DNA of 59,826 nucleotides, filler included, from Bipalium vagum (GCA_037834085.1; 3 parts of 3 records of this genome joined end to end with filler, not necessarily neighbours in it), one strand, 5' to 3'; positions 1 through 59,826 are shown, numbered from the whole stretch's first letter. The notes: generated by a model from the letters alone, not told the origin. Program-made: numbers and translations.

Positions 1-280
1 AGAAGATAATTGCAGAGTACATAAAAATTTGAAGATCTCAAAATTTATGACTGGTTCAAATATAAAAGTCATTGAATAGCCGGCGAGGAGTCCTGACTTA
101 AATATAGTCGAAGACATTTGGCACATGATACACAATTTAAAAATTGTTTGAATTTGGAAGAAAAAGTGATTAAAGTTATCAATCAAATTAATCTTTCATC
201 AAGATATGTTATTAAAAACCTCTATACAGAATATCGAAGTCGTCTTGTGGAAGTCTTAAAAAACATGGAAATTTATTAAA
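1..280 (+). mobile_element. Tc1-family (DD34E) transposase C-terminal remnant, truncated by window edge
   Basis: Translation gives EDNCRVHK...E*PARSPDLNIVEDIWHMI, matching the Tc1 QDN..H / WPxxSPDLNPIExxW motifs; contains stops and frameshifts. Confidence 0.75.
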
Positions 281-476
281 TAAATAAACTTTGATGGCTT
301 TACTTAGTTGTTGCCAAAAATTATGAATTTATTGTTTTTATATATTTTTAAAGAGTTTTGAAATTTCTATAATAACTAAGATTTAAAATAAAATTAATTT
401 TGTGTTATAATTTTGCTTACTTCAAACATCACTTCACCTATATAAATACTCGTAAATAATAATAATATTGAAAAAT

Positions 477-2319
477 TTAAACGAAAATATGGAAACTGCC
501 AAAAATTATGCATATTAGTATATTTACATATGATTCAAATAAACCTTTTTTAGTTTTCTCAAAATGTTCTATTTCATAAATTTCTAACAATTGATATCTT
601 TTTTCTATTGTTTTTTTAATTTCAATAGTTGTCCAACTTTTTATTATTGATCTTTCTTCATCATTATGTTTAAATTTTTCTTGTTTAAAATTATAACATA
701 TTTTACACTTTTTAGCATGATTAAAATCATAATTTTTACACAAATATAACAAGAATTTATTAGATGACCTAAATTTTGAGAATTAGGACAATAATTATTT
801 TTAATAAAGTGATTACATTTTATATTTATCTTTTCTATACAAGATTTACATAAACGAAATACTAATTTATGTGCATTATCTATATCTAGCTTATAAGGTA
901 AAACAGGTAATAATAATTTTCTTGGAGGTAAGAATTTACATTTTATAATTTCAAGATATCGATTACTAGTTAGTATTTAATTGATATATTCTACTTAAAT
1001 AACAAATATTTTTATAGGATAATCAATAGGATATTCATCATATTTATTTACAGTAGGATATAATGAAGCAAAATCTACATATTTAACCTTTTTATTTTCA
1101 CTTCTAAAATATAATTGTATTGGTTCAGTTCTTCCTCCATCAAATGCATCTTGAGGTTTTAGTTTAAGCAAGCAAGGATTAACTTTCAAATACTTAAAAT
1201 TAGAATTTTTAAAAATTTCTTGTTCAAATTTACACTCCTATAATTCTATGTATTGTATTTTTAAGTTATTATCTTGAAAATATTTTATAATATAATTATT
1301 TTTTCTAATGTTCGATTAAATAATGCTTCGATTGATTTATAACCTTTTTACATATTTATTTTCTATCATAATATTTAAGACAACTATGAAAATAACAGAC
1401 ATTAAATTCATAGATATAATGTGTTTTGGATTTTTCATGAAAATAATGGCCATTTAATTTATATTTACTAATATTTTTTTCCTCCGTTTATTGCATGTTG
1501 AATTTTTATGTTATTAATTTTAGATAAATATGAATACATTTATAAGAATAAACATCATTAAAATCATTTAATCTTGGAATACCAATTTCTTCACTGTTTA
1601 TCATTGACATAAATATTTAGTACAACCTTGTGAACATGTTATATATTGAAAAGGATCCATATTCAAAATTTGGTTGTTAGTTAACTTTTTATTAAAAAAA
1701 ATTTCTATCTATTAAACAATCTTTTGTTAAAATCTTTTGGTTACAATCTCTTGTTAAAAAAAATAATAAAACATTTGAATAGAAAAATTAAAGACTTCAT
1801 TATTTCTTATTTTTTCAGCTGTCTGATTTTGAATTTTCGATTAATATTTCTTTTGAAAAATATCTAATATATTTTCAGTTGTTAAAATTTTTAAATTTTC
1901 TGTTTTAAGAGTAAAAACAATAATTGAATTATGCTGTATTTTAAAATATATTTTTCTTTTATTATCATTTACTATAGCATAATTCATTTCATGATAACCA
2001 GCATTTTCTTGAGTAGTTTCAAAATCAAAAAAATATATTTATCACTTTGTTTAAATTTATTTCCATTATTTTCTAAATAACATTTATGCTGATTAAAAGG
2101 AGATTTATAACGTTCATTACAAATTGGACAATTTTTAAAATTACATTTATATTGATAAGAGCTAAAATATTCTTCACCACAGTCTTGACATATTTTAGAA
2201 CTTCGATAAATAATTATATTATCTTTTTTGCATGTACAGTCAAACCTGTATATTTTGCCACCTTTATAATTTGCCACCCTCTCTAATTTACCACTATATT
2301 TTTTCAGTATAAAAAACAT
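477..2319 (-). mobile_element. Polinton/Maverick-type protein-primed DNA polymerase B pseudogene (relic 1)
   Basis: Fragments in pPolB order: Cys-rich N-region (CQDC..CPIC..HKCY), MDPFQYITCSQGC (~1622-1660), YEFNVCYFHSC (~1380-1415), DAFDGGRTE and YVDFASLYPTVNKYDEYP (ORF 995-1189), WTTIEIKKTIEKRYQLLEIYEIEHF..LFESYVN (ORF 477-752). Many frameshifts and stops. Confidence 0.85.
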
Positions 2320-2508
2320 AACAATGTATTTTTAAAATTTATCAGAATCAATTTTTGAAAAATTTGGGTTATAAAAATCTAAATCAATTATATGAAAATA
2401 TGAATTTATTTTGCATTTTGTTGATGTTGTTTATATGAATTATATGAGTTTATATGAAATTGAAAATTTTAAAATTTTTATTTATACAATCTATACGACA
2501 AAGAACAA

Positions 2509-3153
2509 TGACGAAGAAAAAGAATCCAGGCGTTTAAATGCAAATAAAAAAAAATCATTGATTACTCAGAAAATAACCCGAAGTTAACAGATATCAGAAT
2601 CGCTAATATATTTTTTGAGAAAGTTAAAACTATAATTAAAAGAAGATAATTTTAAATTAGAAATTCTATGAAAGCTATTTTTAAGATAAGTTCCATAAAT
2701 CCTTATCTCACTAATAATCCCAAAGAAAGAAAATATGAATCAGTTAACAAAACACTTTATGACTGGATTTCAAGAATTGAAATTTATAACGAGAAGATTA
2801 TTAAAGAAAGAGCTTTATGTATAGCTTAAACATGTGGTTTAACTACTTACAAGGCTTCTAATGACTGGCTTCAAAGCTTCAAATCTGTATATGGAATTAA
2901 TTCTAAGACTTTATCAGTGGAGACATCGAACAAATCTTTTAAAGATTATGAAGACTATTACAATTTGATTCATGAAAATGTGGAAACTACGACCAAATCC
3001 ACAAGGAGCGGAGTTCAAGATCAGTACAATTCCAAATCCATAAATTGATTGTGATCCTTCTGTGTTTAAATTGATTTTTTTGAAACTTAAAAACTTATAA
3101 TAGTGATCATCCTTCTGTGTTTTATTTTTTTTATTGTTACGTGTCATGTTGTT

Positions 3154-3187
<34 letters not shown>

Positions 3188-3800
3188 AAATATATATATA
3201 ATTATATAATTAATTATAATTAATCATTTTAAAAAACGAAATATATCAGTCAAATTCGATATCACCTTTGTTACTAATCGATTTACTTTATCAAATTTGA
3301 ATACAAGTATTAAACCGAACCTTTTTTCTCAGTTAATTCAATTAAATCGAACACAATCTAAAGCAACCTTCAACCATTGAAACATAACAGTTAATTAAGC
3401 TCCGACTTTAACATCTATTCTTTTTAACATCCAAAACTTAGGATCTTAACAAAAAGATTAATATGTATGATCCCGATTACATATTTAATTGTGATGAAAC
3501 TGCTCTATTCTTTAAACAATCTCTTTTAAAAATTCATGTCGAATACTAGAAAAGAAATAAAAAAATTCAAGGTAACAGTATTGTTATGCACAAACATGAC
3601 AGGATCTATCAAAATGAAGCCATTAGTTATCGAAAATTTTTTCATTAAAACACTTTAACTATTCTGAAATCTGTGACAATTATTTTAATAAAGCAGAATG
3701 AATGAAAACAATTATTTTTAATGAATGGTTGATAAAATTTGATGGCTTGCAGAGAAATAAAAAATTAAAAAATACTTCTTATTTTAGACAATTTTTTACT
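2509..3800 (+). mobile_element. pogo/Tigger transposase relic (CENP-B HTH + DDE_1), interrupted by a ~480 bp insertion
   Basis: KYESVNKTLYDW...YKASNDWLQSFKSVYGI (HTH, ~2730-2900); IFNCDETALFFKQ (3481); KVTVLLCTNMTGSIKMKPLVI (~3570); LLILDNF (~3776). Stops and frameshifts throughout. Confidence 0.85.
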
Positions 3801-6800
3801 GTTGATGATTTGTTGATACAGAAATTTGACATTGATCAGAAAAAATATATTTATTGATATCAGTTATTTTTTGTTTTTTAAGTAAATTGAAAAGATTGTC
3901 ACATTAGATGATAAAATTTTGATATTTTGGTAACTATAGAAAGTGAAAATTCTCAAAACTTTGTATTTCCAATAGATCTTTCATTTTGAAATTTCGTCAG
4001 AAATTATATTACTCTTACAAAATTCTTTATCCAACTTCTATTTCATTTAAAATACTTCAAGATAAAAGTGATGCAGCACGTGTGAAATGATTCTTTAAAA
4101 ATAATTTTTAAAAACTCACTTTTTGTGTTATAAAAAGTCCATATTCCACCATCAATGAAATATTCATTATTATAACCATACAACATAAGTTTTGTATTAT
4201 AGACTCAAGATCAAAGGGCGATAAAAGAGGATATAATCTTCTAATTCCCATAATGAGATATAATGAATAGATATGCTACAACATCTTTGTTCATTAATAA
4301 TGCTGAGTATCAATTAAATTTTCAATTGAATCTGGATTGTAGTTATGTAATCAACAAAACTGTCAAATAAATTCTAAAAAGACATCAACATCGTGCTAGA
4401 TTCCAATAAGAAAACTATTGAAGTAAAGGAAAAAGTGAGTGAAATTTAAAATCCTGGTAGTAATTCGGAAAACTGTCCTGCGGTTCAGCCGCTTACCACT
4501 TTTAACACTGGTATCAAACCAAATGAATTGAAAGCTAAGACATTTGTCGAACTTACGTTACCTGAAAACTGAAATAGCACTAACCGGTGGATTGATAAAT
4601 TACTTCCCAGATGAATATGATGACGAAGATGAAGAAGATCCCGATTATGATTTAGATTTTTAAGAAAATTATTGAATAATACAACTTGATCAGATCGGAG
4701 ACATGGAAATATCTGCTCGGTCTATTATTAAAATTTAACATTTAAATAAATTTTAGTGGTTTTTATTCATTTTATTTATTTTTATTAAAATTAAATTTTG
4801 ATTAGTTAATATATTAGTAAATATTATTAGATTAAAAAAATTGAGGTTTTCAGAAGGCGTATTTGACCTATTTCAACAAATATCAGAATGGTGATTTTAT
4901 GTGAAACTAATCCAAAATGACTAATAAAATAAGAAAGTTGAGTTTTAAAAAAATTAAAAATATGTTTATGATATTAAATTTAATTTCGGTTAATTTTGGA
5001 TTTCCATTGAATGTAAAAAATACTGACTCCAGATAAAAATGAAACTTTAGAAGATAGTTAATAAAAATTAAAAGATTTTATAAAAGTATTGTATTATTTC
5101 CTATGAAATATTGGGCATTTATTTTGTGAAATGTGAAAAAACCAATTGAAATATGAATTAAAATAATTTTTCTTGGTTTTGTCCTTCGCCATTTCCAACA
5201 CCTTGATTTTGTCTGTAGTTTTCTGCGGAATATATATATATATACTTTTTAGTCATTATTTATTTTTAAATTTCTTTAGAGTTCAGGAATCAAAGGAGTA
5301 AATGGTTTACCTTAACAACTTACTGATGGTCAAAAAAAGAAGATTATTATCCGTTTTTAAACGATAAAGAGAATCAAAGAAGCATTATTTAGAGTGATTC
5401 AAGAGAAATTCCATAAATTAAGAATACAGATCAAAATTCTATGCCATATAATTGAAAAAAAGACTCAGAATAGACCTAACAAAAATTGAGGCAATCAGAA
5501 CGTTTCACAGGTCGAAATATATGTTATGTTTTTAAAAGCGGTGTTTACTGTTAGTCGTTTTAAACCTTGGAAGTTCTTTCAAAAACTCAATGTAGCTCGT
5601 ATTAATATCAGAAGGATTTTAAAGAGTGTAACGTTCGGTTTAGGTAAAAGGCTGAGTTTACAGATATTTTTATTTTAAATCAACTGGATGACTTTAATGT
5701 ATTTGCAATTATGAATCAAAACGTAATCGTAAAATATAAAAATGATATTCACTAAGTCAAAGCAAAACAATTAAATAGTATTAATTTAAAAATTATATTT
5801 TTTGTTAATTCAAAAACGTTTACAAAACTTTGTTGAACAAAATAAATTTCAAAATTATTATTAAAGATAAGTCCCGGAAAAGTCAGATTATACTCTTTGC
5901 TAGCCTAGCTTAAAGAGTCCTCAAAATCAAAAAACGCTCCTCCGCCCTACCTGACGTCGAGGAAGCAAAAAGGTTATAAGGGAGAACAAGTAAACTATTT
6001 TGATGTTGGAATAACAATTGGGAATCTATCCAATTGTTTAATTTCTTTTTTTGATTTTAAAGATAATTTAAGAATAATTACAATAGTCAATTTGTAATCA
6101 AATTGATATTGTGAATTATAAATTTGAAAATAAAAAATATAAAAATATAATAACTTTTTGTATAAAGGTGTTATCTCGTAATCGAAATACCCTTTTTTAT
6201 AATTGGATTGATGCTTTATGATCCTTCCTGGTAGCTTGATGTTGGTATATAGCAATGGATTTCGTCAATGAGGCTTCTATTTGTCCGTCAACAATTTATT
6301 TCGTCTCGTGAATGGAATTCTAGAGCTGATCCTTTGTTCAGTTTGATCGTCAAGTTTCAGTTGTTTTTGATTTTGTATTTGTCCCTTTTGTTACTCTTTC
6401 AATCGCTCGTTCTTTTTCTTTTTCTCCTGTCTTCTTTTATTTGTAGAATGTCAACTGTTTATATAGAGTTTCGCTTTGCTGTATCGTATCCAATTTCTTA
6501 TTGGTTTGACAACAGAGGTGGTATTTGATCTCTTTAAATAAAGAATTGAGAATTTAATTTCTTCTGACTGAATATGATCTAATTTCAACTGCGTTTGATG
6601 TTTTATTGCTTCGTACTACATTTACTCTTATCGTTTTTTGTGCGCTTTGTAATTATAAGCGACTTCATTTATAATAGAAATTTTTTTTTAAATTTATAAT
6701 TAGTAATCCGAATTTACTAATTTTAGTTTTTTATATATTAATTTTTTATTATTTATTATGGATTAAAATTTTTATTTTCAGTAATTATTTTTACTGAAAT

Positions 6801-7194
6801 TTTTAAATTTAGTATCATTTTAATTTATGTACTAATTTTTTATAGATATTAATTATATTTTATTTATTTTATATTTTTATAATTTTTTGGGATTTATCAA
6901 TATAATACATTTCACATATTTTACATGCATGCAAAAATAAAAAGTTCTTTCAAATTATATATGCACATAAAAAGATTGTATGGATCACAAAGATATTTTT
7001 TACAAATGTTTTTTACAGTGTTAATATAAAATGTTTTTTAAGAATTAATTCCGTTTCTCTTCTCCTGAAAGTCCTGAAAGTTTGTCTTTACCTGGGATTC
7101 CCCACATACATATGAGAAACTTATGAAAGAAATTTATCTGGAAATGTGTTTACACAGAAAACTTCTTAAAGTTAAAATATAACAAATCACGAAT

Positions 7195-7400
7195 GAATAT
7201 ATCCAATTTGTAGTTCTTAACACCAAAGACTGATTATTTCAATAAATGTTTTGTTGCTTTTTCGATGTTCAAATTTTTAATGGAAAAGGCACTTACGGCT
7301 TCATCGTCGTTAAAACCCATCTGTTTCAACTTTTCGACATCTTTCTCAAATAAAGTAAATGTTTAACTGTTTTGGAAAACAATTCCCTATCATTGACATT
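7195..7400 (-). pseudogene. UBE2K: UBE2K (E2-25K/Ubc1) 3' pseudogene fragment: last E2 helix, UBA domain and 3' UTR
   Basis: Minus strand reads NDRELFSKTVKH..FEKDVEKLKQMGFNDDEAVSAFSIKNLNIEKATKHLLK* (stop 7234-7236). Coding end and UTR (gtctttggtgttaagaa) match the copy at 40670-41000. Confidence 0.75.
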
Positions 7401-7423
7401 GTGAGATAAAATGAAAATTAGTC

Positions 7424-7496
7424 GGAAAATGTGGCTCAGCGGTCAGAGCAGTCCGTGCGTATGTGAATGGTCCAGGGTTTAATCCCGATATCTCCA
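7424..7496 (+). pseudogene. Degenerate tRNA (Ala-like) pseudogene or tRNA-derived SINE head
   Basis: 73 nt, GGAAAATGTGGCTCAGCGGTCAGAGCA...GGTCCAGGGTTTAATCCCGATATCTCCA. Has an A box (TGGCTCAGCGG), a mutated B box (GGTTTAATCC) and ends in ATCTCCA like tRNA-Ala; acceptor and anticodon stems are mismatched. Confidence 0.65.
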
Positions 7497-8078
7497 ATTA
7501 ATTTTCAACTAATAGAGATAAAAGAAAATTAATTGATTAATGTAACTCAATGTTAATTATTACTTTTGCAAAAATAAGCGTTATTACTTTGTTACGAATT
7601 TCACTCGAGTCCCTTACAGGTCGCAAAAGTCTACAAGAATCTTGTCAACTCTTATTGGCTAAAAAATAAAAATATCAATTACCTTCAAATAAATACGCAA
7701 ATTAACCTGTGCTAAATTGTACTTGATTTGATTGAAACTTTTTTTAAAATGATGTAAAAAATTGTTCTTAACATATAACATTATGTTCGTAAGAAATTTG
7801 TTGCACTACATAATATATTTTAATAATTTGAAAAAAATATTTCATTAAAACAATTATTTTCTTAAAATAATTTTACTGTTTCTTTTAAAATATAGATTAT
7901 CTATTTTGCATATTTATATATACTCATGGGTTTTAATAAGTATTTTCTGTGCGTTTTTGAGCATGATTTTCAAAATGAACTTTATGTATATTTTCAGTAA
8001 TTTTTTCAGATGTCATAGTAATAAATAAAATCAATTATTTATTGATTTAAATTTTAAACTATTAATTGAAATTTATTT

Positions 8079-8307
8079 ATGAATAATGTGTTAAAGTTTC
8101 AATATACTTTTGGATTAATTGTGTTTTACAAGTGTTTATCCGTTGTAACTGGTGCGAATGAATGCATCGATAACATCGGTATTGTAAGAGGTGCTGGTAC
8201 TACATGGAAATCTAACGGTTGTGACTGTAAGTGCACATTCAGTAATAAATTTCGTCAAAATATCGCGACTTGCATTCCATGTAAAGGAATAGAAAATAGA
8301 GAAACCG
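8079..8307 (+). CDS. Exon 1: signal peptide + VWC-like Cys module
   Basis: MNNVLKFQYTFGLIVFYKCLSVVTG/ANECIDNIGIVRGAGTTWKSNGCDCKC...TCIPC. The C..G..W...C.C.C spacing resembles the N-terminal half of VWC; followed by a 47-nt intron. Confidence 0.8.
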
Positions 8308-11300
8308 GTTTCATTTCTATTTTTACCTTGAATCTATTCATTGTTTAATAAAAGGACATACGGTGACAGCAGCCGCTGATTCAGTGTATAACGTACATAA
8401 AGAGTTCCATATATTTTGTCAACCTTACCATCATAATATCTTACCTCACGTGGTATTGAATAGTACAGATTTTATAAGATTAAATGATCGTTGGGTAAAA
8501 AGTGGTGGACAGTTTCAAAGAAGAGGGGAAATAATGTGTGCATTTTGCTATACGAGATATTTCACTGGTGAACTTCGTTGTTATACTCCAATAAGTAAGA
8601 TTTCATTTTTAAAATAAGTTATACATATATTTGAATAAAAAGAAAATTATTTTATATTGATTTTAAACAAAAATATGATTTTTTTATCGAGCTGTAATTT
8701 ATTTTTAACATTTACAATAAAATGCATATTGAAAATTAAGAAGAAATTTTTTGAAATAAACGCATTTCAATAATTTTGTACAATTTTTTTCTAAATATTC
8801 CTTATCGTGAGACATGTTTCGAAATATTAACAGTTCGTCATCAGTCATTCATATTTAAAACTACAAATTTTAATTACCTAAACGGCGGTCTAATTTTTAA
8901 TTTAAATATTTAAATGGTGGAAATTATTATCTTATTTTAAAAATATTTTTATAATTAATCCAAGAATGCATTGACAATCTATTGGCTTCTTTTTTCTCCT
9001 GTTTGAATGTTCATTTGTTGCCACTCTTATTAATAACGATTCGCATGTCTTCGTTCATCGTTTTTATCAAAATTATTCATAGTTGCTCGAAATTCTTCTG
9101 CATTAACTTTACCTTTTCACACAACAAAATTCAAAGAATGATCATTAAAATTCATGTTCTAAAACATAGATTATCATTTTTATATTTAATTATATTAATA
9201 AAATAAGCAAATGTTATACAGAAAAATTTTATTTTCAACTATTTATTTATATACTCTTAACGTAATATATTTAAATATGAAAAAAACCCCGGTGTCAGTT
9301 AAATATTAGGTTGGTACATAAGTTCCCGCGTTTTAGAATTTTGCCATTCTTGCTATTTTTTAGCTATTTTTACTGAGCAAAAATAATTATTTTGAAAGCG
9401 CTTTTTTAAGCTACAAGCATGTAATCATTATTCATTCAATAACTTAATTATACATATATTTTTTAGCTCTACAAATGGATATTCCAGGCAGCGAAAAATT
9501 CATTTTCGGCATTTATTATATTTTGCCTTTTGCCATGGTCAGAAAGCTACAGAAGCAGCACGAGACATTTGTGAGGTGTATGGAGCTAATGCAATAGGTG
9601 CGAGGACCACTCAAGAATTGTACAACAAATTCAAAAAGGGTAATTTTGATCTCGAAGATAAATTTCGCTCTGGTCGACCATCCAAATTCGACGAAGAACA
9701 TCGCCAAACATCCAGAGAACTTGCTGAAAAAATTGGCTGCACTCATCCGACAATTCTCAGACACTTTCACTCGATCGCTTTTGAGCAAAAATTTGGAGCT
9801 TGGATACCTCATAAACTCAGCGACCAAGATAAAGAAAATCGCCTCCAAATCGCAGCACAATATCTTGCTCGACACCGAGAGACATGCAGCCACACGGAAC
9901 GATATCTGCAGAGAATCGTCACAGGAGACGAGAAATTCTGTCTCTACGTCATATGAGACAGAGGAAGGAGTGGGTAGTTAAAGGAGTCGGGCCTGACATA
10001 AGTAAAAAAAGAACTTAATCCAAAGAAAACAATGATATGTGTATGGTGGAACTGGGAGGGTTTAATGCACTGAGAAATACTTGAGAAAGATAAGACTATT
10101 AAATAAGAACTCTATGTAGCCCAGATGCAAAGAGCATCTTTAAGTTGCAAATATAATCCTTATGAGAACCATTATAGATGGGGACGATTTAAAATTAACG
10201 ATATCGATTTAAGTGGTTATTTTCGCAACATGAGGCGGTTTATAGAATAACCTTTGGCGAGACAAGAATTTATTTTGTGTACATTTCAACTAGTGTATTT
10301 GTTATGAAATATTTTTTTCTATATTTTGAAAAATTTTCTATATATTTTGAATATTTTTCTATATATTTCTGCATAACCCTGTATTTGAATAGTTATTTAT
10401 TTTACTTAAAATATTTTTAGTAATCACCCATGCCAAAAGGTGCTTACCTTACTGACGAAAAAATTAAAATTCGATTTTTAAAGAACATGAAATCTAAAAG
10501 AAAAATATCTCTTAATATTGATAGGTCTCAAAATGTCTATTAGAAATTTTAATAAAAAGGTGAACAATATGGTATAAAAAAGAAAACACGAAGAAAAATG
10601 AAGTTAACGGAAAGGCAAAAGAATCAAATCAAGTTGGAAGCAATGAAGAACTGTTTGAATAGTAACCAGATTAAGCATAAAATTAACATCTCAGTTACTA
10701 AAGAACACGTTACTCATATATTAAGAACATTACCTAACATAAATGAAAGAAAATGAAGATAAAACAAAGATTAAACCCAGTAAATATTGAAAGGTGGTTG
10801 GAGTTTGTAAAAAAAGGCATGTATTTGAAAGATGAATGGCAATCAGTAATTTTTCTGATGAGAAACAGTTCAACCTAAATGGTCCTGATTGTTCTACATG
10901 TTATTGGCGTAATTTAGAAGCAAACCAAAAAAAAATAGGACGAGAAGAGATTACGGTGGGTTAAATGTTATGATTTAGGGTGCTTTTAGCTGGTTACCAA
11001 TACGCAATATTTCCACACGAACAACTTCTAAATCATACACGGAAATGTTAGAAGATGGTTAAATCCCTTATTTGGAAAACAATGATGTTATTAATTTTAT
11101 TATCAACAAGATAACGCCCCCATACAAGTTTCACAACTGTCAAAGGCTTGATTTTCGTGCAAAGAAATTTTTTTAATTGAGTGGCCAACTTGCGATCCTA
11201 ATATAAACTCCTTCGGAAATCTTTGGGGAATATTATCTTCAAAAGTTTATCAAAATGGAAGACAGTTTCAGACTATTTCTGAAATAAAGCAATGTACCTT

Positions 11301-14300
11301 ATGGTATTGGGAGAAAATTGGCGATTCTATATTGAAAAATCTAGCCGGTTCAATGCCAAATAGAATTTTTAATTTAGTGAAATCCCAGGAAAAACTTAAA
11401 CATTAATAAAAAATATCAGATAACGAAGTTTTTTCGTTTTTTCAGTTGTTTAAATTTTTTAGCCACTGGGATTCTCATTTATCTACCGATTAAAATTTTC
11501 TTTTTTTAGTTTGCTGCTTAAACATGTGAGTTTCAAATTTTCTGTATAATTAATGTTACTAACCATTATTCTCTAGAAGAGGTGCTCCAAAAATTCGTTG
11601 GACAAATCAAATATTCGGGAAATTATTTATTACGAATGGAAAAAAAACACAAGCACAAATGAAACTGTCTCAAAACTTAACGAGGTGCTTGGTGAAAACA
11701 CAATTCAGCTGCGAACAGTGAAAAATTGGTTTAAAAAATTCAATAGTGGCGATTTTTCATTTGGAAGACAAAGAAAGGTCTGGAAGGCCAAAAGAGCTGG
11801 AGGATTATCAAATTATTATGGACAAAACAAATCAATTAGTGCTAAAAAATCGATTATAAGTTAAATAAGAAGCGATACACTCATAAGAAACTATCTGAAA
11901 GCGTTAGGATTCACTTGTAAACTCTAAAAATGGGTTCCCACCAACTAGCTGAAAAATACAAGTTGGATCGCATTGAAATTTGTTCAAGACTTCTCGAAAA
12001 AAACCGAAATGACCCTTTTCTCGACGGGATAGTCACTTGCGATGAAAAGTGGGTCTATCATGACAACATAACCAGACAAAGATCGTGGTCGTTGAAAGGA
12101 AAACCTTCGCAAAAATTGAAAAACGCAATCTTACACGAAACAAGGTTTTTTTATGTATTTGGTGGGATTATTTACCAGGAGTTTCTCAAATCCGGGGAAA
12201 CTATTAATTCTGATGTCTATTGTGACATGCTAAGAAGAGTTCATGCCATTATGAAGGAAAACCGGAGCAGTTTGATAAACCGAAAACAAGTGATTTTCCA
12301 CCAAGATAATGCCAAGTCTCACAAATCAATGAAGACATTGAAGGTTATTCAGGAATTGAACTGGACTCTAATGGAACATCCGCCATATAGTCCCGATATC
12401 GCCCCATCCGATTTTTATTTGTTCTGGGTATTACCTAATATTATTTATGTTATCTGTGTATATTTTTTATTAATAAAAGACTAATGCGCTTAAACGAATG
12501 TTTCTTTTTTGTGCTGTTTTCTATAAATATAGCGCTTTTCTTAACATAATATTCAGAAACATATTGGAAAACAAGATTTCCAAACAAAATTTTATCTCTG
12601 ATAATAATAATCGCAATAAAATATACTCAATTAATCAAGTGCGCTTAAACGAATGTTTACCAGTAAATATTGAAATTTAAAAGAAATGATGCTAGAATAG
12701 TTTAAATAAGTAATTCATTAAAATGTTATTAAAATCTACTAAATTATATATATATTTCAGCTTATGAACCAAAACTTGTACTTTCTGAATCTATTACTTA
12801 TTACGTTGTTGGCAAACCACTTACACTTAGGTGCTATGAAGAAAGGAAACCAAAAAAACTTGTTTTTAGAAAGGTTTTAATTAAAACAATGGCAGGAATT
12901 AATTCTGGCTATATAAACGGTGACAATGTAGGAGAAATATGTTTTGAATGCCATCATATTTGCACATGGTGTTTACCTATAAAAAAGACCAAACACTGTT
13001 TAAAACCGCATTGTTAGATGTTTAATAATTATTTGTATTTTTTATTATCGCAAATTATTTGATAATGATAACAAATTTAAAATACTGAAGAAATATAAAA
13101 ACTATTAATCTGAGTTTCCAAATTAAAATAATCAATAAAAAATAAGCCAGTTTCTAATCAATTAGATTTTTATGTTTAGAATAAATGCCTGAAGATTTAA
13201 ATTTTAAGTTAATATTTTAAAAAATTATTATTTATCATTTAATTAAAATAAATAAATACCAAAAATTTGATTATCGTCTCCAGTAGATTTTTTACGGTTA
13301 TTTACCAGTATTCTCATTTTGTGTTCTCTATTTAAAATTGGAATCGAATTTTTATCTGAGAGACCTTTACAGTTATAATAAGTAGTTCAAAAAATTAGTT
13401 TCGTTGAATTTTTTAAAATAAGGACCTCACGCGTAAATTAATGATTATTAAATGATTTTAATTTAAAGTTTTAAAAATTAATAAATTTTTTAAGTTTCAG
13501 TTTCTTAAATATTTTTTAATTACAATTTTAAATAAAATATGCAAGTGTTGGTAAATTTTTATTTATTTTTATTTTATTTATATTTTTTTAATTTTATTTA
13601 TTTAATTTAAAAAAAAAGTGATGTCCATGTTTGAAAAGTTTGTTTAAGTAATTAGCTTTAATGAAATATATTATTATTGATTTGATTTTATACTATTATT
13701 AAAAATGACAACACAAGAATATAACTGCAGCAAGATACGGAGGGATGACTTTTCTTTTCTAGTCCTGAATCATTCTTTTAAATTTGTAAAAATACTATTC
13801 GTTGTAAAAACTTAATAAAAAATTTTTGTAAAATTCTAAATCTGCTGAAGTTTAAGGTTTAACTGATTCACTATTTATTTCTTAAACTATTGATTTATTA
13901 TTTGAATTTTATTTTTCATCGATTTAGTGTTAAATAAAAATTTATTATTTATTGCTATAAAATAAAGTATTAAATTTAAATATTTAAAAAATTTCCTTCT
14001 GATAGTAATATTGCTTGATTGGTTTTTAATTACTATCAATGCTTTTAAATTAACATTTATGATCTTGAATTTTAATTTTATCAACGAGTTATTTTTCATA
14101 TTATTAGGATTATTGTTATTATTATCATTTTTCTTCTTGGGAAACCAGAAACGCATAAATTTCCTAAATAAGTGCTAAATTTTTTTTGCAAAACAGTGCA
14201 AATTATTATTTTTAAAAATGCAATTACTCTATAAATATTGCAAAATTACTGAAAATTATTTATTTAAACCCATTATTTAAAATTGTAGGTTTTAATATTC

Positions 14301-16921
14301 ATTATTTAAACAAAATTGAATTTATAATTTGCAGTATTTTTAGAATAAATAATGCAAAATTATTCAAAAAGTATAAAAATTGAAATTTTAATTTTCTATT
14401 AGAAAGAGAAATCTGGGAAAATTCTTAAAATCAATTTCAATATATTTAGTGCACTTATTTTTAAAAAATTTTTGCTTTCTCATATAAAATATTTTCAGCT
14501 TTTACATATATTGTGCCAGAGGATTTCAATTCTTATTTTGCTGATAGAGAAACATGGCTATTTTGCCTTCCAAATTCACTACCGATGAGTATATATCTTA
14601 ATACCAGGGAGTTTGAAAGAATGGATAATCAGTTGGTTTATGTTGGAGGAAAATATAGTAAATCAAACATAGATATATGTGCTTATTGTTATACAAATAT
14701 GATAACATTATCTCGGAAATGTTACAAAAAAATTAGTTAGAATTTAATAAATTAATAAGTTAAAAAAAATTCATAATTGTCCAGAAAAATATTCAATACT
14801 TTTTTTGTTTATACATATTAGATTAGTTATAAATGTCATTGCTTATTTAAATTTTTAATTCATTTTGTTAAAAAGGCAATTATTAGTGATTAATAGTTTA
14901 GATTAATTTCCAATATATTCATCAAATTTTGTGCGGTTTTGATTTAAAACTTTTGACAAAGGGTAAATTTACGTATTACGCAAACATGCGGAATGGTCAT
15001 ATCAGCAGATAAATAAGACTTAATTTATCTGCTATCACTAAATATTGACAGCGAAGCGACAATAATATTCTATCAAATGAAGGAAAACTTGTCAATTTTA
15101 AGGGACAGTGAATAACAACCGAAAGGTTTGGCAGACATATCGTGAGAAATGCGTAACAAAGCCTATTAAAGGCACTCGACATATAACATGAGACTTATGT
15201 GTAGTCCAACGTGTATTATATGGCACGATCAATCGTCGCTTGAGGGATAATGATCTTCTTTTTCCTCCAGCAATCAAGCCCTTCCTTCCTGCATCTTACA
15301 ACAGCATCACCAAAAAAGGAGTTAGCAGTCATCTTCAGTTATGAATCAAAGTTTCAGATGAATAATACACAACAGTTCATTTGGCATAGGAAAGGCACTA
15401 GACTGTAGGAACGGTTTGTCTTCCCTCTTCATTGCAAAAGTTCATCTCAATGCATTTTATGGGGATTGTTCTGTAGAGATAGCTATAATAATTTGGTTAG
15501 AGTTTAACATCGGTTTAATTCAGAAGACTATGTTGAGCTATTAGATCAGTACCTCCTTCTTTTCTATCAAATAAACAACATCTAATTCTACCAGCAAGAT
15601 AATGCACCAATCAATACTTCCAAAAAGACAAGAGATTGGTGTGATGATCATGCCATTCCTCTTCTGTCGTGGGCAGCGATCAGTCCCAATGCTAACCTCA
15701 TGGAAACACACATGAAACATCAACTTCATCTTATGGCCATAAAGCTTACCACCTGTGACGACTTATTGAGAACCTGTCAGGCGCTTTGGAGCACTATCAA
15801 AGAATATTAATATATATGCACTATATGTATATACCTGAAATTATATCTCTAAAATTATGTGAAATATTGAATTTTTTTACCAGACAGTTCAGTGTAACAG
15901 ACTGTAAATATTGTTAGAGGTTAGATAATACTTTTAGGATCGTGTTTAGTTTCCAAGCCATGTTTTTTTATATCCCGTTTTTTTTCATGTTTGTTTTTAT
16001 CAAAAATAAATTTACTTTTAAACATACAAATGAATAAAAACAATAGAAAGACAATTAAGGAAAAAATTTATTAATCAAACTTATATAATAATCAAATATC
16101 ATATTGGGATCTATTTTCAAAAAATTTTGCCTGAAAGTCCATTCAGCAAGATAAGACTTCAGTACCGTTCCATATATTCCCCTCAAAATTTTGCTTGCTC
16201 AAACGTCTTGCTTTTTAATGTTCCCCAGATAGATTCAATTCGCTGAGTATTGACACCGGTCTCTTTATTCACAAAATTATATTTGTGATTGACTGTGCGA
16301 TGAGTAAAATTTTATTCTTAGCCAATTGGCAATATGCTTTTTATTCATCACTCATTACACATAATCCTTTTGTAACCACAGTTATATTGTTGCCTAAGGT
16401 AAAAAATATTTCAGCAGGAATCATCCACTATCACAAACACCCATAAGCCTTGTTCCGAGGCACAATCTTTTTGATATTTAGGCTTGAAAGTGTAATATTT
16501 ATATATTCTAATTTTAATTTATATATTCTGACCCAAGGTGTTTAAAGAATGGGCTTCCTCATTATAAATTGTTGCTCCAAATTAACAACCTTTTCAATAA
16601 TAGGCAAAATTGTGATACTTCTTTTATCGGGTATAATTTCGGTGTATCTTCTTGCTGGTTTTAAAGATATGTAAACAATGTTTGAAACCAAAGTTAGTGC
16701 AATCAGCATCCTGTCCTCAAAGTCTGTTTTTCCATACTACTATCCGTACCAAATCCAAAAATTTATTTCCAAAAGGAAGAAACGAATACAAGAAGAACTG
16801 AATTACTAAAAATGACATCAACCTTCAGTGAAAAGGGAGCTAGAGATTAGATAATACTTTTAATTAAATATTTTTTTGAACTGAAATCCGTTTTATTAAT
16901 GAATATAAAGGAAGATTAACC

Positions 16922-16987
<66 letters not shown>

Positions 16988-18254
16988 CATTTTTTTAATT
17001 TTTAAAAGGTACTCCTCCTGAGATAATTACTTTTCCCAGGGAACTCATTTATCCTATGGGAAGGCAAATAAATATTACCTGTGTTATAATACCTGAAGAT
17101 AATTCAGAATATTTTCCGGAAATAATTATAAAAGATAAGACCAAAAAACCTCACCCACGAACAATTAATAAAGACAACATTGATGAAATATGTTTATATT
17201 GTGACATTCCTTGTAGAGATTGCAATTCCAATCCAGTTAAAACTTCACAAAGATGTTATAAGCCCCAAAGTTAGTTGTTTTTAATTCTTACTAAAAAAAA
17301 ATTTTATTTTATTATTAATTTTAACAAATTTCTATACTAATCTTCTTGTCAATTCTTTAATTGATTTAATAAAAAAATAATATTGAACTCCTTTTATAAC
17401 CTTAATTAAACAAACGATTCTGATATCTAACTCATCTTCCCATTTGACATTGGTCTTAATATAGATTATTTTTATGATTAACCATCTAAAAATTAACTTT
17501 TATTTTAAAGTAATTAATAATCTATCTTAATTAAAAATCTTTGTATAATCATGTAATTTATATTTATTAATATACATTGTAACTCTGTTATAGTGAAATA
17601 TCGACTAGTGTCATTAATTTATGTAACAATTGTGTGACGTCAATTTTTAAGTGCAAGTTTTGGTTTCGATATCATGAATGATTATTTTTTTAGACATAGC
17701 GTTATCAACCTGGGTTAAAACGACAAAAAAATTTTAAAAACAAAAAAATAAAATATGAATAGTTTAAGATATCTTGTTAAAAAATTCTATTTTCTTCAAT
17801 TTGAAATAATTTTATTCAATTTATTCAAAATTATCAGCTAAAAGTTAAATTAATATGATCTATTATAAAAAGTGGAATGTAAAAGAAATTTTTTGACAAG
17901 TGAAGAGAAAATTGCAGTTATTGATTCAATAAAAAAGAAAAAATGGTGTTGGGCTAAAAAAATTTTAGAACACTATCAAATTTTTATTATTATAAATAAT
18001 TATTTAGAAAGCCTATTTATACCTCCATCATATTACACTACTACCGATACAGCAAAGATAAGCTGCCAACCGGTAACCTTAAAGGACACGAAAATTGTAC
18101 TGAATACAACAGAATATAACAAACTTAATGACCAAGAATATGAAATTGGAGGTAAATTAGACACTACCAAAAAAAATATTTGTGGTTTTTGCTATAATAG
18201 TATTTTTACAAGTGAATTGCAATGCTTTTATTTTTTAAGTAAGTTAACTGTTTG

Positions 18255-18313
<59 letters not shown>

Positions 18314-18727
18314 ACTTCGATAATAAAGATATTTTATAGAAGACTTACCAAAAGTAGTACTTTATCCTAAAGGTGGATATTATATTCCGAAAAAGCAAAT
18401 CAAAGTTTATTGTGATTTCAATCAAAAAGTTGAAAAATCCTACTACAGAGGACATAAAATTAGTGTAACTTATCAGGGTAACACTTATCATGAATACTTT
18501 CTGAATTCTTCGGATGTCGGGCCATTGTGCTTTATCTGTAACCATTACTCTCGTTTTACTTTAAAAATAGAAAAAAAAGAAACATGTCTGAATCCGCATC
18601 GTTAGTTTTATAATTTGTAAACGTTTCAAACATATTCTTGTATACTTCAAAACTTTGAATTCATATATTTATTTATTTGTTAATTTAAACAGTTTATAAG
18701 AAATACTTTTATAAAGCACATCAATAA
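8079..18727 (+). CDS. Uncharacterised secreted/cell-surface protein, ~581 aa: signal peptide + VWC-like module + three A-B pairs of Cys-rich (possibly Ig-like) domains; 8 coding exons
   Basis: Exons 8079-8307, 8355-8594, 12761-13012, 14499-14735, 17009-17269, 18008-18238, 18340-18600 and, less certain, 18693-18727. All introns are GT-AG phase 1 and join into one stop-free frame. A exons resemble each other and B exons resemble each other. Confidence 0.85.
8355..8594 (+). CDS. Exon A1 (Cys-rich domain type A)
   Basis: aaag|GA..ATAA|gtaag, 240 nt; FCQP..VLNSTDF..GG..MCAFCY..CY. Confidence 0.85.
9306..10135 (+). mobile_element. mariner element, 3'-truncated
   Basis: TA followed by a TIR-like left end ttaggttggtacataag; transposase motifs FKKGNFDLEDKFRSGRP, WIPHKL, IVTGDEK, MICVWW; frameshifted. 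Confidence 0.9.
10430..11405 (+). mobile_element. Tc3-like (Tc1 family) transposase relic
   Basis: MPKGAYLTDE.., SDEKQFNLNGPDCSTCYWRNL, QQDNAPI, EWP..PNINSFGNLWGIL; multiple frameshifts. Confidence 0.85.
11598..12430 (+). mobile_element. mariner (DD34D) transposase pseudogene
   Basis: TVKNWFKKFNSGDFS, WVPHQL, IVTCDEKWVYHDN, FHQDNAKSH, HPPYSPDIAPSDFYLF; frameshifts, 3' end lost. Confidence 0.92.
12761..13012 (+). CDS. Exon B1 (Cys-rich domain type B); absent from the ORF track because it has no start codon
   Basis: ttcag|CT..CATT|gttag, 252 nt; YEPKLVLSESITYYVVGKPLTLRC...INGDNVGEICFECHHICTWC..HCLKPH. Confidence 0.85.
14499..14735 (+). CDS. Exon A2
   Basis: ttcag|CT..ATTA|gttag, 237 nt; FCLP..YLNTREF..GG..ICAYCY..CY. 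Confidence 0.85.
15100..15800 (+). mobile_element. Tc1-like transposase relic
   Basis: IFSYESKFQ (~15331), FYQQDNAPI (~15586), SPNANLME (~15683); heavily decayed. Confidence 0.65.
15937..16840 (-). mobile_element. Merlin (IS1016/IS1595-like) transposase relic(s)
   Basis: Minus strand: EIIPDKRSITILPIIEKVV..ATIYNEEA (16550-16650), VMSDE*KAYCQL and RTVNHKYNFVNKETGVNTQRIESIWGTLK (16210-16360), the Merlin/IS1595 DDE motifs. Confidence 0.8.
16925..16987. repeat. (ATT)n microsatellite
   Basis: About 20 perfect units just upstream of the exon B2 acceptor. Confidence 0.95.
17009..17269 (+). CDS. Exon B2
   Basis: aaaag|GT..CAAA|gttagt, 261 nt; PPEIITFPRELIYPMGRQINITC...INKDNIDEICLYCDIPCRDC..RCYKPQ. 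Confidence 0.85.
18008..18238 (+). CDS. Exon A3
   Basis: tttag|AA..TTAA|gtaagt, 231 nt; ISCQP..VLNTTEY..GG..ICGFCY..CF. Confidence 0.85.
18255..18311. repeat. (ATT)n microsatellite
   Basis: About 19 units forming more than half of the A3-B3 intron. Confidence 0.95.
18340..18600 (+). CDS. Exon B3 (absent from the ORF track)
   Basis: tatag|AA..CATC|gttagt, 261 nt; LPKVVLYPKGGYYIPKKQIKVYC...LNSSDVGPLCFIC..TCLNPH. Confidence 0.85.
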
Positions 18728-18938
18728 TTTTTGCTGTACAACTGATTGTTTTATGTTTAATCACATTCGTCTGATGTATACCAGAAAGTATTACTCATTA
18801 AACTTCGAGATTTATTGGAAACAAGGAAAAATGAAAAAAGTTTTATAAAAATAAAAAAAATAAAAAAATTGTTTGGTTTAACCAAGACACCCCCCGGGAA
18901 AATATAACCAAAGAAAATCATGAAAAGGGTATAGATGT

Positions 18939-18939
<1 letters not shown>

Positions 18940-18978
<39 letters not shown>

Positions 18979-19085
18979 AATCATANNNNNNNNNNNNNNN
19001 NNNNNNNNNNNNNNNNNNNNNNNNNNNNNTTAATTAATTAANNNNNNNNNNNNNNNNNNNNNNNNNNNNNNNNNNNNNNNNNNNN

Positions 19086-19157
<72 letters not shown>
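18940..19157. repeat. (AAT)n microsatellite broken by a 100-bp assembly spacer (N44-TTAATTAATTAA-N44 at 18986-19085)
   Basis: AAT units on both sides of the N-run. Confidence 0.95.
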
Positions 19158-19636
19158 GATTTTCATCCAAACTAGGTCTTCGAAATAAGCATTTATAATT
19201 CTTTCTATAAAATATCACTTTATCTGTTCTTTCCTTGTTCAACATATTCAACTCCGTTTGACAGGGAAATATGCTATTGAATATGGTACCTTTCCAATTT
19301 AATTATATTTAAAAACCATATTATGTACCTTTCAATTTTAGATCCATTTTACTCCTCTCCTGACTATTTTGGATTCTCTATCTTTAAAATACTTTTAAAA
19401 GGTGTACAATAAGTTAAATTTATTTATTAAAAATTGGAACTTCACTCCTATCAGAATTAATTTGAAATTAATAATCAATCTTTCCGAAACAATCATTCCT
19501 TTACACAATAAACTTTTATTTATATTTTAATATTTGTGTATTTCTGGATTGCTTGTTGTCAAATATTAATTTATTTTAATCATAAAATTAATCAATTATA
19601 ACAATCGAACTCATAATATTTAAATTTAACATTTCA

Positions 19637-21574
19637 ATGACAAAAGACGAGGTTTTATACAGCTCGAATACTCTTTCTGATAATTCTATTTCAATCAGTC
19701 AGTTGAAAGAGAAGTACTCCGAATCAAAAACATCTGATGACATCTACCGATGCCTTCTAAATGACTTTTATAGTTTCGATCATTACAATACAAAATGGAT
19801 TTTGGCATCTCTTTCGTCAAATATCGGCCTAAAGCGATTGGAATTATGCAAAGATTCTAAGATGAAAATGCTGGTCAGTTACTTTGAAATTCCGGATAAT
19901 CCACTGCATAACAATGTATTAAATAAGGAAGTTGTGACACTAAACACTCCGGCTATTCATCCTTTAGCTTCTCTTTATCTTAACCCATTGGGTATGGCAA
20001 TTTATATGAGAAATGAGTCGGCCCTGCGAACAATACTCAGAATGAAGGTCAACAGTTTCTCCGATCCTTGTTTTGTACAAAAATGGTGGAGTAAAGGAAA
20101 AGATAGATATCTAACTGACTTTTCGACTATTAACATCTTAGCTCTGGCTGTTAGACGAAATTTCATGAAAGGTATTTCTATAATGATGGAATCGAATTTG
20201 GATCCCAAAATCCGTTTCTTTCACGTTGATCATATTCAATCTACCAACTCATGTAAAACACATGTTTACCAGGACGGATTGCACTTGGCATTTGACATAC
20301 TTCATGAACGTCCAGGACTGGATATTGGGAAGTATTTCAAAATAATTGTGGATAAACGAAAAATAAATAATTTCCAAATAATTTCTTATGAAATGAATTC
20401 TATTCTTAATTACCAGGATCATAAAACAGTTGAAAAAGTTCGACTTTCCTCTTTATTCCGTGTCATTCTAAAACTTGCCGTACAAACAGGTAGCTATGAA
20501 GTCTCTTCTAAATATCTCTCCATACTAGAGGTAATTCAAGCCAAAGGATTTTTTCGATATGTAAACCGTGTAATAAAACATGCTCAGAACGGACAGATGC
20601 TATTACAGGAAGACCACAAAAAGTTTTGTGAAGAATTATTTTATCTGAGGGACGAGATGGAGTCTCAAAAGCTTTACCAAGCGGACCTTGAAAAATTACC
20701 GAACTTTCCAAAAATTGGCTGCCTACTTCTCGATAGAACAATTTGTCTTGGGCTTCTAATCTCGTGGCTGACAGAAACGAAGAAAAGAGAACGTCAACAT
20801 CTGAAAAACAAACTGTCCCATCTATTACTTGTCATTTTAATTGAATCAAATTTAATCATTTGGTTCCTCCAGACATCAAACAATACAATTGCTGATTTCT
20901 TCAGTTTACCTTGCTGTAAAGTCGGACCGATTAACGAAGAATATATTATCATTTGTAAAACGATTATATTAGAAAACGTGCAACAAAACAATTTGCTCAA
21001 AATGAATATTTACAAGAAAATGAATAAATTATCCACCATTTTCTATCCATTAGGACCAAATAAACAAGGTTACAGGAAAAAATCCATATCCAAGCCCGAT
21101 TATTTGATATGTAACTCTCAAACCATTCAGTCCTGGAATCATCCGAATAAAAGATGTGAATTACAATTGTCCAGACATTATAAGTCAGAAGAGGTGCCGA
21201 TCTTATCACTGAAATACAAATTAGGGAAGACAGACCCCTCAGTTAAAGTGAAGATCTTAAGTGATGGTAATCGGACAGATTCACAAAAATCCACAAATAC
21301 CGGCTTAAGTTATAAAAATATTTCATCGCAACTCAACAGTCTTGATTCAGTAGAAGAAATTACCTATAGTAAGCAGGAATTTTTGACCAAGTATTTCCCT
21401 CCTCCACTGGTGATCAGCAAACAAAGACCTCAGATCGTAAACGCTACGAAAATCAATGAAAACTTTTCCACAAAAACTATTATTGGTCAAATGTCGCCCG
21501 GAACCAGTTGCGGAAATCAGTCTTCATTAATAGAAGATATTAATGAAAATATTAATGAAAATTATTTGTTTTGA
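19637..21574 (+). CDS. Intronless uncharacterised 645-aa protein with divergent ankyrin-like repeats in the N-terminal half
   Basis: Uninterrupted 1938-nt ORF, clearly more GC-rich than its flanks. LNPLGMAIYMRNESALRTILRM, INILALAVRRNFMKGISIMM and QDGLHLAF resemble the ankyrin TPLHxA helix-turn-helix; Ser/Thr-rich C-terminal tail; no transposase motifs. Confidence 0.8.
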   Translation: MTKDEVLYSSNTLSDNSISISQLKEKYSESKTSDDIYRCLLNDFYSFDHYNTKWILASLSSNIGLKRLELCKDSKMKMLVSYFEIPDNPLHNNVLNKEVVTLNTPAIHPLASLYLNPLGMAIYMRNESALRTILRMKVNSFSDPCFVQKWWSKGKDRYLTDFSTINILALAVRRNFMKGISIMMESNLDPKIRFFHVDHIQSTNSCKTHVYQDGLHLAFDILHERPGLDIGKYFKIIVDKRKINNFQIISYEMNSILNYQDHKTVEKVRLSSLFRVILKLAVQTGSYEVSSKYLSILEVIQAKGFFRYVNRVIKHAQNGQMLLQEDHKKFCEELFYLRDEMESQKLYQADLEKLPNFPKIGCLLLDRTICLGLLISWLTETKKRERQHLKNKLSHLLLVILIESNLIIWFLQTSNNTIADFFSLPCCKVGPINEEYIIICKTIILENVQQNNLLKMNIYKKMNKLSTIFYPLGPNKQGYRKKSISKPDYLICNSQTIQSWNHPNKRCELQLSRHYKSEEVPILSLKYKLGKTDPSVKVKILSDGNRTDSQKSTNTGLSYKNISSQLNSLDSVEEITYSKQEFLTKYFPPPLVISKQRPQIVNATKINENFSTKTIIGQMSPGTSCGNQSSLIEDINENINENYLF

Positions 21575-22431
21575 GTAAAATATTTTCATTTCATATATAA
21601 AATATTGGAAATTATTATTTTATGAATTTTATTATTCATATTGAATCGAATATTTTTCGGAATTAAATATTTAATGTTACGATTTATTTTGGTTTGATCT
21701 TTGAAAATTATTTTTTATATTAGTATTATTTCTGAAAAAATATTTCTGAAATTAAAAAAGATTAAAAATAATCAACTTGGATTTTTAATAATTTAATAAT
21801 AATAATAATAAATATACTAATAATACTAATAAATAAAAAAAAATAATGTGGGAGTTTGTGTCAAAAAGAAAAATGGAATCATTTTCAAATTTCAATTATC
21901 TATAAATTAGTTTTAAATCCCAATTATAAAAAAATTATAATTCAGTCATCAAAGTTTCAAATCCAATTATCAAAAGTCAAAAAATTTTGCCATTGTGATT
22001 TAATTTATTTAATTACATTTGATTTTGGCAAGTCATGAAACCAGCTATCATTTAATTATGATTTATTATAATAATAATTACTTTGTTTAAATTTTAGTTT
22101 AGCATTTTATGTGAAATGATATCGATTTACATTTACATTATTTAGTAAAATTAATTAGATTTTTTAAAAATATAAGATAATTAAATTAAAATAATTGTAA
22201 AAGAAAATACAGGAATTAAAAAAAATTATATTTTTAAAGAAAAAAGAGTATAATTGACGACAGCTGAGCAGGAAGAGTATAGTGAACAGGTAAAAGTCAG
22301 AGTTGAGAAAGGCATAATTTATCTAAAATAAATAAAAAAATAAAATTACTTTTTCATAATGTGGTAATTTTCAAAACTAAAAGAATCCACATTGGAAAAT
22401 AAATAAATAGCGGCAGAAAAGAAATACTTAC

Positions 22432-22763
22432 TAACGGGTGTTCATTTGAAATTTGGAATGATGTTATACCTGGTATAAAAGTTAAGTAATCGAGTTACAA
22501 AATTTATTTCAACACAAATTAAACAGCAGGCATCAGAGAATTAGAAAATATCAATGAAACAAAGAGTCAGGTCCATTGGTTCTAGCCTTTCTCAACTTAA
22601 CTCTCACATCTCTCATCATGGCACGTACAGCAGTGAAATATAACTTTTTCAAACAGTATTTAATTCTTCTTTTGAGTTTTGACTTGACTTAAATTTTTAA
22701 ATTAACTATTTAACTTTTATAGCAGCTATAACATCATTACAAATTTCAAGAGAACAACCGTTA
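22432..22763. mobile_element. MITE with ~70-bp imperfect terminal inverted repeats (Tc1/mariner-type ends)
   Basis: Left end taacgggtgttcatttgaaatttggaatgatgttatacctggtataaaagttaa; reverse complement of right end taacggttgttctcttgaaatttgtaatgatgttatagctgctataaaagttaa; TA at both ends. Confidence 0.8.
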
Positions 22764-24968
22764 TAAGCAGGCGACATAAAGTTTCAAGAACACTTAAAAC
22801 AATCAATTAAAAAAAAGAAAACAAAAACATTTTTACCACAAGTAAGGTGACAGAATCTTTCAAAAAATAAAAATAAACTTATACAAAACAATAATAAATT
22901 ATATGTAAATATTATATAAATAAATATATAATAAAAATAACGAAATAAAATTTTTAAATAATAAAATTAATGATATATCTGCGTAGAAGAAAGTTTATGA
23001 CACTGAGATTAAGTCATTAACAAATTACGCTAGTTAAATGAAATTAAGTAACAATAAGATGGCCCCAGCGCGAGAGGGTAAATAGTAAAAATTATGATAA
23101 ATAAAGATAACTTTCTAGTTTATCATAACTAAAAAGTGACCTTGAAAAATTATCGAGTTATCAAAGATAGAATAATATTTTTAAAACAAATACAAAACGT
23201 ATGTGAATTATTTTATTTAATGATCCTAATTAATTCAATTACAAAGAATGTGAGTATCAATTCCAGCTTCTGCTTCTTCTTTTCCGAAAATTATGATCTC
23301 ATGAACTAGTCATCCGAATAGTTATTTTTAATGTAGGGCATCTGCTTTTTTCCCAGAATAAACTGAATTATTTTATAAAGAAACTCAATTATCATTTTGA
23401 TCACAAATAAATAATTTGAATTGTCATTTTATCAAAAATTTTGTAGTGTTATAAACAAATATAATTTATAAAAAGAATCTTCTTTATTACTTATTTTCAT
23501 TGTGATTTGTACACTACCTTCACATCATTTAGAGTCGGATTTATAAATAAAAGCAACCTTTCTTTATTTTCATCTTTTAAAATTTTAAAATAGAAATGCA
23601 TACTATTGTGCAAAAACCCTAAATTATAATTATTGGGTCATTTCAAAAGTAATGATACGATTTTATACATTAAAATTGTTGAAGATATTGATCTAATATT
23701 TAATGATTAAATATTACATCAATATCTTCAAAAATTTATAATTTTTGGAAAAAAGATGGATATATTTTGAATGAAATTTTCAGAATTTATATATTATGTA
23801 ATATTTTTGTCAAATCTGCACTTTACCATCTTCTAAATTTTAGAGTTGACTGTATTTCTTTTAGAAAAATAAACAATTTATCATTAAAGCACAAGAGTGA
23901 AGCAATAAATATGGTGAGAAACATAAGGTTAGTGAAGTTGCGAAATTTTTGAAATGCGGCAAAATCAAATATATGACAGCATTAAACAGAAGGATGCAAC
24001 AATTAATGGTATTTAGAAGAATTTAAATGTCAAAGAAAAAATACGAAAAGTATTTCATGAAGAATTAAATGAAGTTGATTTTGTCATGCGAAAAATATTA
24101 ATAAATGATCTTATAAGAGAAAGCTTTACAATTTGTTGGAGCAATGAAGAAAAGCAATTTCAGTGCATCCAATAGCTGAAAGGAAAGTTTTAAAAATAGC
24201 AAACAAATTTCGTTGAAAATGCTATTCGAAGTCTTGATTTAGAAATCAATGTGATAAAAAATGAAAATCTACGTTACCTGTTAAATAAAACTAAGCAAGA
24301 AAAACAAACTTTTGTGGTCCCTTCCAATTCCAAATTTGACAGGTCTTCAATATATAAAAAGCTGAGTTAAAAATATAGAAAATAAAAAACTATAAAATCA
24401 CAGAACTCTAAACGAATTGCTTTAAATGACCCAAGGGCATCACAGCAAACATAAATACCCTTCCCTGTGATCAGTTTGCATATCTTTTTTCAGTTTATAA
24501 TTGGTTTCTTATTTCCCATTTGTTCTTAAATTTAGTTTAGATTCAAAATTAATTCTTTAATATTTGTTAATAAAAACACAAGATTATGTGCTTTATTAGT
24601 ATTTAAATTTAACATTTCTTTTTCTTATTTGAAAAGTTGTAAGTTAAAAAGTCAAATTTCAATTAATTTCATTGTAAAATTTTTCAGGAAACAATTGCAC
24701 AATAGAAATCAAAGTTATTAATACTTCCAAATGATGTAAAAGGTGATTACATTTTTTAAACGATCCTATCATAATTCAAAATAGGTGCTTTTATTCTATG
24801 AATTCCTCTTGAGAATAAAGTTTTTTTGTAACAAAAAACTGGACCGAATCTCCAATTGTTTTAAACATATCCAAAAGTAATTACAACGCGAAACTCATAC
24901 AACAAAACAAGTATGAATATATTTTAAAAATGCAAATTCAAAATATTAAAAACACATCCACGATTCTT

Positions 24969-27900
24969 TCATAATTCCTCGAGTCCAAGAATTTTGGTTC
25001 TGATATTCATGGCATCATGTAGCATATGGTCTCGAAGTTTGAACAGGCTGTCCACAATTGCATCTTGAGTCAATTTCTTCTTGTCCTTGCCACCATCGAC
25101 CAACAATTTTGGGTCCAAAAATTGGGGAGCGACCTCCTGACACAATTTATTAATGTAGGCTTGCTTGTTGCCACCCTGAGCACTCAGTATGGCCTCTTTG
25201 GAAAACTCAAGCTGTTGCTTCCAATCGCTTATGTACGCAGAGTTCTTGCGCAATTTATCGATATATCTAAAAAAATGAAAAAGCGAAGTGGATTTGCCTG
25301 ATACAAAATAGGAAAGAAAGCATTCTCCCGTCTTTACTTTTGATATATTTCTGAATGGAAAACGCGAGCACTGCGCGGTGGTACTGAAACGAAGTTTGCG
25401 GGCACTTGACTAACTTCTGGAACGGGTTGAGGAGCTATTAAAAATCACAGATTATCACACAATGATGAAAATAGACCAGTAATACTTTGAGTAAAATTAT
25501 AATGTGCCGATTGGACATTGATGCTTGTTGGATTGATGGAATTAGGATTGAAATTTGGAGGAAAGGCTTGGTTCTGAGCCATCTGGTGCATCTGAGGCAG
25601 CCCGGACATGTTTGGTTGCATTTGAACTTGAGAGGAATTTGCTAATTGTGGAGACGGGAAAGGAGTAACTTTGTTTTGAGACATGAGATATTGAGTATTT
25701 TGAAACTGGGCTTGATTATTAATTATTTGTTGACCATTTTGATTTTGAGATATTTGATATATCACCTAAAATTAAAAAAATTTTCAAAATGAATATAATC
25801 AATTTCAATCAATCAAGAATAATAATAACACTAGTCAATAATTACTTGTTGTGTAGGTTGATTAGGTTGCTGCTGAATCATTTGCAGTTGTTGATCGGAA
25901 CCGGAACTGGTCGTGAATTGAATGGCATTTGCACTACCACCAGCCTGTTGGACATTCGGAGAGGAAATGAATTGGAGAACCTGACCGTTTGATGCCTGGA
26001 AGTAATGGATGGGAGCGCTTTGATTTTGATTGGCCACGCTCGGAACCAGTGATTGTCCAGTTTGAGGGATTTGGATAAAACTCCTTTGATTTTGAGGAGA
26101 ACCACTGACATATATCTGTTGTTGCTGGCTAACGTTTTGTTGTTGCTGTTGCTGCTGTTGCGTTAAATTATTTTTGTTTTCCATGTTCATATCCTTTTTC
26201 ATGTCGTTTTCCTTTTGCATTGCATATTTAATCTCCAGTGCTTTTCGTTCGTAAACATCTTTGTCTACTTGAGGCATATTTCGCCACTAAAACAGAAAAT
26301 CGATGATTTTAGACCTGTTAACAAAACTCCTACCATTTCTCCAACCTCTTTACTCAAATCGCCAAAAGTCGTGTCCGGTCGTTCTAGCATCAATTTCTTT
26401 CTGACTTCTCCAGCATACACCACGTAACCCGAAGGTGGCTTTCTCAATTTAATCTATCATAATTTTAAATCGTTAAACGTCATCTTACACTAATTATTCT
26501 TCAGAAATTAATCGATACTTTTTTGTATTTATCTTTTTATGTTTTGATTCAATCAATATAAAAGAAATAAACGTTGTTTTTCAATTTCATTATTATATAA
26601 AAGAGATTCCTAAATAGACTTTTATAAAAACCAATCGAAAAAGACATGAAAATGACAGTAGTTTTATAAAATATTTGTTATATAAAGAACTTTACACTTT
26701 CTCTGAAATGATTTTTTTTTCGAATTATTAACAATTATCGATAATATTTTAAAGAAAATTGATATATAGATATGCACATTATTCTCATACTTCGAATAAA
26801 AATTAGTACTGATTAACGATTAAATTGATCAATATATAAATACAAACTTAAGTAATGTCGATTTTATAAAAACTATAAATCTCCGATTATAGTGCTTAAA
26901 ATTTTCAATTTGGTAAATAAATTCCAGATTTTTCCTGCCTGTTCACTGGAAAAAACAGAAAAAGATTCCAAAAAAATCAATAGAAGCAGAATTCAATTAA
27001 CTTTGAAAGAGCAAAAATTAAAAAGATTGAATGGCCACATTTCGCTTAAAAACTAAATTCTTAGTATTGCAAAACTTTAAAAGTGATAATAAAATTGAGG
27101 AAGTTTATTTTGACTATTACTTCATGGTTAAATTACATTAATTTTTTAAAGAAATGATAAAAAATACATTACTTTCAGTTAATTTAGTACAATAATGCAA
27201 ATGTTATATAAATGACAGATCTATTTCTAAAATAATGTATCGCTGGAAATTTTGAAAAATAAACAAATTGACTCAACCAACCTTTTTCCCAGACCTTCTT
27301 CCACTTCTGCGATTTCCTGAAGAAGAGACGGATACGTTACACTGTGTATCATCGCTCATTACAGACGGAGTTGGATTGGTTGCTGTCGCTAAAGGAAGCT
27401 GAGACAAGCAGTTCATTCGAGTAATATACTCCTGTCGAATGAGTTCAGTTGAACATTTATTCAACAAAGGTGACGCCTCCTAATCACAAAATTTTAACAA
27501 TAAAACCAAAACTCAAACAATTTCATTTATTACTCTAATGGGAACCAGCTCTCTCTTGAAAAAGTAGATTTCATCATCCAAGGCTTTCGTTGAAAGTTGA
27601 GCTTTCTGTGATGAAAATTTTTTTTCGAAATCAAACTTTTAAAACAGACACGGTGATTATTAAGTGTACCTTAAGACCTTTTTTTAATTTCCTGGCAACT
27701 TTGTCTTCTGCGAAATATTTGAATTCACAAATGTACATATTTTCCTCGAGATATTCAGTAGGTCGATCTGAAAATAAGATTTTTAAAAATCATAAAATCG
27801 ACGAAAATTTTCCATACATTTGCAATAATCAGAGAAAGATAAAATCACGCATTTTCCTATTATTGACGTTAACAAATGTTTTGCTCCGTCGAGAGAACTG

Positions 27901-30900
27901 AGAAACACTTCTTTGCGATAAAATACCTTGGTTGGCATGTGTTCCACATTCATGGCGTGGATAAACCAAGGACCCGAAAAATACACGATATTTTGTCTAA
28001 GGTGAAAGAAAAAAAATTAATTTCCTTCAAAAACATCTTAAAAATCTCTATTCCTGTAGTAAAATAAATAAAACAAAACATTATTACAAGAAAATTATGA
28101 CAATTAAAGGTGTGTTAATTGTGCTCTGAAAGTTTAAGAAATTTTAAGACTTCATAAATATTAACATTATAACAACCAATCAATATGATATATTGACATT
28201 GATTACTTTTATTGTGAAGGAACATTGTTATAGATAATTAAATGCAAAAACTGATCAGGAGCCGATCTCATTCGCACTTCGTAAAACTGAGCCATTATTC
28301 CATTCCATATTTCATACTTCTATTTGACTGAGTTCGAAACAAAATTGAGAGAACTCACAATCAATTCATTAAAACAAGGTCTGACGATACCGAAATAGAT
28401 CAATGAAAACAGAATATATTTTCACGAAATACATTCAAGCATCGATTATCTAACCATTATATCCGTAGAAAAATTTCCCAAGGAATGGTATGTATCACAA
28501 ATTAGGTAATCGATAAAAAACTTGAATTTTCAATATCATTGTAATGTTTACATTTTAAAATGCAAGAGATAAAAAATTATTCTCACATCATATTTTTCCA
28601 CAATTGATCGATCCGAACGATTTGGACGTTGTTTGTCGAATCTTTGACATAGACGTAATCACCTGATAATCAGCGGTTTTAAGCATTGGCAGAAAGTACA
28701 ATCCAATCGACTCACCAACTTTAACATTGAAACCATTGTCACAAACATATTGATCATAATATACACAGCAGTCGATTCCCGTTCGATCTTCTTGCAAAAC
28801 ATTCTAAGTTCCAGAATCAATTATTGAAATATTATTTTGAAATGAAAAATGTATTCACTTCTTTTGAGTTTTCTAAAGTGAAAAGAAAATCTGTTTTCTC
28901 AATTCTGACAATATTTGGTGGACAATTGAGAAAAGATCGATTAAGAACCAAAGGTTCCTCTCGTGAAGCAAAGCGATCTTTAATGTTGGTTTTGTATTGT
29001 AAATTCTAAAAATCTTAATCAAGGCCGCCTACCGAGCTGTAAAAATTTCTTACTTTTAGCTTTTTGAACTGATAGTCATTGGTAGAATATTTCGATTCGC
29101 AAACGTAAATGTCGGAGTCTTTAAATTTCTATGCGAAAATAAAGAAAAAGTCAACTGTAAATATAACCGTAATTCATTTTAGAATGTTTTTTTGCAGAAA
29201 TTTATTTGACAGAAATTATTTAATTTTAATAAATCGAACAAAAATTGTGAATATCTATTTTAAATAAGATCTGCATAAATTTTGAAAGATTTTGTGACAT
29301 TTATAATATTAATCAATTTAAATTTAATACGAAAACTGGTTAAAGAGATATTAAAAAAAACTAAAATATAATTTGAAAGTCGATTAAACAATAAAATACC
29401 TAATTATTAAAAAAACATTTAAATCTTTATAATTAAAAAAATAATGGTACAAACTGTTGAAAATTAAAATTGAATTTAATCAATGAATCATAATTTTTAA
29501 AAAATAATTTTTCTACTGTTCATTATTTGTGAAAAATACTACTACTACTAATAATAATATGTTGAAATATTTATAGATTTTCGGAAAAATGTATCCAAAA
29601 TCAGTGATAAATTATTCAAACGATAAAAACCAATACATGTTCCTAATTAACATACCTTAATTTTTAAAATAAATAAAAGAATTCATCGCAAATCTTCTTG
29701 AAAATGACGAAAACTAACACGAAATTATTTTTAATGCAGCATCCATCAATCGTTTCGAAATAAAAACATTGACTCACCTTACAGAAATACTTCATGTAAT
29801 CTTTGACGTACATTACCAAACACTTTCCAACAATCTTATTCAGTGAAATTGTTTCGTAAACTGTACTTTGGAAAACTTCGTTTTCTAAGAATCGACGAGG
29901 TGCTCTGGGCTTTGTTTCCCTTGGATAGAAATACCGCTTCAGTCTGATAAGACAACCATCAGAGTGCAGATCATCATTCTGGATACCGTCAGAATTTGGT
30001 ACTATAATTGCGGTGATCTCTCCAACGTTATAGATAGGCATATCATTGCACTGAATTCTCACAAATTCGCCGATTTCGAAACTGTTATCTTGACGATTTA
30101 CAGAGTCGAGCATTCGATAATTATTATCCTTTTTCATCTAAATTTTGTGGTAAATATAATTTATCAAGGAATGGTGAGGCTTCTAAAATAAATTAAAGTC
30201 AGTCAATAAACAATCAATAGTCTTTCAAAATGAAGCTACATTAGAAACATTTATTTTTTAAAGAACTACACAAAATTCACCAATTAATCCATTCCTGAAT
30301 CACTAAACATTAAAAATATCGTTTGCTTCAGAGAATTAATCAATAATATCAAATATTTTAAATATTAAATTGAAAATGTTAATTGCAATTAAATCAAATG
30401 CTGCAGAATATTTATTCCTATAGAATTTTCTTTACAGTCAGAAATATGAAAATGTAAATGATTGAAAAATAATACAAAATATAAATATGAAAGTGAAAGT
30501 CAGAATTCGAAATTAAGTCTTAATATTTGATAATTAATCCATAAACTAAAATATTATAATTACACACTTGATCTAAGAAATTACAATCTTGGTCATCTTC
30601 ACTGGCACCCTCTTGTTGTTTTCTTTCTTTGTTTTCCATCTCTATATCTTGGTGGAGATATCGTTCAATATAGTTCAATGCCGGTGTTAATAAGATTTCG
30701 CCTCTTTTGCAGTGCACATCCCGAAGTGTTATGAAGATCTTCTGCATTTCACATGCATCTTCATAAACCTAGGAATAAAATGAAAGCTATTATCTATGCA
30801 ATGCGATTAATTTACCTGAGAACTGAGTGGAGAAACGTTACGAGCATATTTCAAAAATGAAAACACGTCTTCCTGGAGACGATCCATTCTTTTGTATCTT

Positions 30901-33900
30901 CGCTTGTGAAGATCACTTTTAATTTTTTCTAGATTCAATCGACATGTTTCTGTTTGCAAATCGACATTAGTAAAAGCATTTTCACCAATGGATTTTCGCG
31001 TGACTAACTCTCCTTCTAGTTCACTTAAAGATTCAACAAGAAATCGACCGTCTTCGTCGACATAATTGTAAAATTGAGAAAACAAAGTCAACATGATTTC
31101 GTGTGTAACATCTTGCACGTTTGGTGGATCAGATAAGTCGTCATCTTTCGAGAGATATGTATTCTTCTCCAACGCTACTCGTAACAGAACCAATGCATCC
31201 TGGTGAAAGGAAACCCGAAATCAACATGGCTTTACAAATAGATAAAATACTCGATAAATCTGAGAATCTGGCTCATTAAATGTACATGCATTTGTAAACA
31301 TAAGAACAAGTTCTGACATGATATCTTCAACAGTATGGTATCGATCATTATTAATTCGATATTGGATTGTTTGTAATTCAATGGGTTTGCGAATGAACTC
31401 GTAATATTCTGGCATGTCTTGTTTAGAAGGTAACTTGATAAATGGTTCAGCTAAAGATCGACCATTGATATCGTGATAATCCTTGACCGTTTGAAAGATT
31501 TCTCTTATTCTAAATTGTTGAGTGTTCTGATTGACTGGAATTGTAAACACCGGCGACATCGAACCAGCAGGGATGCTTGTGCTCGTCTCACTCATTTAAT
31601 AAAAAAATATTTCAAATAATCTATATAAATAAATCAATACTTTTTACGAGATCCCCTGGAACTGCTTGAGTTCGCAGCTGCAATGTTTTTAGTTTTCTTT
31701 TTCATTATTTTTTCCAGAGTAACAGCATCTTTAAATACTTGTGACGATTGTTCATTGTAATGCTTAGCATTACTGAACATCAATTTCAGATCTTCTACCA
31801 AGTCAGTATGGGAATCGTACTATAAAAAATGATAAAAAATGACTTATTCTTAAAAGATTTACTTTTTTTTCGTCAATTTTTTTCCGAATCATACCCAAGT
31901 CGATTGGATCTGGAATGACTTTATAATAGTCTGGATATTGCTCTCGAGAAGGAAGAGTCATAAAAATATCTCGTAAATATCGATTGTCCTCTTGGTAGCT
32001 ATAAATTGCTTGAAATAAGTTATTGATCCGTTTAAATTTCAATTCATCAGCAGTCATTGGAGGTCGAGTCTTTCGAGGAGTTGAAGTAGTTGTGGAATTG
32101 TTGATTTTATTAAAAGAATTTTGACGTTTATTGCTTGAATTTTCATTTGAATACTGTAATAATAAAAATAAATAATTAGAGAAATCTCATTAAAATGATC
32201 CAGTGAAATATTTTGCACAACGTTGAAACATTGACAGATGCTTTATTACATATAATCAGTATTAATTGACAACGATAATCGACAACGATAATCGACAACG
32301 TTACAAAATAGGACTTTTTACCTTGAATATCTCTGGAAGAATTGCGGGTAAAGATTGTGGTATAAGTGGCAATAGTTCATCCATGTAATCATCCTAATTT
32401 ATTCTAGAGTCATTCATGAAATATACTAAACACAACCCTAAGCCATTTCCTCTATCTATGAATTCCATATGTTGTAAGACGATCTTTCTTATTAAACTAT
32501 TATTATTATACTTTAAAAATCCAATGAATCAAAATATCGATCGCGAAGCACTATTACTTCTGAATTTTAAATTATATTTTGGCTTATTAAAATATTTATT
32601 CATTGTAAAAGTTTGTTGACAAAAATTGATGTATATTATCCACAGAATGTAATTTTCGTAATCAATATCAAAATTTAAAACTAATTGAACCAAATAACTC
32701 TACTTTGTAAAACAGTTTTCGCAAATCGGACAAAACTTTATCAAAGCACGGCTTATTCAGGCTCAAGGTTGACACCGTATACGACACCTTTTACTGTACT
32801 TCTAATTAATCTTTCTGTGTTTTAATATCAAATAATAATTCAAATAACAAATAAGGTTAAATCATTGCTCAATATTGCTCTTCTATCTTTTCAAAGACAT
32901 GCTGCGATTCGTGTTTCAAAAGATAATACTGACAATAAACAATCTTGTCTATAAATAATTTCACCGCCTCCATCACCACTTTATCGTTTCTATAACCAAA
33001 TTAAGATCTAATTTTTAAAATTTATTTAGTATAAAGCACTTACACCTCAATGTTAAACAATAACAGTAATTCTTATTCACCAATAGTCCCAATGTTCGGA
33101 TTAATTATCCACCCATTACTGTTGAAATTCCACAAAATGTTAAGAACTTAGGTAAATGGTAATGTTAATTACCTGTGTATGTTTAAGTGAGTACGTAATT
33201 TATCATACATCTTAATATCAAAAAATACTCACCACAACATTACCAGCAGTAGTATATCATTTCTATCTTAGATCAAAGGCAGTGAAAATATAATTCTTAT
33301 TGCTTTTGTTTGACAAGTGTCAAAAAATAATTGATTTATTGAAATAAGGAAATTAAAGAATTTTTATTGTTTACTATCTTAAAAATTATATTTTATCTAG
33401 AAGAATTGATAACTGAAGTGAAGATTAAATAAATCAAAAAATAATATTATTAATTTTCAATAATTATTTTTATGGTTCTCCTTATATATCAGACTTGCAA
33501 ATTTTTTATTTGGCGCTTTAATTTTACAGAAAGTTGGAAATATAAATAAATAGCTCTGTAATCCAGAACAGGAAGTAAAATCAATTTAACAACCAAGTCA
33601 CTTGAGTGTAAAAAGTAATTTTTATGATAATTTCATTTTTTGGAGTTAATATTCTTCTTTAATTTATACTAAACCAAACTTATGCCATTATAAATATTGA
33701 AATAAAGTGAGTACAGAATTATCCCGAAACATAAAACCATTACCTGAGAGGACGAATTTATAAGTTCTTCTTTTTTCATATGAGCTAAATTTTGTAAACG
33801 AACTGATTCTTTATAAATTGCACTGTCCTCGACATTGAACTGCTGAGCGTTATTAAATACAAGGTCCATATCATTCAAAGTTTGATCGAGGTCTTGATAC

Positions 33901-35970
33901 ATATTTTTCTTAAAACTCAATCAATAATTCATGCATCATTGAAATAAGAACTAAACAACTTTTATCTTCGCTTTCACCATCAAAAGAGACACTGGTTCCA
34001 TAATTTCAAGATAATAATCCGGATATATTCTGTATAAGATATTAACAAAACATTGAATTGTTGAAGAATTACTTCTTGGATGGTAGTTTCATGAATGGAG
34101 CCGCGAGATTGTTTCCATTACTCAAAGTGATACTTGTAATTGCCTTGAATAGTTGCCATTGATGATATCGATTATCAGTAATCGGAATATTTAAGTCTTC
34201 ATCAATTTCTACTGTGGTTTCAAGATTATCTTCAGGTTCCTCACTATCAAATTCATCACTTTCTTTGGGTGACTCTAGTTTAGCATATTTATCTGTTAAA
34301 TTTAAAGGTATTTTGCGTCTGCGTCCCCTATGTAAAAATACTAAAAATAGATTTTCATGAACAGTGATAATACCGTTTGGGTTTTTGAATTTTTATTCCA
34401 GTTTCCATTTCCGATCTCTTCATTTTAATAATTTTTTCCAATTCAACGGCGTCCTTTATAAAAAAATTACTTAAAAATCTCGTTTACATTAAAATATTCT
34501 ACTTGAAAAGCATCGGACTTTTGCTTGTTGAATACTTTGGCATTTTTTATCATCAACTGGAAATCTCGCTCTATATCATCGATACTCAAGTACACACCAG
34601 ATTTTATCCTTTTTGCTATAATCCTCAAATCAATAGGTTCTTTTATGACATCGAAATATTGTGGATAATCCTACAAACCATAAAAGGTAAAAAAGTTAGA
34701 TTTGTTCAGAATTAAGTCTTAAAATTACTATTAATAGTTTTTATAATCCAAAACCTTTCAAAAAACGAAATTTTATTAATGCTCTCATCCAACCAACTAG
34801 AGTAAATAATAAATGTATAAATGCAATTAGTAATTATTCAATAATTTTTTTAAAAATATGATTTTTAATATATTGATTTTTATTATTATTAATATTATAA
34901 TTACTAGATGAAAGTTTATTTTTTCATTAATCATTCATTGGTTACCAAAACTGACCAATCATTAGATCAAATAATAACCTATTCATTAATATTTGGAAAT
35001 AACACATTTCCAAAAATTTTAATTTAATTAATAACAAACATCCTTAAATTATAAAAATATATTATCTTTTAAAATCAAATTATTTTAATTGTTAAACTAC
35101 TTAATAATTATAATAGCTTTTCAATTAAAATAATTTCCTAATTAGATTAATAAAATGTCTTACACTTTTGGATGGCAAAAAAGTGAATGTAGGAGCCAAA
35201 TCTTTCCCGTCCTCAGCTCGTTGGGAAACTATTGCTGTAAAATATGCTTCCAATGGATTTTCCGAAAAATTACTGCTTATTTCCGACGTATTTCGCGAAT
35301 CATCAGAAGTTGATAATGAGATTTGATCACTCATACCGTCATCTACTGAGATTGCTATCCTCTTTCTTCCACGTCTAAATCGATTGTCTATGTCTAATAA
35401 TTATTCATTAAATTTCTTTAATTATTCAATGATACTGCTTTCGGCTTTAACATCTGCCTTAATGGCAATATTTCTCTTTTCTTGTTCAAATGAATTCCAC
35501 AACAGCATAGCATCTTGATATTCAAGTGATGATGAAGAATGGTATGTTTTCGCATTTTCAACCAACTGTTCGATATCAATTTGAAAATCAAAGAATGTTT
35601 CATATTCATCATTCTTAATACGTGATTGAATTTTAATTATATCAATCGGTGTGTCGATAACATCGTAATAGTCAGATGCTGTTCTTTTATTAGGTAATCT
35701 AATAAATGCATCTGCAATAAGATGACCATCTTCAGCCTTTGCATTTCTTAACTTGTCTAAAATCTCTTGACAATGTATTATCTAGACAAAATAACGGTAA
35801 TTATTTCTCAATTTTTGGTTTAATACTTCTAATCTAGAATCAATTGTCTTGCGTCTTTTACGAGTCGAGATAGTGCTGGCTGCAGATTGTATAGAATCTT
35901 CATTGTAATCAGTTATTGAAACGCTTTCATCACTGATACTCGAACTTCGCCGACTTCTTTTTAATGGCAT
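24969..35970 (-). CDS. PBRM1: Polybromo-1 (BAF180, PBAF subunit): 6 bromodomains, 2 BAH domains, HMG box; ~27 coding exons
   Basis: ATG at 35970, stop at 24969. Bromodomains include AFIRLPNKRTASDYYDVIDTPID, DYPQYFDVIKEPID, LPSREQYPDYYKVIPDPID, LPSKQDMPEYYEFIRKPIE..NACTFNEPDSQIY and IKSDLHKRRYKRMDRLQED. BAH: YFYPRET..RRFLENEVFQS and FSGPWFIH..KVFYRKEVFLSS. HMG: RKPPSGYVVYAGEVR..FGDLSKEVG. Conserved C-terminus LFKLRDHMLHDAMNI. The junctions I traced are GT-AG and in frame. Confidence 0.97.
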
Positions 35971-37384
35971 TTATATATCTATAAAAAAATATTTTTGAAA
36001 TTTTCATACCACATATTTAAAATTATTAATAAATCGCCATTTGTTTAATTTTAATTTTCTAAATTATCAAAAATAAATTAATATATCTAAACAAAACATA
36101 AAATCAAATATTTCAAATGAAAATATTCTTTTATTTAGATGCATAATAATGAATCACAATCTAATTTTGAAAATATGGTAGTAGAAAAGAGTAGTAGAGT
36201 TTTAAATTCTATATTCCTATGTCATTCATAAAATTTTTTTTAAGATCTGAATTTTAAAATTCTGATATGTAAGCTATTTTATTTTTATAAATACAAACTC
36301 AAATTAACCAAAAAATAGTTATGAAGAATGAGGTTATTAATTTTTTAATTGATTTTAATAAAAATAATTAATAATTATTTCATTTTTTTAATCTGAATAG
36401 ATTTAAGTGAAAGTTATGAAAATCTTTTGGATTATTAAAAAATTAACAACTTATAAAATAAATTGTTTCATATTATATTAAATATTAAGATTAATTTAAT
36501 AGTTTGAAAGAGATAATAAGTGAAAAACTAATTATTAGTTTAATGAAAATCTTAGAGACACTTTACAATCATTCAAATATACCAGTAATTCTTTGGTGTC
36601 GTCTCAGGCTAAGGTCTTAGGTGAATTTAAAGTTTTAGTTGACCTGAAAAAAAGATGCTCGTCATCTTTTAATTTTCAGACAACATCCACGTAAATAAAA
36701 AACATGCTGTTAACCAATTCTCTCCAATCCATAAAAAGTGTATGAAATTTTGCTTATTGGCATGATGTTTGTTTGAAATTCAATCTTGGCGATTCCCCAT
36801 TCTCTGATTCTAATTACTGAGTCATTATGGTTTATAGAAACTCTTAAAGTTTGAATATTATTAATATGTAGAATCAAATATTTCAGAATGGCTAGAGAAT
36901 TGATAAATCGATCTGAAACCAAATATTTCTAAATATATTTAAATTCTGATTTTTATTTCTCTATTAACTCATGAAATTTTATCTTTAACTAAATGAAGTT
37001 TCATTTTAATTTATATAAATAATGTTAAATATAATAAAATTAAAGATTTCATTTCTTTTATCCATTTCTTAAACTTTATACTACTATGAAATCTTTCGTA
37101 ACACTTAACTCTTAATTTTACTGATCAATCACAATAAAAGTTTATTTCATCTGCAGAAATATAGAAAAATGAATGTCCAATATATCCGCGCACAACAAAT
37201 AGATCTCAATTCTCAAAATGCTACTAATAATGAGCGCGACAAAAATATGCTTTTATGAATGAAGAAAAATGCATTTATAGAGTTAAAAATCTTAAAATAT
37301 GCATTTATAAAATTAGAAGCCAAAACAACGCCCTATATTATTATTAAGAATTTACGACAAACTGCTTTCGTCAGTTTCTTCTTG

Positions 37385-38700
37385 AAACTCATCGAAGTTA
37401 TTAAAATATAAAAACATATATGCTGCAATGTTTGAAGTGCTAAAATTTCTATCTTTTGTAAGAAGTTTTCTAAGCATAGAAAAGCTTCGTTTGACACTGG
37501 TAGATACTGATGGACATCCATTTAATAAGATTTATAAATGGGGATTTATCGATGGGTTATTGACTTTTGCTATTGTTTTTAAATTTGATGCAAGTAATCT
37601 TTGTCCAATATATTTCTTTGTTTCAACAGGATCATTGCAGAAATGTAATTCATTGATATATCTGTAAGTATATTTAATTGTCCTACATCTTGAATTGAGA
37701 ATCGGAATTATCTTTGTCAAATGGGAATATTGCGAACTGATATCATATAGATCTTTTGTTAAAGATAGCTTTTGAACAGCGGCACATGATCTTGTGGAAA
37801 TTATACCCTCAGTCAAGCATTTTTCGAGCACTATTCTTTTTACTTCAATTAAATTTTTAGAATAATATTCACACGCATCTAATCACATTCCCATCGCGTT
37901 GGAATAACAGTAGGTGGTTGCCCTATTTGAGCAAATTTACTACTGATAGTTTTGTTTTTAATCGTCAATGCTTTCACTCTGCATATTAGTTCATCAATCT
38001 CAGTGTAATATGATTTTATCCTCATAGCTGCATTTTGTATCAAATGAGCAGTACAAGTTACATGAAAAAGATATCTATATGATTCTTTTAATATAAAAGC
38101 AGCTTTAACCATATATATAGCTGCGTCGAATATTAGCAATTTAAAATCATCAACAATAATATCAATTTCAATAAGAATAACTATAATTATTCTTACAATA
38201 ATTCCAGAATTAGTCGAGCTTTCTAATATAATCGTTACAAATAAATAATGCTCAAATGGATTTTCCAATAAACCAATAATTACATTACAAATTTAATACT
38301 TTTTACTTCAGCTTCATCTATTATTAAAAATATTTTCTTTTGGGTAATTTAAAATTTAAACTAATTTTCCTCTTGATCGATAATAAGCAATCTAACTAAA
38401 AATTCGGATGGACTTGATTGCCCCAAAAACATAAATAAATCTATAAATGCGGGATGTCTCAGCTTTTTAAAGGAATATCGGCAGCTGGAAAAGATTCAGC
38501 AATTTTCATGGATAGAGGTGATGTAGGAACATTGATCTGTTGTTGAATTTTTTGAATTTTCATATCTTGTGCCAATTTTAAATGTTTTGACGTATTTAAA
38601 TGTTGCACTACTGATGATTTTCGATTGGCATTGAATTTGGGTTCAACTGACAGTGGGTATTAAATTCCAATCGAATTGCAAATCAAAATCAATTAAAAAG
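37385..38700 (-). mobile_element. hAT-superfamily transposase pseudogene of the CGGBP1-related type
   Basis: RKSSVVQHLNTSKH (BED-like Zn finger), AADIP..KLRHP, LLIFDAAIYMVKAA..LFHVTCTAHL..PPTVIPTRW, and the C-terminal dimerisation motif (SVSVKRSFSMLRKLLTKDRNF); frameshifted. Confidence 0.8.
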
Positions 38701-39669
38701 TGTCGGCCATTTCTAATTACATTTTGCATCCAAAAAATCAAAATCAAACCTCAAATCAAATTCAAAACATCTATTGATTGAACTAATATTTTTTTATTTG
38801 TTTCTTTTTTTAAATAAAATAAAACCGATGTCGCTCTTTTCTTTCATGGAATCGAAGGAGAAAATTTGACAATGTTTTTGTTTAGGTTATTTTCTAATGG
38901 GTTTTTATATTATGAATATACATGTCGTGTAATAAAAAATAGTTACCTGAAACTCTTTCTTTGGATTTTTCAGAGATTCCTAAACTCATGTTATTGGAAT
39001 TGTCAATGATTAAACCCATATTACCCCTGTTATGTTAGAAAAAACAAAACGCGAATTTTTTAAAAAGATAGATAAAATATTTTATTTAATAATTTAACCA
39101 AAAATTTTTTCTGGAAAAAATCAATAAAAATTTTTGCTGAAGTTCGATATCTCTGCATGTCTTTTTTCTAGGTTAATTTAAAATTTTTAAATTTAACATT
39201 TTTTATGTTATACAATTATTTTAGAATCCAGACTTACAGAGTGATTTTTTTCAATATCGAAGCGTTTTATAGGAGTGCAGTGACCTTAATGGCGACCACT
39301 TTCGTTAAATTTAATTAACACACTTTATAGTTAAAAAAGTAAAAATAAAAATTTATATTAATTTGAGATAAAATTAATAAAACCAAAAAAATGAGATACG
39401 GAATTAGCACACAATCTGCTAATCTATAAAACGATTTCTTTGTTTTCCATTATGGAAAATGTTTACTTTAGATGAAATAAAATATTTTAATTTTTTCCGA
39501 TATTTATGTTATTTATTTATTTAAGATTAATGTAATAAAAAATTTTTTTTGTGGAAAATAATTTAACATAAAAATTTATTTAAAAAAATGTTAGATATCT
39601 ATGTAATATATGTAATTGTTTTATTATATTATTTTAAATAATTATAATATTTAAAGTATTTCAATTACA

Positions 39670-40633
39670 CAGTAGAACCTCGCTATAACGACTACGTTAT
39701 AACGTTGCGCGCACTATAACGACTGTGGAAATAATACCATAAATTTTTACACTGATTTTTCAGGTGAGGAAGTTGCTTATAGCGATTATTGTTATAACGA
39801 ATTCCTCTTTATAACGACGATATAGTCGAGAAAAGTCGTTATAAATTTTTTGAAATGTGTTTAAATTTGATGTTGCATTCACAATTTTTGAACTTTGTAA
39901 TTTTTCGATTAAATATGAATTAAAATAAAATACAATAAATTAAACTGTTGTGAAATTTCTTGGACGCTGTAACAATGTGTTCTGCATCTTGGTTTCAAGT
40001 ACAGCAATCGATTATATCAAATTTCTGGTCACGGTGTGGGTTTAAACAAAAACTGGAATTGTAGATAATTTATACCCTAACACTGACGAAATATTAGTAA
40101 ATGCTATCGCATGGAATTCGATGCATCATGATGACAACATTAATTTTAATGATTTTGTTGACATGTACATGTACAAGGGAAACCTGTGCACAAGTGCATG
40201 ACCAAGAGATTCTTAATCAAGTAAATAACTCATAGAAAGGCATGAATGAAAATAGTAAAAGTGATGATAATATGCCTTCAGAATCTAACAAAATAATAGT
40301 ATCATCATGCGTGGGTGTTGAAATGGCTGAGAAGCTTCAACAATTTTTGCTATCTCTAGCTACTGTTCCTTCCCAAGCTTTACCCGGCATTGATAATGTG
40401 TTGGAGTATCTGCTAACAAGTAGATCTGATAAATTGGTTAAAGATCTATTACTGATTATTTTAAATAAATGTTTATTTGTTTGTTATTAAATAATTTAAA
40501 TGCTATGTACAAATTTTATAAACTATGAAGCGAATAATTCATATTTTTATGTATAGTTCGATTATAATGACAACATCGATATAACGAGGATTTCGGCTGG
40601 TCCCTTGAAAATCGTTATAGCGAGGTTCTACTG
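39670..40633 (+). mobile_element. Internally deleted Tigger/pogo element with perfect 22-bp TIRs
   Basis: Left end CAGTAGAACCTCGCTATAACGA, right end TCGTTATAGCGAGGTTCTACTG followed by TA; repeated subterminal TATAACGA; Tigger C-terminal remnant FLDAVTMCSASWFQVQQSIISNFWSRCGF. Confidence 0.92.
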
Positions 40634-40669
40634 TATTAATTTTTAATATAATTTGTAAAATTTTTAAAA

Positions 40670-41065
40670 ATGTCTAATTTAGCTTTTTTTAGGAACCAGA
40701 AGGAATTTAAGGAATTAATAAAATCACCAGAAACTCTCAATAGTCAATTAAAAGTTAATTCTATGAATAATAATGCTGTCATTAAGAACAGTATTGCTAT
40801 CGTTTCCGGCTCTTTTAGCTTCTCTTGAGTCTGATGATCCCCAGGATGCAATGGTTGCCACTCAATAAGCAGATGGGTTTTAACGAAGATGAAATCATAA
40901 GTGCTCTTTCCATGAAAAATTTGAACATCAAAGAAGAAACAGAAAATTAATTGAAATAATCAAAGTCTTTGGTGTTAAGAATTGCAATTTGGAAATACCA
41001 GGTTGAGTCAAAAGTCATTAGCGTTTTTATTCAATATATTCAATTACAAGAATAACAAAAAAAAA
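40670..41065 (+). pseudogene. UBE2K: Intronless, internally deleted UBE2K pseudogene
   Basis: MSNLAFFRNQKEFKELIKSPETLNSQLKV / LRTVLLSFPALLASLESDDPQDAMVATQ* / QMGFNEDEIISALSMKNLNI, corresponding to the UBE2K N-terminus, the LRTVLLSLQALL..DDPQDAVVA motif and the UBA domain. The catalytic-Cys region is deleted; A-run at 41057-41065. Confidence 0.88.
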
Positions 41066-41070
41066 TCACA

Positions 41071-41170
41071 NNNNNNNNNNNNNNNNNNNNNNNNNNNNNN
41101 NNNNNNNNNNNNNNTTAATTAATTAANNNNNNNNNNNNNNNNNNNNNNNNNNNNNNNNNNNNNNNNNNNN
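41071..41170. other. Artificial assembly spacer N44-TTAATTAATTAA-N44
   Basis: Identical 100-bp construct at 18986-19085; the 12-mer gives stops in all six frames. Confidence 0.95.
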
Positions 41171-41299
41171 ATAAAATCCTTCGTTTTTACTAAAAAGTTT
41201 TACGTCTTTTTATTTTGTCCAGATTTATAGGCGTCAGATGTTATATTCGAGTGACAGTTATCTAACAAGAAACACGTTTGGAAAACACTGGGTGGTCAC

Positions 41300-42700
41300 C
41301 AACAGTTTAATATAACTGTTGCCACCAACCTTTTTAATATAATGAATTAAAGTTTTCACCAGCAAATTATTTTAAATATTTTTATCATTTTCATCTAATG
41401 ATTTAGCTGGTCCATACATGGAATATAAAGGAAATCGTAATCAATCTACAAATTTAAATGTTTTATATAAATAAATGAAATATATTTTTCATCTGTTTTT
41501 AGATTTAGAATTTTTTAGGTCAAATAAATTATTTAGATTAGAATTTTATTTATCTAAATATATTTTCCTAAATCCTTTATTATCAAATGAAGCCATTTAA
41601 GAAAGAAATGAAGAACCATTATGATAAATATCGGTACAAAGTTTGAATAACTAGCTAGCAGATTACATTTTGAATGAGCAGGCCTTCTATAGCTTCCATA
41701 ATAACGATTATGACCTATCACATTTTAGAAATTTTATTTGACAAAAATGAAAAATATTTTTTCTTCATATGATAATTTTTATGGAACATTTCATTTTAAA
41801 ATATTTTCAAAAATGATTTATATTTTAAAAGACACCTACAAAATGCTTTTATCCAATTTTCTTCTGTAAATAAAATTTTTGTGTTCGTAATAAATCAGGA
41901 TAATCAAAAATTATTTAAAAATTAATACAATTTGGTTTTGTTGAAATTTAATATTGGCATTTGTAAATATTTTATCATATAAATTTTGATTTATATTTTT
42001 TACATAATTTTTTCCAATTATCCAATCCAATTTTAAATTAGAATAAATACCAATAGTCCAACAAGACTTTTTAAATCTCTGTCATATATTTTCCAGTTCT
42101 GTCTAATTTTTAAATAATATTTTCTATTTATGTTTAAATATTCTTTATTCTTAATATTATTATTAAAAACACTCTATTATTAAAAAATATATAACTTTTT
42201 TTTACTTTTATATTTTTGTATTTTTTTAAGAAAAAATTTTTTTATGTAGTAAAAAAAACCAGCAAACCAGTCTTTAGGGGAAAAGAAACATCTTTATAAT
42301 TATTTTTTAGAGTGTTAGCGAAAACTAAAGTTTGGTTTTCTCTATAACATTTATGAGTTTGGTTAAATTAATACCGGTATTATATATCCGGAAATGATCC
42401 AGAAAAAACAGATAGTGGAAAAGCCTCAATGATGCGTATATGATTTAATTGGCTCAAATAAGCATTATTATGAAAACACGTCAAATAAACCAATTGGAAA
42501 GTTCTTCGATCTACATTCTCTAGACAGTTTTCTATGTTTTCCACTTGCTCTCTAACCAAATGAAAGCTATTAATTTTGAGAAGGATAGAACCTTTAAAAT
42601 TGGTTGTTTAATTTCTTTCTTAATAATAATAGATCTAGTCATTTCTGGAATAAAGGTTTTGACAACCTGGTGGGAAATTAGGAAAATATTCTAAAAACAT
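41300..42700 (-). mobile_element. Polinton/Maverick-type pPolB relic 2, with an endonuclease VII-like insert
   Basis: Minus strand VIGHNRYYGSYRRPAHSKCNL..FVPIF (~41625-41720) resembles DHCHxTGxYRGxAHxxCNL..IPVxFHN; downstream KFVD*LRF..SM...AKSL (~41400-41455) resembles FxDSxxFxxxSLxxL. Boundaries are approximate. Confidence 0.6.
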
Positions 42701-44566
42701 AAAAGATTGATTTTTTCTTTTTTTAAAGTTAAATGCTGTATTATAAATATATATATACTTATAAATATATATTATTGAAGAACTATAATTTATAATGACA
42801 GAGATTTAAAATTTCGTTGGTATTTAAAGTTTGTCAGAATAGATTCAATTGGATAAATATATTTCTGAAGTAATTAAATTGATTGATTTAATAACAAAGA
42901 CTGATTAGAGCTATATTTCATTAACTTATTGGAAGATTCATTACGAATTTCATCAGGCTTAGATTGACCTTCGAATGAATAAAAAATAAAAACTATAAAA
43001 CATTACGAAAATTATGAAAAAAGGTTAACATATGAAATTTTAGAAAATGATATTATCCAATATTAATAAAAATATTTAACAAGATTTTTCACTAATTTTA
43101 TTTTTTTTAACACAATAAAAACCTTTGTCGAAATTCAATGAATCTACCAATTCTACATAAATATTTTTATTATGAAAATATTAAATATGTAAATAGTTTA
43201 AATGGGGCACAATTTTTTTTGAAATTGAAAATTAATGGAAATGAGGAGTAAAAAAATATTGTGAATCTTTTCCGTTAGTTCCAGTTAAATAAAAATGTTG
43301 AAGATGAAGAATTATCTGATTTTCAAAAACGTTACTTAGAAATGAATAATCAAACAAATTCAAAAATTTTCAAAGTAATTTCAGATTTGTAACCTAAAAA
43401 GTATTATGTTCCATGACAATTACCACGACAATTTTAGTTGAGATTTGACAATAATAAAAGTAATATTTAAAACAAATACCACAGCTTAATATTACATATA
43501 TCTAAATGAAATATTATTCAAATATTTGAATATATTATTTAAGATATTAAAAAATAGTTATTTTTTATATTTGTTATGTGAACCTACAATGTGCCACATT
43601 TATTATTATGTATATATCATTTATCAATGTTTTACTTTTACAAGAAGAAATATTATTTCTATCAGTTTTATGTTAATTTAATTAAAGCATATTTCGAACA
43701 ATTTGATAATATATTATTTTTTAATAAAAGGGAGTCTAATTATAACAAGTATTCATATTACAATCTATTTAATTTGGGGAAATATTTGATCAATTTTGAT
43801 TTTGAAACATTAATTAATTTAATAAAAATTAATCAAAAATTATTTATAATTAATTAAAGACTGGAAACTAAAAAAACTTTAATTACGATGAATTTTTTAT
43901 AAATTATCTAATATTTCTTTGATAATTTTCTATTTTTATTTCACAAAGTTTTGATGTAGAGTTCGTTCTACTTAAATTCTTTTAAAAAAATCTTTTAAAA
44001 ATAATTTATTATTATTATAATTTATTATTTTTTTTATCTATTCTAAATTTTAAATGTTACTTTCTAAAATCTGTATTAATATTTTGTGTAAATTAATTTT
44101 AATAATAATAATTGAAGAGTCACAATAATCTCATAATAACATATGGAATGTTTTTTTCATATAGACTTTTATGTATAAATATAATTGTCAAAATCCATAT
44201 TAAAATGCAATAAAGGAAATTAATATATTTTTGAATGAGTATATAAATTTCAATCAAAAAGGAATGATCACAGCAATAGTAACAGTAACAGTCTTGGCTT
44301 TCGTAATAATAATTTCCAGCTGATAGGGATTTACCTTTAAAATTATTAATTTATTATATTTTATTATAACTACAAAAAAGTGACTGTTTACTTTATTATT
44401 GTTATTATCTTTATTTTTTATCAATTTTTTGATTTTTTAATGTATTTTACTCAAGAACCAAAGGTGAATATTCTAAAAATAGCAACAGATTATTTTTTAT
44501 GTAACACATGGAATTTTACATATTTTTTTATTTATTTCTTACTTATAAATTATTTATTCAGTTAAT

Positions 44567-45043
44567 ATGGATCGATGGATTTGTCCGAATGACCGTCAGT
44601 TGGCTCTTCGAGCAAAGTAGGTTTACTGTAAAATGTTATTATAATTATAATGAATATATTATCAAAAATAAATCAAGTAAAATAAAATTGAGAAATTTAT
44701 TAATTATTCACAATACAATAATTAATTATTTTTCACAATAATAAATCGAATTATCGAGGCAGTGTCGATGGCAGTCACATTTATTATTATTTTCGTTATC
44801 ATGTAAAAATTATCAAATGAAATATGTTTATATTTATGATGATTTTCTGAAGTTCTTTTCGTGATTTGTTTATCATAATACTTGACATTACAAAAAACTC
44901 ACGCAAAAATCTCATCTGAAAACACAATGATAAATTTAATAATATTAAGAGAGAGAAAAACAAAATCAGAGAAGGAGAACTTGTTCATTTTACTGCCATT
45001 TATAAAAAAAGAACTGGAGTTCCCAATGAATACAATGGAAAGT

Positions 45044-45106
<63 letters not shown>

Positions 45107-48100
45107 TATAAAATAAAAATAATAATAATAAAAAAAAAATAATAATGAAAAAAAAATACTTTCAATTTTTAAAAAATATTATTATCATAATTATTAATAT
45201 TAAAATTATTATTATTGTCTATTGCTTTGAATTAGATATCATTAACAATTTATTTTATTGTTAATAAGGCTTGAAAGACATATTTTATGGCTTCATTATT
45301 ACATAAAGTGTTTAAGTCAGAAATTGTGACGGAGTTTTTCTGTAGAAAAATTGCACTGGAGCCAATCTACTTTTAAGCGTTGCTGACTACAAAGAATAAG
45401 TCAAACAGGTTTTTGTAATCAAAGTTAGATATGAAATCAGAAATAGAATTAATATAAAAAAATATATAATTTATTTACATTGTTTTTTATTATTATTTTT
45501 CAAAAAAAAATTATTTTACTGTTTAAAAAGTAATAAAAATAAAAAAAAATTTTAAATATTAAAAAAAATTTAATGATTTAATTATTTTTCAGACAACCCC
45601 TATTATTTTATATTTTTTTAACTTAAATTTAATTAATAAATAAATAAATTTAATTATTTAAGAGACTGGAAAGAATTTACAAAAGGTGTGTTATTTTCAC
45701 AATTTATAAAAATACCGTTTCCAAGAATTAATCTTTTTATTATTTTTTCTTTCAAAAAAGGAAAATAATATTTTAAAGAATACTTACTTAAACAATAACA
45801 AATCCTTACGACGGAAAATTTATAACTGAACAATTAACTTGTTTCATTTTAATTAAATCAACCATGATTAGTGAAATTATTAATTAAAGATAATTTAAAT
45901 TATGTAAATAAAATAAAATAAAAATAATAAATAAAAGTGCTTTTGATTACATTACAATGTTTATTAATTTTTAAAATTAAATTATCTATCGCAGCATTTT
46001 GTTATAAAATTTTATTATTTTACATTTCGTAATTTTTTTTAAATTATGAGAAAATTTTATTAATTTTATTTAGGTGATTAATTTAATTTAAAGCTGTCAA
46101 TGAAATTATTGTTATTTTTAAGAACAGTCAGTTGAAGTTGGCAGTTTTGGATAAAAGGAAATAATAATTTTTCGTTTCAAAAATTATTATAATACATTTA
46201 AAATACTTACTTTATTAAAACAGTAATTAAAATTTTATATTATTCTTAATTATTATTATCATACTCAGGTTTAAGAAACCAAAAATACAGTAGTCCTCAA
46301 TTTCACTCTATTCTACAGTTAAATATGATAAATATAAAATATATGAAAGAAAAGAAGTGTTTTAAAAGTTTTTAAAATAAGTAATAAAACAATAAATAAA
46401 TAATTTTTAAATCCATCTTTCTTGTAACAGTTATGTCTGCTTTTCAAATAATAATCAATATTGTCTTCAGAAAACAGAAATACCTAGTAACCTTCCCTAT
46501 ATTTTAATATTATATACATGTATCATAAGTGTTAGGCAGGTAAAATGTATTACGAAAAATAAAAAAATAAAATGTTTTATTTTTCTGTTATTTATTAAAA
46601 TTTCAATATAATTTTATTTTAATATTCTAAAATGATTTTAATATACACGTTTTGTTATATAAGTAACCAAATTTTTAATTTAAATCATGTAATAAAAGTT
46701 ATATTTGTTTAAACTATTCTTTAATTTAAAATTACATCATTAATCTTTGAAAATCATTAACATTTATTTTATTCTGATAACAGGTTTGAATTCTATTTGC
46801 CTTTAAGTAAAGGTATAAATCATTCTTATGTCGTAAATGTACAATGGAAAGAAGAACAAATTAAATTTTCTTTTAAAATCGGAAAAACATTTACAGAGAC
46901 TTATGAATTGCTGCAAAAAATTTATACTGATGAAAAATTTATGTCTTGTACACAAGTTTATACAAAGCTTACACGATTCAAAAATGACCGTAATGATTTA
47001 AATCATAATTGACTTCCAGTTGCTGGGATTCTTCCACATTTGGTGGAAAAAGTATGTGATATAAATAATTGCGTCTGATGGAAAAATGATTGTGAGAATG
47101 TTAGCAGAAGAAATTTAAGCAAAAATTTATTTATTATAAAAGAGCATCTTTCGAGGTGGATCTGCATTTTCATCATCTTCCTCTTGCCTTTTTTGTATTT
47201 TTCATTTTTTATTTGGATTGATTTTTCCATGTCCGCTCATCTTCTTAAGTACTCTAAAAATCAATCAATGAGAGGAGGCAGCGAAGAAGTAAGAAGAAAA
47301 GAGGAGTGAGACAGATTATTTTATATATATAATATAAAATAAATATAAGATTATTATAAGGATTACAGATATAATAAGTGTAGATACTTATAGGGATAGT
47401 GTGAGAAATAAAGAACGAAATAGAGAGACTTACATACAAAAGATATGGTGTGAACAAGAAATAGTTATTAATAATCATTAAAGTATTTTAATTTTATATT
47501 TTCAGTTATTCAAAATTAGTTAACGTAGATACTCGAATATAAGTCGATCTCGTGTATAACTCAAGGGGGAAAAATTGGAAATTCTGTGAAAAACCGTATG
47601 ACTCTTATATAAGTCGAGGTAAAAATATATGTCTGGGCAGTTTCCTCTTTCGTACATTTGAAAATAACATAAAATAACAAGGAAAAATTGTCAATCTTTT
47701 GATACTTTATTGCAAAATATTCGTGATAATATTTATATATTTTATTTACAAACATGGCATCATAGGTAACATTTATTCAAAACCACAAAATTCGGAATCC
47801 AAGTCTGATTGAAGAAGTTGAAATGCCTGCTCATTAGTCATATGGTCTGAATAGAAGTCGTCATCATCAAATTTTATAGAAAAAAAACTGCGACTTATAT
47901 TCGAGTATCTACGGTATGAACAAAACGTGATACATTGCATAAATACAGCCATTACATTGGTTAAAATTGCTATGACTCTTATATAATTCAACCCTATTTT
48001 TTCATCAAATTTTATAGAAAAAAACCTCGACTTATATTCGATTATCTACGGTATATTTTCCTTGTAAACGTAGATTAAGTATAAATTATATGATCGATAG

Positions 48101-51100
48101 ATTGATTTTTAATTCATAGATTAGATAAAGTACTAATTTGCCTTTAAGTTGCTGATATAGTAGATGATACACGTGTCTTTAAGAGTTGGACAATTTGACG
48201 AAAGATTTGCGTAAAAGAAAGGTGTGTGCCAAATTATTTTCACGTGCATTAAAAAAAAGACAAAAAAATCAGCTCGTGTTGAATGTTGTAAAATCTCCTT
48301 GTAATTTTTTTTGAAATAAATTTTACAAACCTAACACATAAACACACGAGTATATTCTCAAAAATTAAAGCGACGTGAGTGACTTTTCGCATATTACGAA
48401 CTATCGTTTCAATACTGAAAAATTCTGAATTTATTACAAAACTTCTTTAAAAAATCAAATCAGATAAAATTAGTCTTTACAAAAAAGATTTTTTGAAAAA
48501 CATTTCTTGTGTAAAGAAATGATTCACAAAACATTTTTATCGCTGTAATAAAATTTTATTTCAAATTTACCTTCAAAAGGTCCAAATTCCGCTTATAATA
48601 CAATACCAGGGGGAAATTTTGGACTAATAAACATAATGTCATTCTACGTGTCCAAATTCGGGAAAAATGTCAAAAGTCGATATTAGAGTCTTAAAGAGGC
48701 CTTTGAATCAAGACGGATGACTGAAATCGTCGAAAAGAACAATATATTCTATTGAAATTTACTTTTGATTGTTAATTAAATATTAATTAATCTCTGTGAA
48801 AAGAAATGGTTAATTGACAGTCATAATGGACAAAAAAGCCAAATTCGTTTTAATATTTCACTCATTTTCAAGATTATTTATAAACTTATTTGGAGATTCA
48901 TAAGAAATAAAAAATCTCCCACTCTTTTCACATCCTCGATTTCTGGTATACTAAATTTATGGTTTCTTGATTCTCTTTATAAATATTATCCTTTCATATG
49001 CTATTAAAATAAAGTGGGTTTTCTGTATAAGCAACCACATCGAACCAACACATTTCCATCTACCACAGGATTAGCAACATTTCTTCATGCTTCTGTTCCA
49101 ATCATTTTTACGACAAATAAGTAGTAAAAAAAATTCTTTCGGTGGATTCTATACGAGTTAACGGAAATCCATATGCAAAGGGTTATCAATTCATGTATTT
49201 TTTGGTCTATTGGAATACAGATGATCCATTTTTGCATCCTACTGTTACGTGGGATAAAAAGCGTATTCTATACGAGAACAGTAAGCGGTCTGCTTAGTAG
49301 TTAGATGCAGATGAACATCGTGGATTGGAGACAGATGTCTAATGCTTTCAATTGAAAGAATTGATGAAGTATTTTGCAAAAAACATCCGAAATTTGCCAA
49401 TAAAAATATACGAATACTCTTTCAAATAATGCCAGTCTGAAAAGCAAACTCTATTAAAAAGAAATGGAGGTGGCTTTGGAAACCATTGATCATCGGTTTT
49501 ATTTCTTCGATCTTCAATCTCATGATTAGCTTTACAAGAAAAACAATTTCGACTCCAATAGGTTGTCAAAATTGTCTTTATAAAATTAATTTCTTTTGTT
49601 AAACCAGGGTTCTTTGATAAAGGAACCACCGACAAGATGGCACTTACTTTGATTAATTTCAGTTCTTACTTGGTAAAGATTTTACGCATGAAAGTTTGGT
49701 ATTAAGTTTACATTTCAAACTTCATGACTTTAATATTAAACCCATAGGTCATTACTATAATAAAATTCTTTGGTATATTAAAATGTTTAGCAATTACCTT
49801 CAGTCATATACAGTAGGTCCAAAAAGTTCCGGAACTTTTTTTATAAAAACCAAAAATAATAACACAAAATAAAATTTATTTTTTAATTTTCAACATATAA
49901 TCCTCTTTCTCTATACATGTCTGACATCGTCATACAACCTCTGGAAGTCTTCAAGGTACTTTTCTTTTTGAATCAATTTCAAAAGTCGTTACATTTTCTT
50001 GAATTGTCTGAATTTTATCAAAATATTTCCCCTTGAGAGCTGCTTCCATCTTTGGAAAAAGAAAATAGTCTGCCGGAGTTAGATCAGAGGTGAATATATG
50101 CAGGTGCATTGTCATGCAAAAGGAATCATTCACATAATCCGGTCTAACTCTTCAAATTCTGTTCAAAAGTCGATTCAGAACCTCTTGAAAAATGCTCCAG
50201 TTACCGTTTGACATTGCGGAACAAATTCACGATGGATAATTCCCCGCGAATCAAAAAATACGATTAGCATTGTTTTAATTTTCGACTTCGTCGCTCTGAT
50301 TTTTGTCGGTCTTCTTTCATTCTTTCCAAGCCATTCGACTGTTTGGCGTTTTGTTGATGGATCATACTAGAAGCACCATGTTACATCGCCTGTAACGATG
50401 TTATTTATACAATTTGAATTGCGGTCGGCACATTGAAGAAAATAATGCGAAGCTTTTACACGCTGCAACTTTTGATCTGACATCAAAAAATGTGGAACGA
50501 ATTTTCCACACAATTTTCGTTTTCCAAGAAAGTCATGCACGATAGTGTGAGCACTTCCAACGCTTAAATTGACATCTTCCGATAAAATTTTAAGGCTAAT
50601 TTCTGTGGTTTCCTGCCATTACAGTTAAAACTAAATCTACATTCTTTTCATTGATACTCGTGGTGGGATGGCCCTGTCTCTTATTATCCTTCAGTGATTT
50701 ACGGCCATTCTTGAATATTGAAAACCATTCAAACACCTTGCTGTGACTCATGCAATCTTTTTCATATGCTATTGTATGAATTTAAATGTTGCTGTTTTCT
50801 CACATTTAAAATTAAATTTGATTGCTGCTCTTTGCTCCATTTCTTAGAATTACAATTATTAACAATTCAAATTATTTCATTGCTAAAGTTGATGATAAAT
50901 TAGGATTGATATAGTCAATCAATAACTTAAGTGAATGACATGAAATTCATATGGCATTCAAACTCTGCTTTAACTATTCCTAACCTTATATTTCAAATTT
51001 AAAGTTTTTAACTCTAATTTTTCAGCGCTGTCCCGGAACGTTTTGAACCTACTGTGTATAACTCAATTATTCTTTATGAAAAATTAATTTAATAAGAATT

Positions 51101-54100
51101 TTATTGATTATTGACATTATTTTAATATAATTTTAATAATAATTAATATTATAATTAAAAATATTAATTTTTTTATTTATAATTAAGTATCACTTTTCCA
51201 GAACTTGTCTTGACAATCCCTCTCACAAATAAGACTAATCCTCATTATTTGTCATTAACAATTTTGAATAAATGAAATAAGATATAATAAAATAAAAGTG
51301 GCGCCAAATAATAATAAATTTTAATCGGTTTGTAGCTTCAAAGATTCTGTTTAACTTGATTATTTTGCTGTAAACACTTTTCTATGTGGTTTTCAGATTA
51401 AATTCTTGAAAAAGATTTTAATTACGTAAATCAAATGAAAAACCACATTCCCTTAGATCAATTACAATACAGGGAGCCGATTTTATAAATCAGAATGATT
51501 GCTATGGGTTCTTTTCGAAAGTATGATCATTTGCCGTAAAGGGAATATGGCAAGAACCAGTTTAATACGTAATACAGTTCTTTTTTGGATTTTATTTTAT
51601 TGGTGTTACATTCAATTAAGGTGTAAACCCTTCAATAATTAAATATATATTTCAATTCTTATTTCAAATATTATAATATATACAATATTATTATTATATT
51701 ATCATTATATGTTTATATAATATAATATATTATTTATATTTTTCTTGTTATATATTTTTCTTCATACGTTATCATCATATTATCTCTGCTATGCAGAACA
51801 CAGTGCCATTTCTATACCTGTTATAACTGATGCCCTAGTGACAGAAGACAAGTTCGTGTTCCTCTAATAAGGATATTAAAAATTAACGAATTAAGTTCAT
51901 CCAATATTTGTTTAAATAAATTTATTTGCCTCTAATTTAACAAAGTCTTATTTTATCCGTTTTACCTTTAAACCTTTTTATGCTTCCAGAATCCAGAGGT
52001 CGGAATCTTGTTGAATTTTGTAGTAGGAAAAAGATTTCAATGAATTTATCGAATAAGTAATTTTATGATGTGGACAGGTGTCGGAAAAGGTCAATTTTTT
52101 CCAAAGAAATTTTTTTCTGCATCTCCATTAATAATAAGTGAAATTGTCCCCATTCATCCGTGAATTGTCTTTGGAAGAATAAAATGAATACTCAAAATTC
52201 TGTATAAAATAAAATTTTAATTTAAATATTATTAAAATAGAAAAATTCGAAATGTTAAAAAGAGATTTAAGGCTTAAATATTGCTATGATTTTTCGAATA
52301 TTGGCAAAAACTAGAGGTGGTATAGGTCATAGAGGGTATTACTATTTTGGATTTTTTATTAGAAAGTAAAACAACTTGATATATTAAAATGGAATTATTT
52401 TAGATTAAAAATGAATTAAAATATTTATTTATGACAAAGCTCGACATTTTCTCAAAACTTCATGAATAAAAAATTAATAAAACGAAAGTATTAAAAAATT
52501 AAATTGAAAATCCTTTTGTAATCGAAGAGGGAAGATAAAATGTGAAGATGTTTCCAATTCGATATTAATCTGTAATGAACTGTTTTTGCTTAGATTAGGT
52601 ACGGGGTGGAGTGTTTTCACAAACCGATCCTACAATGAGCAGGACGCCAGCATTTCACCAGAGGATATCCAGCACATAGTGTCGGTGTTGAGGAGGAAAG
52701 AAATGTGTGACAAAATCGAAAAGGACAGAATTGGGTATAGCTTTATGTTTGTTGGTTAAACCTTTTATAAATTACTTAGTAAAGGGTACGAAAAACCAAA
52801 TCCTGAAAAGTTACAAAAAAATAATATTCTTTTGTTAAATTGAAAACTTTTAATGCAACACGAGCACCGAATTGTTTTACTAATATGGTGGTGTTAAATT
52901 CAAGAGGTTTAGTCAAAATAATTATTTCTCATATTCATTAAAATTATAATATAATAATAATTAAATAAAAAATGGTAATCTATCGACTAATGAGTTATGT
53001 AATGTTACCTTTTTAAAATTAATATTTTAAATTATCTTTTAGGAAAATATTCATGAAAATTCTTTGATTAAATTTTCACATATTTTTACCAATTAAGTAT
53101 TTCTTGTTTAAATATTCGCTGATATCGAAATAAATAAGCTGAATATTTGCAAAATAACTTTTTCAATTTTAAATCAGGAAAACGTCAAAATCGTCTCTAA
53201 GACAAGTCTTAAAAGGAATTTGGTAAATAATGATTGAATATTTAATATGCAGAAATGGTTTTTAATATTTTGAAAAAAAATATTTTTACGAATTTTGTCA
53301 ACAGAAAAACTTTACTTATTCTTGATAAGTGAAGTTCAAAAACAATTAATTAATTAAATACTATTATTAGGGGAATATTAATAAATGATTGTTATTAATT
53401 AAATTTTATTTATTTATGTTTTTAATTTTAAACTTTTAATTNNNNNNNNNNNNNNNNNNNNNNNNNNNNNNNNNNNNNNNNNNNNNNNNNNNNNNNNNNN
53501 NNNNNNNNNNNNNNNNNNNNNNNNNNNNNNNNNNNNNNNNNNNNNNNNNNNNNNNNNNNNNNNNNNNNNNNNNNNNNNNNATTACGCTTTACAACATTTC
53601 TTTTGTCAATGACTATTTATAAATTATAAAAAATTGTCTCTGATTAAATAAAGATATAAATAAATAAATAATTTTTATTTATATGTATATTTTTATTATA
53701 ATGGTTATTATTTGAGAATCTATAAAAACATAAATGAATTAAAAATCTAGACATTTAATCTTATTTGTAAAGAAATATCTTTTTATTTGAATTAAGCCAA
53801 AGTCGTAATAAATTATAAATTAAAAAAACTATTTTATTAATATTCATCAGCCTGCACAAGTGCCAGTAATCGATTTTTTTACTATAAAATTTAAATATAA
53901 TAAGCAGTAATAATATTAGTTCGTAACGTATGAAATGCATTGTTTTATCAATCATTTTTTAATTTTATTATGTCTTCGAATTTCTATTGGACATTAATAA
54001 TTCTTTATTGAATATTTTGTTATAAAATCACGGGTTAAAAAATAAAGTAAGAAATTATTTAAAATTTTTTAAAGTAATGGTTTACACAATGGAAAAATCG

Positions 54101-57100
54101 AAAATTTGCAATATCACAGAATGAGTTTCGTAGAGGATTAAATAAATCCCAGACCGCCAGGAACATGAAAGATATTTTTGGCGATAGCGTGCCTAATTAG
54201 CTTTTGGTTTGCAAAATTCAAATTTGGTTAATTTACCTTGAAAAAACAACTCCAAAAAATACCTGAAGCCAAAGCCAACAAGGATGAATTAAAAGCCATA
54301 GTGGAAAATAAATATCCCAATCTACCACAGAATTAGCTACAATATTCAATGTTTCTATATCAACCATTTTATAATACTTTCAGCAAAATTATCTAAACCT
54401 CAATCATTTTCATACTTTAACATTGGTTTTCAGTTCATAAATATATCTCCGGTTTAAAATCATTTTAGGTGTTTTATTTAGAGAATTTTTGGCACCATAT
54501 TTTATCTTTTTCTGATAATTAAAACTTCTCTCTGTTGACAATACAGTTTAACAGGATGTTCTTCTAATCTTTGTTCAGGATCTGTTTAGACGATAGACTG
54601 TATCATGTCATTATCTACCACAGATTGTCGATTGTTTTAAATGAAAATTTGTAGTTTCAGAAACCAAAGATAAGCTTTTAGTGTCAACAGGGTTTCATGG
54701 CAAAGTTTGTAAAACTTGCTGAATAAACAATAAAGGGAGTCAGAAAATGGACGGTTTCAGATTATAATTATAACGGTTTCAGATTTTATTCTTCATAAAA
54801 GTTATAACATAAAGTTATTTTATAATTATTTAAGAAAATGTCAGAAATAGGAAATAAGAAACGAGATGGAAATAGCGATAAAAAATCCGTTAATGTAATC
54901 TTTACATTGCGTGACCTAATTCAGACAAAATGGGTTAGCATGGATAAGAGGAAAGTCAGTTGAAATAATACGACTAATCTGAATAATGAAAATCATACAA
55001 TTAAATATTTCATAGAAATAATGAATAACAAATTATTTTAGGAAATTTGTCATTAGGCAATTATCAAACTTTAATTGTTTTTACATCCCTTTAAAAGTTC
55101 CCTTATAAATTGCTCTGAATAATACATATTTTTTAATTCATTATGAACAGCGTTAATTATATTCCTTTTGTGTTGAGAGATTAATAATCCCTATGTTTAT
55201 ATTTTATATTATTATTTATTTGACAGTGGACTTGTCGGGATTAACATAAGATTAACAAACATTTACGTGACATGTATTGTGCAATAGGAAGAATAAGAAT
55301 AAATGAAACAATCGATTTTCAAACATTTATTAATTAAAAATCCTCAATATCTAGTTCGACTTGAAAGAGTCTGTTATTGACATTTAATATTCCATCTTCA
55401 ATAATATCAGTTGAGTACTATACTAATACTGTACTAAAGTTGTTTAGTTGAAGGTATTGACTAACACACTTAACAGAGGCTAACGCGTCTTTGATATATA
55501 TATATGTTCTTCCACATTTATTTATTTTATTATTGTCAATATTTTCCAAATCATACAAAGAACGAATAGTTCTTAAACTGCAGAGGTTTTCATAAAATTT
55601 TTCATTGAAATAAAAATATTATTTATTTAGATGCCATTATTTTTTTCAGTAATTTTTATAAAATTAATTGATTAAAATAATTAATATTTTCACAATTTTT
55701 TAATTTTATTCTCAAATTACTGAGAAAGATTGGGAAATTCTTATTACTATTTATCAATAATATTGAATTTGGAACATTTTTACAATCAATTATAATGGGA
55801 AATTATTTTATTCCCAATCTAATACTTTAGTTTACAAAATAAATTTAATTAAGAATATTTTTATTTAATGCATGATAATGAATATCAACGCCTATTTGAA
55901 ATCCCCTGTAATTGATTTGTTAATGGATTTTCCTAAAAGAAATTTTATTTTTGTTGCATTTTGTTAATTTTAAAATAATTTATCATCATTTCCATTAATT
56001 ATTTCATTATTTAATAGAAATATTTTAAAAATCCAACATTTTAATTTTATTTTATGATTTACTTCACTGCTTAATTTATGACCGATTTTGTCATCAGACC
56101 CGCTAAATCTTGAATTTAAAGTCTTTACCCTTAGGGGTCGCTCGTCTAACCAACTCTTCGAAAACCAAACAAAAATTAACTCTAAAACATTTATACATAA
56201 AAACATAGAAATATAACAATATTCATGAACCCAGTAGTCACTCTGAAAATAGTCTGATACTGCCAGCAATGAATACACAACAGGTTAAGGCAATGCCGAT
56301 AAATAAATAATGTTCAAATACATAAAATTATTTTACTAAGAACCAAGCGATATAAAAATAATAAAAAAACATGTTCCGTGAATAAATTATAATAATAAAA
56401 ATTTGAAAAAATCTAATATTACTTAATTTCGACTTGAACTTTGAGTAGTGTCCCTCAGGGCTCAAGCCCAAAATATGAATGACAATCCTACATATACAAT
56501 AATGGTACTCACTTTGTATAATAAATGCTACTTATTTTTTTTTATAATGAACAATTACAAAACATGAGTCAAAATTATTGTAACTATTTTTTGAAAATAA
56601 AATAAATAAATCTCCTAATGTATGGGTTGCCTGAAACGTTATGGAATCATTACATAAAAATTTTGAAAATGCTTAGTTCAATGCTATTTTAATATATCAT
56701 ATTTTAAAATCACATTTAAAATTTTGTTTGAATCAATCAATTCATTATTGTTTAGCACATATTTGCATTTGATTTGTGCTTCATTATGTTAAGTTTGGAA
56801 AAATTGAATATCGTAGTTATCAAATTTTTGTACTGGAAGGATTAATTGCATCTGATATTCACAGTATAATAGTTAAAGTTTTCAGAGGAATTTTCAATTT
56901 CATGTCAACTGTACATCGATGGGCCTTGGTGAACAAACGTGGTCATATCAGTATCGAAGATGATGCACGCAGTTGACGTCTTAAAGGTTCCTCAACCCAA
57001 GAAAAGCTCTTCAGCAAGCAAAGTTGCGAAGACTATTTGGATTTATGATAAAAAATAAAGTTGATTTTATAAATCTCTTCAAAACTATGCAAAATTATAT

Positions 57101-58621
57101 ATGCATATATACAGTCCTCGTTCACTATGGTCTGAAAAATGATGTCTGAAAAAGCAACTAAAGAGAAAACAATATATTAAATGTGATGACAACAGTTTTT
57201 TGGTTACCATAGGTATTCTGCAAATAGATTACTTTGTAAAAGGCTAATTTCGTAATTTTGAATGCTATGCAAAGCCATAATACCCGCTGAATAGAATGCT
57301 TTTTTAAAATAGGCCTGATTTAAAGAAAAAAACCATTTTAATCAGAGCATACTCGTTTATTTACACAAGTTTATTTTCAGTGGCAAAAATCAAGGAGTTG
57401 AAATATTATTTGTCACTTTATTCACCAAATTTGACTCCAAGTGATTTCCACCTTCTCAGAACCTAAAGTAATTCTGTGAATTCAAATAAAGACGCTTTCA
57501 CACCCGGTGATCCGTATTTTGCAGACTGTTCGGGATAGGACTTTAAACAAGAATTATTGGAGAAGAAATAGGCGAAGTGTGTTAATTTGTTAAGAAACTA
57601 CGTGCAATAATAAAAGCAATTTCAATAAAAAATTATGTTGTTTCGTTTTCGCTTTCATACCTTTTCACCCAATCTATATAAGGTAGTATAACGTTTTATG
57701 AAATTTTTGTCCATGCGAATTGATAGACGCGGTACAAAGGATGTGTGAAGACCTGATGCTTAGGCAAATATTAACTAATTAAAGCTCAGTACGAAGTTTC
57801 CTTTAAAAACTTAAATTATTAATATTTTCCACTTGATTAAAGTTTTTAACGCAAAAATCAAAGGTTCCTACGTTATATCGAAAAAAAATATCAGGAGTGT
57901 AAGCAAGCCGATAAATTCCGTGGTACAAGTGGTTCTTGTGCGAAGAGATGATAATTTCAAAGGAAACTGTACAATTTAATAATTTTACTGATTTCTCTCA
58001 ATTCCCGGGACGTCCTGATCCCGATGTAAATCGAAGCCAATCAATTCTTCTATGCTATATTATTACTTTAATTGCCAGAGACCGAATTATCATTTCACGA
58101 AATTTAGATAGTTGCTATTTTTTTGTAAAAATAATATAAAATTATTAGAAATAAATAAAATTAAATTGAACAACTAAAAGTGATAGAATCTGAACTAAAA
58201 TAATTGTATAATTCTCAAAATAACATTTTTGTTTAAATATTGTTTAAAATTAATTTAATTTTTTTATATATCATTTTATTAAAACCTTCATTGACCTTTT
58301 ATCAGCCATATGGTCTTACATCTGCAAAATATCAAGCGCAACAAGTCTCAACGTCATAAAAGAGAATGTCACATTTGTGGTCATACCTTCATTATTCTCT
58401 ATTCGCCGTTTTCCAACAAATTTTGCGAATTTTGCGGCAAGACAACGTGTGAAAATTGCATTTCCCAACTTTCAGCGAATTCCGACTCCTCATCATATGC
58501 TTCTGAACCAGACTGTAAAAAGGCAACCCTCATCGATAAACTTTCCACATTGTTTGTAGTTGGTAATAATGGTCTGAAAGCCAAGATAACTATTTGCAAA
58601 TACTGCTTCGAAACCAGAGAG
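44567..58621 (+). CDS. RPH3A: Rabphilin-3A/Noc2-family Rab3/Rab27 effector, 5' part (Rab-binding domain with FYVE-type Zn finger); continues beyond the window
   Basis: Exon 44567-44616 MDRWICPNDRQLALRAK; exon 52594-52734 LGTGWSVF...ISPEDIQHIVSVLRRKEMCDKIEKDRIG; exon 58306-58621 HMVLHLQNIKRN..CHIC..CEFC.KTTCENC..CKYCFETRE. Both phase-2 GT-AG joins are in frame. C2 domains are not in the window, so rabphilin versus Noc2 is unresolved. Confidence 0.9.
45045..45099. repeat. (AAT)n microsatellite
   Basis: About 18 units. Confidence 0.95.
46642..48300 (+). mobile_element. mariner 5' relic split by nested insertions
   Basis: IKFSFKIGKTFTETYELLQKIY..MSCTQVY..RFK (46860-46985) resumes as LTKDLRKRKVCAK..RVECC (~48195-48290). 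Confidence 0.75.
47523..48051. mobile_element. pogo-type MITE with a duplicated right end
   Basis: Left end ta|acgtagatactcgaatataagtcg; right end cgacttatattcgagtatctacgg|ta ending 47914; a second right end finishes at 48051. Confidence 0.8.
49225..49320 (+). mobile_element. Short mariner catalytic-domain fragment
   Basis: DPFLHPTVTWDKKRILYENSKRSA resembles DPFLxRIVTxDEKWILYDN. Confidence 0.6.
49809..51056 (-). mobile_element. Near full-length decayed mariner with both TIRs
   Basis: Left end tacagtaggtccaaaaagttccggaac; reverse complement of right end cacagtaggttcaaaacgttccgggac. Transposase motifs MEQRAAIKF (ATG ~50840), IVTGDVTWCF*YDP, SDLTPADYFLFPKM. Confidence 0.9.
53442..53580. other. 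Scaffold gap (N run)
   Basis: Continuous Ns. Confidence 0.99.
54089..54390 (+). mobile_element. mariner 5' fragment
   Basis: MEKSKI..EFRRG..TARNMKDIFGD..WFAKFK, the N-terminal HTH region; frameshifted. Confidence 0.65.
56620..57680 (+). mobile_element. Decayed mariner
   Basis: KIEYR..STVHRWA..KRGHISIEDDARS and YSPNLTPSDFHL; degenerate inverted ends at ~56620 and ~57680. Confidence 0.75.
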
Positions 58622-59826
58622 GTGAACAGTTGTTTTCATTTTTCTATTATTAAATATTATTTATTTAGTATAAATATATTATAAATACATTTGGAATTGT
58701 TATTACCATTACATTTTATTGAATTCCTATCAAAAATGAGGCTTTTATTTTTATAAAAATAGTATTTTTAACAAGTCATCCAGATTTCTTTCGCTTTAAT
58801 TTATAATTAAAAATTATATAGTAATAATAATAGGATTACTAATACAACAATAATAATAATAAAATAAAATTTAAAAAAAAAATAATAATAATAAAATATT
58901 AGTTATTTTTTAAAATAAAACATTTCATGAAGTGAAAATAGACAAATTATCCGAGATTATTATAATTGTGATTTCCCAATTGATTATATGATATAAATCT
59001 TGATAATTTTTTTATGTCTTCTTAAGCCTCAGTCAAATAAATTGAATTATAATTTTTTAACAATATCATGTATATTTATTATTGCTGTATTAAAGAAGGA
59101 AATGTTGCAGTCTTCTTCCCTTTAACCTGATAATTACGATGGGAAAACAAATAAAATCCCATTGGTTTTATTACCTTCTTTGATTTATTTTCTGCTTATA
59201 AATAGAAAAAATTGATTACATTAAATAAATAATAAATATGATTTAATAAAACAAAATATTTTATTTATAAAACTCATACATGTTTGATTTTACTTAGTTA
59301 TATTTATTACAGGTAACAATTTTAGCCTGTACCAATTAATAAATATAATCAATATTTTTAGTTATAGTCATAACGTCTGTCTAAAATTTAATCAATATCA
59401 TTTCATAATTCAAGAGGGCAGAGAAATTTGATTTACCCAGTGTTTAATAGTTTATATAGGACCTATTAAGACTATGTATAAGTTTCATAATTTTTTTAAA
59501 AAATTGAGATGAAATTTAGACCAAAGAAAATATGCAAAGTAAAAGTCTACCAATGCACAATTAAAATGTGATGTCTCCGCAGTGATTTAAATTAATTATT
59601 ATTTCGTAAAATCTTCAAATAAGGTGTAAATTTCACTTTAACGGGACATCCCCAAATGGGGCTTATGGAATGAAATGGGTTAATTTTTTATTTTATTGTT
59701 ACGTTTGCGGTAATTAATTTAAAACTATATTAAAAATTATTGCATGTTGATAAAAATAAATTTATTATTTTTCTTGAAATTATTATTTTATTTTTATATA
59801 CAGAATGGTCTGAATAAAATAAACAT

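Follow-up and report, generated by a model that had tools for sequence, protein, structure and literature searches.

The window (the whole stretch of DNA analysed, 59,826 nucleotides) probably carries at least the 5' part, and perhaps the whole, of a real seven-exon gene of an AT-rich animal genome, encoding a secreted or surface-tethered string of Ig-like modules whose family probably branched from Ig_2/Ig_3-type domains. The modules belong to two alternating subtypes, A and B, of one cysteine-rich domain. With a third subtype, G, they form a lineage-restricted superfamily (A/B/G), which is a new sequence family of known fold rather than a new type of protein. The known repertoire of Ig-like extracellular modules thereby gains a large domain family that is unseen by Pfam and present in no annotated proteome among 1.84 billion sequences.

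A probable seven-exon gene among transposon debris

All seven coding pieces of the preliminary description are present at the places given, on the + strand. The features of the refined model are as follows (a slash marks an exon-intron boundary; E values of domain exons are those against the A or B profile).

8079-8307, + strand: exon 1 (E1), with start codon, predicted signal peptide of ~25 residues and a small 6-Cys module; phase-1 end ACCG/gtttca
8308-8354, + strand: intron 1, 47 nt, gtttca...aataaaag
8355-8594, + strand: exon 2, domain A1; 4 Cys, one N-glycosylation sequon; phase 1/1; donor gtaagatt; A profile E 2.5e-24
8595-12760, + strand: intron 2, 4166 nt, full of Tc1/mariner debris
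9396-9953 and 11577-11861: Mos1-type HTH pieces in intron 2 (Pfam HTH_48, E 6e-17 and 3.5e-17)
11921-12481: DDE transposase piece in intron 2 (Pfam Transposase_1, E 1.4e-10; DDE_3, E 1.4e-6)
12761-13012, + strand: exon 3, domain B1; 6 Cys; phase 1/1; donor T/gttagatg with in-frame TAG; B profile E 6.8e-28
14499-14735, + strand: exon 4, domain A2; 4 Cys; phase 1/1; acceptor ttttcag, donor A/gttagaat; A profile E 1.3e-26
17009-17269, + strand: exon 5, domain B2; 6 Cys, one sequon; phase 1/1; donor A/gttagttg; B profile E 5.2e-26
18008-18238, + strand: exon 6, domain A3; 4 Cys, one sequon; phase 1/1; donor gtaagtta; A profile E 1.8e-22
18340-18600, + strand: exon 7, domain B3; 4 Cys, one sequon; phase-1 acceptor; 3' end C/gttagttt; B profile E 4e-27

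All sequence searches and fold predictions were run exon by exon. Open frames over 76-87 codons have a chance of only 0.0004-0.001 at the base composition of the window, and family profiles constructed from other contigs recognise each domain exon at E 1e-22 to 1e-28; thus, these exons are not chance occurrences. An ORF track shows E1, A1, A2, B2 and A3 and misses B1 and B3, as had been reported, because the latter two lack an early start codon. Every boundary of the seven predicted exons is in phase 1 and all frames are open, so that splicing would be in frame, and none of the six junction codons (GGA, ACT, TCT, AGT, AAA and AAA) is a stop. The coding parts of the model add up to 1711 nt (570 codons and one extra base), compared with the ~581 aa given earlier. 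The in-frame joining proposed earlier fits this model, whereas completeness at ~581 aa is not supported, since the contig stops 385 nt past B3, which itself ends in a predicted donor. The end of exon 1 was corrected to 8307, a junction that recurs in three paralogues or relatives.

We infer the splicing order E1-A1-B1-A2-B2-A3-B3 from comparative evidence. A search of public sequencing runs for this DNA returned a single DNA run and no RNA run. Among 71 family exons, 70 have predicted phase-1 AG acceptors and 69 have predicted phase-1 GT donors within a few bases of the edges of the domain, in line with the proposal that the domain exons form one modular gene. The counterpart of intron 1 measures 55 nt on C71789 and 46 nt on C242940; on L070, a metagenome contig from another species, it is 48 nt long. 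GC rises to 30-36% across intron 2.

Transposon debris in introns 2 and 4, and a gene perhaps cut by the contig end, could suggest that the exons are decaying, unexpressed remnants of a dead gene that was split by transposon insertions. We consider this very improbable, because the transposon pieces are confined to introns, all seven exons are open, and the invariant Cys and Tyr residues and the phase-1 splice sites have all been kept. Moreover, the nearest paralogues differ from the window exons by about one change per site, at which synonymous sites are saturated, and retention of the scaffold over such a distance requires purifying selection. The locus illustrates how gene finders can overlook whole families such as this one in fragmented, transposon-laden assemblies.

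A lineage-restricted family of cysteine-rich domains

A and B are subtypes of one ~80-residue domain with four invariant Cys in a C...CxxC...C arrangement. The consensus motifs given for them in the preliminary description are correct, and one Tyr (Y14) and the four Cys are the invariant columns in an alignment of 68 copies. The suggestion that A and B represent two versions of a single fold also holds, as they match each other (hhalign E 4e-5), share the four-Cys skeleton and both match the profile of the G subtype, which occurs in long exon arrays on other contigs. With its paralogues in this genome, the family comprises no fewer than 117 intact domain exons, and an internal stop occurs in none of these matches.

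The alternation of A and B recurs on C65565 (B-A-B-A), and the order A then B is found on five further contigs. On C212038, the A exon of a sister gene is succeeded by an array of no fewer than 24 G exons spanning 22 kb. In trees, A3 is sister to the A exon of C95263 (support 97/91) and B3 to the B exon of the same contig (92/96), and B1 groups with the B exon of C71789 (89/91). For every A-B pair of the window, a pair on a different contig is a nearer relative than the neighbouring pairs are.

Beyond this genome, all three types also turn up on AT-rich metagenome contigs, with identities of 36-54%, and the full-length relatives detected among 1.84 billion proteins are only 15 short ORFs from such contigs. 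The lack of internal stops, the pairing of A-B units across contigs and the occurrence of all three types outside this genome point to constraint over a long time. The six domain exons of the window matched no Pfam family at E<=10, a search of the ESM Atlas with an A-type homologue gave no usable match, and a literature word search returned no description of a family of this kind. The earlier statement that no recognised family is involved is consistent with these results, as no confident full-length match to a characterised family was obtained.

Relation to immunoglobulin domains

Predicted models support an Ig-like fold for the A and B domains. AlphaFold returned all-beta models with seven strands for both A2 (pLDDT 92.8, pTM 0.78) and B1 (pLDDT 80.7), resembling the ~80-residue seven-strand beta-sandwich of C2/I-type domains of the immunoglobulin superfamily, IgSF (Ig_2 PF13895 and Ig_3 PF13927, as in CEACAM, D1 of ICAM/VCAM/MAdCAM, D1 of CSF-1R/KIT/PDGFR, NCAM and Robo). 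The best structural matches were CSF-1R D1, ICAM-3 D1, NCAM D1, CEACAM, PVR and complement C5 MG4 (72-83 residues, Z 7.1-7.6, rmsd 2.5-3.0), and whole-domain alignments of the predicted models to IgSF domains gave Z 6-7.6 at rmsd 2.5-3.0. Structural Z values below 8 are at the level given by a common beta-sandwich arrangement. A divergent Ig-like beta-sandwich with extra cysteines had been put forward from the start, and it gains support from these models and fold searches, in which the predicted folds proved to be beta-sandwiches, and from profile matches to Ig_2/Ig_3 proteins.

In the latter, the family profile retrieved 27 long matches from the 1.84 billion proteins, and all 18 that were tested with Pfam are tandem Ig_2/Ig_3 proteins, with whole-protein E values down to 2e-19. 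What scores against them is the pattern I-x-P-x4-Y-x6-h-x-h-x-C of strands A-B. The matches are limited to profile positions 3-45 (strands A-C), in the N-terminal half of the domain; no resemblance to Ig domains could be detected in the sequence of the C-terminal half. Single Ig repeats match weakly, and significance comes from summed repeats. Comparison by hhalign with domains of the matched Ig proteins gave a probability of 89.7%, a partly circular value since the domains were picked from the same matches, and the global alignment reached only 21%. A profile search of the PDB gave a weak match to carcinoembryonic antigen (E 0.009). None of the curated Ig profiles tried (Pfam ig, Ig_2, Ig_3, I-set, V-set and C2-set) reaches threshold, and only one of 68 family members touches Ig_2, at E 0.029.

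As in C2/I-type domains, invariant Cys fall in predicted strands B and F, strand F offering two candidates (CxxC). The predicted exon organisation is also shared, with one domain per phase-1/1 exon, the classical structure of IgSF genes, and tandem extracellular arrays behind a signal peptide. Several features are unlike these domains, however. No conserved Trp of strand C occurs anywhere in the 68-sequence alignment, and the F-strand motif of the B and G types, D/N-x-G-x-I-C-F-x-C (followed by G in the family form), is a shifted variant of the usual D-x-G-x-Y-x-C. In addition, a fourth invariant Cys lies in strand G, and most B domains have a further CxxC in the F-G loop. D1 of the ICAM type likewise has a second disulfide, such as is predicted for the domains described here.

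The A/B/G family most likely branched from Ig_2/Ig_3-type IgSF domains and then diverged past existing models. It is rather unlikely, in our judgement, that its beta-sandwiches are not IgSF by descent, and instead stem from MG, bacterial Big or other Ig-like domains or arose independently, the Ig_2/Ig_3 matches merely reflecting a common strand A-B pattern. The global hhalign result, the missing Trp, the altered F-strand motif and the failure of Pfam Ig models to score family members are all compatible with such an origin, as is B1, for which MG4 of complement C5/C3, LigA Big and phage decoration domains tie with IgSF domains (Z 7.2-7.6, 79-83 residues). On the other hand, MG domains (complement C3/C5, alpha-2-macroglobulin), bacterial Big and phage Ig-like domains share with B1 only the beta-sandwich geometry; they lack the four-Cys pattern, have another gene and protein context and gave no sequence signal in any search. 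In the unbiased search of 1.84 billion proteins, not one MG or Big protein appeared among the 18 tested non-family matches, all of which are of the animal tandem Ig_2/Ig_3 type, and the top structural matches of A2 are nearly all animal IgSF domains. The phase-1/1 exons fit descent from IgSF genes, as does, at low confidence, an extended hhalign alignment that places the second Cys of CxxC on the F-strand Cys of Ig domains.

Giant tandem-Ig proteins of the hemicentin, Dscam, sidekick and contactin class likewise have a leader followed by many Ig-like modules; unlike them, the proteins described here are built from another sequence family, and FN3, EGF or other partner domains were not seen. 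The genome also has canonical I-set genes of its own; they account for at least 140 matches, and not one of these lies on a contig bearing the A/B/G family.

B-exon donors and the extent of the gene

The 3' ends of B exons show a conserved N/GTTAGTTT, a predicted donor carrying an in-frame stop. A GTT donor is present in 8 of 11 B exons compared to 3 of 43 G-type exons (Fisher p 2e-5), and in seven of the eight (GTTAG or GTTAA) it gives an in-frame stop directly after the exon. The same GTTAGTTT lies 3' of a B-type exon in another species (L069). At the end of B3, C/gttagttt could be the donor to exons past the contig end or, if left unspliced, would terminate the protein as ...H-R-stop.

These stops raise the question of whether two or three neighbouring genes are present in the window, or a single gene that can end at different points, in which B is a possible last coding exon closed by the TAG of N/GTTAGTTT (for example, E1-A1-B1 alone). 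The donor bias and its occurrence in a second species would fit, and so would the genomic spacing. The B to A gaps measure 0.45-2.5 kb, far above the 55-90 nt introns of G arrays, E1-A-B on C71789 is compact with nothing in the remaining 400 nt, and on C95263 and C32167 no domain exon follows within 1.5 kb 3' of B. Nevertheless, we regard this arrangement as unlikely. Both A2 and A3 start at phase-1 acceptors, and each lacks its own start codon and leader. A scan for leader-like exons (ATG, hydrophobic stretch and phase-1 donor) between B1 and A2 (intron 3 outside 13549-13614) and between B2 and A3 found none, although it recovered E1 as positive control. Only 3-4 E1-type exons exist in the genome, against 15 A and 11 B exons. 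Furthermore, at the NGT of B-exon ends the coded residue varies (C, S, R or G) while GT is fixed, which is the signature of a splice donor and not of a C-terminal residue, and a donor is also favoured by the extended similarity to the GTAAGTTT-type donor that G exons have. A search 3' of family exons for membrane-anchor or other exons, in the loci on hand, gave nothing usable in the AT-rich sequence.

With a single gene as the preferred reading, we can speculate further, although we doubt that all of the following is correct. The A/B/G family could be an undescribed, taxonomically restricted IgSF branch (Cys in B/F/F/G) that has grown to well over 100 domains within a single, sparsely sampled lineage of animals. 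In its A-B genes, N/GTTAGTTT would serve a dual purpose: spliced, it would add an A-B pair, and unspliced, it would stop translation, yielding a graded secreted series that ends after any B. If the stop-bearing GTTAG donor does set protein length in this way, it would be a compact route to an isoform series.

Proposed product and role

Exon 1 would encode a signal peptide and the small six-Cys module, and the six further exons one ~80-residue, seven-strand Ig-like beta-sandwich each, with A and B alternating. Two disulfides are predicted per domain from the Cys in strand B, the CxxC in F and the Cys in G, one being the classical bond between B and F and the other an additional staple between F and G, to which most B copies would add a further CxxC pair. 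The family may thus be a clean case of an Ig-type scaffold re-stapled by extra disulfides, with two subtypes alternating along the chain. Cys counts are even in each mature module (six in E1 after the leader, four in each A domain, and six, six and four in B1, B2 and B3). Together with the N-glycosylation sequons and the hydrophobic N-terminal leader found in all four E1 exons, this suggests that the product is secreted. It would be a chain of N-glycosylated modules stabilised by disulfide bonds, either secreted or tethered to the surface, with a likely job in extracellular binding (adhesion, matrix or recognition). The recognition or immune role raised in the preliminary description found no specific backing: mean column entropy in A and B is about equal in strands and loops, and so we claim no CDR-like loops and see nothing specific for diversified recognition.

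The leader exon

An E1-type exon with the same junction ahead of an A exon is found in the window, on C71789 and C242940, and on L070. In all four, it stands solely before the first A exon, from which a phase-1 intron of 46-55 nt separates it. The Cys module follows the pattern C..D..G..R..W...GCxCxC...CxxC, with only six Cys in ~45 residues. Exon 1 had been labelled VWC-like, a label that we drop: a Pfam scan of the four E1 modules at E<=10 matched neither VWC (PF00093) nor PSP94, or indeed any family, and the six Cys (CxCxC, CxxC) differ from the ten-Cys CxxCxC/CCxxC pattern of VWC. Beta-microseminoprotein (PSP94) was the best PDB profile match but is not significant (E 1.5 over 28 residues). 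Both the VWC domain and the N-terminal domain of beta-microseminoprotein do have a short Cys pattern, G-x-x-W-x3-5-C-x-C-x-C, similar to that of E1.

Predicted exon structure of the gene

The gene lies on C14029 (JBBMKC010014029.1), an 18,985-base contig with about 25% G+C; the assembly it belongs to totals 440 Mb over 272,664 contigs. Reading its + strand in three frames yielded seven stop-free stretches, the same coding pieces that had been proposed in the preliminary description. Five of the seven appear in the mechanical ORF list, which omits B1 and B3, as had also been stated, because neither has an early start codon. At this base composition, a reading frame free of stops over 76-87 codons has a probability of 0.0004-0.001, and the seven stretches share motifs; thus, they are not attributable to chance. 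Exon limits were predicted by splice-site inspection and comparison with paralogues:

8079-8307, + strand: E1, leader exon
8355-8594, + strand: A1, first exon of domain subtype A
12761-13012, + strand: B1, first exon of domain subtype B
14499-14735, + strand: A2, second A exon
17009-17269, + strand: B2, second B exon
18008-18238, + strand: A3, third A exon
18340-18600, + strand: B3, third B exon

All boundaries of the predicted exons are in phase 1, all six junction codons (GGA, ACT, TCT, AGT, AAA, AAA) are sense codons, and the summed exon length is 1711 nt (about 570 codons). The predicted introns measure, in order, 47, 4166, 1486, 2273, 738, and 101 nt, the last separating A3 from B3. B3 ends in a predicted donor with just 385 nt of contig beyond it, so the gene may continue past the contig end. 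An AAT microsatellite extends over 18935-18985, up to the contig end, and is probably the cause of the assembly break just downstream of B3.

For exon 1, the donor at 8307 (ACCG|gt) is also kept in the paralogue on contig C71789; a gtaaag site at 8280 was rejected as the exon end, as joining it to the only good acceptor would produce a stop. The arrangement of an E1-type exon, a phase-1 intron of 46-55 nt, and an A exon was found at four places: in the window, on C71789 and C242940, and, with a 48-nt intron, on a metagenome contig from another organism (L070). Common to the four E1 modules are a leader and the pattern C-x-D-x4-5-R-x5-W-x3-G-C-x-C-x-C...C-x-x-C. None of them matched VWC or any other family in Pfam, and the best PDB match of E1 is the N-terminal domain of beta-microseminoprotein (E 1.5). 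The earlier label of a “VWC-like” exon was therefore not borne out and, judged from these comparisons, is a mere pattern resemblance.

A large domain family with three subtypes

Paralogues were collected with single-exon queries and used to build A and B profiles, which found 22 A-like and 56 B-like matches in this genome, as the preliminary description had suggested looking for. A superfamily profile of 68 copies gave 117 matches, which are spread over about 35 contigs and all lack internal stops. Four cysteines and one tyrosine are invariant or nearly so in the 68 copies. HMM scores cleanly separate three subtypes: A (IGG...TIC(A/G)(Y/F)C), B (D-x-G-E-I-C-x-x-C, usually with an extra CxxC, and P-H at the end), and G (ICFxCGN...KCY), whose exons are arrayed with introns of 55-90 nt. 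The A and B profiles align over their full length (hhalign E 4e-5, probability 69%) and both also score against the G model; thus, A and B are variants of one domain, as had been surmised. Phase-1 AG acceptors (70 of 71 family exons) and phase-1 GT donors (69 of 71) lie a few bases from the domain edges. In a giant sister gene on C212038 (630-22674), one A exon precedes at least 24 G exons in a stretch of 22 kb, with many introns of 55-90 nt; parts of this gene are contained in loci L008 and L056, and similar G arrays occur on the minus strand of C216855 and C252910.

In trees, each A-B pair of the window is closer to exons of another contig than to those of its own gene. A3 and B3 are nearest to the A and B exons of C95263 (support 97/91 and 92/96, respectively), B1 to the B exon of C71789 (89/91), and B2 to that of C32167 (80/77). 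Thus, the triplicated A-B layout predates a later gene duplication. Terminal branches in the A and B trees are about one change per site, and retention of the scaffold over such long divergence favors purifying selection over pseudogene decay.

One gene or several

The main rival to a one-gene model is that the B exons may be terminal. They end in a conserved N|GTTAGTTT, a predicted phase-1 donor, found on the + strand of the window at 13012-13020, 17269-17277, and 18600-18608 and also on C203413, C71789, C95263, C65565, and the metagenome contig L069 (555-565), where the same eight bases follow a B-type exon of another species. Donor position +3 is T (a GTT donor) in 8 of 11 B exons but in only 3 of 43 G exons (p 2e-5), and in seven of those eight B exons an in-frame TAG or TAA follows immediately, as expected of terminal exons. 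However, the GT stays constant although NGT encodes different residues, which means that the GT is conserved in its role as a donor. N|GTTAGTTT may be a weak donor that gives short isoforms when unused.

The makeup of the locus also bears on this choice. E1-type exons number only three or four in the genome, against 15 A and 11 B exons, and the 900 nt upstream of A2, of A3, and of the internal A exons on C65565 and C203413 contain no E1-like exon. A scan for any ATG with a hydrophobic leader and a phase-1 donor recovered E1, the positive control, and found none between B2 and A3, nor between B1 and A2 outside 13549-13614 in intron 3. Neither A2 nor A3 has its own start codon, and both begin at phase-1 acceptors. 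Alternating A and B exons are also present on C65565 (B-A-B-A), and A precedes B on five other contigs. Given the scarcity of E1 exons, the lack of internal leaders, and the alternation elsewhere, we read the window as one predicted gene, E1-(A-B)x3.

Relatives outside this genome

When the superfamily profile was run with HMMER against 1.84 billion representative proteins, only 42 hits were returned, and no annotated proteome in this library carries the family. Fifteen of the hits are short ORFs matching the whole domain. The ten that were looked up are ENA, JGI, or Logan records on contigs below 1.5 kb, and all seven contigs traced came from metagenome or sequencing-run samples. These contigs have 23-27% G+C and up to four tandem domain exons; their ORFs are 36-54% identical to exons of this genome and sort into the A, B, and G types. 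Thus, the family, subtypes included, is shared by at least a few further AT-rich organisms. Metagenome contigs L067 to L071 (843-1421 nt, 23-27% G+C) have A, B, G, and E1-type exons among them, with four tandem G exons on L068. The exons on these AT-rich environmental contigs share 36-54% identity with those of this genome, which indicates that those samples contain a related small animal.

Fold and relation to the immunoglobulin superfamily

Searches and fold predictions used individual exons. Pfam gave no family for the window exons at E<=10, hence no confident full-length match to a characterized family, and nothing consistent for the 68 members. AlphaFold, run with the family alignment, predicted confident seven-strand, all-beta models for A2 (pLDDT 92.8, pTM 0.78) and B1 (pLDDT 80.7, pTM 0.63), which supports the Ig-like beta-sandwich first proposed for these domains. 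The best Foldseek matches are Ig-like (SALM2, MAdCAM-1, Robo1 Ig5, ICAM-3 D1, NCAM, PVR, CEACAM, and LigA), with TM 0.55-0.64 and E 0.025 or weaker. In a search independent of Foldseek, A2 matched CSF-1R D1, PDGFR D1, VEGFR-3 D1, ICAM-3 D1, and NCAM D1 (Z 7.1; 72-76 of 78 residues aligned, rmsd 2.5-2.9), and B1 matched a phage capsid Ig-like domain, the C5 MG4 domain, and LigA, then CD146 and NCAM2 (Z 7.6). For these models, Z below 8 shows a common beta-sandwich with no specific relative.

Sequence comparison is a more specific pointer to Ig than the fold searches. The remaining 27 of the 42 database hits are long proteins matching at profile positions 3-45 only, and all 18 of those tested are tandem Ig_2/Ig_3 proteins. 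A PDB profile search pointed to the Ig repeats of carcinoembryonic antigen (E 0.009). Alignment by hhalign to domains cut from the long hits gave 89.7% probability over strands A-C, a partly circular result because the domains came from those same hits; when extended, it aligned the F-strand Cys of Ig domains with the second CxxC cysteine, at low confidence. Classical members of the superfamily (IgSF) have a strand-C Trp and an F-strand motif, whereas this family has no strand-C Trp and its F-strand motif is shifted. We regard a strongly derived IgSF branch as fairly probable, the rival being a beta-sandwich of other or independent origin. Canonical I-set matches number at least 140 in the genome, all of them on contigs other than those of the family; some lie in very long open frames, as is typical of titin/twitchin-like genes. 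Nuclear-receptor zinc-finger (zf-C4) matches number at least 58. The source is therefore an animal that has ordinary IgSF genes beside the new family.

Predicted product

The window gene encodes a leader and six Ig-like modules, each with an even number of cysteines and four with N-x-S/T sequons. The protein would enter the secretory pathway. Two disulfides would lock each module (a B-F bond and an F-G staple), and most B copies would have a third. The chain of alternating A and B modules may be a glycosylated string with an extracellular binding partner. Loops are no more variable than strands, and diversified recognition loops were not seen; immune recognition is therefore no more likely than a role in adhesion or the matrix. 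The sequence family is new, with an already known fold and architecture. This large, intact family is confined to a lineage with poor sampling, and any function is putative.

Transposons around the gene

The transposon debris noted earlier among the exons was confirmed in intron 2 by Pfam matches to Mos1-type mariner pieces (HTH_48, E 6e-17 and 3.5e-17; Transposase_1, 1.4e-10; DDE_3, 1.4e-6). At least two such copies lie there, at 9396-9953 and 11577-12481. Further Tc1-like ORF pieces, with no Pfam match, are found in introns 2 and 4, probably at 10556-11403 and 15244-15807. Upstream of the gene, Polinton/Maverick-like fragments occupy 477-2319 on the - strand, where the adjoining Cys-rich ORFs had no Pfam match and an ORF at 995-1189 matches DNA_pol_B_2 (E 3e-4, below the Pfam cut-off). 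The mariner/Tc1-like region has 30-36% G+C, compared to 18-25% around it.
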